This document shows positions 1 through 64,000 of a DNA stretch of 64,000 nt, one piece after another. Both the position numbers and the translations under genes were made by a program. Numbering within the stretch: the stretch's first letter is position 1; each line of letters begins with the position of its first letter. Below the pieces are notes generated by a model. The model saw only the letters and a list, made by a program, of their open reading frames with translations. It had not been told where the DNA came from and ran no database searches. This DNA is from a virus (lineage: Duplodnaviria; Caudoviricetes). The stretch spans positions 1-64,000 of the IMG/VR virus record IMGVR_UViG_3300037067_016725; one strand, given 5' to 3'.

Positions 1-2
1 TG

Positions 3-2309
3 ATTTCGGATGAGGTTAAGATGCTTTCCCCCACAGTGTTTATGGGGGGAGCACACATCTATATCACATCTGTAGGGAAATGGGTTGTTCAGAACACCAT
101 TGAAGCACCTAATAAGGTACTGTTTGTAGTAGCAACCGATGCCACGGGTAACACGGATAATGACTACTACTATGATGGCTCAGAGTATGGGGAAGATTCC
201 TATTATGCTGAAGGGTCCTATAGTGATGATGGGTATGGGTATTCTTGCTCCTCTGATATTGTTAGCTGGGAGAAAAATGCCAACCCAAATATAAATGTCA
301 CTTGGTTTGGTATGCGGTGCTCGGATGGGTCTACCAATTATGCCTCCTTAAATAAGGATGCTGTAACTCTCCTGTACAAACTTTTCCACTGTCTCGGAAA
401 CTCCGCGGTATACTATTTCCCTCCAGGGGAATACACCTTCATGGATTCCTTCGGCTCTGTGGACTTTGGGGATGCTCTCTTGGAGATGGCTCCAAATTCC
501 ATGTTTGACATAAGGGATACCTCTTATTTCAGAATCTCAGGGTTTGTAGGAGATAGCAATGGATGTAAGTTCCTCTATCAATATACAGATGCCGCTGATG
601 TGAATTTCCCCATTATAAGTGGAGGGGATATCCACGTTGAGTGGTTTAGAACAAAAGGCTTCTCAGATTCGGATACCCTAAAGTTTGCTATAGGGTCTTT
701 GTTACGCTCCGTAGAAAAGGGGTATAAATACTCTGGGACATATGGGTATGGAGCTTATGACTATGCATGGCTGACTGGTGAAGGAAGGACATACGCCATA
801 ACTAAAAACTTGGTATTTTCGGCAGGAAAGAAGTATGCTGAGAATGACACTGCCTACTATGGTTATGGAGCCGGTATAAAGGATGTGTCCATAGACTTTG
901 GTGATTCTGGTTTTATGATCCAAACATCAGAGATAGGCTCATCCACCTATACCGCAATCAATGTAGAGGGGTGGAAGTTCAGTAACATGGTCTTTGGGGC
1001 TTCTTACTCTAACTATATAAACCTGGTGTTTGCAAACAACGCCTTGTTTGAAAAATGTAGGTTTGAGGGTGGAGTGACCATAGATACCTATGGTTCCGAT
1101 TATCCGAGCTATGTTTCCCCTAACACCCGCATTGTAAACTGTGTGTTTGTAAATAGCGGTATAAAACTAGCTAGTGGGTCGATACAGAGCTGTTCCTTTG
1201 AATACAATGGCAGCTATTACCTTACTCATCTAGATGTATACGATATCAACCTACTGTACTCCTGCAACTTTTCGGGAAACAAGATAACTTGTGTGCCCGG
1301 AACTTCTGGTATACCCCTATACCCAGTTCTGTCTGTAGGGTATCGCAGTACTGAGACATTTATCAGCAATTGCCAGTTTTATAGCTCTTCTATGACTATA
1401 AATAAGGGCAGTGGTGTCTCTGTTATCGGAAACTCTTTTGTGGCTGACAGCAATTATACTCCCAATACATTCCACAACCCTAAGATGAGTCCTTTGCTAG
1501 GTACATTCATAACCTTGGCAGGGTCCTCTTCCTCATCCACTCCTTATGAATGTGTTGGGTTGACTATAACAGGTAATAGATTCTTTGAACGCAGTATTGA
1601 GTCAGATGATGCTCAGTACGTTGACAACTATTCGGATATCTATGATATCGGTGGAGCTCCTACATATCTGACAAAGGCTACCGTCCTTAACTTTGAGGCA
1701 ATAGCTGTTGACTCCGGTACCTATTACAACAATGGAGAAATCTGGGATGTGGTGGTTAAGGATAATACCGGTACACGGGGCATCAATGTAAGGGCTACGG
1801 AGCTTACTGAGATGAGCATGATAATGGCAGAGGATATTGATAGCAGTACCACCTATTTTAATGTGCCACGTATTCATGGTTCTGCAGGATCATACTTTGG
1901 GGGTTACATCCTTGCTGAAACAGCAAGACGCCTTTTTGGGTACCCACAGGGTCCATTAGCCGTAACAGTGTCCGCTCGAGATTTTAAGAACAGTGTAGAT
2001 TATATGGGCATCCTTTCAGGGTCTTGCAGGATCATCAATAACGATGATATTAATGCATACTGGAGGGTGTACGTAGCACATGCCGTTATGCCTGAGAGCA
2101 CCTCAACTGCTATGACTTGGTATCCCGGAGGACCTTCTCATGTTGTGTCTGGGACTACCCGGTATTATGACTTGGTTATCAGGATAACTTTCAAGACCTA
2201 CAAGGAAAGGATGTCCTCTGCTATAGGGAACTATAAAACCTCAAACCCCTTTGAGCCTACGGTAAGGTTGAGATTATCCCGCTCGGGTGAAACCCTTAAT
2301 AGGATGTAA
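3..2309 (+). CDS. Tail fibre/spike-like protein with pectin-lyase-like beta-helix (5' partial)
   Basis: Frame is open to the window edge (no stop before the ATG at 21). YYFPPGEY cap motif and repeated xSNCxF/xGNxF beta-helix turns. Confidence 0.6.
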   Translation: MSDEVKMLSPTVFMGGAHIYITSVGKWVVQNTIEAPNKVLFVVATDATGNTDNDYYYDGSEYGEDSYYAEGSYSDDGYGYSCSSDIVSWEKNANPNINVTWFGMRCSDGSTNYASLNKDAVTLLYKLFHCLGNSAVYYFPPGEYTFMDSFGSVDFGDALLEMAPNSMFDIRDTSYFRISGFVGDSNGCKFLYQYTDAADVNFPIISGGDIHVEWFRTKGFSDSDTLKFAIGSLLRSVEKGYKYSGTYGYGAYDYAWLTGEGRTYAITKNLVFSAGKKYAENDTAYYGYGAGIKDVSIDFGDSGFMIQTSEIGSSTYTAINVEGWKFSNMVFGASYSNYINLVFANNALFEKCRFEGGVTIDTYGSDYPSYVSPNTRIVNCVFVNSGIKLASGSIQSCSFEYNGSYYLTHLDVYDINLLYSCNFSGNKITCVPGTSGIPLYPVLSVGYRSTETFISNCQFYSSSMTINKGSGVSVIGNSFVADSNYTPNTFHNPKMSPLLGTFITLAGSSSSSTPYECVGLTITGNRFFERSIESDDAQYVDNYSDIYDIGGAPTYLTKATVLNFEAIAVDSGTYYNNGEIWDVVVKDNTGTRGINVRATELTEMSMIMAEDIDSSTTYFNVPRIHGSAGSYFGGYILAETARRLFGYPQGPLAVTVSARDFKNSVDYMGILSGSCRIINNDDINAYWRVYVAHAVMPESTSTAMTWYPGGPSHVVSGTTRYYDLVIRITFKTYKERMSSAIGNYKTSNPFEPTVRLRLSRSGETLNRM

Positions 2310-2311
2310 TC

Positions 2312-2647
2312 ATGGCTGGATATGACGACCAAGGCGAGAACCCCTTCTTCCCCTCCTACCAGGAGGGGCCTGCAATTACCAAGACGGTTTTTCCAAGTCT
2401 TGCCAAAAGAATACCAATGGAAAGGGTCTATTGGCTCATAAAAACACATGGCCCAGGACTGACCCTGTATCAGAGGGATATGGTTTGGCATGAGATGCAG
2501 AATGCAGGTGTACTAGAAAAAATAGATGATCCCTCTTTTGAGGAACTGGTTAAGGGGATAGTACAAAAGGTCCAGGGTAAAACAGCATCTGCTATAAAGG
2601 CCTTCGATCAACGCCGGGAGAGGTCATTCTCTCCCCGCAATACATAG
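2312..2647 (+). CDS. Hypothetical protein (carries KTAS site)
   Basis: 111-aa ORF starting 2 nt after the upstream stop. Confidence 0.6.
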   Translation: MAGYDDQGENPFFPSYQEGPAITKTVFPSLAKRIPMERVYWLIKTHGPGLTLYQRDMVWHEMQNAGVLEKIDDPSFEELVKGIVQKVQGKTASAIKAFDQRRERSFSPRNT

Positions 2648-2657
2648 GAAATAACAC

Positions 2658-2993
2658 ATGGCTGAGAAGAAGAACACTAGAAAAGAGTCCTATGACCGGA
2701 TGGTTAGGGAAATTCAAGCGGATGCCCGCAGAGTTAATGACCTGTTTCAGGTGTCATCCTCCCAAAGGGGTGCCCTGGAAAAAAGTCTAGGGTTGTTTGT
2801 TAAGGCAAGCGAAGAAGCGGAAGATCACTTAAAGGGTCTGTCTAACAAGATGCAGGAAGTTGATGAGCAAGGGGCAGATGAGATTCGGAGGATACGGGTT
2901 GTTAATGCCTCAAATCTCCGATTAGCCAGAAGCCTTATGGCAAACTTCGGTAGAATCCGAGACTTGAAGTCAAATTCCCTCATAGTCTCTTGA
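2658..2993 (+). CDS. Hypothetical coiled-coil protein
   Basis: 111 aa, AGGA RBS, helical and charged. Confidence 0.6.
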   Translation: MAEKKNTRKESYDRMVREIQADARRVNDLFQVSSSQRGALEKSLGLFVKASEEAEDHLKGLSNKMQEVDEQGADEIRRIRVVNASNLRLARSLMANFGRIRDLKSNSLIVS

Positions 2994-3011
2994 TAGTAAA
3001 GGATCCCCTAT

Positions 3012-4898
3012 ATGAGCACAACTAAGAAATTGTCCGAAAGGAAGAAGCTATCCGTCCGCGTGTCTGGCATTGACGGGGCAGACTCTACCCCTGCTAGAAG
3101 GGCTTCTATCCCTTATACCGAAAAAGAAATACAGGCCCGTAAGGTTGAAGCACAGAGTAAAATGGTAAGGTTGGCAGGGGGTTTTCCCAGCAGGACGGCT
3201 AATGCCTATATGTCCGGGGATACCATGGATGGCTCAGGTGGTAACTGGTATTCTCCCCAGTTAAGTACGGACTTTCTTGAGAAGCCCCAGAACCTGAGAG
3301 AAAGAAGAGCCTGGTATCGACATTTTTATAATTCTTCGGAGATAGTGGGTGCAGCAATAGACCTACACAGCACCATCCCCCTATCCAAGCTTCGCCTTCG
3401 CAAACCAAAGGCTGCAAACCCTCATTTGGCAGAATATTCCTATCGCTTCTTTTCAAAGATGATAGACAGGCTAAAGCTGCTGAAAACACTTACTGAGATA
3501 AGTCATGAGTACTGGATGTTTGGTAATGTGGTACCCTATGTGGAAGACCATAACCCCTACATGGACATGGCGGAGGATGCAAAGAACTCACTAAAGGCAA
3601 GAGGAAAAGCTCAGTCTGATCTTCTTTTAGAGAAGTACAAGATAAAAGATACTGACCCTAACTATGTGGGATGGAGAAAGGTAACTATCCTCCCTCCTGA
3701 TCAAGTACGCATAGTGAGAAAGCCCTTCTCGGATAACCCTATCATTGAGTTCCTGCCAGATCCAGAAACTAAGGCAGTACTGAACAGATCCTTTAGCCTG
3801 CAGAGCTCGGCATGGGATGCCTCAAGTGATCCCTTCACACAAACAAGGGTTCCCGAGGCAATGCTGGAATCATTGGCTGAGGGAGGGACAATCCTTCTGC
3901 AGCAGAACCCTAACGAAGGGTCCTTTGCAACTCACATAGCTCGTAAGAAGTCCCAGTATGAGACCCTAGGTGTTTCCATTCTGGAAAGGTGTGTGAATAC
4001 CCTTCTTGTGAAGGATAAGCTGCGCCAGGCCCAGACTTCAATTGCCTCTAGGCATATGACTCCCATTCGAGTAGTATGGGGAGAGAAGCTCAATGACATG
4101 CAGCTTGATGATCTGCGTATGCAGATTGACATGTCCTTGATGGACCCGGACTACTCTATCGTGGCAAACTATGAGATCCACTGGGACGAACAGGGTTCAA
4201 ACCAGAGACTTCTGGATTTAACCAATGAATTTGAAAGATATGATGCGGACCTGTATGCCGGCCTTGGTGTTACTAAGGAAATGATGACAGGTGAAGCATC
4301 CTACTCTGGTTCTAAGATTTCCCTGGAACTCTTGAACATCCAGTATATGCTGTTCCGTGAAATGCTGCAGGAGTTTGTAGAAAAGTCCTTGTTTGAGCCT
4401 GTAGCTAGACGCAAGGGTTTTGTTGAGACAGATGAGTATGGGAATGAGATTGTAATTTATCCCAAGATATCCTTTACCCGCATGTCCATTAGGGATAACG
4501 ATTCCGTGTTTGAACAGGTCATGCAGCTGTATAACAAGGGAAGCATTCCCGCTGATGATATCTATGATATCCTAGGTCTTGATGGAGATTCTGTTGCTGC
4601 CAAGCTGAACAACGATCTGTTTACTGTCAAGGATGCCTCTTTGAATGACCTTGTACGCGGAGCCTACCAGGCAGCCGCCCAGGATCTGGTACAGAAGACC
4701 AATCTAACTCAAAAGGCAGCAGAAGCCCTGAACCTATCCATAAATGCGGAATCTGCAGCAGGTGGTGATGACGCTGCTGCAGCTGCAGGGGGTATGAGGT
4801 TTGCAAGTGGGGACCCCTCCCTTAAAAAGCTATTTGAGAAACTGGCTTCAAACCCAGCCCTGGCCAAGAGACTTTTAGGAGAGATGGAAGGAGTATAA
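3012..4898 (+). CDS. Portal protein
   Basis: 628 aa at the start of the head module. Motifs RAWYRHFY...VGAAIDLH, HEYWMFGN, HIARK...GVSILERC, GLGVTKEMMTGEASYS resemble, from recall, portals of Bxz1-like large myoviruses. Confidence 0.8.
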   Translation: MSTTKKLSERKKLSVRVSGIDGADSTPARRASIPYTEKEIQARKVEAQSKMVRLAGGFPSRTANAYMSGDTMDGSGGNWYSPQLSTDFLEKPQNLRERRAWYRHFYNSSEIVGAAIDLHSTIPLSKLRLRKPKAANPHLAEYSYRFFSKMIDRLKLLKTLTEISHEYWMFGNVVPYVEDHNPYMDMAEDAKNSLKARGKAQSDLLLEKYKIKDTDPNYVGWRKVTILPPDQVRIVRKPFSDNPIIEFLPDPETKAVLNRSFSLQSSAWDASSDPFTQTRVPEAMLESLAEGGTILLQQNPNEGSFATHIARKKSQYETLGVSILERCVNTLLVKDKLRQAQTSIASRHMTPIRVVWGEKLNDMQLDDLRMQIDMSLMDPDYSIVANYEIHWDEQGSNQRLLDLTNEFERYDADLYAGLGVTKEMMTGEASYSGSKISLELLNIQYMLFREMLQEFVEKSLFEPVARRKGFVETDEYGNEIVIYPKISFTRMSIRDNDSVFEQVMQLYNKGSIPADDIYDILGLDGDSVAAKLNNDLFTVKDASLNDLVRGAYQAAAQDLVQKTNLTQKAAEALNLSINAESAAGGDDAAAAAGGMRFASGDPSLKKLFEKLASNPALAKRLLGEMEGV

Positions 4899-4899
4899 C

Positions 4900-5178
4900 A
4901 TGCCTAACTTGGTTGCTATCGCAGAATTACTGAGAAAGATGGCGGATGAGCTAATAGGCTCGGAGCCTGAAAGCGCAGAGAAGGAAGCAGCTCTAAAGAG
5001 CCTCGATGACAAGCACAGGAAGTATATAAAGCCTCCTAATGAGAAACCCCCCAGAAGGGAGAAGGGTTTACCTTTGTCAGAGACTAGAGATTATGGAAAA
5101 GATTACATGAGGGAGTATCGGGCAGATGGGAAAGACCGCCATGCTTATATTCCCAAGAAAAAGAAGGTAGACAAATGA
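4900..5178 (+). CDS. Small basic head-associated protein
   Basis: 92 aa, GGAG RBS, N-terminal LLRKMADEL helix. Confidence 0.6.
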   Translation: MPNLVAIAELLRKMADELIGSEPESAEKEAALKSLDDKHRKYIKPPNEKPPRREKGLPLSETRDYGKDYMREYRADGKDRHAYIPKKKKVDK

Positions 5179-5459
5179 ACGCGATTGAAAGATTAGGGAA
5201 GTTGGTGGATGCCCTGAATGAGTTCGTGGCCGAGGGCAATAATGACGTTCATCCAGAAAAGGTACAAAAGGAATTTACAGCTGTGATGAAGGCAGCTCAT
5301 ACCTTGTCCTTTTCTGCAGTAGATGTGGCAACAAAGCTAGAAGCCGGGGAAGGTATTGATACTGAACCTAAGGAAAATAAGACAGCAGATACCATGTCTC
5401 GATTTGCTGCAGTTATTGATCTACATCAGAAAAAGAAGGCTTCTGCCCTGTATGGATAA
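5175..5459 (+). CDS. Hypothetical protein
   Basis: 94 aa with KTAD and KKAS sites. Its stop codon is the first TAA of the promoter motif. Confidence 0.6.
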   Translation: MNAIERLGKLVDALNEFVAEGNNDVHPEKVQKEFTAVMKAAHTLSFSAVDVATKLEAGEGIDTEPKENKTADTMSRFAAVIDLHQKKKASALYG

Positions 5460-5468
5460 TCTTTTAAT
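5457..5468 (+). promoter_or_regulatory. Putative late promoter motif TAATCTTTTAAT
   Basis: Exact TAATCTnnTAAT copy upstream of 5516. Confidence 0.7.
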
Positions 5469-5515
5469 CCATATAAGACCACCAGAGAAATTTTAACAGT
5501 ATCAGGCGCTTTCCT

Positions 5516-6211
5516 ATGTCTAAAAAAGAAAACATCTTAAAGGGTATCCCTGAAGTTGACAACAATGCTAGGGATCGCTTTACCTATTGGAAGACCCCTG
5601 TTATAGAGGAATCCTCTAATGTTGGGGGAGATGCTTCCAATGGTGCCGGCCTAGTGGCAGGAGATATTACCGAAAAGGATATCAAGGCTATTGTAGACAA
5701 TGCCATCACTCAGGTAGACAAGAGAACCCTGGAGTCCGATAGGACAGGGGCGGTATTCTCTGCTGTCCTAATGGCCATCAGTTCATTAGACGATGGAAAG
5801 TGGCAGTCTAAAGTTGGGCCTGAGGTGTTTGACCTCATATGCCAGCAAACAGACAAGGCTCTTACAGGGAAGAAAGAAAGCAAGATTGAGAAGACCAAAG
5901 ACCAGAACGATGAGACTATGGAAATGGCAAAGAGTGCAGCAGCCCCTAAGGTTACGGAAGTAACTGATACTGGAAGGGTTAAGTCAGTACCCAAAGCAAA
6001 AGTCATGAAGGTGCTCCAAGGAGTCCCTACAAGGGCTAGAGCTCAAGTCCGCAATCAGATGTCGGGAGGAGGGAACATAATGCTCCTGGCTTCCCTGGTA
6101 GGATGCCTGGACAAAGTAGCTGGCAACCTGCAGGCAGCAGGGCGTAATGATCTTGCCGAAGAATTAGATAAAGTGGCCAATGCTATCGAGGCTTCTTCGG
6201 AGGGGGTCTGA
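5516..6211 (+). CDS. Putative internal head protein with C-terminal LDKVA helical tag
   Basis: C-terminus LDKVAGNLQAAGRNDLAEELDKVANAI is shared with the 6482 and 14361 products. Confidence 0.55.
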   Translation: MSKKENILKGIPEVDNNARDRFTYWKTPVIEESSNVGGDASNGAGLVAGDITEKDIKAIVDNAITQVDKRTLESDRTGAVFSAVLMAISSLDDGKWQSKVGPEVFDLICQQTDKALTGKKESKIEKTKDQNDETMEMAKSAAAPKVTEVTDTGRVKSVPKAKVMKVLQGVPTRARAQVRNQMSGGGNIMLLASLVGCLDKVAGNLQAAGRNDLAEELDKVANAIEASSEGV

Positions 6212-6471
6212 TGGACAAGGTTAAGAAGTTCCTCAAGGCTTTCCTCCCGTTAGTTACAGATACCAACGACCAAGGTAAGAGAAAGGTATCCATAGGAAGG
6301 GCTCCATTATTTGTTGTCCTGCTCACTATGTGCTACCATTATATTACAAAAGGAACTGGTCCCGATTCTGGAATACTGGCTTTTATCGGTATGGCCATGG
6401 CTTACAACGGATTCAGTAAAACAAAACTAACCCAGGGCGACGGTGGAAACAACGAAGCCCCCATGGACTAA
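6211..6471 (+). CDS. Small two-TM membrane protein (holin-like)
   Basis: 86 aa with two hydrophobic segments and a SIGR motif before TM1. TGATG coupling to the upstream gene. Confidence 0.45.
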   Translation: MDKVKKFLKAFLPLVTDTNDQGKRKVSIGRAPLFVVLLTMCYHYITKGTGPDSGILAFIGMAMAYNGFSKTKLTQGDGGNNEAPMD

Positions 6472-6481
6472 AGAGGTGACC

Positions 6482-7006
6482 ATGTTTACCAAGGAAGCAC
6501 TAGAGAAATACAAGATGGCTACAGAACTCCAGCTGGAAGGTCTGAAGCTTATCAAACAGTCCATGGATCTCATGGATTCTGCCCAGGCTGCCGAGAAGGT
6601 AGTTGGGGACCCCTCCCCTGTTACAGTTGTACAGGGTGAAGGAGGCGGTGCCCCCGCCCCCGCACAAGAAGGGGCTGAAATTATTTTAGCACTTCCAGAC
6701 GAAGTCCGTACTGCATGCCTTGAAACCTTGGATAAGGTGGCTAGGGAGCTTTCTGCCTCTCAGGTAGAAGATCAACTCAAGATGGCTCTGCAGTTGGATG
6801 ATATCGCCTCGAATATCCAGAAGAATGCTTTCGTGTATGAGAAGGATAGGATTGACCCTGAACAAGAGATCAAGGATTTCTTCGAGAAGGGCCAACAGAT
6901 CCATGAAGGTGGAAAGAACCTACCTGATGCGGAAATGTTCAGGACAGATATTAGTCACGAAGTGGCTTCCATGGTAAAGAACCCAGCTCCTTACCAAAAG
7001 CTATGA
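6482..7006 (+). CDS. Putative internal head protein with LDKVA helical tag
   Basis: Start moved to ATG 6482 (GAGGTGA RBS). Contains LDKVARELSASQVEDQLKMALQLDDIASNI. Confidence 0.55.
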   Translation: MFTKEALEKYKMATELQLEGLKLIKQSMDLMDSAQAAEKVVGDPSPVTVVQGEGGGAPAPAQEGAEIILALPDEVRTACLETLDKVARELSASQVEDQLKMALQLDDIASNIQKNAFVYEKDRIDPEQEIKDFFEKGQQIHEGGKNLPDAEMFRTDISHEVASMVKNPAPYQKL

Positions 7007-7007
7007 T

Positions 7008-7559
7008 CTAGATACCGTTCTCTATTCTCCACTCAATGAGGTATAGAGCGGAATTCACACACTTGTCATCAAGGCAAGCCTTTCCTACGAAGGAAGGGCT
7101 TGCTTCTTTTTCAAAGATATCCAAGAACTGAGGAATTTCCCTGTTAAGGATATGAGGGAATGCCGTCCAGGTGTTAGCAATAGCCTCTGGGGGTGTGGTT
7201 AAAACAGTGTGGCAGGAGACAAAAGCGGTCTCCATAGCTTCTGACATCGCTGTGACCCTTTTTTCAGACAACTTCTCATAAATTTGTTTTAGGGTAACCT
7301 TCCCATACCTCTGGGTAAAAAGAGACCGGTATTCTTCTCTGGTAGAAGCAATCTCCTCAGGGTCAATAAAGAAGGGTGCCATAGGGTCTGTATTCCATAG
7401 CCTGGAATTTTTTATGCGAAGGGAATCCTCACGGGGTATCTCGTTCTGGATATTGTGGAAATCCCAGAAATGGTCGAAAAGGGAGCCTAGCTCTTTCATA
7501 GTCAAAGGTCCTCCGTAAGTAGCCATAAATAGCATATACCCGTGAAAACCCGGTAACAT
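7008..7559 (-). CDS. Hypothetical protein, the only credible minus-strand gene
   Basis: 183-aa ORF filling a gap that has no + strand ORF. Start uncertain. Confidence 0.55.
   Translation of the reverse strand: MLPGFHGYMLFMATYGGPLTMKELGSLFDHFWDFHNIQNEIPREDSLRIKNSRLWNTDPMAPFFIDPEEIASTREEYRSLFTQRYGKVTLKQIYEKLSEKRVTAMSEAMETAFVSCHTVLTTPPEAIANTWTAFPHILNREIPQFLDIFEKEASPSFVGKACLDDKCVNSALYLIEWRIENGI
7074..7111 (+). terminator. Intrinsic terminator inside the antisense ORF
   Basis: GCAAGCCTTTCCT-ACGA-AGGAAGGGCTTGC followed by TTCTTTTT. Confidence 0.6.
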
Positions 7560-7570
7560 AACCTTTTAAT
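7559..7570 (+). promoter_or_regulatory. Late promoter motif variant TAACCTTTTAAT
   Basis: One mismatch to consensus, upstream of 7608. Confidence 0.5.
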
Positions 7571-7607
7571 AGGATTTTTTTGAAAATAGAATTTCAAGGA
7601 AAACAGC

Positions 7608-8216
7608 ATGTTCAGCAATATAGAAGCCATCATAAAAGCTAAAGAACTACAACTACAAGGCATAAACACCTTGCTGGAATCCCTGGCCATCCAGGAATCT
7701 GTTCCCCCGATGGAAAGATTTGCGGGGGTCCTGAAATCTCTTTTGGATTCTTCAGAAGAAGGGAGTGCGGGTAACTCCGTAGCAAAAGAGGAGTTCCTAA
7801 AGGTATTTGAGTCCATGCATGGTATGGTGGACAAGCCGGACGCTATAGAAGGGTTGAAGAGGGACATAAAATTCCTGGAGAATGACGACTCCAATGTCCA
7901 CAGGCCTGTGATAGCCTATCTGAAGAAGTTTTTGAACTTGTTAGAACAGATGCCCTCGGAAGTTAACAGCCTTTACAACTGGCTTACAAACATAGGGGTT
8001 CCCGTCTCTGGTGGTAAGGAAGTAGATCCTGCTAGGATAGGGTATATGCTTGACCACCTGATGGACGAGTTTTCCAGCAGCACCGAATCCTCATCGGGTA
8101 AGGTGGATGCTTCTACCTGGACGGATGGGAGAGGGAAGGCTGAGTATGCTCCTAGAATACATCAGGCAATAGAGTTCGTGATGAAAGAGCAGCATAAGGT
8201 AGCTTCCAGAAGCTGA
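7608..8216 (+). CDS. Hypothetical protein (C-terminal KVAS)
   Basis: 202 aa, AAGGA RBS. Confidence 0.6.
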   Translation: MFSNIEAIIKAKELQLQGINTLLESLAIQESVPPMERFAGVLKSLLDSSEEGSAGNSVAKEEFLKVFESMHGMVDKPDAIEGLKRDIKFLENDDSNVHRPVIAYLKKFLNLLEQMPSEVNSLYNWLTNIGVPVSGGKEVDPARIGYMLDHLMDEFSSSTESSSGKVDASTWTDGRGKAEYAPRIHQAIEFVMKEQHKVASRS

Positions 8217-8222
8217 CCCATA

Positions 8223-8234
8223 TAATCTCCTAAT
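8223..8234 (+). promoter_or_regulatory. Late promoter motif TAATCTCCTAAT
   Basis: Exact copy upstream of 8312. Confidence 0.7.
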
Positions 8235-8311
8235 CCTAAACAGGGAATCTGTAATAATACTGTTTTCTTAACAAGAAGACAGTGCTTTGTCTTTAGGATT
8301 CGGAGATCGCT

Positions 8312-8866
8312 ATGCCAGCTTTATACCCGGTATCAGTAGCCGCAGAAGATTATAAAGTAGGTGACAACGTCAAGTGGTTCACCAGCTCAACAGATATTTC
8401 CCCTTACGTGGGAAGAGTGGTTGCTGTCAGCCCCAAAATACAGAAGGTGTGGGTCACCTGGCCGATTGGCGAGACCCAGCAGATGGCCCCAGAGGAGCTT
8501 ATCCTAGTTCCCGCTACTATGGGAATGTCTGTGGTTCCCGGGGACAACGGGTATGATTCTGTGGATAAGCAGATGTCTGCCAAGTACTTCGGCACAGTAC
8601 CTCCAGTTAAGAGGGAAGAGATTGCCATAAAGGTGGCAAATGACTTTAGCTCTTTTGTTTCCAAGGTGAATAAGAAGTCCTTGGAGAAAAAGGCTTCCGA
8701 AGAGTTTACCAGAAAAGCCTCTGATACCATCTCCCTCCATGTGGGTAGGATGAAGTCCGCAGGGATTCATAGCAAGGAAGCTTTTGCTGCAGTGTTTGAT
8801 GCTTTCGGTTCTTCCGTACCGGTAGAAGCCTTGCAGAGCATCGTGTCTGGTGTATACCAGGCTTAA
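8312..8866 (+). CDS. SH3/KOW-like head-associated protein
   Basis: YKVGDNV...GRVVAV...KVWVTW pattern. KVAN, KKAS and RKAS sites. Confidence 0.5.
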   Translation: MPALYPVSVAAEDYKVGDNVKWFTSSTDISPYVGRVVAVSPKIQKVWVTWPIGETQQMAPEELILVPATMGMSVVPGDNGYDSVDKQMSAKYFGTVPPVKREEIAIKVANDFSSFVSKVNKKSLEKKASEEFTRKASDTISLHVGRMKSAGIHSKEAFAAVFDAFGSSVPVEALQSIVSGVYQA

Positions 8867-8879
8867 CAAGGGGTACACA

Positions 8880-9041
8880 ATGGCAATGCTAAAAAGAGGG
8901 TCTTTCGATACTACCTCCATGGAAGATTGGAGTAAAGAGAAGCAAGCCGCTGCTGTAGGGCACGGTCCTCGAAAAACTTTTGCCGTAAAGAAACTTCCAA
9001 AGGGAGCCAAGCCCCTCTACGACGAACAAAAGACAAAATAA
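8880..9041 (+). CDS. Small basic hypothetical protein
   Basis: Start moved to ATG 8880 (GGGG RBS), 53 aa. Confidence 0.45.
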   Translation: MAMLKRGSFDTTSMEDWSKEKQAAAVGHGPRKTFAVKKLPKGAKPLYDEQKTK

Positions 9042-9054
9042 GGGGTTTCCTGAT

Positions 9055-10716
9055 ATGGCCATCAAGAAAACAGCAAATGCTGATTGTATTACATCCAAAG
9101 TTGATCGCAATGCCTGGTTGAATGCTACCTCCAAAAGAAAAGATGGTAGGATAAAGACTGCCTCTGAGGTACTGTCCCAGTATGATCCTTCCAGGTGGCT
9201 TCTATCTCATGTGACCATCATGGCGTCTGTGGATATCCAGCTGGCTAAGCCTAACGACCCCAAGTCCGATTATTTCATCAAACCCGAGCATAGCATCTTT
9301 GTGAACAACAATGGTGACTGCTGGGAAAGGGAACTCCTTGCCAAGACGTATAGGACTTTCCTTGGTGCCAACAACTATGTGGAGCATATTCAACAACCTG
9401 AGTTTGCAAGAGGAAAGGTAGTTGATGTAGCCCTTCGTGAGGTAGACCTGGGATTGGATGCCCATGGTAAACCCAACAACACTTTGTATGTAGACCTTCT
9501 TATTGCTACTAGCTGGGAATTCCCAGATATGTGCCAGAAGATTCTCAGCGGGGAGTACAATGCAGTCAGCATGGGTTGCTTAATTGCCTATTCTCGCTGC
9601 AGCCGTTGTGGTAATGTTGCTCATGATGATTCTGAACAGTGCGAGCATGTACAACTCTATCGCAGAAATACTTTCTATGATGAATATGGGAACAAGCGAA
9701 TCATCGCAGAAATCTGTGGACATAAGGATGACCCAAAGAGTGTGAACTTTATGGATGCCTCCTGGGTAAGGAAGCCTGCATTCCCTGGAGCAGTTCTTCG
9801 AAATATTGTATCTCCACAGGAATCCATAGCTGCAAATATTACTAAGGCAGCTATTAAGGGTAGCAATGACCCCCTGATGGAATCTGTGCAGTCTAGAGCT
9901 ATCCTTCAGAGTGAACACCACAGTGTCGATGCTTTTATGAAGGCGGCTTCCCTTAAGGTAGCCGAGGATCCTGCTTCTGAAGAGGACACTAAAGCAGAAC
10001 CTGAAGGTGCTGCAAGATTTGGAGATCCTGCTAAGGAAAGTGCTTTCCCAGAGATGCCCGCGGATCCATCTGCAGAAGGTGGGGATCCCTCTGCATCAGG
10101 AGCAGCTCCTGATGCAAGTGCTGACCCCACAGCAGAACAGCCTGATGCTCCTAAGACTTCTCCTGAAGAAGCGGACTCTACTCCATTCTCTGATATCCAA
10201 CAGAACATAGAGGATTCCGTTGTTACCCAGGTGAAGCAGAACCTTTTGGATAAAGTTCAGAAAGCTTTGGCTACAAAGACTGATTCTGAAGTCATCGGTG
10301 ATGGCATTAACAGGTATATAGACGCTACCAGGCAGGGTGAGGCCTTTGTTAAGGAGGCATCCTCTAAGACGGTATCTAAATATCTACAGGACAGATATTC
10401 CATAGACATCACCAAGGTACCCAATGTAAAACTGGCTTCCTCCCTAATGGCTTTTGCATCCGTCGGGGATGTTAACCTACTTAGGAAGTATGGGTTTACA
10501 AGAAAGGATATGGTAGAGGTTCTTGCTTTCGTATCAAGTCGCATGACAGGGAAAAAAGTTGGGGATGATGTTGCAGAGTATATCGCCAAAACTGCAGGTA
10601 ATCCAAGTGTGGATTACAACCTGGGTTTTGTCATAAATGCTGCAAGACCGCTAACTCCTTTTGAAAAAGAAGCGATGGATAGATGGCCCAGGCTCTTGAA
10701 TAAATGGAATACATGA
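9055..10716 (+). CDS. Prohead (capsid maturation) protease with Zn-finger insert and scaffold-like C-terminal extension
   Basis: Lies between portal and scaffold/MCP. Motifs NNNGDCW...NYVEH...ARGKVVD...VSMGC (candidate catalytic His and Ser), CSRCG...CEH, and an acidic Pro/Ala linker. Confidence 0.75.
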   Translation: MAIKKTANADCITSKVDRNAWLNATSKRKDGRIKTASEVLSQYDPSRWLLSHVTIMASVDIQLAKPNDPKSDYFIKPEHSIFVNNNGDCWERELLAKTYRTFLGANNYVEHIQQPEFARGKVVDVALREVDLGLDAHGKPNNTLYVDLLIATSWEFPDMCQKILSGEYNAVSMGCLIAYSRCSRCGNVAHDDSEQCEHVQLYRRNTFYDEYGNKRIIAEICGHKDDPKSVNFMDASWVRKPAFPGAVLRNIVSPQESIAANITKAAIKGSNDPLMESVQSRAILQSEHHSVDAFMKAASLKVAEDPASEEDTKAEPEGAARFGDPAKESAFPEMPADPSAEGGDPSASGAAPDASADPTAEQPDAPKTSPEEADSTPFSDIQQNIEDSVVTQVKQNLLDKVQKALATKTDSEVIGDGINRYIDATRQGEAFVKEASSKTVSKYLQDRYSIDITKVPNVKLASSLMAFASVGDVNLLRKYGFTRKDMVEVLAFVSSRMTGKKVGDDVAEYIAKTAGNPSVDYNLGFVINAARPLTPFEKEAMDRWPRLLNKWNT

Positions 10717-10759
10717 TTTTTTCAATAGAAAAAAATCTCGAGAAATAGAACAAACCCAA

Positions 10760-10771
10760 TAATCTATTAAT
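10760..10771 (+). promoter_or_regulatory. Late promoter motif TAATCTATTAAT
   Basis: Exact copy about 150 nt upstream of the scaffold/MCP operon. Confidence 0.7.
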
Positions 10772-10919
10772 TCGAGTAAAAATTTCGAATTTTCTGCAAG
10801 TAACTCCAGTCGAATTTTATTGACTCCCAGTGAATGCAGGAAGTAGGCATCGCCCCGTAAAATGCTAGACGGCATCTGGGGGGAAGAAACAAAACTCTGA
10901 ACCCAATGAGAGGTTAAAA

Positions 10920-11873
10920 ATGTCCAGACAGCGTCTTACAACTAAGGTTGCCGGTGAAGATGTTTACACCATGAATGGTGCTCGTCCCGAAGAAGACAAG
11001 CGCGGTGGAAATGGCTCCGGTGAAGCTTTCAACAAGGCCTACAATATTGGTGGCCCTTCTGACTTCGCCGAAGATCCCATCTCCAAGGCTGAGACTGCAA
11101 AGCTCAATACCGAAGATGGTAAGCGCAATGAGATGAACATTGGTGAGCTTCGCCTTGCTTTCGCAAATGCCATCAAGAATTCTCAGGATGTTCGTGAACA
11201 TGCTTCTAAGTGTGTTACCGCTTCCGAGTGCATGCTTCCCGGTGCTACCGAAGAAGTGATCGCTCAGAATGCTGCTGACCTGATGTTCATGCCTGACTTC
11301 GCCATCGACGGTGTCCTGTCCCGTATGGCCAACCTGGCTGAAGGCGCTATCGACGCAGCCAAGCCGGAAGACCAGAAGCCTGAAGAGAAGGAAGCCGCTT
11401 CTGCTGCTCCTGAAGGTGTTCCTGCTCCTTTCGCTCCTGCTGCTGAAGACAAGAAGCCTGAAGAGAAAGATGCCTCCGCTGAAAAGTCCGCTATGGAAAC
11501 CAAGCTCGCTGAATTGCAGAACGCCGTTGCCGCTCTGACCGAACAGCTTTCTTGCATGAAGGGTGCAGGTGCTCCTGCCCCCACTCCTGATGCAGCTCCT
11601 GCCCCTGCCCCTGCAGGTGACGCCGGTGAAGTGAAGACTGACCTGGATGATGCTGCTACTACTGATGACCTTGATAAGGAACTCGCTGGCGTAGGTGACA
11701 CTGCCAAGACCGCATCCGTGAAGGGTGACGCTCTGGAGTCCATCTTTGCCGCTTACGACCCCGCTCCGGCTATGTCCTCCGCGATGGTCCGTAAAGCTTC
11801 CAGCCATTCTGCTGATGATGAACTTGCCGCTATGTGGGGAAGCACTCCTGACGTGTCTAGCGTGTTCCGCTAA
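10920..11873 (+). CDS. Capsid scaffolding protein
   Basis: Acidic, Ala/Pro-rich, with a coiled coil. Strong codon bias. Directly upstream of decoration and MCP genes. Confidence 0.7.
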   Translation: MSRQRLTTKVAGEDVYTMNGARPEEDKRGGNGSGEAFNKAYNIGGPSDFAEDPISKAETAKLNTEDGKRNEMNIGELRLAFANAIKNSQDVREHASKCVTASECMLPGATEEVIAQNAADLMFMPDFAIDGVLSRMANLAEGAIDAAKPEDQKPEEKEAASAAPEGVPAPFAPAAEDKKPEEKDASAEKSAMETKLAELQNAVAALTEQLSCMKGAGAPAPTPDAAPAPAPAGDAGEVKTDLDDAATTDDLDKELAGVGDTAKTASVKGDALESIFAAYDPAPAMSSAMVRKASSHSADDELAAMWGSTPDVSSVFR

Positions 11874-11961
11874 TCACGGAAGAAGAACTTCGGGCAATGA
11901 ACAAGAACCACTCTCGCTAACCCACTTAGCGGGGAATGTGACAACAAGAAGAAGGTAAAAC

Positions 11962-12531
11962 ATGTCTCGTGGAGTAAGTAACAAGATTACTGCCGCCAGG
12001 GAGCTGAATCCTCTCTATCGTGGTACGCTGAATGCATTCTGTGCTATCAGCGACGCCGCCCTGGATCAGGACAACAAGTCCCTGTCTACTCAGGCAGCCG
12101 CAAACACCCTCATCGCCACTGGCAGCATCGGCCTCCTCGCGGGTTCCGTTGTGGCTATCGTCGATGCCGCAACCGTAGGTGCCGCTCTCGCTGATACTGG
12201 CGTATTCGCTGGTATCGTTGGTCTCGCCGTCCGTAACTCGGCTGGTGAAGCTTACGAAAGCACCAACTCCAATGGTTCCGGTGGTATCACCTATCTGCAT
12301 GGCACCAACACCCTGGTGGAAGTTGCCGTGTTCGAAACCGTCGCTTTCAATGCTACCACTCCTCTCACCTATGCCGCTGGTGAAAACCTCTATGCCTCTC
12401 AGAATGGTCTCCTGACCAATGCTGCCGGCCTGGAAGGTGGTGCAGCTGCCGTTGGTGCTACGGTCGTGGCGATTGTCATCGATCCCCCTACCACCAGCAA
12501 CCCGGTCATGGCCGTTCAGCTTCGCGTTTAA
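11962..12531 (+). CDS. Head decoration/cement protein
   Basis: 189 aa, Ala/Gly-rich, YAAGENLYASQNGLLT and IVIDPPT motifs, immediately before the MCP. Confidence 0.7.
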   Translation: MSRGVSNKITAARELNPLYRGTLNAFCAISDAALDQDNKSLSTQAAANTLIATGSIGLLAGSVVAIVDAATVGAALADTGVFAGIVGLAVRNSAGEAYESTNSNGSGGITYLHGTNTLVEVAVFETVAFNATTPLTYAAGENLYASQNGLLTNAAGLEGGAAAVGATVVAIVIDPPTTSNPVMAVQLRV

Positions 12532-12545
12532 GGAGGGACTAGAAA

Positions 12546-13421
12546 ATGTCATTCGCAAAGATGTCCAACGAACAGAGAAATGCCGTCATTGGCAAACATA
12601 TCGGCACTCTTGCCGGTCGTCAACGCATCGCTTCGTCCATGCAGCAGCCGCTGCGTGAACGCCGTGACTACTCCGCCGTAGGTCGTAAGACCTTCGAAGT
12701 GGAAGAACTCCCGGACGGTGCTCTCCCCATCTATGACAAGGACCCCGAGGTAAAGGCCTACGCGGTTTCCGAAGAAGGTGAAAACATTGTTGGTACCTCC
12801 CGTGGTACTCGTGTGCTCTTCCCCTTGTTCGAGCTCGCTTCCAACCCCGAAATCCCTCTGTCCCAGATCAAGGAACGTCGCTTCGACCTAGTCGAGCGCT
12901 CCATGAACCTCGGTAAGGCTCAGATCCAGGCTGCTGAAGACTCTCGCGTCTTCGACGTGCTTGATGCTCTGTCCGTGAACGGGTTCTCCGGTGCGACTCC
13001 GAACCCCCAGGTCAACGTCAACGCTCCTGTGACCCCTGCTGCCTTCATTGATGCCTTCGCTGAGATCGAACAGTGGGACAACCGCGTTGCTCGCGTGTTC
13101 ATGAACGCCCGTGATTTCGCTGACCTGCGTAAGTGGGGACGTGACATCCTGGATATCGAGACCCAGGCCACTCTGTTGAAGACTGGTTTGATGGCTCAGC
13201 TCCACGGCGCTCAGATCATGATCTCCCGTATCGTCGAACCCGGCTACATCTACGTGTGTGCTGAACCTGAATTCCTCGGACGTTTCCCCGTTCGTACGGA
13301 GCTCACGGTTCTATCCGCTGATGATCCTAAGGCTCGCCGTATCGGCTTCTCGATCTTCGAGATGATCGGCGTGGGTGCCTTCAATCCGAAGGCTCTGGCC
13401 CGTATCAAGATCGCTCGCTAA
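12546..13421 (+). CDS. Major capsid protein (compact HK97 fold, encapsulin/linocin-like size)
   Basis: 291 aa, AAGGAGG RBS, strongest codon bias. Motifs IASSMQQPLRERRDY, ELPDGALPIYDKD, FELASNPEI, IQAAED, IGFSIFEMIGVGAFNP. Terminator follows. Confidence 0.88.
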   Translation: MSFAKMSNEQRNAVIGKHIGTLAGRQRIASSMQQPLRERRDYSAVGRKTFEVEELPDGALPIYDKDPEVKAYAVSEEGENIVGTSRGTRVLFPLFELASNPEIPLSQIKERRFDLVERSMNLGKAQIQAAEDSRVFDVLDALSVNGFSGATPNPQVNVNAPVTPAAFIDAFAEIEQWDNRVARVFMNARDFADLRKWGRDILDIETQATLLKTGLMAQLHGAQIMISRIVEPGYIYVCAEPEFLGRFPVRTELTVLSADDPKARRIGFSIFEMIGVGAFNPKALARIKIAR

Positions 13422-13439
13422 TCACGAGTTTTCTCAAAG

Positions 13440-13472
13440 AAACCCAGGTGGCAACCCCACCTGGGTTTTTTG
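13440..13472 (+). terminator. Intrinsic terminator after the MCP
   Basis: AAACCCAGGTGG-loop-CCACCTGGGTTT running into a T tract. Confidence 0.85.
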
Positions 13473-13483
13473 TTATTTGGGCC

Positions 13484-14320
13484 ATGTCCAAACGGTATAT
13501 CAGGGATATGACAAGATACTGTGAGATAAGATACCATGAAGATGACAACGTGGGGTTTAAGGCATGGGATAAGGCCTTTCGACAGGTGTCCTACTCTTGC
13601 GGCCACCTGATAACTAAAAGGGTGGTAGGGGACATCACTCTACCCAGGGAAGAGTGGGAGTCTCGGTATGGTAAACGAAAGCACCTTTGCCCCGTTTGCA
13701 AGAACATATCCACAGCAAATGATATAAAAGAAAAGTATCCTCAGGTACACAAGGAAATTCTATGCAGGCTAAGTGAGGCAAGGGTGACAGAAAAGTACCA
13801 TTATTTTGACTTGTTTGTCCACGCCTTTACCTTATGCCAGTATTACCGCCGTATAAGATGGTCATTTAGGGGGATGCTAGCAGCATCTATTAACGCCTGG
13901 ATCGTTCTGGATAACCGGTGTGGTGGCCTCATGGAGAAGTCTGTAGAACTCAAATGGGTTTGGGACTTATACAAATACATTGAGGGGATTCGAATGAAAG
14001 ACGAATACCCTGTGGACCCAGAGCCCCCTGGTCTACGATTCTTTAAGGGGGATTGCCTTAACGAGGCCCATGGGGATGACTCCGTTATGGAAGCTATAGC
14101 TAGATCTCCTCAACTGATTTACGGAATACTAGGGAGGGGGAAAGCTAAATCCTTTGACAACCATATGGCCGGGGAAGGGTTTGCAAAGATGCTATCCCAT
14201 GTTGAGGGTTCTGGGTTATTCATGAACTATCTACAGGGAATAGCCTCTCCCCTAGCCCTCTGCATGGCCAGTGGTGAATGGGAAGACACAAAGGCCTGGT
14301 TGCTCAAAACTTACAGATAG
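13484..14320 (+). CDS. Hypothetical protein with CGH...CPVC zinc-binding motif
   Basis: Start moved to ATG 13484 because the 13448 start lies inside the terminator. Confidence 0.55.
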   Translation: MSKRYIRDMTRYCEIRYHEDDNVGFKAWDKAFRQVSYSCGHLITKRVVGDITLPREEWESRYGKRKHLCPVCKNISTANDIKEKYPQVHKEILCRLSEARVTEKYHYFDLFVHAFTLCQYYRRIRWSFRGMLAASINAWIVLDNRCGGLMEKSVELKWVWDLYKYIEGIRMKDEYPVDPEPPGLRFFKGDCLNEAHGDDSVMEAIARSPQLIYGILGRGKAKSFDNHMAGEGFAKMLSHVEGSGLFMNYLQGIASPLALCMASGEWEDTKAWLLKTYR

Positions 14321-14329
14321 ATATCCCCA

Positions 14330-14341
14330 TAATCTTTTTAT
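14330..14341 (+). promoter_or_regulatory. Late promoter motif variant TAATCTTTTTAT
   Basis: One mismatch, 20 nt before ATG 14361. Confidence 0.55.
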
Positions 14342-14360
14342 GGGTGAGGTGTTTTCCATA

Positions 14361-15416
14361 ATGGAAAACACCCTACTTATAGAGAAACTAGATAAGGTTG
14401 CTGACGAACTGCAGAACCGCGGTTTATATCGCCTAGCTTCTGATATTGACCAAGTCAGCAACACCCTGATGAAGGTGTCCCCCGACCTAGGTCTAGTGGA
14501 TATCCCCAAAGATGATCTGATCAAAACTGTGCTGTTCAGTGGAGGTACCCAGGGTGATGAAATGACTGGCATCACTCTGATGGGGGAGATTGCAAAGAAC
14601 CCTACGATAGCTAGCCGACCAGGTGTAGACCTTAAATTACAACTATCCAATCCCGCAGCTATCGAAAGGTGTGTTCACTTTATTGATGAGGATCTAAACG
14701 ATTGCTTCAGCATGGAAGACCTCACCAACCCTAATCAAACCAAGTATGAGATGAAGCTGGCTCAGTCCATATTCCAGAATCTGGGTGGTAAAAAAGGCAA
14801 CGTAGACTTAATCGTGGATTTTCACAATACTACTTGCAACATGGGCATAACACTGATAGTGAGCCGGCTTAGTCCTTTTATGTGTAAGCTTGTAGCCACA
14901 TTGACCCATATGTACCCTGATGACCTTAAAATCCTGTATACCCCGGAAGTTCAGGAGACATCCCCTTATCTAGATTCCTTGGGAAAGAACGGGCTGACTG
15001 TTGAGGTAGGACCCCTAAAACATGGCCCCTATCTGAACAAGGTGTCCTATGCTAAGACCAAGAGATTAGCCTCGGATATCATGGATTTTGTGGTCAACTG
15101 GAATTCAGGGAATATCCCGAAAAAGGGTATAACTGTACCGGTATACAGACAAGTGCAGACGATAGAGTATATGGTGGATAAGACCAACATGACTAGGATC
15201 TCCGACATAAATCCAGAGCTCCTAGGGAAGGACTACTCCCCTATAAATAAGGGGGAAATCCTTCAGTACATGCTTGGCACTGGAGAACCTATAAGGTACG
15301 AGGGGACAGAGACGGTGTACCCTGTGTTTATAGAAGAGGCTGCAAAATCATACAGGGATCCTAAATACGGGGATGAGGCCATGGATCTTACCTGGTTGTC
15401 CCATGAGACATGGTAG
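14361..15416 (+). CDS. Aspartoacylase/succinylglutamate desuccinylase (AstE_AspA) family protein with N-terminal helical tag
   Basis: GGTQGDE, NPAA...FIDEDLN, DFHNTTCNMG, VEVGP and YPVFIEEAA match aspartoacylase motifs. Start moved to 14361 (GAGGT RBS). Confidence 0.85.
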   Translation: MENTLLIEKLDKVADELQNRGLYRLASDIDQVSNTLMKVSPDLGLVDIPKDDLIKTVLFSGGTQGDEMTGITLMGEIAKNPTIASRPGVDLKLQLSNPAAIERCVHFIDEDLNDCFSMEDLTNPNQTKYEMKLAQSIFQNLGGKKGNVDLIVDFHNTTCNMGITLIVSRLSPFMCKLVATLTHMYPDDLKILYTPEVQETSPYLDSLGKNGLTVEVGPLKHGPYLNKVSYAKTKRLASDIMDFVVNWNSGNIPKKGITVPVYRQVQTIEYMVDKTNMTRISDINPELLGKDYSPINKGEILQYMLGTGEPIRYEGTETVYPVFIEEAAKSYRDPKYGDEAMDLTWLSHETW

Positions 15417-15426
15417 AGAGGAAAAT

Positions 15427-16020
15427 ATGGGAATTAAATCTTTTGACAGAATGACATCAATCGTAGCTTCTAGCTCCTTCCTATCTGAGGGAGCCAAGTC
15501 ACTAGCTATTGTTAAACTGGCCAACGAGCTGCTTACTGACCATCATTTTATGGAAGAGTACCGTAGGGGTGGGTATAGACTATTTGTGGACATGGACGGG
15601 GTACTGACGGACTGGGAAGGTCAATACCAAAAGTTTGCAGGGAAGCCTTTTGTTTCTAATGAGACTGCTGAGTGGAGGGTTGCAAACAAGTTGGAGTTCT
15701 GGTCTACTATGCCCTGGCTGAAGGGTGGTAGAGAACTGTGGGACACCTTGAAACCCCTAAATCCTATTCTCTTAACTTCTCCTGCTCATTTCAGAGGTGC
15801 CCGGGAGGGTAAACAACTTTGGGTGGAAGATAACATACCTGGTACCCAGATAATCATGGACTCGAACAAGGGTAAGTATGCCACTTCCAAATCCATCTTG
15901 GTAGATGATATGGAGAAGAATACCGAGGCCTGGAAACTAGAGGGTGGGATAGCTGTCAGGTATGAAGGTAACCCCGGAAAAGCTGCGAGAGAAATCTATA
16001 AGATAGTGGTTAAGAAATAG
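15427..16020 (+). CDS. HAD-family 5'(3')-deoxyribonucleotidase-like protein with N-terminal extension
   Basis: LFVDMDGVLTDW, ILLTSP, GKQLWV, ILVDD motifs. Start moved to 15427 (GAGG RBS). Confidence 0.8.
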   Translation: MGIKSFDRMTSIVASSSFLSEGAKSLAIVKLANELLTDHHFMEEYRRGGYRLFVDMDGVLTDWEGQYQKFAGKPFVSNETAEWRVANKLEFWSTMPWLKGGRELWDTLKPLNPILLTSPAHFRGAREGKQLWVEDNIPGTQIIMDSNKGKYATSKSILVDDMEKNTEAWKLEGGIAVRYEGNPGKAAREIYKIVVKK

Positions 16021-16043
16021 GGTATTCCCTCGTATTGTGAGGG

Positions 16044-16418
16044 ATGACCCCAACCCCTGTTCTTAGCGACAAGCTGAAGAGAACTCTTGAAGAGGTTCTT
16101 CTAAGGCACTACCAGCAGGGAGCAACGGACAATATCCTTGGAATTATGGAAGGTGTTCTGCAAAGTGCAGGGGAGGCCACGTTAGACGAACTAATCTCGG
16201 AAATGGTTCAAGTATACTGGAAAAGTGTTAAACTACCTTTGAACTATGTATATAAGCAGAGCCACAAGGATGAGTGGTTACTCTGGCTACGAGATTTCTT
16301 CAGCATTATCCTAAAATACCCCTGGGAAAATCTCCTTAATAAAGTGCAAGAGAAAGGGGTTAAAAAAGACCTAGCTGTTATGGTGATGGGGGACTATGAC
16401 CTTTTCAGAGGATCGTAA
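16044..16418 (+). CDS. Hypothetical protein
   Basis: 124-aa ORF in the co-directional run. Confidence 0.5.
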   Translation: MTPTPVLSDKLKRTLEEVLLRHYQQGATDNILGIMEGVLQSAGEATLDELISEMVQVYWKSVKLPLNYVYKQSHKDEWLLWLRDFFSIILKYPWENLLNKVQEKGVKKDLAVMVMGDYDLFRGS

Positions 16419-16596
16419 CACCTTTCACTACAAGGTGCATGCATGTCTGGGACTACAAGTGATAGACCCAGCAATAGTATCACTAACCCTATTCCTATGC
16501 TTGCAGAAGCCTGGGGAGGCCAAGGACATTGCTGATAGGATAAGAGGAGAAGAGGGGTGGAAGTGGTTCGCAGAAAGGGATTGTAAAAAATCATAA
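16396..16596 (+). CDS. Small hypothetical protein
   Basis: 66 aa. Its stop coincides with a promoter motif. Confidence 0.4.
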   Translation: MTFSEDRNTFHYKVHACLGLQVIDPAIVSLTLFLCLQKPGEAKDIADRIRGEEGWKWFAERDCKKS

Positions 16597-16605
16597 TCTG
16601 TTAAT
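16594..16605 (+). promoter_or_regulatory. Late promoter motif TAATCTGTTAAT
   Basis: Exact copy upstream of 16644. Confidence 0.7.
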
Positions 16606-16643
16606 GGATTTTCAACGTAGACCTATTTCTTCACAGGTTTACC

Positions 16644-17288
16644 GTGTCCCAGTATCTTGAAAGCATTGATCCAAGATTGGTTATCCTCCAGTATGGTATG
16701 AGCGTTCCAGTAGGAACTCCCTTACACCTATTAGCCAGGGTAGCCAGTTCCTTGCAGCATCTCAATCCAGAACTTGTCAAGGATTGTGGTATCAGGACTT
16801 TGGGGTTCAAGGATCTAGGGCCCTCTAGGGAGCTATACCCTAATCACGGTTTGTATGTGAATGACAAGCTTTTTCTAAATTCACAGCTGGTAGATGATCC
16901 TACCATCTATGAAGATACTTCGTCTGGCAAAAGGCTTGACACCTTCGATCACATCCTATACCATGAGCTAGGCCATGGGTGGGATGTCCAAAAAGGGGGA
17001 GGCACCGAGCTATCCCTGCAGCCTGAGTGGCTGGGTCTTTCAGGGTGGGTAAACAACCCTCTACCTGGTAAGGTTAAGGTAATTATACAGGACAAGGATG
17101 AGCTGGAACCCTTAGAGGATCACGGGTGGTATTATGATCCTGGTTCCAAGTTTGTGAGATATTATGCTCGATGGAATCCTTGGGACGACTTTGCAGATAC
17201 TTTTAGTTTTTTGGTGGCGGGTATGAATGGTTTCTTACCCGAAGAGAAAAAGGCGTATTTTGACGACCGTATGAAGGACTATCTATGA
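16644..17288 (+). CDS. HEXXH zinc metallopeptidase-like protein
   Basis: ILYHELGHGWD plus downstream YARWNPWDDFADTF. Confidence 0.7.
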   Translation: MSQYLESIDPRLVILQYGMSVPVGTPLHLLARVASSLQHLNPELVKDCGIRTLGFKDLGPSRELYPNHGLYVNDKLFLNSQLVDDPTIYEDTSSGKRLDTFDHILYHELGHGWDVQKGGGTELSLQPEWLGLSGWVNNPLPGKVKVIIQDKDELEPLEDHGWYYDPGSKFVRYYARWNPWDDFADTFSFLVAGMNGFLPEEKKAYFDDRMKDYL

Positions 17289-20197
17289 GCAACGAGAAGC
17301 AGGCAGGTTTATTCTGGGGTCCCGGTATAGCCAAGCACAGAAGGATACCTACTTTGGATTTGTCCAGGGTAGAGAAGCTAATTAAAAACCCCCAGGGTAT
17401 GCAGCAACACCTGGCTGTCATGCTTAATGACTTGAATGCCATCCGAGAAAATGGCAGTGACTTCCCCGATATTAGAAAGTACGTGTCAGAATTTGAGCAA
17501 AAATTCAGGCAATCCATAAAGGTCCTTAATGATCGTGGCCTATGGCCCCACTACAACTCTGAGCTATTCCAGAAGTACGTGAGGGATGAGCTAGGGATGA
17601 AAGAAAGGACCGCCTCAGAGAAAGATGTTCCTGAGACCCTGCTTCACAACCTGAATAAGTTTGTAGAAGTGTTTCCAAAGATTGCCCTTCAGGCATACAA
17701 AAATCTGTCTGAGTTCAAGGACCCCAACTATGTGAACGAACTGAAGAAGATTCTTTATGATCTGTTCCTTGGAGAAGGTGGACTGGAAGAGAGGGCAGAA
17801 GCCCTTCGTGCAATGTTGGAAGCCAACGCCCCAGAAGATAAGGGCAAGGAAGAGGAAGAGAATAAGAAAGGGATTTCCATGAAGGGGATGGAAGACCGCA
17901 TCCGATGGTTTCATGAGGATGGGTCGGAAGCTATGGCTAAGGCCCTACGTGTGTTGATCGCACGAAAGACACCTAGCAATGATAAGGGAAAAATCCCTGC
18001 ATACATGCAGGCGGTGAAGGACATAGAGCGGAACACCATTATTAAGGAATGGGGAGGTCGTGTGGTGAAGGCTCTGAAGGATCATGGCTTTCACGTAGAT
18101 GGGTCTTTTGATCCAAAGAAATTCGAAGAAGCTGATCGTAAATTCCAGGACTTTATCCGTATGGCCTCAGAGGAGGACTTGGGTACAGGTACCCATTTCT
18201 TCAAGGACATGCAGGGAGCTTACCAGTCATATAAGAAAGCTCTTGAAGTTTACAAGGACGACCCTGCTATGACTAAGAAGGTAGTAGATTCATACTACCT
18301 GATAGTGCTAGAGGGAAAGAGGAATGCCTACTCTGCCTTGAAGGACTATCACAGCCAGGTAAAGGAAATGGATGTGGATTCCTTAACCTCTACGGGTGCT
18401 CCTGCAGAAGAGAAGCAAGAAGAAACTCCTGCCGAGAAAAGTAAGGAAGAACCCACGCAAGAGGAAAAACCTAAGGAAGAAGGACCTTCCTCGGTTGAAG
18501 ACACTACGGAGAAAAAGGAAGCACCTTCTTCAGAAGAGAGTAATTCCCCTAAGGAGGAAAAGCAAGAGACTTCTTCCCCAGCAAAGGACACTCCTCAGGA
18601 GACAGAGGAAGACCCCGGAACTATCCTTAAGGCTTTATATAGAAATGGGGACGGGGACATACTCAAGGCACTCCTGGATACCGCTGCAGACCATAACCTG
18701 CTGTGGAACTTCGATACCAATTTTGAAAACAAAAAGATATATCAGGATAGACTTGAAGACATCTCCAAAGGTGTCCAAGGTAAAGTAATTATCCCTGAAG
18801 AATTCCGTAAGAATACCGGTCTGCTTAACTATTTCTTCCGTAGTGAGCTATCGCCCACTGGTAAGGTTCTAAATCTGCTGCGAGAAGAGATTAGAAAGCC
18901 CTCAGCAAATATTGGGAGAATCCAATCTGAGATCCTGAGACTGTCTAAGGATTCCCCCACGACATTGGAAGGGGTTTCAAAGGCGTATAACGAAGAGGAA
19001 GCCAAGAAGTCAGAGCCTAAAAAGGTAGAGACAAAGAAGGTAGAGCCCTCTGCAGGTAAAAAGAAAAAGAAAGAAGTGGTGGAAGAGCTGAAGGGTATCT
19101 CCAAGGATCTTCCTACACCCGACACAGCTATTCCTCAAGATCAAGAGAAAAAGGTAGAGGAAGCAAAATCTTTGGCAGAGGACGGAGGAGAATCCCAGAA
19201 AAAGGATATCTCCCTTTCAGAGGGTATAGTTCAAAATGTATCCGATAGCCTAGAGACAGCACTGGACTCTTTGGAAAAAGAAGATGCTGAGGACGTCATA
19301 AGTTACCTGGATAAAGTTCTGCTTCAGGTTAACAAGTCCTTGAAAAGCAAGGTAGAAGACCCTGAGAGGAAGAAGGCTATCTCTTCTCGCTTAGAAGCCC
19401 TGGTAGGGAAGTCTTCAAAGCTCATAACCTCTGAGGTACTGTCTTCAGATGAAAAGAAAGATAAACTTGTAGAGATTCTCAACAAGTTCTTGAAGGATTT
19501 TGAGAGCATAAGCGATGGACTCCAGGAACAGGAAAAGAAGATTCTGGAGGAGATTAGAGCTCTTAACCATTTCCCCTCTCATGACATTCTCAATAAGGAT
19601 GTAACCAACCTCATCCAAAGTGTTCAGACACTTGTGCCTGAGGAAGAACCGGCAGATACCTCCCCTGTAGAGACGGTAGAAAATGTCACCTCAGAGGCAG
19701 AGGGAACCCCTGCAGCACCTGCTGAAGCTACCACAAGTAAGTGGGAAGAGCCGGGGGTTCAGTTCAGTAAAATAGTTAGAGGTTTCGGGGACTTTGTCGC
19801 TAAGAACGATTACGATGTTCCTTCCTTTATGTTGGATTTTGCTGAAAAGATTCCTCATAAAAAGTCTGTGGTACGGGCATTAGGGGAAGACTCTAGTCAA
19901 GCAGAAAGATTAAGAAAATCTTTTGATAGCTTGGATAAAGAAGTAAGTGCAGGCGGGTCTGTGGAAGAGGTAGGGGCAAAACTATCCATGGTCCTTCAGG
20001 AACTTCACGAGCTCATAGATGACGGTGACATAGAGGAAATGTTTAATAGTCTAAAGAGTGAAGAAGCTGTTGCTAAGACTGCCTTAAATAAAAATAAGGT
20101 ATTCACTAAGTTGGCTTCGGAGAAAGGTAAAGACAAGGTAGTTACAGCAGCAATGCTCGGGTTCTTTAACAAAAAGCAAGGAAGGAAAGAGATATGA
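17285..20197 (+). CDS. Large acidic putative internal head/ejected protein
   Basis: 970 aa, E/K-rich low-complexity linkers. KQAG, RTAS, RMAS, KTAL and KLAS sites. Confidence 0.5.
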   Translation: MSNEKQAGLFWGPGIAKHRRIPTLDLSRVEKLIKNPQGMQQHLAVMLNDLNAIRENGSDFPDIRKYVSEFEQKFRQSIKVLNDRGLWPHYNSELFQKYVRDELGMKERTASEKDVPETLLHNLNKFVEVFPKIALQAYKNLSEFKDPNYVNELKKILYDLFLGEGGLEERAEALRAMLEANAPEDKGKEEEENKKGISMKGMEDRIRWFHEDGSEAMAKALRVLIARKTPSNDKGKIPAYMQAVKDIERNTIIKEWGGRVVKALKDHGFHVDGSFDPKKFEEADRKFQDFIRMASEEDLGTGTHFFKDMQGAYQSYKKALEVYKDDPAMTKKVVDSYYLIVLEGKRNAYSALKDYHSQVKEMDVDSLTSTGAPAEEKQEETPAEKSKEEPTQEEKPKEEGPSSVEDTTEKKEAPSSEESNSPKEEKQETSSPAKDTPQETEEDPGTILKALYRNGDGDILKALLDTAADHNLLWNFDTNFENKKIYQDRLEDISKGVQGKVIIPEEFRKNTGLLNYFFRSELSPTGKVLNLLREEIRKPSANIGRIQSEILRLSKDSPTTLEGVSKAYNEEEAKKSEPKKVETKKVEPSAGKKKKKEVVEELKGISKDLPTPDTAIPQDQEKKVEEAKSLAEDGGESQKKDISLSEGIVQNVSDSLETALDSLEKEDAEDVISYLDKVLLQVNKSLKSKVEDPERKKAISSRLEALVGKSSKLITSEVLSSDEKKDKLVEILNKFLKDFESISDGLQEQEKKILEEIRALNHFPSHDILNKDVTNLIQSVQTLVPEEEPADTSPVETVENVTSEAEGTPAAPAEATTSKWEEPGVQFSKIVRGFGDFVAKNDYDVPSFMLDFAEKIPHKKSVVRALGEDSSQAERLRKSFDSLDKEVSAGGSVEEVGAKLSMVLQELHELIDDGDIEEMFNSLKSEEAVAKTALNKNKVFTKLASEKGKDKVVTAAMLGFFNKKQGRKEI

Positions 20198-20856
20198 GTA
20201 CATTCGATAAAATGTTTGGTGGGAACAGGCAGGTGAAGACAGCCTCTATTCCTTCGGCAATGATTCCAGTATCCACGGGTACTGGAAAAGAAATGCTGAT
20301 CAGCTTACTGCAGGAGGACCTAAAGCTAGAGTATACCGCGGCTTTGCAGTATCTCCAGCATTATGCCGTTATGCAGGGGGCAGAGTTCGACAACATTCGT
20401 AAGCACATCAAGGAGCATGCCGACCAGGAAATGGAGCATGCAGTAACAGTCGCTGACCGTATTGTGAAACTGGGTGCAGAGCCAGTAATATCCTTGGATG
20501 AGATAAAGGTCTCTCCTGAATCAGCTACCATGCTGGAACAGGACCTGTCTGGGGAGCAGACTGCCATCCAACGCTATAAGCAAAGAATTGTCCAAGCTAT
20601 GTCCCTAGGGGAGTTTGGAGCTGCTGATGAGCTCATGGATATCCTCGTGGATGAAGAAGAGCATGAACAGGACATTCTGACTTCCCTGGGTGGACGTAGT
20701 CAGGAAAGCACCTCTATTGCTGTTTCTGTGGCCGTAGAGCCTGCTCAAGGGTCTGGCTACGTTTCTGACGATGCAAAGGTCAAGGAATTGGAGAAAAGCC
20801 GTGAGGAACGCCGAGTACAGGTGTTCCAGAAACTGGCTTCTTTGAAAAAAGCATAA
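20194..20856 (+). CDS. bfr: Bacterioferritin with N- and C-terminal extensions
   Basis: Ferroxidase pattern LEYTAALQY...QEMEHA...RIVKLG...DLSGEQ...EEEHE. The heme-ligand Met in EMxH is retained. Confidence 0.88.
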   Translation: MSTFDKMFGGNRQVKTASIPSAMIPVSTGTGKEMLISLLQEDLKLEYTAALQYLQHYAVMQGAEFDNIRKHIKEHADQEMEHAVTVADRIVKLGAEPVISLDEIKVSPESATMLEQDLSGEQTAIQRYKQRIVQAMSLGEFGAADELMDILVDEEEHEQDILTSLGGRSQESTSIAVSVAVEPAQGSGYVSDDAKVKELEKSREERRVQVFQKLASLKKA

Positions 20857-20865
20857 TCTCCTAAT
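20854..20865 (+). promoter_or_regulatory. Late promoter motif TAATCTCCTAAT
   Basis: Exact copy overlapping the bfr stop codon. Confidence 0.7.
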
Positions 20866-20949
20866 TGAAATTCTGGCAAAGATAAAGGGAAGGGGCTATC
20901 AAAGGCCCCTTCCTGCATAAGACATAGAAAAAACACACAGGAGAAAACT

Positions 20950-22338
20950 ATGCAGGAATATGTCGTTAAGGAAAAGTTCACACTCTCCCTGCTGAACAAT
21001 TCCGCCCATTCTATGGGTGTTGATGCAAATGTAGGGGACCATCTTTTTTATGATGGCTACAACGTGCAGTTTGGTGGTATCAAAGATGCCTCCCTCTCCC
21101 TCAAAAGTGCTATCCGCGCTGGGTGGCTAGTCCCGGTAGCCGAGGCCTCTGAGGTTACACAGGCTCCCTCCTCCCAGAAGTACGTGGAATCCCAGGAAGT
21201 GGTGAAGGCTGCTTCGGTTCCTTCCTCCTCGGGTAATAATGGGCAGTTGGTGTATTCTGAGGCTTCCTCCTCTACTAGGGGTAGGAATGTTGAGGATAAC
21301 GAGGGAAACATTGAAAGGAGGACCTCCTATAACGATGCAGGTTCTCGACAGAACCAGGTGGTCAAACCTGAGAGTGGCCGAGTAAAGCTGGCTGTTCTGG
21401 AGAATGAAGATTCTCAGATTGTAGGGACTATTCGCACGGACAGGGGAGACGCCCAGCTTATGAAGCAAGGTGCCCAGGGTGTGGATGTGTCCAAAGCTGT
21501 CCGCGGTATTCCTTCTCGAGGTCGTCCGGTAATTGAAGACGCCAATGAGATGAACGAACTGGAAGTCCCTCTGAAAAGGGCGCTTCCTTCCAACTCAGGC
21601 AAGATAGAGGTCACCTCCTCTACCCCTAGGTCTGAAGAGGCCATAGAAAAGTCAGTGTACAAGAAGGCAGGGATTGAATCCTCCGCCATTGACACCTTTG
21701 ATGACATGACAGTTTCTTCCTTGGGTAGCAACTATGTGGAAGCTACCTTGCCAGGTGCTGCCAACAAGTCCGTTTCCTCTAACATAGAAGAGGGAGAAGC
21801 ACATGCTCGTGCTCAAAAAGAAGACTGGGAAAGGCAAAGAACTGAAGCAGTAGCTCGCAGGAAAGCAATGCGTAATGGAGTTGCTACCCCGGATGCCACG
21901 GTGGCGGAAGTACCTCCTGCACCGCCAGCCCCACCGGCTCCTCCTGCCCCTCCCGCACCTCCTGCTCCTCCCGCGGAACCAAAGGTTAATGGGTTTACCT
22001 ATTCCCAGATGAAGGGTGCTGGGTGGACAGATGCTCAACTTCTAGCAAGCGAGTATGCTCCTCTGGTTCCTGCCCCTGTTACCACCCCCGCCCAGGTTCC
22101 CGTAGCTCCTGCAGCTCCTGCAGCTCCCGTAGCTCCTGCAGCATCTGAAGTAGGGTTCTGTGGAGAAGAAGCAGAGAAAGCAGTCTTTCCTTCAGTGTGG
22201 GGTACCCTCAAGCTTGATGAAAAGGTCAAGCTGGTAGAGACCATGTCAGACAAGGTCCAGCTGGAAGGGATCAGGACAAGCAAGCTGTCCCACTGGAAGG
22301 TTCGCAATGCCGCCAAGGATAGGCTGACGAAGATCTAA
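20950..22338 (+). CDS. Hypothetical low-complexity protein with (PPA)7 linker
   Basis: 462 aa, AGGAG RBS, small C-terminal helical domains. Confidence 0.6.
   Translation: MQEYVVKEKFTLSLLNNSAHSMGVDANVGDHLFYDGYNVQFGGIKDASLSLKSAIRAGWLVPVAEASEVTQAPSSQKYVESQEVVKAASVPSSSGNNGQLVYSEASSSTRGRNVEDNEGNIERRTSYNDAGSRQNQVVKPESGRVKLAVLENEDSQIVGTIRTDRGDAQLMKQGAQGVDVSKAVRGIPSRGRPVIEDANEMNELEVPLKRALPSNSGKIEVTSSTPRSEEAIEKSVYKKAGIESSAIDTFDDMTVSSLGSNYVEATLPGAANKSVSSNIEEGEAHARAQKEDWERQRTEAVARRKAMRNGVATPDATVAEVPPAPPAPPAPPAPPAPPAPPAEPKVNGFTYSQMKGAGWTDAQLLASEYAPLVPAPVTTPAQVPVAPAAPAAPVAPAASEVGFCGEEAEKAVFPSVWGTLKLDEKVKLVETMSDKVQLEGIRTSKLSHWKVRNAAKDRLTKI
21913..21975 (+). repeat. (Pro-Pro-Ala)x7 coding repeat
   Basis: Read directly from the translation; codons vary synonymously. 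Confidence 0.85.
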
Positions 22339-22354
22339 CCTATTTAGGTAAAAT

Positions 22355-22388
22355 AAAGGCCGGGGTTCCTAAGGGATTCCGGCCTTTT
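22355..22388 (+). terminator. Intrinsic terminator
   Basis: AAAGGCCGGGGTTCC-TAA-GGGATTCCGGCCTTTT. Confidence 0.75.
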
Positions 22389-22390
22389 GC

Positions 22391-22402
22391 TAATCTTTCA
22401 AT
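22391..22402 (+). promoter_or_regulatory. Late promoter motif variant TAATCTTTCAAT
   Basis: One mismatch, directly after the terminator and before 22418. Confidence 0.6.
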
Positions 22403-22417
22403 AATCAAAACTAAGAT

Positions 22418-23713
22418 ATGGATCGCAGAAAGCTAATAGACAGAGTGGCAGCCCAGTACCTTGGTAAAGGGGTAGAGGACCTAGACGTACCCTGGATGGA
22501 GTACGTTCAAAAGAAAACAGAATCTCCAGAGGGTCTAGGGGACTCTACCCGTATGACGGAAGACATGCTTAAACTGTCTCCTGGTAAAGGTAGGGAGGAC
22601 AACAGTCGTGCGGATAACCAGCTCCGACCCGACAACTTTGAGAATTCTCAAGATGTGATGAGCCTAAAGGAATATGGTGGTGATACCACTTTCTATCACG
22701 ACGATGTGATGGAAGGGGAAGGTGGTATCTTTCCAGTTGAGTACACCCGTCCAGACAAACAGGAGCAGCCGGATTCATCACTCCGTATGTACTGGATTAA
22801 TAAGCACAGACAGGACGAGGCCACAGGAAACCCATGGGGATCTAATCTTTATGGTGAGGGGGCAAATGTATCTGCCTTGGAAGCATCAGATAAGGGTATT
22901 TTCAAGAAAGCTTTTAAGACCATACATCAAGTTATGGACAGCTCCTTACATCCTAGGTCTGAGAAGGTTAAAGCGGACGGGATGTCTCTGGATCCTAGAA
23001 ATATATCAGATGAAGATGAGAAGAGACAGGGCATTTTTACATTCTCTGTCCCTGGAAAGGATGGCGAGCATACTGTAAAACTTCAGATGCTGAAAGCTGA
23101 GGGCAAGGAGAACTTGCTGGAACATCCTTGTCTGATTGCCTGTGATTGCAAGGATTTTTTATGGGGAGGACCCCAGTACTATGCTGTACAGGGAAAGTAC
23201 ATGTATACCCCTATGTTGCGTCCACAAGTTATCGAGCCCAGGGATTCCAACCAGGGGGGAAGGGGCAAAGGGTTAACTATATGTAAGCATGTTGCGGCTG
23301 TGGCTTCTCATCTATCTGATTTACATATTGACGAAGATTATACAGAAGATCTAAAGAGTCAGTTGCTGGAGTTAAGACCCTCAGAGGATATTAAAGAACT
23401 TGAGAAAGATATCCCAATGGACTCCAAGACTAAGTTTATTAGATTCCTGGAACTAGACAAACTGAATGCCCCTGTTCTGGAGAAGGCTAGAAAGTCTTTG
23501 AAGGAACAAGGGATTAGCGAACATCAGATGTATGACTACGTTCAGGGTCCGTTCGCTCAAGAAAGCGTAGGAGTGCAGAAAAGAATTATTGACATGCTAG
23601 GTAATAAACCTGACACAATAATCTTCCTGCTCTTAGAGTTCAAGAAAGCCTTTGGAGATATCCCTGGGTATCTTTCTGAAGCAGCATATAAAACACTAGA
23701 AAAAATACTATAG
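22418..23713 (+). CDS. SWIM zinc-finger-containing protein
   Basis: CDCKDF...TICKHVAAV motif. N-terminal LIDRVAAQYL helix. Confidence 0.7.
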   Translation: MDRRKLIDRVAAQYLGKGVEDLDVPWMEYVQKKTESPEGLGDSTRMTEDMLKLSPGKGREDNSRADNQLRPDNFENSQDVMSLKEYGGDTTFYHDDVMEGEGGIFPVEYTRPDKQEQPDSSLRMYWINKHRQDEATGNPWGSNLYGEGANVSALEASDKGIFKKAFKTIHQVMDSSLHPRSEKVKADGMSLDPRNISDEDEKRQGIFTFSVPGKDGEHTVKLQMLKAEGKENLLEHPCLIACDCKDFLWGGPQYYAVQGKYMYTPMLRPQVIEPRDSNQGGRGKGLTICKHVAAVASHLSDLHIDEDYTEDLKSQLLELRPSEDIKELEKDIPMDSKTKFIRFLELDKLNAPVLEKARKSLKEQGISEHQMYDYVQGPFAQESVGVQKRIIDMLGNKPDTIIFLLLEFKKAFGDIPGYLSEAAYKTLEKIL

Positions 23714-23723
23714 GAGATAAAAC

Positions 23724-24161
23724 ATGCCGGTATACACATATAAGTGCGATTGTGGGAAATCCCAGGATATCATGCGAAAAGTCAGTGATACCTCGGAAGT
23801 TATTTGTTCTGAATGCTCAAGTACCATGCACCGATATGCCACGGGAGGGTCGGGTTCCTTTGTAAGGGGAACTACCGTAGGTAAGTACTACAAAGAGGAT
23901 CGACTCCGTAAGAAGAAAAATGCCGAGCTTGATGTAAAACAATTCGAGAGGTATGGCGGTCAGAATAAGCTTGTACCTAACGTAAACGGGGAAGAGGTGG
24001 GGACGTGGAAAGAGGCGTCCCAGATAGCTGCTAATGCGGGTGTCCGAAAGCTGGATAAGTTTGGGAAATATATTGACGAGGAAAAGAATTCTCAAAACTC
24101 AGAGAGGATAAATGAGAGAAGGCTTAAAGCCCTCAGGGAAAAAGCCAAAAACATAGTGTAG
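23724..24161 (+). CDS. FmdB-type zinc-ribbon protein
   Basis: MPVYTYKCDCG...CSECS. Confidence 0.7.
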   Translation: MPVYTYKCDCGKSQDIMRKVSDTSEVICSECSSTMHRYATGGSGSFVRGTTVGKYYKEDRLRKKKNAELDVKQFERYGGQNKLVPNVNGEEVGTWKEASQIAANAGVRKLDKFGKYIDEEKNSQNSERINERRLKALREKAKNIV

Positions 24162-24169
24162 GAGCTACC

Positions 24170-24781
24170 ATGGGATTACCTAACATACAGCTATACTCTT
24201 CTAGCAGCCTCATAAATGCGGTGTGGGAGGTAACTCCTGGATACTCCTCCTATGCCTTGTACAGCTCTCCTACAGGGCTGACGGGGACATTTACCTTGGT
24301 TAGGGAGAATATCCCTAACATACCTTCATTAGGGAAGAAACTTGTAAGCTTTTCCTTTGCTAGGTCTTCAATAGGTTATCTGGAATCAAACACCTTCTAT
24401 CTTATGCTACAAGGGGTAACAACTACCTCTATCGTAGAATCTGGTGACGTGAGGATTGTTCCTTCTTGTGTTGGACAAAAGGTGGATGCGGGGGCCATGA
24501 ACAGCCCCATTACTGCCTCAGAGAACAAATCCCTTAAAGTAGGGTCAGAAGCCGTTCAGTTGGAGTTGACCCATGACGTTAAGTTCTTAGAAGTGTTTAA
24601 TAACACTGATGAGGAAGTTTTATATGTGGAGGTATCTGGAATAGATGCCACCACTACAAGAAGTATGCCCGTGTACCCTAAGGTGTACTACACAGTGTTT
24701 AGAAATATCTCGAAGGACACAGGTATCTCTCTGATATCCTCGGCAGGTACCATAGACGCAAGAATAGTGGTGCATTACTGA
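24170..24781 (+). CDS. Putative structural beta-sandwich protein
   Basis: S/T/V-rich, FN3-like WEVT...YALYSS pattern. Confidence 0.45.
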   Translation: MGLPNIQLYSSSSLINAVWEVTPGYSSYALYSSPTGLTGTFTLVRENIPNIPSLGKKLVSFSFARSSIGYLESNTFYLMLQGVTTTSIVESGDVRIVPSCVGQKVDAGAMNSPITASENKSLKVGSEAVQLELTHDVKFLEVFNNTDEEVLYVEVSGIDATTTRSMPVYPKVYYTVFRNISKDTGISLISSAGTIDARIVVHY

Positions 24782-24782
24782 T

Positions 24783-25562
24783 ATGTACCTAACCTTTTTA
24801 CAGAAGCCTACAGTTGCCTCTGGGTCTATTGTTACCACAGCAGCTAGATCCTTTGTTCAGTTAGTAGACCTCAGCAGTATGTCTGGAGATACCTTTGAAG
24901 TATCCCACATGCTAGGAAGTACCTCCGTTATTGTTAATATGTACTCTCCTGAAGGGGAATGGTTTGTCCCAAGCTCTATAACCGCCCTGGATAGTCAGAC
25001 AGTTCTTATTGACCTGTCCTACTTTGAAAACAAGCAAGGTACCTGGACAGTAGTGGTAGGGGCCAAGACAAAATCCTTCGGTTTAGGCATGACGGGGTTC
25101 AGCACTGGCTTTACTCAGGCTGCCTTATCCAACCAGGAAATAATTATTACTCATGCCCTAGGTAGTAGTTCTGTTCTGGTGGGAGTGTATGACTCCTCTA
25201 ACTATCTGTACGACCCCAAGTCCATTGTGGTTGTTGACGAAAATAGTATCAAGCTATCCTTTTCCTATGGTGACACACTTTTGGGTACATGGAAAGTTGT
25301 GGTCATAGCAAGTACCCAGGCTAAGGGAAATGTAAAAGGATTTTCTACACCATTTACCAAAGACATGCTTGTGTTGGAAAAGCTCTTGGTTACACATGGT
25401 TTAGGGTCTAGCTCTGTGATAGCTCAGGTGTATGATGGAGAGGCGGAGCAGTTTATCCCTTCCAGTGTAAGAACTTTAGATGGGTTGACACTAGAATTAG
25501 GGCTGCAGGATATTCCTGATTCTTTCGACAATATGACAGTAAGTATCCTAGCAGTCGTGTGA
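24783..25562 (+). CDS. Fibre-associated protein with three H-x-LG-S-x-S-V repeats
   Basis: SHMLGSTSVIV, THALGSSSVLV, THGLGSSSVIA. Confidence 0.55.
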   Translation: MYLTFLQKPTVASGSIVTTAARSFVQLVDLSSMSGDTFEVSHMLGSTSVIVNMYSPEGEWFVPSSITALDSQTVLIDLSYFENKQGTWTVVVGAKTKSFGLGMTGFSTGFTQAALSNQEIIITHALGSSSVLVGVYDSSNYLYDPKSIVVVDENSIKLSFSYGDTLLGTWKVVVIASTQAKGNVKGFSTPFTKDMLVLEKLLVTHGLGSSSVIAQVYDGEAEQFIPSSVRTLDGLTLELGLQDIPDSFDNMTVSILAVV

Positions 25563-25567
25563 CCTGC

Positions 25568-25579
25568 TAATCTCCTAAT
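25568..25579 (+). promoter_or_regulatory. Late promoter motif TAATCTCCTAAT
   Basis: Exact copy upstream of the collagen-like gene. Confidence 0.7.
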
Positions 25580-25652
25580 TGACAGGGAAGCCCTGAGTTG
25601 GGTTGCCCCTTCAGGCAACCTTGAAAAAGTTGCATTGATGGGACACCTGTAG

Positions 25653-28202
25653 ATGAAAACCCTAAATATTACAATAGAAGGTCGCATATTAAAGGTACCG
25701 GTGGCATCTACTACCGAGAGAGATGCCATAGCTCCCTCAGACCTACGCAGCGGGCTTTGCCTTTTTAATGATTCCATATTAGGGACTAACGGGGAAACGG
25801 GAACTCTTCAGATATACAATGGACAGTCCTGGATTTCTATTGAACCCGGCATACAAGGGGTTACCGGGCCATCTGGCGCTTTAGGCAATACGGGGGAAAC
25901 GGGGTTTGGTGTAACAGGCCTCCAAGGTACCACAGGGTTAGGGGCTACAGGGCCACGGGGTGTTACAGGTGCCGCTTGGGTGTTCCCAGGGTATGTAGAC
26001 TTTAGTGTTACCCCTCCAGTAACAGCAAGCATACCTGGTAGATTAGTATGGGACACAACAGATAAGACTTTGAGTCTTGGCTTGGAAAATGGTAGTGCCC
26101 TCCAGTTGGGGCAAGAGCAGCATATCTATGCCATAAATAAAACAGGTGGACCCATCTACAATGGCTCCGTGGTATATGTTTCTGGGTCAACAGGAAGCCG
26201 TATTATCGTTAACAAGGCAGTGGCAACAACCACTCCTTCTGTTCAGTACATGACAGCAGTGGCCACCCAGGAGATAGCCAACAATGAAAGTGGTTACCTT
26301 ACTAGGTTTGGTTTAGTAAGGGATATCAATACCCTTGACTGGGCAGAGGGGGATTTGCTCTATGTCTCTACTACTGAGGGGGTGCTAACAAACACAGAGC
26401 CTCCTGCTCCGTATAGTAGAATGCTGATGGGAGTGGTGGTGCAGAGACACCCCACTGATGGTATTATCCTGGTAGATCCCTTAATGACACCCAGGCTAGA
26501 CCAGCTACCTGATGTATCCATTGATGGGTTAACAGGTGGGCATACCCTCATTTACGACGCTACCACCGGGGTGTGGAGGGCAGGTGTAGGGGCTACCGGA
26601 CCACGAGGGGACACGGGTGCTAGAGGTGTGACCGGTCTTGGGTTTACAGGACCGCAGGGCATAACTGGAGCTCGTGGAAATACAGGGCTAGGGGCTACGG
26701 GGCCACAAGGTGTAACGGGGTTAGGGGTCACAGGACCTCGAGGAGTAACCGGTACTGGTGTTACGGGGTTGGGGGTAACAGGACCACAAGGTGTTACTGG
26801 CTTTGGGGTTACTGGGCCGCTAGGGGCAACTGGTTTAGGAGTAACAGGACCCCAAGGTGCCACGGGTATTGGGGCTGCAGGACCTCAGGGTGTTACTGGG
26901 TATGGCTCTACTGGTCCACAAGGTATTGGGGTTACAGGACCTCAGGGTGCGACAGGAGTGGGTGCCCCCGGTGCCCGTGGGGATACGGGTGTAGGGTATA
27001 CTGGTGCTCAAGGAGCAACAGGACTTGGAGCCACAGGACCCCAGGGTGTCACGGGTATTGGTGTAGTTGGAGTGACAGGTCTACAGGGTGCAACAGGGGT
27101 AGGAACTGAAGGTCCACAAGGCGCTACTGGGATAGGAGCTGTAGGCCCTCAAGGTGTAACAGGGTTAGGAAGCACCGGCCCCCAAGGAATAACGGGAGTG
27201 GGGACACCTGGGGCACAGGGGGACACTGGTTTAGGTACTACTGGTCCACAAGGTGTGACGGGGGTCGGAACTCCTGGGACACAAGGAGCTACAGGGTTAG
27301 GAAGCACTGGGCCCCAAGGTGTTACTGGTGTAGGAACTACTGGGTCACAAGGTCAAACAGGGCTAGGTATAACAGGACCCCAAGGAAATACTGGTTTTGG
27401 GGTTACAGGCCCTCAGGGTATTCCTGGGGTCACAGGTATAGGAATAACAGGACCCCAAGGTTTTACTGGTTTAGGAGCTACTGGGCCGCAAGGTCAGACA
27501 GGGGTCGGGACTCCTGGCACACAAGGTATAACTGGGTTAGGCTCAACTGGGCCTCAAGGAGTTACCGGTGTGGGCGTAACTGGACCCCAGGGTATAACAG
27601 GAGTCGGAGTAACCGGTCCACAAGGTATAACTGGGACAGGGGTTCAAGGAGTTACTGGGGTTGGTGCTACCGGACCTCAGGGTATAACAGGGTTGGGGGT
27701 AACTGGGCCTCAAGGAGTAACTGGAGTAGGTATCCAGGGTGTTACAGGTGTGGGAGTTACTGGGGTTCCAGGTGTAACAGGATTAGGGGTTACGGGTCCT
27801 CAAGGAGTAACAGGGACTGGGGTTACTGGTGCCCGTGGAGTTACCGGAACTGGTGTAACAGGCCTACAGGGTGCCACAGGTTTAGGGACTACAGGACCAC
27901 AAGGTGTTACTGGCGCTCGCGGGGCTACAGGGACTGGGATTCAAGGCGTAACAGGATTAGGGGTTACTGGGCTAGGGACTACAGGTCCTCAAGGAGTGAC
28001 AGGTCCTTCAGGAGCACCACAAGGGGAAACGGGACTGCCTGGTGTTACTGGAGCCCAAGGGGTAACGGGGGCAAGCCTAAATCCTAACCTGTTTATAGCA
28101 GGTCAGACGGGGACATACCAGGTATCCTCTATAGAAGTAGTTACTGCCATGCCTGATGTTTCATCGAGATTAGCTGGTAGGCTTTATTTCCTCCTAGGGT
28201 AA
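25653..28202 (+). CDS. Collagen-like fibre protein (Thr-rich G-X-T/GPQ repeats)
   Basis: About 500 aa of GVT/GAT/GPQ repeats after an N-terminal decoration-like domain ([18 protein letters not shown]). Confidence 0.8.
26583..28073 (+). repeat. Interrupted collagen-like repeat, about 11-aa unit GxT-Gx-GxT-GPQ
   Basis: Visible in the translation; degenerate at the DNA level. Confidence 0.85.
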
Positions 28203-28206
28203 TATC

Positions 28207-28797
28207 ATGACAGTCAGTAACTCTAATATTTTGATGGGGTCCTTTACCGGCGGTACTTCAGCTATTGCCTACTATCAGTCAAACATCTCTCAAGTTTGGT
28301 ATGGGGCTACCCAGATATGGGGAGCCACTTCTAGTGGCACTTGGCTAACCCACCCTGGGAACTTTGTTCTGGTTTCCTACACCCCTGCAAGTAACCAAAC
28401 TTTGGTTTCCATGTCTATGACATACAATACTACCCAGGCGTACAACTATTGTTGGGGAGTCTGGACAGCCTCAGGTAGTGTAGCCACTCCTGTTTCGGGG
28501 TTTGTGGGAGTAAATAGCACTACGGGCATCTCATTTACCAATGATGGCACTCTTGGTAGTGACACCAAGTACATACACACCAAGACATGGGGTGAAGGGT
28601 CACGACTATCCCTTGTGGCGGGTACCACCTATTTAATGGGGTTGGGGGAAAGGTATCAATCAGGACGTAAGATTTTGGGAACAGGGACAACCACAACCTG
28701 GGAAGTTTATGAATGGTCCCTATCAACGACTTCGAGCCCTAGCAATGTAACAACCAATTCTACAGTGTTAGCAGTTCTAACCCTGGTGGTAGTCTAA
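28207..28797 (+). CDS. Putative fibre tip/receptor-binding protein
   Basis: S/T/G-rich, ISQVWYGATQIW motif, follows the collagen fibre gene. Confidence 0.5.
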   Translation: MTVSNSNILMGSFTGGTSAIAYYQSNISQVWYGATQIWGATSSGTWLTHPGNFVLVSYTPASNQTLVSMSMTYNTTQAYNYCWGVWTASGSVATPVSGFVGVNSTTGISFTNDGTLGSDTKYIHTKTWGEGSRLSLVAGTTYLMGLGERYQSGRKILGTGTTTTWEVYEWSLSTTSSPSNVTTNSTVLAVLTLVVV

Positions 28798-29402
28798 TGA
28801 TATACGCCCTTAATGAGAGTACAGGAGTACTTGTAGGCAAGTTTGACACCTTAGCAATGGCGGAGACATATGTCGAAGGTATCCTAGACCATGCAAACTT
28901 CGTATACACCTACCTAGAGGATATCAACAGTATGAATTATACAAGTAGGATAGTTTCTGTAGATGGCATAGTGATCTACAATAATAAGTCGTTCTGGGTA
29001 GATAAGGCTCATGCCCTTGTGGATAACTACACGGAGCATGTTGTTTTGGATAACCTTGGTGAGGCCGTTTCTAAGGAAAGGTTTATAACTGAGTGGAGAA
29101 ATAACTGTACAAGGCTGCAGTCTGTAATAGATTCTGCCTCTCAGGTTCAGGGTAATATGACTGTAGGCTTTGAGTTTATAGCCTTGTTCAGGGAAGAGTG
29201 CATCACTTTGGATTTGGGAGGGGTAACTCCCCTGACTATAGCAAGTAAAACGGAAAAGTTGATTCCAATGCTTATAACAGGTTCCTTTAGGGAAGCGCAG
29301 TACCTCCTGACTACCATTGAAGTGGATACCTTTTTTACCCAAGAAAGGCTTGATAGATATTCTGCAATGTTGGCATCTGCTGACGTTATAGAGTATCAGT
29401 AG
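28797..29402 (+). CDS. Hypothetical protein (possible fibre chaperone)
   Basis: TAATG coupling to the upstream gene. Confidence 0.45.
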   Translation: MIYALNESTGVLVGKFDTLAMAETYVEGILDHANFVYTYLEDINSMNYTSRIVSVDGIVIYNNKSFWVDKAHALVDNYTEHVVLDNLGEAVSKERFITEWRNNCTRLQSVIDSASQVQGNMTVGFEFIALFREECITLDLGGVTPLTIASKTEKLIPMLITGSFREAQYLLTTIEVDTFFTQERLDRYSAMLASADVIEYQ

Positions 29403-29411
29403 GAATTTTAA

Positions 29412-29423
29412 TAATCTTCTAAT
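29412..29423 (+). promoter_or_regulatory. Late promoter motif TAATCTTCTAAT
   Basis: Exact copy upstream of the RHH/glycosyltransferase unit. Confidence 0.7.
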
Positions 29424-29455
29424 TTCGTATGCGTATGTATACAAATGCGTACGAA
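29424..29455. promoter_or_regulatory. 32-bp imperfect palindrome (operator or start-sequestering hairpin)
   Basis: TTCGTATGCGTATGTATACAAATGCGTACGAA matches its reverse complement at 26 of 32 positions and contains ATG 29445. Confidence 0.6.
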
Positions 29456-29621
29456 AGAATCTGCTAAAACAACTTGGTCCATCCGTGTAGACCCCCAACT
29501 AAGGGAGTGGTACGAGGATTTGGCCAAAAGCAGGATGACCGATTCCGCTGAAGAAGCCCGTAGGGTCCTGGCAGAGTACCGATTATCACAAATAGCAAAT
29601 AAGAAAAAGGAGAATACCTGA
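29445..29621 (+). CDS. Ribbon-helix-helix (CopG/Arc/MetJ-like) DNA-binding protein, missing from the ORF track
   Basis: Manual translation MRTKESAKTTWSIRVDPQLREWYEDLAKSRMTDSAEEARRVLAEYRLSQIANKKKENT. TGATG-coupled to the glycosyltransferase. Confidence 0.7.
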   Translation: MRTKESAKTTWSIRVDPQLREWYEDLAKSRMTDSAEEARRVLAEYRLSQIANKKKENT

Positions 29622-32600
29622 TGGTAAAGCTCTCTCTCTGTGTCATAGTAGGTGGTGGGGAACATGAAGAGTTGGAGACTTTGCTGAAAAGTGTCCAAGG
29701 CCCCTTATTTGATGAGATCGTGGTAACCCTTACCAAGGAAGATGCAAAGGTAAGGGAAGTTGCTTCTCGCTATGCGGATAAGACTCCTTTTTTCAAATGG
29801 ATAAATGATTTCTCTGCTGCTAGAAATTACTGCTTTAAGCAAGCGTCCGGCGACTATAAAATGTGGCTGGATGCCGATGACGAAGTAAGTCCAGAGGCTT
29901 ATAAAAAGCTAATGGAGGCAAAGAAGGAACTCCATAATTATGACTTCGTCATGATGTCCTACAACTATGCCCAAAACGAGGACGGGAGCCCTATTGTCCT
30001 TCTTCCTCGTGAGAGGATCGTGGCTAATAGGCCAGAGTTTCAGTGGGTTGATCCCATCCATGAATTCATTCCTACATTCACTTCCCATCGGAAGTTCAAT
30101 AGGATTGACATTGTCATTGATCACCGGAGAAAAAGAAAGTATGACGGAGAAAGAAATCTCTCCATACTTAGGGAGTTGTACACCAGTGGGAAAGCCTCTC
30201 CAAGGAATATCTTCTATTTCGCCAAGGATCTTTTTGACAATAAAGGGGAAGAGGAAGCGGTACCTGTTTTAATAGAGTACCTGAAGGAAAATACGGATTT
30301 TTACCAAAACAAAGTAGTGGCTTGCTTAAAGCTGGCAGCTTACTACAAGAGTAAGAAGGAATACGAGTCTTCTAAGGGATATCTGAACCAGGCCCTACTG
30401 TATTCTCAAGAATATGCAGAACCTTACTTTGAAATGGGCGAGTTTGCTACAGAAGAAAAGGATGATGGTAAAGCAGTCCAGTTCTACGAGATGGCTTTAA
30501 GCAAGAGCCCTTATGATCTATTCGGGGCAAAAGTATTTTATTACAAGAAAGGCCCCTTAGATAGACTTGTCCTGGCTTATGATCGCCTTAGGCAGTATGA
30601 CAAGGCTCTCACCTATGCTGAACAGTACCTGATAGATTGGCCTAATGATAAGAACTCACAGTACAATGTACAGTATCTAAGAGGGATGGTGGGGTCCACC
30701 ATGAAACCCGTGAAAGCTGTTCGCAAGGCGATAGACATTAACAGTATTCGCATTGGCTGGTTTATAGATTCCATATACCCAGAAGATCCTTCCCAAAGGA
30801 TACGCAGACTCAATGTTTTCGAAGAAATGAAGAGTAGGGGGTATAACGTAAGCCTCCACAACAACTACCTTAACATCCCCGATGTAAACTGGTTGGCAGA
30901 TAAAATCTCGGGATCACTGGACTTGGCCATCTTTGGTGGTTTCCAGCATAAGGACCTAGAGGTAATGCGGGCCCTAAAAGAAAGGGGTATCAAGGTAGTC
31001 TATGACTACAATGAGGCTATCCTGGATAATGATGTAGTACTGAAGAAACTTAAAGAGGCAGATGGTGTAGTTTGTTGCTCTACCCGTTTACAGGAAATGG
31101 TTAAGGACCTGTGCTCCCGCTCTATAGTAATAGAGGATGCTTTTGAAAGTGATGAAGGGGACCCCTACAACTACTTCTTAGACAAAAGGAATGATAAACT
31201 GGTAGCTCTGTTTATAGGGATGGGAGGTAACTCCTTCTTGGTTACGGACTACCTGAAAGATGTGATAGAAGAAGCAGGTTATACCCTGGAGACTTGCACT
31301 GAATGGGATAATGCTACTCATAAGTGGGATCTGGAGACTTGGCGTGAAGTCATGAAAGGAAGCCATGTCATTTTATGCCCTCAAAGGGTAGACATACAGC
31401 CCGCCAAATCCAACATTAAAGCAGCCCAGGCTATGGGGATGGGTATTCCCGTAGTAGCTTCTCCCTTGCCTGCATACAGAGAGTTTATCCAGCATGGGGT
31501 CAATGGATTCCTATGCAATACCAAAGAAGAATGGAAAAACGCTCTAATAAGTCTAAAGGATGTCTGCAAAAGAATTCAGATTGGCATGAATGGTAAAGAT
31601 GCCGCTCAGCAGTTCTCTATCAAGGAAATAGTGGATAAGTGGGCATATGCTATCCCCAACGTCATAGTCATGAATAGAGTTTCTGCCCCTAGCAATACTG
31701 AAGTGGCCAAAAAAGAAGCAGTGGTAGCTCCTCCTGTGCTACCCCCCGTTCCAATTGTCATTCCTGTGTATAATGGGGTGGACTACTTGAAGGCTTGCCT
31801 AACCTCCATCCAGATGAATACGGACTACCCCTATCATCTCATACTATCTGATGCTGGTTCAGGTAAGGAAACCTGGGACTACCTTAATACCATCAAAGGG
31901 ATAACTGTTCTGGGTAAAGAGGGTGTACGCCTAAACTTCTCGGAAGCGGTAAATGCTGGAGTAAAAGCTTCAGGAAGTAGCAAATACTTCATAGTCTTAA
32001 ACTCTGACGTGCTAGTCTCGAAGGGGTGGATCCATGGATTGGTAGCTAAAATGGATGGAGTGGACAGACTCGCTGCTTGCGGGGTCCTTTCCAATTGTGA
32101 TAGCGGGTGGCTTTTCAATGCCCCCGGAAGACCAAGTTACTCTATGGAAGTTTCTGGAGCAGATCTTACCCTAAGGCCTGGGATGGTTCTAAACGAGATA
32201 ATGCCCAAGCTGGATAGCTTGAATCTTTACATGGAAAAAAGCAACCAAGAAAAGAAGGGTGCATATACTCCTCAGCCCTGGGTGGCCTACTATGCCACAA
32301 TCTTTGCAAGGTCTGCTTGGGAAGAAGTAGGAGATTTAGACACCGCCTTTAAGAATGGTTGTGAGGATCTTGACCATTGCCGCAGGCTCACTGAACTAGG
32401 TTACCAGATCGGACAGGCTATGGATTCCTTTGTGTTCCATTTTGGAGGGATAAGCAGAGGAGCCTATCAAGAGGTAAATAGAGAAGAGTATGACAAGGAA
32501 GATGTCTACAACCATGTTCTGTATAAGAACAAATGGAGTAAAAAGAGAGTTGTTATCTATACCGGCCCTGCTTGGGAAAAGTGGGATAGGGCCACGGTTG

Positions 32601-33646
32601 ATAAGGGAATGGCTGGTTCAGAAACATGGGCTGCGGAGCTAGGTGCCTCTTTCGTTAAGAAGGGTTTCGAGGTAACAATTTTCAATGATTGCCCGGTGAG
32701 TGGAGAGGTGGATCGCTACGGGGTGATCTACAGGGACCATAGCACCATGAGGGAATGGTTGAATGATAAGGTAGTAGACCATATGATCCTATCTAGGACT
32801 TGTGAACCATTAAAGTGGTTTAAGTTACACAGCAAGAGAGTGGATGTTATGGTCCACGACGTATTCCTCAGTCAGGATAGAAACTATGATACAAGACAAT
32901 GGGAAGTGTCCAAGTTTGCCTGCTTGAGCGATTGGCATGTAGATTTCTTCTCTCAGCACCATAACATAGGGAAAGAGAAAATTCTTCTCTCTGCAAATGG
33001 GGTGAGACCCGAACTGTACGCCAATGCAAAGAATGCTCAGAAGAAAAATATGGCTGTATACAGCTCCTCACCTGATAGAGGCCTTTATCATCTCCTGCAG
33101 ATGATGCCAGAGATCCGTAAGGAAGTACCTGACTTTGAGCTGGTGATCGCTTACGGGTTTCACAACTGGAAATCTGCTGCAAAGAGCAGGAATAACCCTG
33201 AAGAGCTTGAGTACATCGAGGCAATAGAGAAGTTGATAGATACCCAGCCTGGGGTAAAGTACGTCGGGCGTGTGGACAAGGAAACATTAGCTAAATACCA
33301 ATGTGAGTCCAAAGTATGGCTCTACCCTACCTGGTTTAGCGAGACCTTCTGCATCACCCTGGCAGAAAATGGTATGGCAGGTAATGCTGCAGTGACAGTA
33401 CCCTATGCCGGCATACTTACTGTAGGTGGGGAAGCCCCTGTTTATATTAAAGGTCCTGAAAGTCTGCATCCCTCTAAATGGAGCACTTCAGAGGGGTTTG
33501 CTCAGAAATTTGTGGAAGCTACCGTGAGCATTCTAAAGGATGATGCCCTTAGGTTGGAGCTGGCAGACAAGCTTTCTAGACAGGTTTCAAAATACACTTG
33601 GGACCAGGTGGCCGATAGTTGGCTGAAGGAGTGGGGGCTCCTATAA
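29621..33646 (+). CDS. Multidomain glycosyltransferase (GT2 + TPR + GT4-like + GT2 + GT4-like)
   Basis: WINDFSAARN...WLDADD (GT2), TPR-like helices, KSNIKAAQAMGMGIPVVASP...GVNGFL (GT-B), IVIPVYN...LNSD...GCEDLD (GT2), GSETWA...YSSSPDRGL...ETFCITLAE (GT-B). Confidence 0.88.
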   Translation: MVKLSLCVIVGGGEHEELETLLKSVQGPLFDEIVVTLTKEDAKVREVASRYADKTPFFKWINDFSAARNYCFKQASGDYKMWLDADDEVSPEAYKKLMEAKKELHNYDFVMMSYNYAQNEDGSPIVLLPRERIVANRPEFQWVDPIHEFIPTFTSHRKFNRIDIVIDHRRKRKYDGERNLSILRELYTSGKASPRNIFYFAKDLFDNKGEEEAVPVLIEYLKENTDFYQNKVVACLKLAAYYKSKKEYESSKGYLNQALLYSQEYAEPYFEMGEFATEEKDDGKAVQFYEMALSKSPYDLFGAKVFYYKKGPLDRLVLAYDRLRQYDKALTYAEQYLIDWPNDKNSQYNVQYLRGMVGSTMKPVKAVRKAIDINSIRIGWFIDSIYPEDPSQRIRRLNVFEEMKSRGYNVSLHNNYLNIPDVNWLADKISGSLDLAIFGGFQHKDLEVMRALKERGIKVVYDYNEAILDNDVVLKKLKEADGVVCCSTRLQEMVKDLCSRSIVIEDAFESDEGDPYNYFLDKRNDKLVALFIGMGGNSFLVTDYLKDVIEEAGYTLETCTEWDNATHKWDLETWREVMKGSHVILCPQRVDIQPAKSNIKAAQAMGMGIPVVASPLPAYREFIQHGVNGFLCNTKEEWKNALISLKDVCKRIQIGMNGKDAAQQFSIKEIVDKWAYAIPNVIVMNRVSAPSNTEVAKKEAVVAPPVLPPVPIVIPVYNGVDYLKACLTSIQMNTDYPYHLILSDAGSGKETWDYLNTIKGITVLGKEGVRLNFSEAVNAGVKASGSSKYFIVLNSDVLVSKGWIHGLVAKMDGVDRLAACGVLSNCDSGWLFNAPGRPSYSMEVSGADLTLRPGMVLNEIMPKLDSLNLYMEKSNQEKKGAYTPQPWVAYYATIFARSAWEEVGDLDTAFKNGCEDLDHCRRLTELGYQIGQAMDSFVFHFGGISRGAYQEVNREEYDKEDVYNHVLYKNKWSKKRVVIYTGPAWEKWDRATVDKGMAGSETWAAELGASFVKKGFEVTIFNDCPVSGEVDRYGVIYRDHSTMREWLNDKVVDHMILSRTCEPLKWFKLHSKRVDVMVHDVFLSQDRNYDTRQWEVSKFACLSDWHVDFFSQHHNIGKEKILLSANGVRPELYANAKNAQKKNMAVYSSSPDRGLYHLLQMMPEIRKEVPDFELVIAYGFHNWKSAAKSRNNPEELEYIEAIEKLIDTQPGVKYVGRVDKETLAKYQCESKVWLYPTWFSETFCITLAENGMAGNAAVTVPYAGILTVGGEAPVYIKGPESLHPSKWSTSEGFAQKFVEATVSILKDDALRLELADKLSRQVSKYTWDQVADSWLKEWGLL

Positions 33647-33655
33647 TCTGCTAAT
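33644..33655 (+). promoter_or_regulatory. Late promoter motif TAATCTGCTAAT
   Basis: Exact copy overlapping the glycosyltransferase stop codon. Confidence 0.7.
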
Positions 33656-33688
33656 GGTAAAAGAACTTCAAAAGTAGAGGTTATTTGT

Positions 33689-34357
33689 ATGGCATCAGTT
33701 TTTCTTCAGTTGAAGCAGCTCTATGATGATAGGGCAGAATTGTTCTTTGACAAGGTTATAGCAACACCGGCTATCTCCTATGTCAACATCTACGTTAGCC
33801 TGGGGGAATTCGCCACATACTATCTGGCGAAGGAAATGGTTTCTAATGTGTCTGCTCGGCAGGCATCCAATCCCCAGGTAAGTTTTGATTTAACCTTGGA
33901 AGAAGTCCAGGCGGCAGATGCCTCTTTGGCAAGTGCCTCCTTCAGTGGGACCATGCTTTTTGTAAAAGCCACCATGGTCGATGTGGAGGGTGCCGAGAGT
34001 GATATCACTGTTGCTACCGCCAAGTCCTTAGGTACTGTAGGGGTGAGAAGGTCTATGACCCAGGACAACCCTGCAAAGTCTGCATACTTGGCAGGATTGA
34101 GCCAGGCGGCAAAAGGGTGGGGCCCTGTGGCGATGTCCTCTTTAGGGGCTATCCATGTATCCCAGATTCCTTTCTATGAGGATGAGTTTGTTATTGAGAG
34201 AACTTTCTCCGGTTCTAATATTGCCACAGAGACCATCTACTTGAAGAATGACCCCGTGGGAGCAAGGGCTCTACTTATTTCCTACTCATCCTATAATGGG
34301 ACACTTGCTGGGAAGGTGGAATACTCCTTTACCACAAGGCCCGCACCAACTCCCTGA
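33689..34357 (+). CDS. Putative structural protein
   Basis: 222 aa, GAGGT RBS, beta-rich. Confidence 0.5.
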   Translation: MASVFLQLKQLYDDRAELFFDKVIATPAISYVNIYVSLGEFATYYLAKEMVSNVSARQASNPQVSFDLTLEEVQAADASLASASFSGTMLFVKATMVDVEGAESDITVATAKSLGTVGVRRSMTQDNPAKSAYLAGLSQAAKGWGPVAMSSLGAIHVSQIPFYEDEFVIERTFSGSNIATETIYLKNDPVGARALLISYSSYNGTLAGKVEYSFTTRPAPTP

Positions 34358-34376
34358 TAAAGTGAAACTCAGCCTA

Positions 34377-34388
34377 TAATCTAGTATT
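34377..34388 (+). promoter_or_regulatory. Late promoter motif variant TAATCTAGTATT
   Basis: One mismatch, followed by a hairpin leader at 34390-34423. Confidence 0.5.
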
Positions 34389-34487
34389 ATGGGCTTTTTG
34401 CTTGTGCAAAAACACAAAGCCCAGTAAACTTAGCACCAAAGGTGGGGGTAGGTTTTAAGGGTTTAACCAGAAACTAAGAGGTCAATT

Positions 34488-34814
34488 ATGGCTGTTTCTA
34501 AGTATACCGTTCTGAGCTACTCCGGTACCAACTACGGTGCTCTTTACCTGGAAGACATTGGTGTTCGTCCTCAGCTCGGAAGGGGCGTGATGGGCAAGAT
34601 TGGCCAGGACATTGTGATCAACCCCGGTGACATCATCGCTGTTGTTACTACTGGCGACGTTCTTCTTTCCCGTGAGAAGGGTACTCTCAAGAAGTACTCG
34701 GATGCAGTCATTGCAACCGATGTTGACTCCTTGGCTGGTATCACTGGTCTGCCTACTCGTGCCGCGCTGACCAACCGCAAGGCCGATCCTGCTATCACCA
34801 TCGGCGACTTCTAA
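34488..34814 (+). CDS. Small, probably abundant virion protein
   Basis: 108 aa with MCP-like codon bias, and its own promoter motif and terminator. Confidence 0.55.
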   Translation: MAVSKYTVLSYSGTNYGALYLEDIGVRPQLGRGVMGKIGQDIVINPGDIIAVVTTGDVLLSREKGTLKKYSDAVIATDVDSLAGITGLPTRAALTNRKADPAITIGDF

Positions 34815-34842
34815 CCGTAGGGCTTAGCAGATCCTGAATGAC

Positions 34843-34872
34843 AAGGCTCCCCTAGTGATAGGGGAGCCTTTC
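34843..34872 (+). terminator. Intrinsic terminator
   Basis: AAGGCTCCCCTA-GTGA-TAGGGGAGCCTT(T). Confidence 0.7.
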
Positions 34873-34960
34873 CATATTCTATAAATATCAGGTTTCTTCT
34901 TCATTAACAAGAAACCTCAGCATTGGGGTATGAATAATACATTCTTACAAGGAAATAACG

Positions 34961-35227
34961 ATGTCTGAACAAGTAGACGAATACAAAACTTGTGACATGT
35001 ACCAGGCTGCTAGTTTAATGGCTGCCGGTTGCAAGATGTCTAGGTACACAGCAGAAAGGGGAAGAGTTTACTTCCATCTGGATAACAGGGCAGGGTTAGT
35101 TTCGGGATTGGTTCGAGAGTACCTAGCCCACAGACTGCAGGTAGATGCCCTTTCTCTTGTGGATCATGCTAGATCTCTAAAATCCCTCTGTGGTGAGCTT
35201 ACTGGTAGCCGAGGCCCCAATGCTTAG
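34961..35227 (+). CDS. DUF5659-like small protein
   Basis: YKTCDMYQAASL...GRVYF...V.ALSL...RSLK pattern, recalled for this phage family. Confidence 0.5.
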   Translation: MSEQVDEYKTCDMYQAASLMAAGCKMSRYTAERGRVYFHLDNRAGLVSGLVREYLAHRLQVDALSLVDHARSLKSLCGELTGSRGPNA

Positions 35228-35672
35228 TTATGATGAAGTCTATGCCGCCCTCAAAGAAGCTAGGACAAAGGTCTCTTTTGGGGATCCTATTGTTGCCGAA
35301 GTCCATGACTCCGGTAACAAAGAAGTGGTAGGGATCGAGGAAGAAGACTTTGTAATATACGTCCAATTGGCTGTTCCCTATACAGGTGCTATTCCTGAGG
35401 AGCATAGGGTACTGAATGCCCTAATGTCTGACTATATTTCTTCCCGGGTAAAGAACTTGGAAGTGATGCTGAATAAGCCAGTACTAACCTTTTTATCCAA
35501 TGAATATAAAGGTGTGGCGGATTATAGCGAGCTTCTACAAGGTATGGAAGATTTTCTCTGGGAAGATCAAGTAGACTATGTCCCTCTTGTAGATGCCCCC
35601 AATAAAAAAGTGTATGTGACACTGGAGCTCATGCTGGCTATGGAGCATACTGGGGACGAAGGCCAGGCCTGA
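35220..35672 (+). CDS. Hypothetical protein
   Basis: Start moved to ATG 35220 (GAGG RBS). Confidence 0.5.
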   Translation: MLSYDEVYAALKEARTKVSFGDPIVAEVHDSGNKEVVGIEEEDFVIYVQLAVPYTGAIPEEHRVLNALMSDYISSRVKNLEVMLNKPVLTFLSNEYKGVADYSELLQGMEDFLWEDQVDYVPLVDAPNKKVYVTLELMLAMEHTGDEGQA

Positions 35673-35675
35673 GGA

Positions 35676-35687
35676 TAATCTCCTAAT
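35676..35687 (+). promoter_or_regulatory. Late promoter motif TAATCTCCTAAT
   Basis: Exact copy upstream of the neck genes. Confidence 0.7.
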
Positions 35688-35705
35688 CCTTTTAGGACAG
35701 GCAAT

Positions 35706-36215
35706 ATGCCTGTCTATACACCATCTCTCCAGGCAAGCGTCTTGGAGTCTAGTCCGGTGACGACTGGTTTCTACATAGAAGATCCAGCTAAACCAGGACA
35801 GACCCCTCCTGCCATGAAAAGGAACCCGGATCTTCCTGTCTTTTATCATGGCCAATTCCTAGAAGATAAAGACCTCAATATCATATTTTGCAGCCAGGGT
35901 ACTCTAGGTTTAGAACCCTTGCAGTTATCCTATGCAGTAGGTTTCTTTTATGAGGGTACAGATAGGTTTAGCCCCATAGGTAACCCCAACAGAGAACCTC
36001 TATTTTTGAGAGTAGGCAGATATCGCCCTTCTTTCATTGTTGGGGATAAATGGTACACAGGAAGGTACGCCATTAGGTGGACATATACCTTGCTTCATGA
36101 AGACACACCAAGGGAGACCTGGTCCCTGTTTTGGTTGGATACTGAAGGAGTGCTGGATAAAAAAGCCAGTATGCCATTATTTGATTTACCCGCCACAGTG
36201 GTTGTTATACCTTAA
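35706..36215 (+). CDS. Ig-like neck-associated protein
   Basis: Resembles the N-terminus of the 36547 product (I/LSY.V, G.Y, G.Y/W.IRW). Confidence 0.45.
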   Translation: MPVYTPSLQASVLESSPVTTGFYIEDPAKPGQTPPAMKRNPDLPVFYHGQFLEDKDLNIIFCSQGTLGLEPLQLSYAVGFFYEGTDRFSPIGNPNREPLFLRVGRYRPSFIVGDKWYTGRYAIRWTYTLLHEDTPRETWSLFWLDTEGVLDKKASMPLFDLPATVVVIP

Positions 36216-36225
36216 GAGGATATAT

Positions 36226-36531
36226 ATGCAGGAAAACAATTCAATTTTCGAAGAAGCTTCTGACAATAAGAAAGATGAAAACGCTAGAGAGGTTAGAGTG
36301 ATAACTCCAGAAATTGCCTCAGCAATAGATGGTGTTCAAGTCAAAGAGGTAAAGGTGGCCTCCAACACGGACCTCTCGTCTTTGACTAAAAACCGAAAGA
36401 ATGACAATCCCCAGGGGATGCCAAACAACAAGACAGATGAAATGCTTTCCTTTATTGGAAAAGAAGCTTCGGTGGATGGGGCGTTTGGTGGTTTTGAAGT
36501 TACTGAAGATCTCAAAGGGCTTTACCTGTAA
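36226..36531 (+). CDS. Small acidic protein with KVAS/KEAS sites and C-terminal DLKGLYL
   Basis: Start moved to ATG 36226 (GAGGA RBS). Confidence 0.55.
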   Translation: MQENNSIFEEASDNKKDENAREVRVITPEIASAIDGVQVKEVKVASNTDLSSLTKNRKNDNPQGMPNNKTDEMLSFIGKEASVDGAFGGFEVTEDLKGLYL

Positions 36532-36546
36532 GTAAAGGGGTTCTTC

Positions 36547-37461
36547 ATGAGTGTGGCATTCCAAAAAGGCCAGGCTACTGGCGCTAGCGACTTAAAGATA
36601 ACCATAAGGGATTCCATGGGGAACTTGGCAGACCCCTACTCGATCTCCTACTCCGTTTTTGATTTTACATCAGGAGTAGAGGTACTTATGGGGGAGCCTA
36701 ACCAGATCCCTGAGTCTACGGGGGTTGGTGAGTTCTATGCTCACGTAACTATACCCCTGGATGCCAACATAGGAGACTGGGTAATTCGTTGGAGTTTCAT
36801 GGAAACTGTGAACTCTCCTATACTGCAGGCTATCCAAAATTTTAATGTAGTAGATTCCTCTACCATTGTGTCCGCTTCTAGAGGTTTCCAGAGACCCCAA
36901 CTGTCTTTCCTTGATAGCCTTATCAGGAGACTTCGAATCTCCTTAAGGGATAACAACCCTGATAGAAACTATAGGTTCAGACCACCTAGCACTGAGAAAT
37001 TTCTCCAGACACAGACAGAAGTGTTTGGTTACATATGGGAAGATGAGGAGCTCTATTATTATCTGTTGGAAACCGTGTATGACTTTAACTCTGCCGGACC
37101 CGCAACGGATATAACCCTGGACTCCTTGCCTGACAATTGGTCCGCGGCCATTATTGTTGGTGCAGGGGCCCGAGCTTGTCGTGCCATAGCCCTGAACTGG
37201 ATTGCTGATGAATTTGACTACTCTATCTCCGGGGTATCCCTTAACATAGATAAGAGCTCTAAGTACATGGCAATGAAAGAGAACCTTGAGCAGAGTTATG
37301 ACAAGCTAAAAGAGGAAGCCAAGGAAACTATCAAGATTGTCAAGGGTCTTAAACAACCACGCTTCGGTATAGGTATCAATGCTGCTCTTGGGCCTTATAG
37401 TAGGGTAGGAGTGCAGTCCCGTAGGAACTATGTAAGCAGTGGCGGCGGCTACTGGATGTAA
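36547..37461 (+). CDS. Head-tail adaptor (neck) protein
   Basis: LIRRLRISLRD...WEDEELYYYL...FDYSISGVSLNIDKSSKY helical adaptor pattern, and position in the module. Confidence 0.65.
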   Translation: MSVAFQKGQATGASDLKITIRDSMGNLADPYSISYSVFDFTSGVEVLMGEPNQIPESTGVGEFYAHVTIPLDANIGDWVIRWSFMETVNSPILQAIQNFNVVDSSTIVSASRGFQRPQLSFLDSLIRRLRISLRDNNPDRNYRFRPPSTEKFLQTQTEVFGYIWEDEELYYYLLETVYDFNSAGPATDITLDSLPDNWSAAIIVGAGARACRAIALNWIADEFDYSISGVSLNIDKSSKYMAMKENLEQSYDKLKEEAKETIKIVKGLKQPRFGIGINAALGPYSRVGVQSRRNYVSSGGGYWM

Positions 37462-37470
37462 GGAGTCAGT

Positions 37471-37731
37471 ATGGCTTTTGAAGTAGAGACAAGAATAATA
37501 ACTGCCCAGGAAAAATTAGACGGGCATCTTACACTGGCATACACCCCGCTTGTTCCTGATGTGGTGTCTGTAGATCCGGAAGGTGGGCCTGCTCAGGAGT
37601 ACAACAGGGATTACTTTGTGAATGGTACTACCCTGTACTGGGATGATCCCTCTATTCCTGATTCGGATATAAAAAGTGTTTTGGGTGATGGGTATGCTGT
37701 TACTCTCAGGATCATGTACGAGAGGGCTTAA
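37471..37731 (+). CDS. Single beta-module protein
   Basis: Q.Y..DY.V.G..L.W...LRIMY module shared with the next two genes. Confidence 0.5.
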   Translation: MAFEVETRIITAQEKLDGHLTLAYTPLVPDVVSVDPEGGPAQEYNRDYFVNGTTLYWDDPSIPDSDIKSVLGDGYAVTLRIMYERA

Positions 37732-39857
37732 TGGCTGACCTGTCTTTTTACATACCTAAGGATAAGGGTTTGGGGTACCATGTAGGAAGCCTGCCAAGTG
37801 TGGTAGGTCTTTCCTCCGTTGTTTTTACTGGTACAGGGATTCCGGTGGAGTCTGACAGCACCTGTGGTATGTATATCTCGGACAGTGACTATGCCAGCCT
37901 TACCTATCCCTTAACCTTTACAGCTACAGTTACTTCCTTGGTGGACAGCAGTGTTCTAACACATAACATCACCTTGGGGTTAGCTACAGTAAGTAGCACT
38001 AAGCTTTCCACGGTATATGTTAATCCAATAAATGGAAGCAACAACGCTGAGGGTACTGAGCTGGGGCCCATATCCTCCTTGGACTTGGCTCTAGAGAAGG
38101 TAAGGTATGCAGGTACAATCCTTCTGTATGAAGGTGGGTATGGGTCCAGGACTTTCGACCAGGTCCCTATAACTGTTAAGGCTCTTAAGGGTAATCTTCC
38201 TTTCTTTTTAGATATAACCTCTACGGTATCCTCCTCCTATACCTTTGAAGGTTTGACCTTTTTTGGTACGGGGTTGTCTGTAGAAGGGGATGACAGCGGG
38301 GTTGGAAGTCTAACCCTCCGAGGGTGCCAATGGCTGGGTGCAAGTTCTACCTTATCTTGTACCGGTTATAGATATCTGTCTGTAATGCAGAATTACATGA
38401 AGGGTGTCAGTGGTATTCACATAACGGTAAATAATGTTCAGGAAGCTGCATTCACATCTAATATGATCAGTGGCAGTGGTATAGGCTCTTTTATCGTGGA
38501 AGGAACTCATTACTTCACTCTGATGTACAATACGATAAACTATATAGGGACCTTCTCGCTACCAGATGTAGAGGGATCCACAGGTGTTGCCTCTGGAGGG
38601 GTGATCTACCATACCATTGACGAAGCATATACAAAGCAGATTGTGTTCCCTGCATCCTTCAACTACGATGGTCAAGGAAGGCCCTCTGTTGCCATAAATA
38701 TGTTGTCAGGAGCGGAACAGACTTACGGCTTGGATTGGGCTGCTTATGGAAGCATTATCTCTTGGGAAGGATTAGGTGGGGATAAGGACACCTTTGCCTC
38801 AGAAGAGGAAGCCCTGGAAAATGGTGCCTTTATGCCAGGGGATAAGCTCAGGATTATTTATCAGTTTGATGTTGCTGAAGCAAACTACACCTATCGTGTG
38901 GATTCCAACAATCTGACATCAATAGGTACTTTCCATTTTGGTACTTTCACTGCTCTTAATGTTTACTACAATAACTTTTTCAACACTTTTGTGGAAGGGG
39001 CAACTCTATCCACAACTAACATTACAGTAGACCCTTTATATACCAGTGCTATTACCGGTGATCTTTCCTTGCTCAGTGGCTCGCCTGATATCGGTGCAGG
39101 ACGCCCCTGGGATACAGGGAGCTTGAGTATTCCTAAGAATGCCCTTTACCAGAATATGCAGGATATTGCCTCTGCTAACCGCATACAGTTAGGGGTTACA
39201 GACATTGGTGCAAAAGAGACACTGCTTAACGTCCTGCTAAACACATCTCTGTCTGTTTTTATAAAAGAGGGTTCTTATGACCTTATCCGTTCAGGGACTG
39301 AAAGCAGTCCTATAAAAAGAGTCAGTGCTGCCATGAAGGGCAATTCCTCAAAACCGGTAAAGGTAATTCTTGGGGAAGAGACCCAAGGAGTATCCACGCG
39401 AAAGGATTACTTCGATGAGAAGGTTATAGAGCTTACCTCAGTACCTATAGGGGTAGCCGATATTCGGCCCGTAGTTGCTGATCTAGAGAAAAGTGACTAT
39501 GCCGTCATCAATCCAATGGACTCCTTTATACCTTATTCTTCCGATGAGGGTAAGGTGTTTGTGGCTCCTTCAGGTGATGATGATATTGGAGAAGGTACCC
39601 TGGAGAAACCTTACCGGACAATAGATGTGGCTATTGCAAAAAGTGCTGCACCCACCATCTGTGTTCTTGCGGGAAGCTACCCAATGTTTACGGGTGCTGC
39701 AGGCAGAACCCTTGTGTTTATCAAGAACATACAAACAATGGGGCCCGAGGATGCTTTCTTGTTTGATGGCTTTACTGCTGCCTCTTGGGTAATCACAGAA
39801 AGCACGGGTACTACCTACACTATAAACGATAGAAAGCTAACTATAGCCCACCCCTAG
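37731..39857 (+). CDS. Beta-helix (DUF1565-like) neck appendage/depolymerase-like protein
   Basis: Three GT...P[IY] caps (VYVNPINGSNNAEGTELGPI, SGTESSPI, VFVAPSGDDDIGEGTLEKPY) and a DPLY...DLSL..GSP.IGAG motif. Confidence 0.6.
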   Translation: MADLSFYIPKDKGLGYHVGSLPSVVGLSSVVFTGTGIPVESDSTCGMYISDSDYASLTYPLTFTATVTSLVDSSVLTHNITLGLATVSSTKLSTVYVNPINGSNNAEGTELGPISSLDLALEKVRYAGTILLYEGGYGSRTFDQVPITVKALKGNLPFFLDITSTVSSSYTFEGLTFFGTGLSVEGDDSGVGSLTLRGCQWLGASSTLSCTGYRYLSVMQNYMKGVSGIHITVNNVQEAAFTSNMISGSGIGSFIVEGTHYFTLMYNTINYIGTFSLPDVEGSTGVASGGVIYHTIDEAYTKQIVFPASFNYDGQGRPSVAINMLSGAEQTYGLDWAAYGSIISWEGLGGDKDTFASEEEALENGAFMPGDKLRIIYQFDVAEANYTYRVDSNNLTSIGTFHFGTFTALNVYYNNFFNTFVEGATLSTTNITVDPLYTSAITGDLSLLSGSPDIGAGRPWDTGSLSIPKNALYQNMQDIASANRIQLGVTDIGAKETLLNVLLNTSLSVFIKEGSYDLIRSGTESSPIKRVSAAMKGNSSKPVKVILGEETQGVSTRKDYFDEKVIELTSVPIGVADIRPVVADLEKSDYAVINPMDSFIPYSSDEGKVFVAPSGDDDIGEGTLEKPYRTIDVAIAKSAAPTICVLAGSYPMFTGAAGRTLVFIKNIQTMGPEDAFLFDGFTAASWVITESTGTTYTINDRKLTIAHP

Positions 39858-39863
39858 GTATTT

Positions 39864-40679
39864 ATGTTCAAGATGAAAAGTAATGCCATATTCAAGAACA
39901 AGAACCTTGTGAATAACGAGGCGGAGGGGGTGTACCTTAAGTTTTCTGTATCCTCCTCGACTAACCCTGTGTTACTCAATGTTTCCTTGAAGAATCTTTA
40001 CCATAACATACAGTTTTCCATGACCCCTGAGAAATTGGGGATAGCGATAGCAACACCAACTAATAGTACCAACCTCGATGGAGACTCTTTGACTTCTGTT
40101 AGTGGACAGTCCCTGTTTCTACCTTGGAATGGGTCTTTTCCTGATACCATTGTTGAGCTACGTGTGAAGGGAAAGGACTTATCCGCAAAGATGTACTCCT
40201 CGACCTTTTCCAAAACAGTAGCCTATCATATGGAGCTAGATAGTCTGGGAGCACCCCTCTTTGACGGGTATGAGGGATGGCAAATTTATATAGACAGCGA
40301 AGGGGACCCCGTCTCTGAGTCAATTATTAGGAATCTTATTATTCTTGCAGGGGATATTGGGGAGATAGAAACCTACTCAATCGTTCAGGAATTTTTTGAC
40401 CTAACAGACTATATTGCTGCTCATAAGTTTGTTCACTTGAAATACGTCCCCAGTGGGAAGGTGGCTGTGAATATAGGGCAGGCAACAACACAAGGGCAGG
40501 GGGTAGACTTTGAGGTGACCTATAATACTCTCTCCTGGGGGAACATGGGGTTAGATACTCCGCTAATGAAGGCGGGGGTAGTTATAAGGGTTATCTATGA
40601 GACTGCCGGTTTGATAAGATATTCCACCAAACAGACCATAGGAAGAAATATTGTTTCCTTGAAGGGGCCAGGTGCATGA
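39864..40679 (+). CDS. Putative structural protein
   Basis: C-terminal copy of the shared beta-module. Confidence 0.5.
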   Translation: MFKMKSNAIFKNKNLVNNEAEGVYLKFSVSSSTNPVLLNVSLKNLYHNIQFSMTPEKLGIAIATPTNSTNLDGDSLTSVSGQSLFLPWNGSFPDTIVELRVKGKDLSAKMYSSTFSKTVAYHMELDSLGAPLFDGYEGWQIYIDSEGDPVSESIIRNLIILAGDIGEIETYSIVQEFFDLTDYIAAHKFVHLKYVPSGKVAVNIGQATTQGQGVDFEVTYNTLSWGNMGLDTPLMKAGVVIRVIYETAGLIRYSTKQTIGRNIVSLKGPGA

Positions 40680-42061
40680 CAGAGATAAATAGAACAAGTC
40701 TTGTTCAGGGAATGGGCAGCCCCAATTTCAACCTTCCCTACAGGGGACCCTACAAGGCCCCCTCGTTGCCATTGCCCCCGGCTAATGTATTTGTGACTAG
40801 CCCCTATCTCATAGGGGTCTTGGACATACGTTGGGATAATCCCGCTAAGATTCCCTACAACAGTGACCTTACCGTGCTTGGGGTGAACATCTATAGGGCT
40901 TTCGATGCTCCTGGGGCAACATATCGAAAGCTGAACATTAATCCTGTCTCTAGCCTTACCTGGAGGGACCAAACTTCAGAGGTACTGGTATCCCAGGAAG
41001 ATGTACTGCCTACTCTTAACCCAGGTAATAACCCTGATAAAAGGTGGTACTTTACAACAAAGTTCAAACCCCTAATATCTGTAGGCACAAATGGACAAGG
41101 GCAGGTCAGCCCCTCTGATATCATGCTGGAGATTGATAATGGGTCAGGCTATGTGGTAGTCCCTGCTTTCAAGGTGGTGCCCGAAGAGGGTCTGGTATAC
41201 CTGAACATTAACCGTACCTATGACCCCCAGCAAAATATGTATATGCCTCCAGTACTGCCCGATATGCTAAACGGGGGTATCAGGGTTACCTACTACTATC
41301 TATCGGGCCTAATCGCCACGGACTATTACAGAAAACTTTACTACAAGGTGACAACGGTAGCACGGGACGAGGCCACAGGGGAAGTAAGAGAAACCCCTTT
41401 GGATGAGGTGGAAGCCAAGACTCCTTATCAAATGGAGGAGACAGACTGGATCTGGAAGGAAGCTATCCGTAGAAACAGGTGGCTTCTAGAAAGAGAAGGT
41501 GAGAGGGTGAAACTCTTTTTGAGGAAGTGGAACGGTGTACGCTGCACATGCTATGACGACACTTATGGGTACTCCAAGGGAATAGGACTAAAAAAGGGTG
41601 GATGTCCTGTATGCTTTGGTACCGGATTTGTTGGTGGCTATGAGGGTCCTTATGATATACTCATAGCTCCTCCTGAGACAGAGAAGCAGGTAAGCCTTAC
41701 TGATGCAGGGTTTCATGTTATCTATGATTGGCAGACGTGGACAGGTCCTGAACCACTAATTACTGATAGGGATGTCATTATCAGACAGAATAACGACAGG
41801 TCCTTTATAAATAGACCTAACCCCCAGGGAAGCCGTGGAGCTATCTATCAGCAGCATTTCAGTTTAGATCATGTTGATCAAACTGACCCAATATACTTGA
41901 TACCCGTTAACGGAGGGGAGATAGCAACCCCAGCCTCCTGGAATGCCTTCAGGGAAGCCCAGCCCTCAGATGCGAGCCCGGTTATACCTGTCAAGCCAAC
42001 TGTACCCGAGGGTGTTCTACCCAAGGGGAGGACTGTTACTTTTGAAAATATCACTGTGTAA
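40676..42061 (+). CDS. Head closure/neck protein with FN3-like domain and Zn finger
   Basis: GERVKLFLRK..G.RCTC...CPVCFGTGFVGGY and position in the module. Confidence 0.6.
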   Translation: MTEINRTSLVQGMGSPNFNLPYRGPYKAPSLPLPPANVFVTSPYLIGVLDIRWDNPAKIPYNSDLTVLGVNIYRAFDAPGATYRKLNINPVSSLTWRDQTSEVLVSQEDVLPTLNPGNNPDKRWYFTTKFKPLISVGTNGQGQVSPSDIMLEIDNGSGYVVVPAFKVVPEEGLVYLNINRTYDPQQNMYMPPVLPDMLNGGIRVTYYYLSGLIATDYYRKLYYKVTTVARDEATGEVRETPLDEVEAKTPYQMEETDWIWKEAIRRNRWLLEREGERVKLFLRKWNGVRCTCYDDTYGYSKGIGLKKGGCPVCFGTGFVGGYEGPYDILIAPPETEKQVSLTDAGFHVIYDWQTWTGPEPLITDRDVIIRQNNDRSFINRPNPQGSRGAIYQQHFSLDHVDQTDPIYLIPVNGGEIATPASWNAFREAQPSDASPVIPVKPTVPEGVLPKGRTVTFENITV

Positions 42062-42073
42062 CTTCTAAGGGGA

Positions 42074-42085
42074 TAATCTTCTAAT
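42074..42085 (+). promoter_or_regulatory. Late promoter motif TAATCTTCTAAT
   Basis: Exact copy upstream of 42151. Confidence 0.7.
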
Positions 42086-42150
42086 CTAAAAAGGGGTTAG
42101 TAAGACTTTTTCACAATAGCCATTGTGATTTTCCTTTAGGAGTACATACC

Positions 42151-42759
42151 ATGAGCAGATTAGTAACAGCCGCCACCCAGCTTCTAAAACTGGCTGATGA
42201 GCTAGAAGCCCAGGCTGAATCCAAGACAGCCTTTGTTTGTGCAGGTTGCGGACATGTTAATACCCTGGGTGGTATTAACTCTGCTATTCGCAAGTATGCT
42301 TCCGAACAGGTGGAGCCCTTTGATCTCCAGAACAACCTGGTTACCGTGGATGACTCCTGCAAGTGCCCCTCTTGTGGAGGGGCTATGAAATACATGCCCA
42401 CAGCAGAAAGTGAAAAGTTCTATGTCGTTATGGCTGATGAGGGTCCAGAGTCCCCAGTAGTTCCTGAAGGTGTACCAGGCATTCTTCCTGAAGGTACTCC
42501 GGTCACCCCAGAAGTAGCAGTCCCGGGAGAAGGTATTCCCCCTGAAGTGCCTGAAGTGCCTGAGGGGTCTGAGTCACCCGAAGCAGCTCCTGCTGCCCCC
42601 GGAACTGAGATCCCCGGAACTGAGATCCCCGGTGCTGAAGGGATTCCTATGGGTTCCCCAGAAGAGGGGAAAAAGGATGACGATGACGATGACGATGACG
42701 ATGATGCCACCCCAGAAGTTGTGATAAACCAGGAAAAACTGGCCATGTACCTGGGCTAA
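42151..42759 (+). CDS. Zn-ribbon protein with acidic Pro/Glu tail (putative internal head protein)
   Basis: LLKLADEL helix, CAGCG and CPSCG, poly-Asp tract. Confidence 0.55.
   Translation: MSRLVTAATQLLKLADELEAQAESKTAFVCAGCGHVNTLGGINSAIRKYASEQVEPFDLQNNLVTVDDSCKCPSCGGAMKYMPTAESEKFYVVMADEGPESPVVPEGVPGILPEGTPVTPEVAVPGEGIPPEVPEVPEGSESPEAAPAAPGTEIPGTEIPGAEGIPMGSPEEGKKDDDDDDDDDDATPEVVINQEKLAMYLG
42676..42705 (+). repeat. (GATGAC)n microsatellite encoding D10
   Basis: Seen directly in the sequence. Confidence 0.85.
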
Positions 42760-42810
42760 CCAAGTGGACCCTTGTTTAGACAAGGGTCTCCCTTATACTA
42801 CATAATAAAT

Positions 42811-43434
42811 ATGATTCGAGTAAAAGGTACAGATTTTAAGACTGTCGAACTCCCCGATCTAGGGGATAGGATTTTCTTTGGCCAAACTAAGTCTTATTCA
42901 GAAAATGCTTTTTCCTCTTCAAGGGATCTGGCTGAGGCAATCAAAAATAATAGGGTAGCTGTTGTTTCCGGTACAGAACCCCCTCCTTCCCTTTACCTTT
43001 CTAAAAAGAAAGAAGTTACAGAAATATCTATCCCTGTAGAACCCTCTAAGGTAGAAGAACCTCCTAAAGTAGAGGTAGTTCCTGTTCCTGCTCCTGAGGT
43101 ATCTTCTGCGGTACTGGACAAGATCACTGACGTTCTAGGGGAGATACAGAATACCCTAAAGACACAGAGGGAAGATACCACTAAGGCTATACAGGAGAAC
43201 ACCACTAGGGTAGAAAAGGCCATGGCTGGTTTAACTATCTCTGGTGTTAATGTATCCTCTCCTGTAAGGTCAACACATACCCGGGTGGAAGAAGTCTTTG
43301 TACCCAGTACACTCACAGTAACCGACATGACGAATCACGTTAACCTGAAGACCCAAGAGATTGGACAAGGGGACTCGGTTCGAAATTCACTGAACAAGCT
43401 AAAGAAGCTGAAAAATCAGCCCGCACAAGGCTAA
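42811..43434 (+). CDS. Putative actin partner/adaptor protein
   Basis: Start moved to ATG 42811. Small N-terminal domain, Pro linker, coiled coil and basic amphipathic C-terminus (SVRNSLNKLKKLK). Confidence 0.5.
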   Translation: MIRVKGTDFKTVELPDLGDRIFFGQTKSYSENAFSSSRDLAEAIKNNRVAVVSGTEPPPSLYLSKKKEVTEISIPVEPSKVEEPPKVEVVPVPAPEVSSAVLDKITDVLGEIQNTLKTQREDTTKAIQENTTRVEKAMAGLTISGVNVSSPVRSTHTRVEEVFVPSTLTVTDMTNHVNLKTQEIGQGDSVRNSLNKLKKLKNQPAQG

Positions 43435-43445
43435 GGAGATAACAC

Positions 43446-44453
43446 ATGGCAAAGGGACTAGACATCGGAACTTGTTTTCTTGTAGGAGCTTCCTACACCG
43501 ATAAAACGGAAATGGCAGGGGTAGGTATAAAGTCAGTAAGGGATGCCTTCCTCGACTTGGAGAATGAGCCTACTATCAAGAACGTACTCAAGATGAGCAA
43601 AGCTCACTATATTGAGAAAGAAGACACCGTATACATTATTGGGGATTCTGCCCTCCGTATGGCAAATCTCCTTAAAAAGGAGATCCGTAGGCCTCTTTCC
43701 CAGGGTGTTATCGCCGCCGGAGAAAGAGAGGCCGAAAAGATTCTTGTTATGCTTCTAAAGGAAGTCGTAGGAGAACCCGAAAAGGGCGGGGAGACTGTGT
43801 ACTTCTCCGTCCCGGCAGCGCCCATTGACAAGGTCGCGGATGTCATCTATCACGAAGCTATCTTCAAAAAGATACTGACGGATTTTGGATACAAAGCTGT
43901 GGCTATGAATGAGGCGGCTGCAGTGGTTTACTCCAATGCAGAACCCGAAGGGTTTACCGCTCTGGGCATTTCTTTTGGGGCGGGCATGACCAATGCCGCA
44001 CTCCTATACCAAAGCATGCCTGGAATGCAGTTTTCAGTAGCCCGAGGTGGTGACTGGATTGATGCAGGATCTGCAGGTGCTACTGGTCGTACCCAAGCCC
44101 AAATCATGGCTACAAAGGAAAAGGGGGTAGATCTCCTGAAACCGGAAGCTGGTGACCCCAAGACCACTCGGGAAAGGGAAGCAGTTGCGGTCTACTACAA
44201 GAATCTGATCAACTACGTCGTGGAGTCCATCAAAAAGGAATTCCGGAAGACGGAAAGTGCAGTACAGATTGACTGCCCTATCCCTATCATTATCTCTGGG
44301 GGAACTTCCAAGGCAGGAAACTTCTTGGAATTGTTCAAGCAGGAGTTCTCCAAGATTAAGGATTTCCCTTTCGAAGTTTCCGAAATCCGCATGGCCCAGG
44401 ATCCCCTGGCTGATGTAGCTAAGGGACTCCTGATCGCGGCTTCCCTGGACTAA
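43446..44453 (+). CDS. Actin-family ATPase (MreB/MamK superfamily, volactin-like)
   Basis: Phosphate-1 GLDIGT, RRPL..GVI, FSVPA, connect-1 MNEAAA, phosphate-2 GISFGAGMTN, ARGGDWID, adenosine ISGGTS, connect-2 DPL..VAKG. Confidence 0.9.
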   Translation: MAKGLDIGTCFLVGASYTDKTEMAGVGIKSVRDAFLDLENEPTIKNVLKMSKAHYIEKEDTVYIIGDSALRMANLLKKEIRRPLSQGVIAAGEREAEKILVMLLKEVVGEPEKGGETVYFSVPAAPIDKVADVIYHEAIFKKILTDFGYKAVAMNEAAAVVYSNAEPEGFTALGISFGAGMTNAALLYQSMPGMQFSVARGGDWIDAGSAGATGRTQAQIMATKEKGVDLLKPEAGDPKTTREREAVAVYYKNLINYVVESIKKEFRKTESAVQIDCPIPIIISGGTSKAGNFLELFKQEFSKIKDFPFEVSEIRMAQDPLADVAKGLLIAASLD

Positions 44454-44458
44454 GCTGA

Positions 44459-44500
44459 AGGCTGGGACGATAATTTCCTAATCGTTCCAGCCTGTTTTTT
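44459..44500 (+). terminator. Intrinsic terminator whose loop carries the promoter motif
   Basis: AGGCTGGGACGAT-AATTTCCTA-ATCGTTCCAGCCT-GTTTTTT. Confidence 0.75.
44471..44482 (+). promoter_or_regulatory. Late promoter motif variant TAATTTCCTAAT
   Basis: One mismatch, upstream of 44516. Confidence 0.55.
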
Positions 44501-44515
44501 ACAGGCGGTTACCCG

Positions 44516-45898
44516 ATGCTCGAAAACAACCTCTACCAGGTTATTAAGAAAAGGATGCTAGACGAGATGAATGATTCTCTTCGTCGTCATCCTGTATACC
44601 GTGGGGATGTTAAGGCATACGGTAAATATCACATGGGCAAGGAAAGGCCTCAGGTTGGAGTAAGCCTAGTTAACGTAGGCAGTAATCGTGAGACCCTGAG
44701 CCCGGATGATACCCTGGGGGACCTTATTTCTATGGTGGTTGCTACCCGTGTAGGGAACTGTCCTGGGACAAGTATCGAATGGGTTTGGGAGAATTCTGCT
44801 AACATCTCCAAGTACGTGAAAGATGAGGTAGCCACAGGAACCCTTAGCCCTGATCGAATGGCATTCACTACAAGCCATCCTTTTGTTACAGAGGGACCCC
44901 AGAGCCCTAACCCCGCCAGCAATGTGGGTCAAGTCCGAGTCTATGTAGGCGGTAAACATCAGATACCTAGAAGTATTGATGCAAGTACCGGAAGAGTTGT
45001 GTTGTACTCTGCGGTACCCTCCAATACGGAAGTACTGGTATCCTACTATTATAAGGACGTGGATCCTCCCGGATTCTACTTCATAGAAATTCTGGATAAA
45101 ACATCATTCATAATGACACCCATGTTCTCCGTAGAGGAAGAGCTGGTTGCCCCTAAGGTTACGGGTACTGAGACCACCCTGAACCTGGCCAACGCCCCTG
45201 TTCTGGTGGACTACGTTCTTTCCCTTTACCTTAGGTGGTCTCCAACAGCTCCAAGGGTATTCTTGGATAGAAACGTGGACTACACCATCTTAGAGGATGG
45301 AACCATTACTATTCTAACCCCACTTCCTGCAGGGTACTCCCTATATGCCTCTTACAGATGGAGGGGTGCTAACAAGGGACCTTTTACAATTGATGGGGAG
45401 TATTCATTCAATACTGATGCCATCAAAGGTGTAGTTCTGGCATTTGGGTCTAGAGTGGAGGAAGGGGACAAAGTTTGTGTTGTCTTCACAGACAAGAGGG
45501 AAAGATGTGCCCAAGTAAAAGGTGGACACTATATAATGAATTTTGAGTGGAAGGTTTTTTCCAGGGATCCCATGACCACCTCGGAAATAACTGACCATCT
45601 GGTTTCTGATATCTGGGCATTCCGAAAGGAACCCTTAAGAAGTGAAGGGATTACTGTACAAGACTGTACAGGGAGTGGAGAAGCAGAATCCTCTTATGAT
45701 GATGCCACCCAGGCCATGTATTTTGAAAGTTCTATCTCCATGGAGATCAGAACAGAATGGAAACTCTTTATCCCATACATACTGAAACTAAAACAGTATC
45801 GAGATTTGACTCAGTATCACCATTCTTATGGAAACACTGAGATAGTCAACTATACCACAATCAGGGCACCTGAACTTGGGTACCCAACAATAGTATAA
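44516..45898 (+). CDS. Tail terminator/completion protein with inserted beta-modules
   Basis: Lies before the sheath. ERPQVGVSL and VFSRDP...EITD...ISMEIRTEW patterns. Confidence 0.55.
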   Translation: MLENNLYQVIKKRMLDEMNDSLRRHPVYRGDVKAYGKYHMGKERPQVGVSLVNVGSNRETLSPDDTLGDLISMVVATRVGNCPGTSIEWVWENSANISKYVKDEVATGTLSPDRMAFTTSHPFVTEGPQSPNPASNVGQVRVYVGGKHQIPRSIDASTGRVVLYSAVPSNTEVLVSYYYKDVDPPGFYFIEILDKTSFIMTPMFSVEEELVAPKVTGTETTLNLANAPVLVDYVLSLYLRWSPTAPRVFLDRNVDYTILEDGTITILTPLPAGYSLYASYRWRGANKGPFTIDGEYSFNTDAIKGVVLAFGSRVEEGDKVCVVFTDKRERCAQVKGGHYIMNFEWKVFSRDPMTTSEITDHLVSDIWAFRKEPLRSEGITVQDCTGSGEAESSYDDATQAMYFESSISMEIRTEWKLFIPYILKLKQYRDLTQYHHSYGNTEIVNYTTIRAPELGYPTIV

Positions 45899-45916
45899 CA
45901 AAACAGGAGAAAAAAC

Positions 45917-46351
45917 ATGCCTACATACAGATATACCTGCGAAACTTGCAAGCAGGAAACAGATCTTTTGGTTCTTCCGAAGGTAAGGGACAGTCAGGTA
46001 TGCAATACCTGTGGTAGCCCCCTGGTAAGGAAAGGTTCTGAGGGGTTCTCAGTAAATACACCTTTGGACACAAGTAAGAAGGATGCCTACTCGAACTCTG
46101 AAATAGACAAGGTCATAGGAGCCTCTGCATCTAAAAAGTGGGACAAACTCCATAAGAAAATAGATGAGAAGCTGGCAGGACCCAATGTGGTAACTGTAGA
46201 CATCAAGCCCGGCCAACCTTTCAACCCTGAGCATCTGCTAGGTGACTCCGAGAGAAAAGAAAAAGCGGCTATTTACTCAAAACACGTCAAAGACACTCCC
46301 TCTGAAACCTTGGGGCTTGAAAAGTCCGGTTTTAAGAGAGTTGATATCTAG
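45917..46351 (+). CDS. FmdB-type zinc-ribbon protein
   Basis: MPTYRYTCETC...CNTCGS. Confidence 0.7.
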   Translation: MPTYRYTCETCKQETDLLVLPKVRDSQVCNTCGSPLVRKGSEGFSVNTPLDTSKKDAYSNSEIDKVIGASASKKWDKLHKKIDEKLAGPNVVTVDIKPGQPFNPEHLLGDSERKEKAAIYSKHVKDTPSETLGLEKSGFKRVDI

Positions 46352-46361
46352 TAAACCCAGA

Positions 46362-46373
46362 TAATCTTCTAAT
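46362..46373 (+). promoter_or_regulatory. Late promoter motif TAATCTTCTAAT
   Basis: Exact copy 128 nt upstream of the sheath start. Confidence 0.7.
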
Positions 46374-46500
46374 TCACGTAGGGGCATTAACGAAATTAGT
46401 GCCCTGTGGTTTTCTGTACACTGCCTGCGGGAGCACTCAACTGAAAGATACCTTGCACCCAATGCAAGTTAAGGCACGGCAGAAAACGAGGAGATACATC

Positions 46501-49356
46501 ATGGCTATTGGACCATTGGAAGAGTTTGCTTTCCCAGGTACCTACACAAGGACCTTTACAGAGGCTCCCAAGGCTACTGCCGCAGGTGCCCAGCGTTATG
46601 CAGCCCTGATCGGGGTAGGTCCTGAGGAAGAAAGGATCGAAGGTTTTGAAATGGTCCGTGGTTCCTCTGCCACGGCTGCCAATATCATTCTAGGCGAAGT
46701 CGCCCTTGAGAATGGTCGTGGTAACGTCGTGGATGGTGTGAACGTAGATTTCTACGTAAGGCACTACCCTATCGTCGTAAACGACGGACAAGGCACCTAC
46801 GCAACACAGCCCAGCGATGTCATCGTTGCTGTGAATGGTGAGAATGTGCCAGTGCAGTCGGTGTCCGCTTTGACCGGAAAGATTACCCTGGTGAATCCCC
46901 CTTCCGCAGGGGATCTGGTAGTACTGAACTACTATTTCAAGCGTCGAGACCTGTACGTTGAAAATGAAGACCAGAGCACTCAAGCTGATGGTTCCACAAC
47001 CATTTTCAAGGTAGGTGCCTCTCGTATCGTTACTGGTGACAACGGTGGCAACAGTGCTACCAGCTCCATCATTGATGGTAGTACTGGTTTCAGCTATACT
47101 GTGAAGAATGAGATCAACGGTCTCATGATAACCGTCCCCATCCTCCAAGTTTTGGTGAATGGTGAAGTGGCTGCTATTTCCGCGGTATCTGGTGCCTATG
47201 GTACTTTCACTCTGGCAACTGCCCCTGCTGCAGGAGCCGAGGTGCTAGTTAGCTACTTCCGTAATGACTGGCAGAACACCTTTGATATCCTACCCGCGGC
47301 ATATGTCGCTAATATTACTCAGGTTGGTTTTACCCCGGGTAGAACTGACTTCAAGGGTGACGTGGACTATGTCCTAGCCAATGAGAATGAGATCCATTGG
47401 GGTAACTCTTTCTCTGTTACCGCAGGTGTCAATACCTCAGGTACCTCTGTCTTCGGGCCTAACCAGGTTGCTGGTTCCCAAGTGGACTACCGCTATTACA
47501 TGGTGGAGGCTACATCCAGTGCCTCAAGTTCCAAGCAGTATGTGCTTCCCTACACTCCTGTTAATGGGGATGGTACTGGCACTCCTATGACAGCCCCCAA
47601 CAACAACACCGCAAGTACCTACGACGATCTCGTGGCCTATGTTGGTGTGGACGAAGAAGCTGCCAAGACCAATCCGGTTACCGTGGTCAGCATCAGTGGT
47701 TCTGTCATCACCCTGAGAACAGCTCCTGCTACTGGTATGAAAGTGTTTGTGAGCTACTTTGTGAACAAGCTTACTGATGACACTTGGACAATCACAAACA
47801 AGGTGTCTGGTGATACTGGTGTAGGAAAATATACCGTTATCGGTTCTTCCCTAGGCAATGCCCGTCAGGTGGTTCTTGATAGTGCCAGCACTTCCACTGC
47901 TACATTCCTTGATACAGGTGTTGTGGTGTGGGATGGCGTTGCTGGTACAAGCAATGCCTACATCAACCCCTCTCGCGTATTTGGTGATGAGACCATCACC
48001 GTTACTGTAGATGCTGCAGGTGCCTTCATTGTCACCTCAAACGTGGCAACGGGTACAGGGTCGGGGACAGTGAACACGGGCTTGGTAGGCAAGACCTACA
48101 TTGACCCCATCACAGGTTTCACTTTCGCACTTGCTACTGCCACTGCAGGTACCCTGGTATTTAAGGTTACCAAGACCTTCACTATCTTGAACCAGTGGGA
48201 TCTAAGTATTCCTGGTATCCGCCTGAGTGTTACTGACACTTCTGACGTAGGTACTTCTGATACGGCTATCCTGGATACTTTCAACTTGGTAGAAGATACC
48301 GAACCTAGCAACGGTGACAACTACTATGTCACTTTTGATAAGGAGAAGATTGACTACTCCGCTAAGTATGTCACTTCCTTCCCCGAAGTAGTTACAAAGT
48401 TTGGTGCTCTGGCTCAGAATAACCCCATTGTTATGGGTGCCTACCTGTACTTCAAGAATGGTGGCCAAGCTTTGGTTATCAAGCAGATCAAGAAGGCAAC
48501 TGGTAGCAATGATGCATCCGTGGCTTCATACATCGAAGCTATAGATACTTTCAATGAGCCTATCTCCAATGGTACTCGTCCTTCCTTGGTTAGTGTGATG
48601 ACAACTAACCGTCAGGTTACCAACTACCTGAAGACCTCTAATGCTCAGCAGTCCAGCATTCGTTTCCAGAATGAGAGGACTTCTTATGCAGGTGTGGCAG
48701 CAGGTACGGTTCCCGAGGATGTACTCGCTTATGCAAAGGCTTTGTCTACAGAGCTGATTACCCTGGTCTATCCGGACTCGGCCATCATGACTATCCCTGA
48801 CTCCAATGGGGTTGATCAGGATATCCTGGTTGGTGGTGAATACATTGCAGTAGCCCTTACCGGTGCTGATGTTTCCCCTACCTATGATATTGCAACTCCT
48901 CTCACGGGTGTGCAGTTGGTTGGCTTGTCTCGCCTGGGTAGGATTCTGACAAAGGCAACTGCCGCATTGGTAGCCCAGAATGGTGTTACCGTGATGGAAT
49001 ACAAGAACAATGTCATCAGGGTGATGATGGGTCTTACTACAGACCTGACTTCTCCTTTGACAAGGGATCCCCGTATTATCGAAATCAAGCACTTCGTACA
49101 GCAGGGTGTCCGTGAGGTGTGTGACAAGTTCATTGGCCGCAAGAACATTGGTGGAATCACCAATGAGATTAAGACAGCCTTGGTCTCTTACTTCAACTCG
49201 CTGAAGGGTGTATACCTGATTGGTGGGTTTGACAGTAACATGACTGTGGAAGTTGATGCTAATGATCCAACTATTGTCAATGTGGCAGTTCAGTACAAGC
49301 CGATCTTCGGTGTTAACTGGATCATGGTTACTCACTACCTCAGAAGTACCCTGTAA
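46501..49356 (+). CDS. Contractile tail sheath protein
   Basis: Start moved to ATG 46501 (GAGGAG RBS). N-terminal PGTYT, C-terminal FIGRKN...DPTIVNVAVQYKPIFGVNWIMV. Confidence 0.88.
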   Translation: MAIGPLEEFAFPGTYTRTFTEAPKATAAGAQRYAALIGVGPEEERIEGFEMVRGSSATAANIILGEVALENGRGNVVDGVNVDFYVRHYPIVVNDGQGTYATQPSDVIVAVNGENVPVQSVSALTGKITLVNPPSAGDLVVLNYYFKRRDLYVENEDQSTQADGSTTIFKVGASRIVTGDNGGNSATSSIIDGSTGFSYTVKNEINGLMITVPILQVLVNGEVAAISAVSGAYGTFTLATAPAAGAEVLVSYFRNDWQNTFDILPAAYVANITQVGFTPGRTDFKGDVDYVLANENEIHWGNSFSVTAGVNTSGTSVFGPNQVAGSQVDYRYYMVEATSSASSSKQYVLPYTPVNGDGTGTPMTAPNNNTASTYDDLVAYVGVDEEAAKTNPVTVVSISGSVITLRTAPATGMKVFVSYFVNKLTDDTWTITNKVSGDTGVGKYTVIGSSLGNARQVVLDSASTSTATFLDTGVVVWDGVAGTSNAYINPSRVFGDETITVTVDAAGAFIVTSNVATGTGSGTVNTGLVGKTYIDPITGFTFALATATAGTLVFKVTKTFTILNQWDLSIPGIRLSVTDTSDVGTSDTAILDTFNLVEDTEPSNGDNYYVTFDKEKIDYSAKYVTSFPEVVTKFGALAQNNPIVMGAYLYFKNGGQALVIKQIKKATGSNDASVASYIEAIDTFNEPISNGTRPSLVSVMTTNRQVTNYLKTSNAQQSSIRFQNERTSYAGVAAGTVPEDVLAYAKALSTELITLVYPDSAIMTIPDSNGVDQDILVGGEYIAVALTGADVSPTYDIATPLTGVQLVGLSRLGRILTKATAALVAQNGVTVMEYKNNVIRVMMGLTTDLTSPLTRDPRIIEIKHFVQQGVREVCDKFIGRKNIGGITNEIKTALVSYFNSLKGVYLIGGFDSNMTVEVDANDPTIVNVAVQYKPIFGVNWIMVTHYLRSTL

Positions 49357-49374
49357 TAGTAAAAGGAGAAAAAC

Positions 49375-50100
49375 ATGGAATACCGTAGTAAACTCGCCGG
49401 ACTTTTCAGGGAAGCTTCCCAGGCTGTGTCGGCTAACACTCACATGGCCTCGGACTTGCTCACGATGGCCTCAGCCTTGGACAAAATGACTGACGAGAAG
49501 TTTGCATCCTTCACAGATGCAAAAGCTCTCAAGGGTATGTTCGAAGGCAAGATGGTTCTCGAAGGCAAGGGACTCCCTGAAGGAGTTTCCTTTGAGAACA
49601 AGAATACTGAAGTGCAGGACAACAAGTCCCAGTGGGATAAGAAAGCTTTCTCCTGGAATGGAAAGGCTGCCTCCATGGTCAAGAGCAAGCTTGCCTCTAC
49701 CTTCAAGAAGGCAGGGGATGTGGGAATTGACACAGGCCGTCCGGATGCTGTTGCCCAGGCAAAGCTCACTCCTGAACAGACTCCTGATGGTTCCCATAAC
49801 CAGGGCACTGTAAAGGGCACCCCCGAAGAGACTCCTGCTGCTTTGACCAAGGAGCAGACTCCCGATCAGAAGGAAGTGCTGACTTCGGACATGGTTGCAA
49901 AGAGTGAAAAGGGTGAGAAGGAAGCTGCAGCCCCTGCAGCCCCTGCAGCTGAACCTACACCCGCTCCTGCTGCTACCCCTGCTCCTGCAGAAGCTCAGGC
50001 TTCTAATGGTGGGTACACTTTTGCGGGTATCGAGATGCAGGCAAGTGAAGGGCTTTCTTCCGTTGCAGATATCGATGCAGATCTGAAGGGTCTGTTTTAA
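49375..50100 (+). CDS. Scaffold-like protein between sheath and tube
   Basis: Many KxAS sites, LTxEQTPD twice, PAAPA linker and C-terminal DLKGLF. Confidence 0.55.
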   Translation: MEYRSKLAGLFREASQAVSANTHMASDLLTMASALDKMTDEKFASFTDAKALKGMFEGKMVLEGKGLPEGVSFENKNTEVQDNKSQWDKKAFSWNGKAASMVKSKLASTFKKAGDVGIDTGRPDAVAQAKLTPEQTPDGSHNQGTVKGTPEETPAALTKEQTPDQKEVLTSDMVAKSEKGEKEAAAPAAPAAEPTPAPAATPAPAEAQASNGGYTFAGIEMQASEGLSSVADIDADLKGLF

Positions 50101-50121
50101 CAATAAGGAAGGGTAAGCTTT

Positions 50122-50772
50122 ATGGCTACATCAACGAAAGGTGCATATGTTAATAGGAGGGGGTATTCTCCGAATACCGTCTCCGAGATCTCGTCAAAAA
50201 CGAAGATCTATGCGAAGGACGCAGATCTAGATGGACTTGTCCAGGTAGGTGTGATTGCTTCGTTCGATCCGAACGAATCCAGGAACATTGAACCCGTCCG
50301 CGGTATTGGTTTCGGAGATCAGGTAGCTGAGCTTATCCCTGGTGTTACCGAACCCATGACCATCAGTGTTGTTAGGACTGCCCAGTACCTATCTTCCATA
50401 TACCAAGTCTTTGGTTATACTGGAGGAGTCAGTGGTCTGGTACGTTCCTTAAAGCATCACAGGTGGCCCTTTGACGTTAAGAAGGAAACAGTATTCTCCG
50501 AAATCGTAAACAGTGATGCAGCCCAGCTGTCCACCGTTGGCGATGAGACTACCCCGATTGACAGTGGCGATGGATATAAGGCGCTGGTAACCTACTATGA
50601 AGGTTGCTGGTTCTCCTCTTGGTCCACCAGCTACTCTTCGGATACCGCCCTTGTTCAAGAAAACTGTGAAATGATGGTATCAGATGTATGGGATGGCACC
50701 AACCAGGTAGCTATCAGCGGCATCCAGGATACCGGTAACAAGCTTACCTCCCAGCGTTTTGGTGGGAAGTAA
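50122..50772 (+). CDS. Tail tube protein
   Basis: VGVIASFDPNESRNIEPVRGIG...ELIPG...YEGCWFSSWSTSY, downstream of the sheath. Confidence 0.82.
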   Translation: MATSTKGAYVNRRGYSPNTVSEISSKTKIYAKDADLDGLVQVGVIASFDPNESRNIEPVRGIGFGDQVAELIPGVTEPMTISVVRTAQYLSSIYQVFGYTGGVSGLVRSLKHHRWPFDVKKETVFSEIVNSDAAQLSTVGDETTPIDSGDGYKALVTYYEGCWFSSWSTSYSSDTALVQENCEMMVSDVWDGTNQVAISGIQDTGNKLTSQRFGGK

Positions 50773-50792
50773 GTAGTTCGATAGATTGAAGG

Positions 50793-50826
50793 AAGCTCCC
50801 CCTGTCTCACACCAGGGGGAGCTTAT
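50793..50826 (+). terminator. GC-rich hairpin after the tube gene (terminator or stabiliser)
   Basis: AAGCTCCCCCTG-TCTCACAC-CAGGGGGAGCTT with a weak U tract. Confidence 0.6.
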
Positions 50827-50830
50827 CAAA

Positions 50831-50953
50831 TAACACACATCCAGATAGAAAATACGCCAAGGCGAACCCCCACTGAAAAGTGAGGCAACATGAATATAAA
50901 ACAACAGAATCTTAGCCTAAGTAAGAAGGCTACCTTCCTATCTATGTGTGTTG
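50831..50953 (+). ncRNA. Candidate structured RNA (multibranch) upstream of the tail chaperone
   Basis: AACACACAT/ATGTGTGTT and AGATAG/CTATCT close three internal hairpins, including CACT-GAAA-AGTG. Confidence 0.4.
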
Positions 50954-50990
50954 CAAAAAGTAAGACAACGTGTAGCATAGGAGATAAAAC

Positions 50991-51572
50991 ATGGGTAGCA
51001 AATACCTGAACCTCATTCAAGAAACCCTAAAAAATACTTCACTTCGTACAGATGTTGTTGTACAGGGTATTACCTTCACACTGACTCCGTCTTCGACAAA
51101 GGATGAGTACATCCTTGCCGAGCACATGGCGTCTCTTTCCCAGAATCAGGATGACATGTTTTCGTCCCTTCAGTCTATCAGGGCAAGGGCTTTGGCCTCT
51201 ATGATCTGCGCCATAAATGGAGAAGAGATTCCTGACATGGTGGTGAGGGATAATGGGACCAGTGTAGAGAGAGTTCTCTACTTGGCAGAGGACATTGTCC
51301 AGTGGCCCTCAGTCATCGTGAACAACCTGTTTACGGTTTCTACGGATTTTAAGAAAAGAGTCCGTGATACCGTAAGAGGCTCCGTTCAATATGAATGGTT
51401 TGGCGTTGACCTTATTGCGGAAGAGATCAAAGAGGAGCTTGAGGCAGAGAAGATGGATAAGCTGGCGGAAGAGGCAGAGAAGGCACAGCTATCTGTCGTT
51501 CCGGACAGCGCCCCTTCTCCGGAGGCCAGCTCTTTCAGTACTCCTGAAGAGCCCACAACTCCTACAGAGTAA
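50991..51572 (+). CDS. Tail assembly chaperone 1
   Basis: Between tube and tape measure. LASMICAING motif and acidic tail. Confidence 0.6.
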   Translation: MGSKYLNLIQETLKNTSLRTDVVVQGITFTLTPSSTKDEYILAEHMASLSQNQDDMFSSLQSIRARALASMICAINGEEIPDMVVRDNGTSVERVLYLAEDIVQWPSVIVNNLFTVSTDFKKRVRDTVRGSVQYEWFGVDLIAEEIKEELEAEKMDKLAEEAEKAQLSVVPDSAPSPEASSFSTPEEPTTPTE

Positions 51573-51584
51573 TGAGGCTTCCCC

Positions 51585-52646
51585 TTGGATGTGGATAAGG
51601 CATATACGGTACTACAGAGGGTAGTGGAGACAGGGTACGACATGGCCGGAGTATCTGTTTTAGGTATTCCCATTGTACTTAAGACCATAACCCCTCTGGA
51701 AATATCCTTGGCACGACAGCACTCCTTTGGAGGGGAGCTGAAAGTGTTCAGACTGTATCTATTGGCTTACCACACCTTGATGATAAAGGGCAAAACTTGC
51801 ATAGAAGAGCGTCCTAGATCCATAGAGGACCTGGTGGACTTCTACAAGTCCCTTCCCAAGGAAATTCTAGAGCTGGTTGAAGAGACTGCATATCAGTTAC
51901 AACAAAGATACCGTAGATATATGCGTCTGATAGAGGGGTTCACTTTATCAGACAGTTCTCGTACCCTATGGAAGCTCCGCAAAGGTAATGCCTGCATAAA
52001 CGAGGAGACGACTGGAATCCCTGGGTCCACCTACCTTGGCGTATCCGAATGCACCCTGGCCTGGTCTGTAGTAAATACCTCCCTAGATCAGAATGAAGAG
52101 TATGAGAGAGGGATGGAGGAAGCAATGTTTATTGCTTCTGCCTCAAACCCTAAGGGTGTGGACAAGATAAGCAAGAGCATGGAAGTCTCCAAAAAAGAGG
52201 CCCAGGAAAGAAAGAAAATCCTAATAAAGTACGGGAGCATTATACATAAGGATCTTATAGAGGGTAACGAGATAGTCAAGAAAGAAAAGTGGGCTGCCTC
52301 TGTTACAACCAGTGAAGACCTTGTGAAAGAGCTTAATCGCCAGATGAAAGGGGAAAAGGATAGGCATGATCTCTTTATGGAGTCCTATCTCGAAAGGATA
52401 AGGAAGGCTGCTGAAGAAGAACAGCGAAAGGCAGAAGAGAAACTTCATGAGATTCGAGAGAATCGAAAACTGGTACCTATTCCAACGGGGAGCTTTGAGC
52501 TCACCCCAGAAGACAGGGAAAGGATGAAGAACAGGGAAGTGGCCGCGTTCGATCTGGCTACCCAAAAAAGGGATAACTCCCTAAATGGGGGAAGCCAGAG
52601 GGTTTCTACAGTAGGAAAGAGAGTGCTAAGGGCAGGTAGGAGATAG
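51585..52646 (+). CDS. Tail assembly chaperone 2
   Basis: TTG start with GAGG RBS, precedes the tape measure gene. Confidence 0.55.
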   Translation: MDVDKAYTVLQRVVETGYDMAGVSVLGIPIVLKTITPLEISLARQHSFGGELKVFRLYLLAYHTLMIKGKTCIEERPRSIEDLVDFYKSLPKEILELVEETAYQLQQRYRRYMRLIEGFTLSDSSRTLWKLRKGNACINEETTGIPGSTYLGVSECTLAWSVVNTSLDQNEEYERGMEEAMFIASASNPKGVDKISKSMEVSKKEAQERKKILIKYGSIIHKDLIEGNEIVKKEKWAASVTTSEDLVKELNRQMKGEKDRHDLFMESYLERIRKAAEEEQRKAEEKLHEIRENRKLVPIPTGSFELTPEDRERMKNREVAAFDLATQKRDNSLNGGSQRVSTVGKRVLRAGRR

Positions 52647-52648
52647 GT

Positions 52649-55600
52649 ATGAGTGACGGGATACTAAACAGTGCTAACATCGAAGAAGCCAATAGGGGTA
52701 CTGCTACACTAGCCAGTAACCTTAATAGTGCTGCAGCAGCCCAGGCCAAGCTTACCTCCGAAGAAGAAAAGCAGTTAAAGGTAATACGGGAAGCCCTAAA
52801 AGATAAGAGATCTCTGACTCAAGAGGAAGAGAAGTACCATGACAGTGTCAAGAAGACTCTTTCAGCAGAGAGAAAGAGGGCGGACTATGTAGAGAGAACC
52901 AACAGGAGGATGGAGAGGTTCCTTAAGGAAGCTCCAGAGCTCGTTGGTGATCTAGACAAGAGCTTTGCTCTTGCAGGAAACAAGCTTGAGAAGTCTGTAA
53001 ATGCTGAATTGGAAAAGATGCTAAAGGACTTGGACAAAGCCCTTGAGTTAGGTACTGAGATAAAAAAAGTTGACCTGTTCAATATCGACGATCTGAAGAA
53101 AGCACAAAAGGTCATCAAGGGAATAAACGATGATCTAAGCAAGTTTGACGATAGAACCTTTGGGAAAGGGATGCTGAAGAGATCAGCCCAGATGAAGGGT
53201 GTTCTGGGGGGAGTTAGGTCTGGTTGGAAGGACAGAACCGGAAATGGCTGGAGAGAATCCGGAGAGTACCTTAAGAAAATGGGAGCCAACAGGATTGCAG
53301 CAAAGGGAGGGTCCTCCATAGCCGGCTCCGCTGCATCCATGATGGGTGGGGCGATGGCAGGTGCTGCCAAGTTTGTTCCTGTAGCTGGTGCCGTGGTGTC
53401 CGCGGTATCCGCAATAAACGATGCCATAAATGCTGCAGATAGAATAGCTAAGGGTGCTCACAAAGATTACAAAGCCTTGGCAGGCCCCATATTTCAAGGT
53501 GGAAAGTTTGAAGGGGATTCTCGTAGGTATAACAAGGAGATTCGCAATGTAAGCAGGAATCTAGACCTTGGTGTAGACTATGAAGAATGGAATGCCATGT
53601 TTGAATCTATGAAAGGAGCAGGCATGACACTTCAGGGGGTTGAAAAGAACTTTGGTTCCTTTGGCGACACCATGGAGTCTGTGCAGCAGACAAGCGTTAT
53701 GTTGGGAACTAGCCTTGAGGTAACTGGGGACTACTTTGCCAAGCAATCACAGATGACAAGGTCTGGCCTAAAGACCATGGAAAAAGGATTTTTGGAAGTA
53801 GCCAGGGGTGCTAAAGTAGCGGGCATGGAAACCAATAAGTTTTATGATTATGTCTTACAGACTACAAACGCGATGGCGCTTTATGGGGACTACACTGCTG
53901 CCGCTGCCGTAGCCGTTAAAAAGGGAGCATCGAATGCTACAACCAGCCAGGAGAAGGGAGCACAGGCTGCCACGGATATAGCTTCCTGGTTAGGTAAGAT
54001 GGATAACTCTACGGCCATGAACATTGGTGCCTTTGTGAATAAGAGTGGTGCCAACGCCAACGACATTGCAGACAACCTGGCCAGTAAATTTGCTGAAAAG
54101 ATGGCTTCTCTACAGGAGGGTTCCCAAGAGTGGCTTAAATATTCTAATCTAAAGAAGGATGTGGAATCGGTTAAAGCTTCCACAGGAAATAACGCTTTGA
54201 AACTGGGCATGCTCGCTAGAATGTCTAGCACAGAGGTAGGTCCCTCTATGCTTATTCAGGCGGTTAAGCAGCTAACCGGTGCAGGAAACAAAGACCTGCT
54301 GAGCATGATGAGAAGTGGGAACACTGGGATGATGCTGCAGAAGGTAGAAGCCCTGGGACTTCCTAGGGAAATAATGGACCAGCTTACCCAGATGATGAAG
54401 GGTGCAGGTACTTCCGGTGATGTCTTTGCAAAGCATCTACAGCCCCTCTTTGACAAGATCCTTAAAATAGAGGATGAGGGGGAAAGGAAGAAGCAGATAC
54501 AGGAGCTTCAGAATATAGCAGATATCCTTAAAAAGGGGGAAGCTGCAAGTACCGAACAGATGGATATAGCTGCTGCCTTCATGTCAAAACAGGGGATTTC
54601 TAGGGAATTCTTCATGAACGAAGCGGTTAAGGATGCTATGACCATAGGAGAAACCCTTGATGCAAGCTTGGGTAACCTTCGAAAGGGAAAACCTACGGGG
54701 TTTAGCGTAGGGGCATTTGCTGAAAAGTCCGTAGCTAACCTGGCTGTGGAGAGCAGAGGATTCCTTCCCGCTTCGTTAAAGCCCGCAGATCAGAAGTCTG
54801 TGAATAAGCTCACAACTCCTTTGGAGAAGCTAACCAAGATAACAATGGACTCCATTAAGTTTGATGCTTCTGATAGCCAGCTGGCAAAGGTAGGGATAGC
54901 CATATCTGCATCTATTAGAGATGGTGTTGGTAATATCTATGACTGGTTAATGCACAAAGACGATATGAAGCCTAAGAAGGAAGCAGAAGCTTTCTTGAAG
55001 AGCGAAAAGATGACTGTCATAGGGCAAAGTACTCGAGCTCTCAACAGTATTGTAGAGGGTCAGGATGCCCTAGTTAAGAGACTCAACGCCATAGATGACC
55101 CTACAAAGAAAAAAGAAGAGATGGAAAAGGCTCATCGTAGAAATGAAGAGGCTTTCAAAACTGCTGTTGATGCTATCATTCAGAACACTGAAGGAAAGGA
55201 TAAGGAAAGACTATCTCAGTACAAGTCAGAAGCTCTGAAAAAAGGAGGACCTGTAGCGGATATGGTGAGCTACTTCCTCGATAAAGCCCGTACAACAGAA
55301 AGCTGGAAATCCATGCAGGCTAAGACTAAGGGGACCCTGGAAGTCTTAAAAAATCAGAAAGGTGGAGACTTCTCGGAGAGCACCCTACTACAGATAGCTG
55401 ACTTAGAACAGACAGCTAAAGATCTTTATGATCTTCAGACGGGTTCCAAGTATAAGGACCCCATGCAGGATCGCAGTAACTGGGAGTTTCAGCCTCCTCC
55501 TGGTATGGTTTCGGATAATGGCACTCCTAAACTTCCCGCGGACTTTGGTAAAAACATTCCTGCAAATATGAAGTTGCTCCCACTAGGTAACTCCCCTACA

Positions 55601-55723
55601 AACACTTCCACTGCAGGTGGGAAGAACCCCATTAATATCACTGTAGTCGAAGACAACTCAAAGGAAGGTAAGGGTACCTGGAGTGCCTCCACCAACACAA
55701 ACCTTTACCCTTCCACTCCCTAA
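52649..55723 (+). CDS. Tape measure protein
   Basis: 1024 aa, helical, A/K-rich with Gly/Ala hydrophobic segments, canonical position. Confidence 0.75.
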   Translation: MSDGILNSANIEEANRGTATLASNLNSAAAAQAKLTSEEEKQLKVIREALKDKRSLTQEEEKYHDSVKKTLSAERKRADYVERTNRRMERFLKEAPELVGDLDKSFALAGNKLEKSVNAELEKMLKDLDKALELGTEIKKVDLFNIDDLKKAQKVIKGINDDLSKFDDRTFGKGMLKRSAQMKGVLGGVRSGWKDRTGNGWRESGEYLKKMGANRIAAKGGSSIAGSAASMMGGAMAGAAKFVPVAGAVVSAVSAINDAINAADRIAKGAHKDYKALAGPIFQGGKFEGDSRRYNKEIRNVSRNLDLGVDYEEWNAMFESMKGAGMTLQGVEKNFGSFGDTMESVQQTSVMLGTSLEVTGDYFAKQSQMTRSGLKTMEKGFLEVARGAKVAGMETNKFYDYVLQTTNAMALYGDYTAAAAVAVKKGASNATTSQEKGAQAATDIASWLGKMDNSTAMNIGAFVNKSGANANDIADNLASKFAEKMASLQEGSQEWLKYSNLKKDVESVKASTGNNALKLGMLARMSSTEVGPSMLIQAVKQLTGAGNKDLLSMMRSGNTGMMLQKVEALGLPREIMDQLTQMMKGAGTSGDVFAKHLQPLFDKILKIEDEGERKKQIQELQNIADILKKGEAASTEQMDIAAAFMSKQGISREFFMNEAVKDAMTIGETLDASLGNLRKGKPTGFSVGAFAEKSVANLAVESRGFLPASLKPADQKSVNKLTTPLEKLTKITMDSIKFDASDSQLAKVGIAISASIRDGVGNIYDWLMHKDDMKPKKEAEAFLKSEKMTVIGQSTRALNSIVEGQDALVKRLNAIDDPTKKKEEMEKAHRRNEEAFKTAVDAIIQNTEGKDKERLSQYKSEALKKGGPVADMVSYFLDKARTTESWKSMQAKTKGTLEVLKNQKGGDFSESTLLQIADLEQTAKDLYDLQTGSKYKDPMQDRSNWEFQPPPGMVSDNGTPKLPADFGKNIPANMKLLPLGNSPTNTSTAGGKNPINITVVEDNSKEGKGTWSASTNTNLYPSTP

Positions 55724-55740
55724 TGAGAAACTGGTGACCT

Positions 55741-56955
55741 ATGGATTTTTATACTGATGCAGCACAGACACAGCAAGCAAGTGAGGCCAATCCCTTTCTC
55801 AGAGGGGACCTTGTTTATGAGGCTTTGGGCAAGATAGCCAAGGATAGGGAGTACCTGATTACTGTAGATGAATTTCTAGGTTCCTTCTATAACTCGTTGA
55901 TTGATATTTCCGAGACGGACACCACCTCCTTGTGTGTAGACAAGCAGGCCCTTATCACTCTGTTACAGCCTGGGGATAGTGCTCCTTACCTTCACATCTC
56001 ATTTATTCCAAGGATAATGGATCTTACCTCCACTACCCCTCCGGTATCGAAGGTTCCGGTGTCTTGGTCCGCCTCAATGAAGGAGCAGGTTAGCATCGCA
56101 TGGCTTAAGACATACTCCCATGCGATCTTCATACCCTACAATGATCTTGTTGCATACACAACACAAACTCCCGGATTTTCTAAACAGGATGCTATTGATA
56201 TCCTGAACAGCATTTCTGTAGGGAACGATAGAAGGGAATCAGGAAAGGCAAGCACCCTGGTACTTAACCCTGTAGAGATTAAATCCTCTACAGAAGTCAA
56301 TGACTTTACTGAGCCAGGGCTTACCCAATATACAATGCTACAGAAAAGGCCTCCTGGGGATTTTTTCAAGGTTGAGCTTATAGCCCCTTCTGGAACTCCC
56401 GGAGGAATAGAACGACATAATATTGCTACGGCAACAGGAGAGGAAGTAACCTCCCTAATTCTGAATATGTCCCCAAACTCGTTAGTAGTAAACTCTGCTA
56501 AAAAAGTGAATAGGGTTCAATCCTTTACCCGATGGGTGGAAGAGCACTGGGGAGATGAAATAGATCAGATTTCCTTTTCAGGAAATACCTTTGCCTTCAT
56601 CACTGAGGATTATGGGTTGGCGGTTGTAAATAGGGACACGTCTAGTCCCTACAAAGAATTACAACATCTTGTAAATATATATCTGCTTAATGGGGCCGTT
56701 TACCATAAGGAAGAGGACAGCACCCAGGACAGGCGTATGTTCTGGGATTATACCTCTGTGGGTAAAGCCAGTATGACCATAAATAGGCACCCCAGGGCAG
56801 GTCTTATCAGTATGAGGTTGTACATAAAACTGAGTTGTGACTTTGCCCAGTTTGTAGGGTACTTCGAATCCTTTGACATAACAGAGGATGCCGTAAATCC
56901 GTATAGAATGGCATACACTGTATCCTTCAAATCTGAGTACACTAAGTGGTTGTGA
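55741..56955 (+). CDS. Tail tube initiator/baseplate protein
   Basis: LNMSPNSL...HWG...ISFSG...FVGYFESFDITED..NPY...YTVSF; paralogous to the next gene. Confidence 0.6.
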   Translation: MDFYTDAAQTQQASEANPFLRGDLVYEALGKIAKDREYLITVDEFLGSFYNSLIDISETDTTSLCVDKQALITLLQPGDSAPYLHISFIPRIMDLTSTTPPVSKVPVSWSASMKEQVSIAWLKTYSHAIFIPYNDLVAYTTQTPGFSKQDAIDILNSISVGNDRRESGKASTLVLNPVEIKSSTEVNDFTEPGLTQYTMLQKRPPGDFFKVELIAPSGTPGGIERHNIATATGEEVTSLILNMSPNSLVVNSAKKVNRVQSFTRWVEEHWGDEIDQISFSGNTFAFITEDYGLAVVNRDTSSPYKELQHLVNIYLLNGAVYHKEEDSTQDRRMFWDYTSVGKASMTINRHPRAGLISMRLYIKLSCDFAQFVGYFESFDITEDAVNPYRMAYTVSFKSEYTKWL

Positions 56956-56956
56956 T

Positions 56957-58537
56957 ATGAACGAGAATGATTTAACATATGTATTTGGAAGGAAGCTGAA
57001 GGATGCAGGGGACACTGTTCTTCCTGATTCTGCTTTACCGACAATCGGAAATGGGATAGACACATATTCTCTCTCTATTAAAACACATACTGACGTTACC
57101 TCGGTTTTATCGGGTTTCAAAAAGGAGGGGTACCTTCCCTTCCTGATATCTCAGATAGACTCTAACAGAATAGCTAGCTCCTGGAAACTAGGGTTACTTG
57201 TAAATCCTTCTGATATAAATTTTGGTTCTTCACAAAATGTGGATACCAAGTTTGGACGCAATTCCCATATAGTGACATTGTGGGGTGCAAGCCAGTTAAC
57301 CATTACTGGAAACGGATCTTCTGCAGCCTTTTTTGACCCTGACACGGGTTTGGCGGACGTATTCACTCGAAAGACTACTAAGGCTTATGCCAATCTAATG
57401 TCCTTTGTTCAGACAATGCGGAACAATGGGTATTATGCTCTATCCACCACTAAAATGGTGGAGGTGCGTAGGGAGAGCTCTTTCCAAGAGGGAGACAATA
57501 GTGCAACGGGGGAAGATGCTGCTCAAAAAGAGAAGAATAGTCAGAATGTGTCTTCTGTAGAAAACACGGGAAACCCCTTGTCCTCCTCTAAAGATGGGGA
57601 ATCATACATTACCCCTATTGTGGGAGGAAACAATAACAGAGTCATTCATGTTATGGACAACATGTCCATTTCTTATGGAGGCACTTCCTACTTAGGGTCC
57701 TTTGCATCTTTCTCTATAGAAGCTTCGGGGGATTCCCCCTATTCATTAAAGTATTCCTTTGTTTTCATAGTGTCTGGTCTTGACGGGGATACCGTAGATG
57801 GCCATATCAATGATGGAAATAATAAGGACACAGGGATAGTTGTAGGGAAGCAGGGGACTAACTTTATATATTCCCTTGGTATAAGTAAGGACTTCCTGGG
57901 AAAGGCCTCGGGAATGGCCAGCTATCTCATAAACACAGCAGATACCCAACTCTCCGGTAAATACTATTTGCCAACACCAACCAGTTATGGGGCCCTGGCA
58001 ATCCCCCCAGAGTGGGAAGCTGTTGTTAAAAGTGCTGCACAGGCTAATGGAATCCTTCCCTCTTATGTAGCAACGGTTATTTGTAACGAGTCTGGTTGGA
58101 ATCCTAAGGCAAAAGGTCCTGCAGTGACGGGGTCCACTACTGCCAGCAACAATGGTAGACATGCTTTGGGCCTAGGACAGTTTATGCCAGCCACAGCAGA
58201 GGATCAGCATCTTGCAGGAGCAATCGCCAACACTACCGATGACCCTAACAATACTCGGGATCAGAGGCTAGACCCGGTAAAAGCAATAAATGCTGTAGCC
58301 CGATACTTGGCCCAGCTTCTAAGGGGGCAGGGAAATGTGATTGAGCTGGGGGTAGCAGCATACAACGCGGGTCCGGGTACCGTGAACAATGCAGTAGCAA
58401 AATGTGGGGGAGATCGTGAAAATCCAAATGTGATTTCTCTTCTTCCTAGACAGGAAACAAAAGACTATGTTGCTAGGTTTTTAGCCAGGCAAAAAGGCTA
58501 TTCTTATTTAGATTCAACCGGTGTACTTCAGGAATAA
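56957..58537 (+). CDS. Tube initiator-like baseplate protein fused to a lytic transglycosylase (SLT)
   Basis: ICNESGWNPKA, ALGLGQFMPATA, AAYNAGPG, ETKDYV. Confidence 0.85.
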   Translation: MNENDLTYVFGRKLKDAGDTVLPDSALPTIGNGIDTYSLSIKTHTDVTSVLSGFKKEGYLPFLISQIDSNRIASSWKLGLLVNPSDINFGSSQNVDTKFGRNSHIVTLWGASQLTITGNGSSAAFFDPDTGLADVFTRKTTKAYANLMSFVQTMRNNGYYALSTTKMVEVRRESSFQEGDNSATGEDAAQKEKNSQNVSSVENTGNPLSSSKDGESYITPIVGGNNNRVIHVMDNMSISYGGTSYLGSFASFSIEASGDSPYSLKYSFVFIVSGLDGDTVDGHINDGNNKDTGIVVGKQGTNFIYSLGISKDFLGKASGMASYLINTADTQLSGKYYLPTPTSYGALAIPPEWEAVVKSAAQANGILPSYVATVICNESGWNPKAKGPAVTGSTTASNNGRHALGLGQFMPATAEDQHLAGAIANTTDDPNNTRDQRLDPVKAINAVARYLAQLLRGQGNVIELGVAAYNAGPGTVNNAVAKCGGDRENPNVISLLPRQETKDYVARFLARQKGYSYLDSTGVLQE

Positions 58538-58544
58538 CAGAACC

Positions 58545-61055
58545 ATGGCGAATACAGGTATTTATACTCTACAGGAGTTCAAAAACAGACAGGCCCTCAA
58601 ACTGGCTCCTGATATGTTTATTACGGTCATGGGGAAGACTGATGCTAGGGTGTTGCTGTCCGAATCCAGCATAGTTGAAAAGACTTCTGATGGGGAACTT
58701 ATTGAGAATCAGACAGTAGCCAATGTAAAGAACTTTGACTTCAAAGGAGGCCTCCTAAGTGTTAACACTGATTGTGCTGCACAGCCAGGGGCTGGAACTT
58801 GTACAATATCTTTTTCGTGCCCAACATACGATAGCTTAAACGAGAACTACTATATCACTCTACCGAACGGGACTAAATCCTTATTCTTCCAGTCTATGAT
58901 GGAGGTTAGGGTATATTCGAAGGGTAGGTTCTTGAGCAAGGATGGAACCCCCATTTACTACCCTGTGTTTTGGGGATTTATTACCACAGTTAATGAGGAT
59001 GTCCAAGGAAATAACGCTAATATCTCCTTGGCCTGTAGGGATTGTCTTGGCTGGTGGGAGTACCAATATGTGAATATTGTTAACTCTAGTGTTCAGGAGA
59101 AGTACGGTGGTAACCCTCCAGGCAATGCAGGTAGCCTTTATAGATTCATGAACCCTTGGGCATGCATCCTTAACTTGTTCAGACAGACTGGCTTTGACAA
59201 TTTCATATTCCCTACCTTCACGAAGGGGTCAGATCTGAGCCAGACAGAAGCTCCTTACACCTTGTCCAATCAGGACGGGACTAACAACAAAGGTGCCTAT
59301 GAGTTGTTAGCAGGAGCCGTTATTAAGGATTGGAAAGACAGATATGGCTTGGGGTCTGTACTTCCTACAAGTGGAAAGAAAAACTTTTCAAACTTAGAGA
59401 TGTATGGTATTAGTGGTCGTATAGACCTCAACTCTACCAATGAGCTTACCGCGGTAAGAGAAAAGGATATAGGAGATCAGCAAGCCTCCGCAGCTAGTAG
59501 GAAGGATACCAATGGAGTACCCTCGGCAACGGACGCTGCTAGGAAAATATACAAGGATAACTATGATGCAAAAAAGGTAGCTACTGAGAATACTTCAGGA
59601 ACTTCGGGGGATCAAGTATCTTCAGGGTATGAAGAGGAAGGAGATCCCTTCTATGTAGTTTCCCGTTTTCAGCAGGCAGGTGATGATGTTGTTCCTGACT
59701 TTGGTATAATGGGTGAAACCCTTCCCTTTGGTAACATGGAAGAATACCAAGTAGGTACGGAACCCGTTAAATACACCAAGCTTGAGACAGCCTCCCGTGT
59801 GGCGGATAGCATTGGGTTTGAATTCTTTCAGGATACTAATGGCGTCTTTGTTTTCAAACCTCCCTTCTTCAACATGAATGTTATCAGAAACAAGATCTAT
59901 GTGATTAAGCTGGAGGACATCCTTTCCTTTAATGCTGCAGAGGATTCCACACAGGTGGTTACCTTTATGGAGGCAACGGCTCCACTAATCCAGCTAGGCA
60001 CTGCTGCCCCATATCTAGCCTATCATGTTGACTTTGCTATGATGGACAAGTATGGAATAAGGGAGAAGTCTGCTACCCTTATGTATGGTGGTTCTCCACG
60101 TAGAATAAGGGCTATGGCATGCAGTGAAATGGCAAAGGCAAATATCAATGTGTTCACTGCCAGCCTTACTATTGTGCATAGGCCCGAGCTAAGGGTAGGA
60201 TACCCTATATACATCGACCACTTGGATACCTTCTATTATGTTAAGTCCATAAACCATTCCCTTGCTTTCGGGTCCAGCGCCACTACAACCCTGTCCTTAT
60301 GTGCTCGGAGGACAAGAGTGTATAACAACAATGGTGAACTGATGAGGGGTTATATATACAAACCCTTTGACTCCTTCAAGTATGGGGACAACCTGTCCAC
60401 TTCACAGATAGTAAAGGAAGAAAATAAAGAGGTCATGCGTGTTTTTGATAGTAGGGATGCCTCGAAAAAGCTGGAGGCAGCCAGGGCAATGGATGACTTA
60501 GGGGTGGGGACAAAAGGAGAGTCCAACCCTAGTGCCGCATATGCTAGGAAGCCTACAGCCACTGATAGGTATTACAGGGCAAATAATCTTACAGCTTCAC
60601 CTACCCCCGGCTTTTGGGTTCCTGTACAAGCGACCTCTATGAGGAATCTCCAGGATACCTCTAGTGATGCAAACAAACCTGTGGCTTTTGATGCAACTCG
60701 GTTTAGTGAACTGTATATGTTCCAGGAGCAGTCCGACCCGAGCGAGCCCAACTTGACTGCAGAGGAATCTGCAAAGGGGTCCCACCCCTACACTGACATA
60801 AACGGGTTCCAACATATAGGAGGGTTCCCTTATGGTGCTACTCTTATTATGGGGCCAGACTCTACCATAAGAGGATCATCCTCTGGGTCAGATATATCAG
60901 AAGATGTGGCTACCCTGGATTTACCTGGATTAGAGGGAGCCAGCAAGACTGTGGCTCCGGTGGTTACCCCCGCAAATGCAGGTATGACAATTGCAGGGAC
61001 AAAAGAAGAAACCACTGATAAGTCTGATGATGTTGCTAGTATAGACTTGGCTTAG
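58545..61055 (+). CDS. Baseplate hub protein (gp27-like)
   Basis: Start moved to ATG 58545. VFWGFITTV, FEFFQDTNG.FVFKPP, RPELRVGYP...YYVKSINHS...TTTLSL. Confidence 0.7.
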   Translation: MANTGIYTLQEFKNRQALKLAPDMFITVMGKTDARVLLSESSIVEKTSDGELIENQTVANVKNFDFKGGLLSVNTDCAAQPGAGTCTISFSCPTYDSLNENYYITLPNGTKSLFFQSMMEVRVYSKGRFLSKDGTPIYYPVFWGFITTVNEDVQGNNANISLACRDCLGWWEYQYVNIVNSSVQEKYGGNPPGNAGSLYRFMNPWACILNLFRQTGFDNFIFPTFTKGSDLSQTEAPYTLSNQDGTNNKGAYELLAGAVIKDWKDRYGLGSVLPTSGKKNFSNLEMYGISGRIDLNSTNELTAVREKDIGDQQASAASRKDTNGVPSATDAARKIYKDNYDAKKVATENTSGTSGDQVSSGYEEEGDPFYVVSRFQQAGDDVVPDFGIMGETLPFGNMEEYQVGTEPVKYTKLETASRVADSIGFEFFQDTNGVFVFKPPFFNMNVIRNKIYVIKLEDILSFNAAEDSTQVVTFMEATAPLIQLGTAAPYLAYHVDFAMMDKYGIREKSATLMYGGSPRRIRAMACSEMAKANINVFTASLTIVHRPELRVGYPIYIDHLDTFYYVKSINHSLAFGSSATTTLSLCARRTRVYNNNGELMRGYIYKPFDSFKYGDNLSTSQIVKEENKEVMRVFDSRDASKKLEAARAMDDLGVGTKGESNPSAAYARKPTATDRYYRANNLTASPTPGFWVPVQATSMRNLQDTSSDANKPVAFDATRFSELYMFQEQSDPSEPNLTAEESAKGSHPYTDINGFQHIGGFPYGATLIMGPDSTIRGSSSGSDISEDVATLDLPGLEGASKTVAPVVTPANAGMTIAGTKEETTDKSDDVASIDLA

Positions 61056-61070
61056 CCGAGCGAGGGAACT

Positions 61071-63101
61071 ATGGGAATAAGAATAGCCGTACAAGACAAA
61101 AGAGCTCCTTCTCCTAGCAGAAAGACAGGTGCCCACTATCATAAGGAAGAGGCACTTCCTAGGGCTTTGTGGAAGGAAAACGGGAAGAGGACAGTTAAAG
61201 GAGTAATATCCCGTGTGAATGCGGACGCCAATCTTATGGATGTGGCGGTTCAGGGTTCTTCTCAGTTCCTTACAGACATCCCTATTTTCTCTCCTTATGT
61301 AGGACCCGCGGGGTTTATGGGTATCTACCCAGAAGTAGGATCCCTAGTAGTTCTAATGGATTCTTCCTTTGGTTTGGTCCCGGTAGCTTATGCTATACCA
61401 CAACCTGAGTTTGCCCTGCAGTGTGAGCTTCTTTCTCTGTATCCAAAGGAAACAGCAGATAGCATTCGTGAGTTAATGAGGGTAAGGCCTGCCAAGTATC
61501 GCAGGATGCGACCAGGGGAAGGAAGAATGGCATCCTCCCAAGGAGCAGAACTGTTTTTGGATGAGGATGTTGAACTTCTCGATAGCATGGACAATGGATT
61601 TCATATAAGATCTGGTGATGGGAGTGTAATAGCTACTTCACAACAGAACTATATGTTTGCCAACGGTGTATGGAGGAGTGCCGGCCCCATCCAAAGAAAC
61701 TCTCTAGAAACTAAGAACTTTGGTGAGAATGACATAAGCTATGAAGCCACGGAAGTAATTCATTCCGATGGTAACCGTAGTGTTTACATAGGTGGAAGGT
61801 ACCAGTATAACGACCTAGTCTACAATGAGTATCGACTTGAAGTAGAGGACTCATGTGTTCTTTCAAAACCTATAAATGATGTAAACGAGGGGGTAAACCC
61901 TAAGCCCCGGTTGCCTAAGGTTTCTCATATTATGGGGAACATGGTGGGGAATAACCCTAATGACACAGGGACTTACGGTAAATTTCTAGCACCTGCTTTT
62001 ACAAAGGGGACAAGAGGAAACGGTTGCTTACTATTTGAAGCTATCAATCCTGCAGGTAATGGGGATACCCTAGGGTCTCGTGGAGTCGCCTGGGCTTACC
62101 AGATACCGGACAAGGGGTTCTTTGGACAGGACAAGGAAGGAGCTTTGCATGCCTACATAGGGGAGACAAAAGGGGACACCCCGGGCATATCGGTCTCTCT
62201 AGTTGCAAAGGGTGGAAGAAAGGAAGAGTGGGGTTTTGTCAAAGACGGTGGTCTTTCCTGGGACATGTACACCAAGGGAGGTATCTCCTGGGTAGTTGGG
62301 AAGTCTACGGACAGTCCCGCTAAAAGTATTCTTAGCAGAAGCTCCGTTGTTAGATACCTGGGAGGAACCTACACTGAACATGGGTTCTCTCAGGACTATG
62401 ATAAAGATGTCTTGCAGGACTTAGATGGTAATGACCTGGACACAGTGCATCAAGCATCTTATAAAAAAGTTGTAAGAGTTGCAGGTAACTCCCGAGAAGA
62501 GATTGCTGGAGACAGTGAATTCCTTATTGGGGGCAGCATTATCGAAGAAATTCAGGCAGGAAGATCCGTTTCCGTGGGTGGGTCCTATAGTGAGTCAGTC
62601 ATAGGGGATAGAACAATCAGCACCACCTCATCTTTATCCATAAACGCCATAAGAAGCATTAAGGTGCAGACGGCCACACGTACCGAGAAGATAGTCAAGG
62701 GAAGTGACAGCAAAACTATTTTGCTAGGTGATGACGAGACCACCATAGCCCTGGGAAGCCATACCCTTAAGGTAGGTGTTGGTGATGTGAAGAGAACAGT
62801 GGCAACAGGAAATATTGAGGATACCATTGCTGCCGGAAGCCACAAGACTACAGTTGTCCTAGGAAACTATGATGTAAGCGTAGCAACGGGGAATATTGGG
62901 GTTAACACTTCGGTAGGGACTGTCACAGTAGGGGGGACCAGTGTTTCCGTCAAGGGTATGGTGGCAGTAGATATCAATGCACCTATAGTGGGTATAGGTG
63001 ATGTGGCAACAAGGTCAGGGGTCATCACGTTCTTGTCCCATAAGGATTACACCACAGGCGCTCCCCTTATTCCCTCTTTGAAAGTAACTGCGGGGATGTG
63101 A
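61071..63101 (+). CDS. Central baseplate spike (gp5/VgrG-like)
   Basis: N-terminal OB fold (GVISRVN...YPEVGSLVVL) and C-terminal V/T/G beta-helix repeats. Confidence 0.75.
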   Translation: MGIRIAVQDKRAPSPSRKTGAHYHKEEALPRALWKENGKRTVKGVISRVNADANLMDVAVQGSSQFLTDIPIFSPYVGPAGFMGIYPEVGSLVVLMDSSFGLVPVAYAIPQPEFALQCELLSLYPKETADSIRELMRVRPAKYRRMRPGEGRMASSQGAELFLDEDVELLDSMDNGFHIRSGDGSVIATSQQNYMFANGVWRSAGPIQRNSLETKNFGENDISYEATEVIHSDGNRSVYIGGRYQYNDLVYNEYRLEVEDSCVLSKPINDVNEGVNPKPRLPKVSHIMGNMVGNNPNDTGTYGKFLAPAFTKGTRGNGCLLFEAINPAGNGDTLGSRGVAWAYQIPDKGFFGQDKEGALHAYIGETKGDTPGISVSLVAKGGRKEEWGFVKDGGLSWDMYTKGGISWVVGKSTDSPAKSILSRSSVVRYLGGTYTEHGFSQDYDKDVLQDLDGNDLDTVHQASYKKVVRVAGNSREEIAGDSEFLIGGSIIEEIQAGRSVSVGGSYSESVIGDRTISTTSSLSINAIRSIKVQTATRTEKIVKGSDSKTILLGDDETTIALGSHTLKVGVGDVKRTVATGNIEDTIAAGSHKTTVVLGNYDVSVATGNIGVNTSVGTVTVGGTSVSVKGMVAVDINAPIVGIGDVATRSGVITFLSHKDYTTGAPLIPSLKVTAGM

Positions 63102-63697
63102 TGCCTTTTGCTGCTCCTACAGCTCAGTCCGCAATAATGGTGGCGGGAGCCTCCCTAGGTATCGTAGGGGGGAATTTCAGCCAAATAGCAATGGCTGTCG
63201 CTATGACCTGCCAGAGTCAGTTTCTGCTACCTGCAACTATGTCCGTGGTAGCTGCAGGAACCGCTGGGGCTGGTGTCGTAGGAGGAGCTTCTCCACCTAT
63301 AGGTGTAACCCCTCCTGCTATGGCTTCTGCAATTTTTTCTTCGATGGCCTCAAAAGGTCTTACAGGGGCTAATAATTTCAACATATGTATGGCGATAAGT
63401 ACGGGTATCTGTAATACCATTCCTTCGTTAGTACTCTTTGGGGTATCCCCTGGGGTAGGAACAGGGACTGGTACTGCTAAGGCTGTATCATTTGACCCCG
63501 CCAGCTTTACGACGATATTGATAACCAATCTTGCGTCGTTAGGGATAGTGGGGTCACAGGCTATGGCGATAGCTGCTGCTATAGCCGAGGGCGTTTGTAC
63601 AACTATGTCCTCATCCTTAGTAGTCCCTGTTTTGGCAATAGTGGGACCATCGGGGCCCGCTCCTGCAACAACAGTATTCCCAGCACAGTTTGTATAA
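63101..63697 (+). CDS. Hydrophobic Ala/Gly-rich spike-associated protein
   Basis: TGATG coupling to the spike gene. Three xAxA(I/V)xxxxC repeats. Confidence 0.5.
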   Translation: MPFAAPTAQSAIMVAGASLGIVGGNFSQIAMAVAMTCQSQFLLPATMSVVAAGTAGAGVVGGASPPIGVTPPAMASAIFSSMASKGLTGANNFNICMAISTGICNTIPSLVLFGVSPGVGTGTGTAKAVSFDPASFTTILITNLASLGIVGSQAMAIAAAIAEGVCTTMSSSLVVPVLAIVGPSGPAPATTVFPAQFV

Positions 63698-63715
63698 GAA
63701 ATAACAGAGGTTTTT

Positions 63716-64000
63716 GTGGCAGACGATATTACAAAGTTCAAAAGCTTGAACTACATGAGCAACAGAGTTGTTCGAAATGCCATGTCAGGTAAGAAGAATG
63801 ACCCTGATGCAGGTATGTTGGTAACTGAGACCGCCTCCTTTTCGGATACGGTAACTCCTCAAAGTTATTTGATGAGATCCGAGATAACCTCGGACACTAC
63901 CTTTACAGTGGCCTCTGTGACTTTCCAAGAGGGAAGTGCCGTTGTAACAACAACTACTCCAAATGGGTTTTCTAATGTACAGGTAGGGGACTCTTTAAGG
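63716..64000 (+). CDS. Baseplate/tail structural protein (3' partial)
   Basis: GTG start after GAGG. Open frame MADDITKFKSLNYMSNRVV... to the window end. Confidence 0.55.
   Translation, partial: MADDITKFKSLNYMSNRVVRNAMSGKKNDPDAGMLVTETASFSDTVTPQSYLMRSEITSDTTFTVASVTFQEGSAVVTTTTPNGFSNVQVGDSLR

Follow-up and report, generated by a model that had tools for sequence, protein, structure and literature searches.

What is a ferritin with extra sequence at both of its ends doing just downstream of the head genes of a tailed phage? The gene lies in a 64,000-nucleotide stretch of DNA (the window) that, judged by the match of its capsid protein to gp27, is part of a phage-G-like megaphage. A first-pass annotation had proposed that the protein is virion cargo, in a viral parallel of the encapsulin-ferritin arrangement. 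Comparative sequence analysis leaves an encapsulin-like role as shell cargo as the best reading because the extensions are lineage-specific, the position of the gene is fixed, relatives are fused or tagged, and the terminal motifs recur in the portal; from this we infer packaging, cleavage, and function. We thus lean, if only slightly, towards a ferroxidase that is directed into the capsid and shortened by the head protease.

The ferritin ORF encodes 220 aa plus a stop codon, and its translation is the protein quoted in the annotation, with MSTFDKMFGGNRQVKTAS in the N-terminus and VFQKLASLKKA at the C-terminus. The reported overlap with the preceding 970-aa ORF was likewise borne out, as the ferritin ATG and the TGA of that ORF share an ATGA at 20194-20197. 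With this overlap, and a purine-rich ribosome-binding site upstream of the ATG, the sequence indicates that ferritin is translationally coupled to the 970-aa ORF. Assignment to a late unit holds as far as sequence can show, given that TAATCTNNTAAT is present in 11 exact copies in the window (0.18 expected) and that the copies at 16594 and 20854 bracket the unit formed by a 214-aa HExxH protein, the 970-aa protein, and ferritin. Orthologues of the 214-aa protein (47-61% identical) were identified in L003, L005, L007, and L028, and neither Pfam nor PHROG returned a match for it. The 970-aa protein is rich in charged residues (E 12.4%, K 12.1%, net charge -34), has fast-evolving orthologues (24% identity), gave no match in family searches of Pfam, PHROG, and NCBIfam, and carries F-x-K-L-A-S 30 residues before its end. 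On these features it is a candidate internal or scaffold-like head protein. Directly 3' of the ferritin gene, a GC-rich hairpin is likely a transcript-end or stability element.

Table 1. Coordinates of the ferritin gene, its protein segments, and neighboring features in the window.
Feature	Position	Strand	Basis
Portal protein	3012..4898	+	phrog_16240 E=3.7e-33
Head maturation protease	9055..10716	+	phrog_18299 E=4.6e-14
Major capsid protein, 291 aa, phage G gp27 type	12546..13421	+	phrog_2522 E=4.2e-52; PDB 6wkk E=1.1e-61
Promoter-like motif TAATCTGTTAAT, phage-specific, opens the three-gene unit ending in ferritin	16594..16605	+	TAATCTNNTAAT count
214-aa protein with HELGH (HExxH) motif, first gene of the unit	16644..17288	+	Translation; orthologues beside ferritin in related phages
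970-aa highly charged helical protein with PEK-rich linkers	17285..20197	+	Composition, motif
Ferritin-like gene	20194..20856	+	ORF, translation, Pfam, ATGA coupling to 970-aa ORF
N-terminal leader, residues 1-17, hydrophobic F-x-K-M-F-G-G then V-K-T-A	20194..20244	+	Kept in group A orthologues
Motif V-K-T-A-S-I-P-S, residues 14-21	20233..20256	+	Family conservation; motif statistics
Four-helix di-iron ferroxidase core, residues 32-166	20287..20691	+	AF2 pLDDT 97-99; Foldseek; ligands
Linker, residues 167-193, low confidence	20692..20772	+	pLDDT 58-61; orthologues differ here in length and sequence
Basic amphipathic C-terminal helix, residues 194-220, ends F-Q-K-L-A-S-L-K-K-A	20773..20853	+	Helix 194-219 pLDDT 92-94
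Next promoter-like motif copy, overlaps the ferritin stop codon	20854..20865	+	Motif search
GC-rich hairpin, 9-bp stem, 7 G-C pairs	20888..20913	.	Sequence

Pfam PF00210 (Ferritin) spans residues 37-161 of the protein (E=3.7e-25). All six di-iron ligands (E46, E79, H82, E121, E154, H157) are invariant in a 16-sequence family alignment, recur in at least 76 of 81 wider relatives, and match the canonical intrasubunit ligands of Bfr (E18, E51, H54, E94, E127, H130); the ferritin is accordingly predicted from sequence to be catalytically intact. In the AF2 model (overall pLDDT 92, core 97-99), the core adopts a predicted four-helix mini-bacterioferritin (mBfr) fold, with 9qq5 (TM 0.95) and 9qq4 (TM 0.93, rmsd 1.1) as best Foldseek matches and 9qq5_E superposing with an rmsd of 1.1 over 134 columns at 32% identity. 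The fifth (E) helix of Bfr is not present in the model, where helix D stops at residue 166 and a low-confidence linker comes next. The proteins with the best-matching fold form 12-mers from four-helix subunits and not 24-mer cages, and by analogy with mini-bacterioferritins the oligomer is probably a dodecamer. The name bacterioferritin given in the annotation proved loose, as the NCBIfam bfr model (TIGR00754) scored 45.7 bits against a cut-off of 125.55 and a true bacterioferritin was rejected. Dps was rejected as well: Dps models scored 16.9-43.6 bits, far under their cut-offs, and the ligands form the canonical intrasubunit set.

The same annotation described an intact ferroxidase/heme motif core, of which the ferroxidase part is upheld by the six conserved ligands. 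The haem part applies to the window ferritin, in which Met80 stands where Bfr has its haem ligand Met52. Judged from the alignment, however, it is not a family trait, as only 13 of the 81 relatives have Met at this position (29 have Leu and 20 Ile). Mini-bacterioferritins are defined by absent N- and C-terminal extensions and a strictly conserved haem Met (PMC13168243). Mper-mBfr (9qq4/9qq5), the best structural match, resembles the window ferritin in its four-helix-only core, its canonical intrasubunit di-iron site, and the equivalence of Gly34 with Gly62 (kept in 74 of 81 relatives) and of Met52 with Met80, while mBfr His29 aligns to Tyr57, which His56 adjoins. In contrast to Mper-mBfr, the window ferritin has both extensions, and its relatives mostly have Leu or Ile at the Met position. 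The top PDB match by sequence was 9viw (E=1.4e-13), the encapsulin-targeted double ferritin TmDFLP (bioRxiv 10.1101/2025.09.13.676036).

A 31-residue N-terminal extension and a 54-residue tail flank the core, the tail being modeled as a low-confidence linker (167-193) followed by a helix (194-219) rich in K and R. Both recur in conserved form in roughly a dozen metagenomic orthologues and are specific to the phage lineage, as the annotation had suspected. The N-leader is conserved in group A (P0002-P0010, P0018, P0019) and missing from group B, and a KLASL-type end is also found in P0012, P0020, P0021, and P0030. Across the family alignment, [VI]K[TA][AS]x[IV]P is conserved. We propose that the leader is a propeptide or capsid-targeting leader, that V-K-T-A-S-I-P-S is, by analogy, a prohead-protease site with a putative cut between A17 and S18, and that the C-terminal helix is a shell- or scaffold-docking element. 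The C-terminal K-L-A-S stops just four residues short of the end, an odd position for a cleavage site, and its last position is taken by S, A, N, T, or K in different orthologues. Because both extensions are modeled by AF2 with high confidence, they could be oligomer-interface elements instead of free address peptides.

The sole shell gene encodes a gp27-type phage capsid protein, accompanied by portal and protease genes and with tblastn matches in phage G, Tunturi_5, and LR745208. Annotated as a compact encapsulin-like protein, it is indeed compact (291 aa), but the second half of that description found no support: the protein is of the gp27 type and has no Pfam encapsulin (PF04454) match. 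In the first 25 kb, which hold the head module, [KR]xAS occurs 30 times against 6.3 expected (about five-fold), compared with 27 against 16 expected elsewhere. Conserved sites are present in the head maturation protease (four, in comparison with L003 and L010), in a separate scaffold-like protein at 10920-11873 with several internal sites, and in the capsid protein N-terminus; in phage G, sites flank the portal on both sides, and the protease tails of phage G, Tunturi_5, and LR745208 contain them as well. F.KLAS was found three times (0.046 expected), always within 30 residues of a C-terminus, in the portal, the 970-aa protein, and ferritin, and [KR].AS[IV]P three times (0.12 expected), in ferritin, the portal, and the 462-aa protein. 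Both ferritin end motifs are shared by the portal protein, as R-R-A-S-I-P at residue 29 and F-E-K-L-A-S at residue 608 of 628. The ferritin core has no internal [KR]xAS site.

Two known processing systems offer a comparison for these motifs. T4 IPI-III and Alt carry capsid-targeting sequences (CTS) that are removed by the gp21 prohead protease, with the consensus L/I-x-E. As in T4, a short hydrophobic N-leader here is followed by a presumptive head-protease consensus common to many head proteins (V-K-T-A-S, residues 14-18), and the passenger is encoded near the head genes. The systems differ in the consensus itself ([KR]-x-A-S here), in the additional C-terminal motif of ferritin, in the payload (a metalloenzyme cage vs. 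a small basic internal protein), and in the unrelated phage lineages. Herpesvirus assemblin maturation and release sites follow (V/L/I)-x-A|S. The putative phage sites resemble them in a central Ala-Ser with a hydrophobic residue before it and in where they occur, which is in the C-terminal region of the protease itself and close to the C-terminus of scaffold-like proteins; the basic P3 residue, however, is specific to this phage group, and the position of the cut is assigned by analogy.

Among several related megaphages, the sequences place ferritin at a fixed position shortly after the head genes. The order 214-aa, ~920-1150-aa, ferritin, 462-like, 431-like, and Zn-ribbon is kept in L003/L008, L007, and L005/6. 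A sister megaphage (L028), whose capsid protein is 64% identical to that of the window, has the HExxH homologue (within a 686-aa protein), ferritin, and the same downstream genes without the ~1000-aa protein, and more distant ferritin homologues lie near head genes in L009, L010, and L011. Ferritin is absent from Tunturi_5 and LR745208, apart from one weak match, and the only ferritin-like gene of phage G is of the Dps type and located in the replication region. Because it is missing from other G-like megaphages, ferritin is, on gene content, accessory and not an assembly requirement.

Relatives of the ferritin are joined to head proteins or head-module tags. In P0026 (630 aa, L016) and P0037 (735 aa, L017), a prohead protease is fused to a ferritin core 45-51% identical to that of the window. 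Evidence for the protease part came from Pfam S78 (21.9 bits, cut-off 21), phrog_80 (down to 4e-16), and tblastn matches with annotated prohead proteases (3e-16), and the genes lie between a portal (PF04860) and an HK97-type capsid gene (PF05065). Their ferritin domain belongs to the same subfamily and has all ligands. With the protease domain ahead of it and a conserved C-terminal tail behind, it is physically linked to the capsid-maturation machinery. This link is covalent and occupies the protease/scaffold slot of an HK97-type head module in small uncultured phages, whereas the window ferritin, in a gp27-type megaphage, is a stand-alone protein that itself carries a leader and a tail. Matches of the ferritin model in BFVD also include three 'Prohead protease' proteins and several long 'Dps' fusions from uncultured phages. 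In P0025, P0028, and P0072, an LDKVA...NTL tag, a portable two-helix element of ~34 residues searched for by HMM, directly precedes the ferritin core (E 1e-9 to 1e-5). The tagged ferritin of L028 is the syntenic counterpart of the window ferritin, and five other ORFs of the L028 head region carry the tag. Applied to the contig, the same HMM identified four ORFs, of which three lie in the window, and ferritin was not among them.

These relationships bear on whether ferritin is instead an ordinary auxiliary gene, acting free in the cytoplasm to buffer iron or peroxide (e.g., serving a di-iron ribonucleotide reductase or countering oxidative stress), with extensions that only tune oligomerization or stability and a position that reflects late expression rather than packaging. 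Free-standing phage Dps/ferritin-like genes are usually read in this way, and it would suit the accessory distribution among G-like megaphages, the homologue without extensions in L009 (48% identical), the ribonucleotide reductase gene a few genes upstream in L005/6, and the ordered extensions of the AF2 model. Left unexplained are the prohead protease fusions between portal and capsid genes, the head-module tag on the syntenic orthologue of L028, end motifs shared with the portal far above chance, and the stable synteny and translational coupling to the 970-aa protein, and we consider this explanation unlikely.

If ferritin is capsid-addressed cargo, it would be made late, coupled in translation to the charged, helical 970-aa protein of the same unit, downstream of the head genes. 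The basic C-helix (F-x-K-L-A-S-L), the N-leader, or both would dock it inside the assembling procapsid on the capsid protein, scaffold, or core. The prohead protease would then trim it at V-K-T-A|S, using the [KR]-x-A-S code also seen in the portal, the protease tail, the scaffold-like protein, and the capsid protein N-terminus, and the folded oligomer would be retained in the DNA-filled head. There, the di-iron site may oxidize and sequester Fe(II), consuming O2 or H2O2, so that a genome of ~0.4-0.5 Mb is shielded from Fenton damage, or the protein may be delivered with the DNA into the next host. Docking, cleavage position, virion retention, oligomeric state, and physiological role are all inferred. 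We found no published description of a capsid-addressed phage ferritin.

A transient role in assembly, in which the ferritin bundle, as oligomerizing module of a scaffolding core with the 970-aa protein, enters the procapsid but is degraded by the protease and expelled and so is not cargo of the mature virion, appears improbable. It would account for the coupling to a long charged helical protein, the protease-type motifs at both ferritin ends, and the location of the ferritin domain of P0026/P0037 where scaffold segments lie in protease-scaffold polyproteins. However, retention of all six catalytic ligands suggests selection on activity and not only on shape, and a scaffold-like protein with several internal sites is already encoded upstream. 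In addition, because the core contains no [KR]xAS sites, the folded oligomer would survive the protease and be too large to exit the shell.

Least probable is a Dps-like protector that coats or condenses replicating or packaged DNA through its basic C-helix, which could bind DNA as Dps tails do, and enters the head passively if at all: the helix is K/R-rich, N- or C-terminal tails of Dps and DpsL bind DNA (PMC13168243), and virion preparations include two Dps-domain 'DNA-binding proteins', gp346 of phage G and CDS67 of SU10, but the tail motif common to the portal and the 970-aa protein suggests a shared protein partner or protease, orthologues exchange the tail for an LDKVA tag or a protease fusion, neither of which looks DNA-binding, and the conserved N-leader is left unexplained.

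Ferritin- or Dps-like proteins have been reported from MS of virion preparations of phage G (gp346, PMC12484599), SU10 (CDS67, PMC4281155), and Sajous1 (gp217, PMC10892097); these proteomes also contain clearly non-structural proteins, and the papers show no targeting signals. Phage G shares the capsid lineage of the window, and its ferritin-superfamily protein was detected with particles. In contrast to the window ferritin, gp346 is of the Dps type, has a ~100-aa acidic N-extension, and is encoded among replication genes; the two are not orthologous (no tblastn match).

The proposed viral parallel to encapsulin-ferritin systems is favored by the comparative evidence (extensions, synteny, fusions, and motifs) but finds no support in the capsid type or the targeting-peptide consensus. 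Family 1 encapsulin cargo (EncFtn, TmDFLP) is likewise a di-iron ferroxidase of the same superfamily branch with a short terminal peptide and an HK97-fold shell. Here, however, the shell is a phage capsid with portal, protease, and tail genes and without PF04454, and ferritin has an N-leader with a putative protease site that encapsulin cargo lacks. The tail V-F-Q-K-L-A-S-L-K-K-A does not match the family 1 targeting-peptide pattern, [LF]-x-[VI]-x-x-[LI] with a conserved Gly. More broadly, and with somewhat less conviction than we hold the account for this locus, ferritin-like ferroxidases may be recurrent, deliberately loaded cargo of tailed-phage capsids, recruited independently via at least three devices (protease fusion, portable helical tag, and leader plus KLASL tail). 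An iron-handling strategy of an 'enzyme in an HK97 shell' would then be common to phage heads and encapsulins, and megaphage [KR]-x-A|S would be an assemblin-like processing language marking the whole cargo set. One relative (P0146) ends in LTVGSL, a canonical encapsulin targeting peptide, to which the tail of the window ferritin bears only a hydrophobic-small-Ser-Leu resemblance (L-A-S-L vs. V-G-S-L).

The parent of the window is a 115.5-kb IMG/VR contig, rated 25% complete by CheckV, of which the window forms the first 64 kb. Its capsid protein matched gp27 of phage G (PDB 6wkk, E=1.1e-61) and, by tblastn, was 65% identical to LR745208 (a 485-kb uncultured phage), 47% to Tunturiibacter phage Tunturi_5 and 38% to phage G; these matches therefore identify the source, at the level of sequence, as a phage-G-like megaphage. 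Searching GenBank phages at both the DNA and the protein level returned only a trivial 62-nt match to Pseudomonas phages and one unannotated faecal contig. The first-pass annotation had described the capsid protein as compact and encapsulin-like. At 291 aa it is compact, but none of the analyses run supported an encapsulin-like character: it had no Pfam match of any kind, encapsulin family included. Its AF2 model (7-sequence alignment) was too poor for a fold comparison (pLDDT 47). A 189-aa gene directly 5' of the capsid gene occupies the position of the phage G capsid decoration protein gp26; tblastn against phage G found no sequence similarity, leaving position as the only link. Just 5' of the head module of a related megaphage contig lies a TnpB/Cas12f-like gene (OrfB_IS605).

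Coordinates of features in the window and in related loci (L-prefixed positions; L020 is phage G)
Feature	Position	Strand	Remarks
Portal	3012-4898		PHROGs
Head maturation protease	9055-10716		PHROGs
189-aa gene	11962-12531
Major head protein, 291 aa	12546-13421		PHROGs, E=4e-52
Aspartoacylase-like enzyme	14271-15416
Ferritin, 220 aa	20194-20856	+
Ferritin ribosome-binding site	5' of ATG at 20194	+	purine-rich
Hairpin 3' of ferritin gene	20888-20913		between promoter-like motif at 20854 and next gene; GC-rich, 9-bp stem
TnpB/Cas12f-like gene	L003:1-576; L004:1-621
P0026 gene (ferritin relative)	L016:5714-7606		small-phage contig
P0037 gene (ferritin relative)	L017:6393-8600		small-phage contig
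Phage G portal	L020:3048-4994
686-aa protein	L028:7224-9284		sister megaphage

Translation of the plus-strand ORF reproduced the 220-aa ferritin originally proposed, and Pfam Ferritin (PF00210) spans its residues 37-161 (E=3.7e-25). The di-iron ligands E46, E79, H82, E121, E154 and H157 were invariant in a 16-sequence family alignment, and in a wider one of 81 sequences each of these six canonical ligands was retained by 76 or more. The label bacterioferritin did not hold in the strict sense, with a TIGR00754 score of 45.7 bits against a cut-off of 125.55. The heme motif reported with it survived in part: Met80 occupies the place of the bacterioferritin haem ligand, but Met occurs there in only 13/81 relatives, so haem binding is possible for this protein and is not a family trait. 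The top matches in a PDB sequence search were 9viw, an encapsulin-targeted double ferritin (bioRxiv 10.1101/2025.09.13.676036), 2vzb, a dodecameric DpsL, and 9qq4, a member of the newly defined mini-bacterioferritin (mBfr) class (PMC13168243). The AF2 model (81-sequence alignment) was confident (pLDDT 92), with helices at 32-59, 63-92, 110-137 and 141-166, an N-extension at pLDDT 88-95 and, past the core, a low-confidence linker leading into a confident C-terminal helix (194-219). Foldseek ranked mini-bacterioferritins first (9qq5/9qq4, TM 0.95/0.93, rmsd 1.1). From the mBfr signature (PMC13168243), Gly34 is kept in the window ferritin and Met52 in this copy, whereas His29 is replaced by Tyr; furthermore, mBfrs by rule lack N- or C-terminal extensions (PMC13168243), a rule that the window ferritin breaks.

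The ferritin gene closes a unit of three genes. As the first-pass annotation stated, it overlaps the 970-aa ORF, by an ATGA at 20194-20197 in which its ATG runs over the stop codon of that ORF. The promoter-like word TAATCTNNTAAT occurs 11 times (0.18 expected), and its copies at 16594 and 20854 enclose three genes, encoding a 214-aa HExxH protein, the 970-aa protein and the ferritin. The 970-aa protein is charged and helical, with E and K at about 12% each; together with the neighbouring 462-aa, 431-aa and 290-aa proteins it had no family match in Pfam, PHROGs or NCBIfam, and ESM Atlas look-ups of the 462-aa and 431-aa proteins were uninformative. The hairpin downstream of the ferritin gene carries a T-run on the minus strand; on the plus strand it may act as a terminator, or as an RNA stability or attenuation element.

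Thirteen close metagenomic relatives share 44-95% identity with the ferritin, nine of them over the full query length. They form three groups. Group A takes in P0002-P0010 and, through the exhaustive search, P0018 and P0019; its members carry a leader with a hydrophobic F-x-x-[MIL]-[FY]-G followed by [VI]-K-[TA]-[AS]-x-[IV]-P, and P0002-P0010 have in common a tail in which a variable linker precedes a helix with the end K-L-A-x-L-K-K-A. Group B (P0011-P0014, from loci L005/6) is without the leader and retains a tail with V-M-A-K-L-A-S-L; KLASL-type ends are also present in P0020, P0021 and P0030. The third group is the L009 homologue (150 aa, 48% identical), which is without extensions. The exhaustive search yielded 1,583 relatives (E up to 0.001), many of them core-only proteins of 134-150 aa. 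Among the best 150 of these, the window leader or tail was not seen in any recognisably cellular context, genomic contexts having been inspected for a minority of the 1,583. By sequence comparison the extensions are conserved and phage-specific, as had been suspected. When HMMs of the two extensions were run over the 115-kb contig, neither detected a significant further copy, and all that appeared were short motif-level echoes in the two neighbouring genes; the extensions are not a portable domain in this contig.

The extensions contain [KR]xAS motifs, which are concentrated in the head module (30 in the first 25 kb, 6.3 expected; 27 elsewhere on the contig, 16 expected). Sites conserved in orthologues lie in the protease (residues 34, 296, 433 and 459), the scaffold-like protein encoded at 10920-11873 (residues 263 and 291) and the capsid N-terminus (residue 27); several others are not conserved. 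The narrower form F.KLAS occurs three times (0.046 expected), once each in the portal, the 970-aa protein and the ferritin and never more than 30 residues from the C-terminus. Another, [KR].AS[IV]P, also occurs three times (0.12 expected), at portal residue 29, at ferritin residue 15 and in the 462-aa protein. The window portal thus has R-R-A-S-I-P at residue 29 and F-E-K-L-A-S at 608 of 628, and that of phage G is likewise bracketed by [KR]xAS (residues 55 and 625 of 648), which suggests trimming of the portal at both ends in the phage-G-like group. Protease C-terminal tails of phage G, Tunturi_5 and LR745208 also carry the motif. The pattern fits a prohead-protease recognition code in that the positions are spread out and both the scaffold-like protein and the tail of the protease itself have sites. 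Herpesvirus assemblin cleaves at Ala|Ser sites, which the candidate code resembles. The C-terminal K-L-A-S of the ferritin may serve for docking and not cleavage, since it lies four residues short of the C-terminus and orthologues differ at its fourth position (S, A, N, T or K). A basophilic kinase site (R-x-x-S) was rejected as the main reading of [KR]xAS, because Ala is invariant, the motif is concentrated in head proteins and the protease carries it in its tail.

Other ferritin relatives carry different end modules. Two proteins that are among the closest relatives outside the orthologue set, P0026 (630 aa, core identity 51%) and P0037 (735 aa, 45%), consist of an S78-type prohead protease, a long linker, a complete ferritin core with its ligands and a conserved tail ending ES[VL]KLFD. 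Their N-terminal ~230 residues matched Pfam S78 (21.9 bits, cut-off 21), phrog_80 (down to 4e-16), phrog_617 and phrog_3244, and were 31-34% identical to proteins annotated as prohead proteases in cultured phages. Each gene is flanked by a portal gene (PF04860 plus Mu_F) on one side and an HK97-type capsid gene (PF05065) on the other. The P0037 linker includes a Cys-rich zinc-ribbon-like insert. Among the best nine matches in a viral structure library, three were named 'Prohead protease' and several were long 'Dps' proteins of uncultured phages. A search for longer homologues found no further fused forms from the window ferritin and only P0026 and P0037 themselves from P0026; IMG/VR scans with P0026 and P0025 found none.

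In P0025, P0028 and P0072, the LDKVA...NTL two-helix tag lies directly N-terminal to the ferritin core (E 1e-9 to 1e-5). The tag is absent from the window ferritin, where it was ruled out, and present in three ORFs inside the window and one farther along the contig. The window's aspartoacylase-like enzyme carries it at residues 35-68 and has a second R-L-A-S-D-I stretch at residue 265. P0072, from sister megaphage locus L028, is the syntenic counterpart of the window ferritin, and the 16-kb head region of L028 holds the tag on six ORFs, the ferritin and five others. On the cellular side, the double ferritin P0146 terminates with the targeting peptide of family 1 encapsulins, LTVGSL. Across these relatives the core is constant and the end modules are swapped, which argues for one function common to the ends; the simplest would be localisation to a shell of the HK97 fold.

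Loci L003/L008, L007 and L005/6 share one gene order: 214-aa protein, ~920-1150-aa protein, ferritin, 462-like, 431-like, Zn-ribbon and fibre genes, as in the window. L028, whose capsid protein is 64% identical to the window's, retains the HExxH homologue, the ferritin and the same downstream genes and lacks the ~1000-aa protein; its HExxH homologue forms the N-terminal part of the 686-aa protein, which has a C-terminal LDKVA tag. More distant ferritin homologues are also close to head genes, two genes past a head-tail connector gene in L009 and no farther than 4-7 kb from homologues of the protease and capsid protein in L010 and L011. In Pfam searches of whole records the gene was not universal in the G-like group: phage G has only the Dps-type gp346, LR745208 gave one weak match, and no ferritin was found in Tunturi_5.

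Published work handles phage ferritin/Dps genes as auxiliary genes. Virion mass spectrometry lists phage G gp346 (PMC12484599), SU10 CDS67 (PMC4281155) and Sajous1 gp217 (PMC10892097), no targeting mechanism being given, and the phage G particle proteome includes clearly non-structural proteins (PMC12484599). Full-text searches, including ferritin or Dps with prohead protease, found no description of protease-ferritin fusions or capsid-addressed phage ferritins. An auxiliary enzyme acting in the cytoplasm is an unlikely alternative. Two observations count against capsid cargo: some homologues lack the extensions, and not every phage of the group has the gene, which is thus accessory. The extensions could be oligomer contacts, because AF2 models them as ordered. 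An encapsulin-type cargo peptide was not borne out, the tail failing the targeting-peptide consensus.

For a ferroxidase addressed to the capsid interior, the reading judged slightly more likely than not, synthesis would be late and translationally coupled to the charged helical 970-aa protein. Docking inside the procapsid would use the leader and/or the basic C-helix, the head protease would trim the ferritin at V-K-T-A|S, and the folded enzyme, probably dodecameric, would be retained in the filled head; a transient scaffold component, which would not be retained, is improbable. A Dps-like DNA binder, whose basic C-helix could bind DNA as Dps tails do, is slightly less probable still. The weakest step is the role, which might be removal of Fe(II) and peroxide beside a very large genome or delivery into the next cell.

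If capsid addressing is correct, giant-phage virions would hold an active iron-detoxifying nanocage beside their DNA, which would point to a protection strategy for very large genomes inside particles that may endure where iron is abundant and redox chemistry active. In function, phage procapsids that contain internal proteins would also be concretely linked to encapsulin nanocompartments whose cargo is ferritin. Leader, KLASL helix and LDKVA tag would make up a defined, testable set of addressing peptides, which with the candidate protease code could be used to bring foreign proteins into large capsids. For P0025, P0021, P0028, P0022 and P0039 the genomic contexts were either too short or not informative, and a literature search on DUF5661, a C-terminal addition in P0022, found nothing. 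In L019 and L026, a ~436-aa gene lies upstream of the ferritin relative. P0022, P0039, P0041 and P0049, the set to which these two contexts belong, have in common another N-terminal helical module, F..L......L.E.I...Y..LFE, which may be a fourth addressing device.
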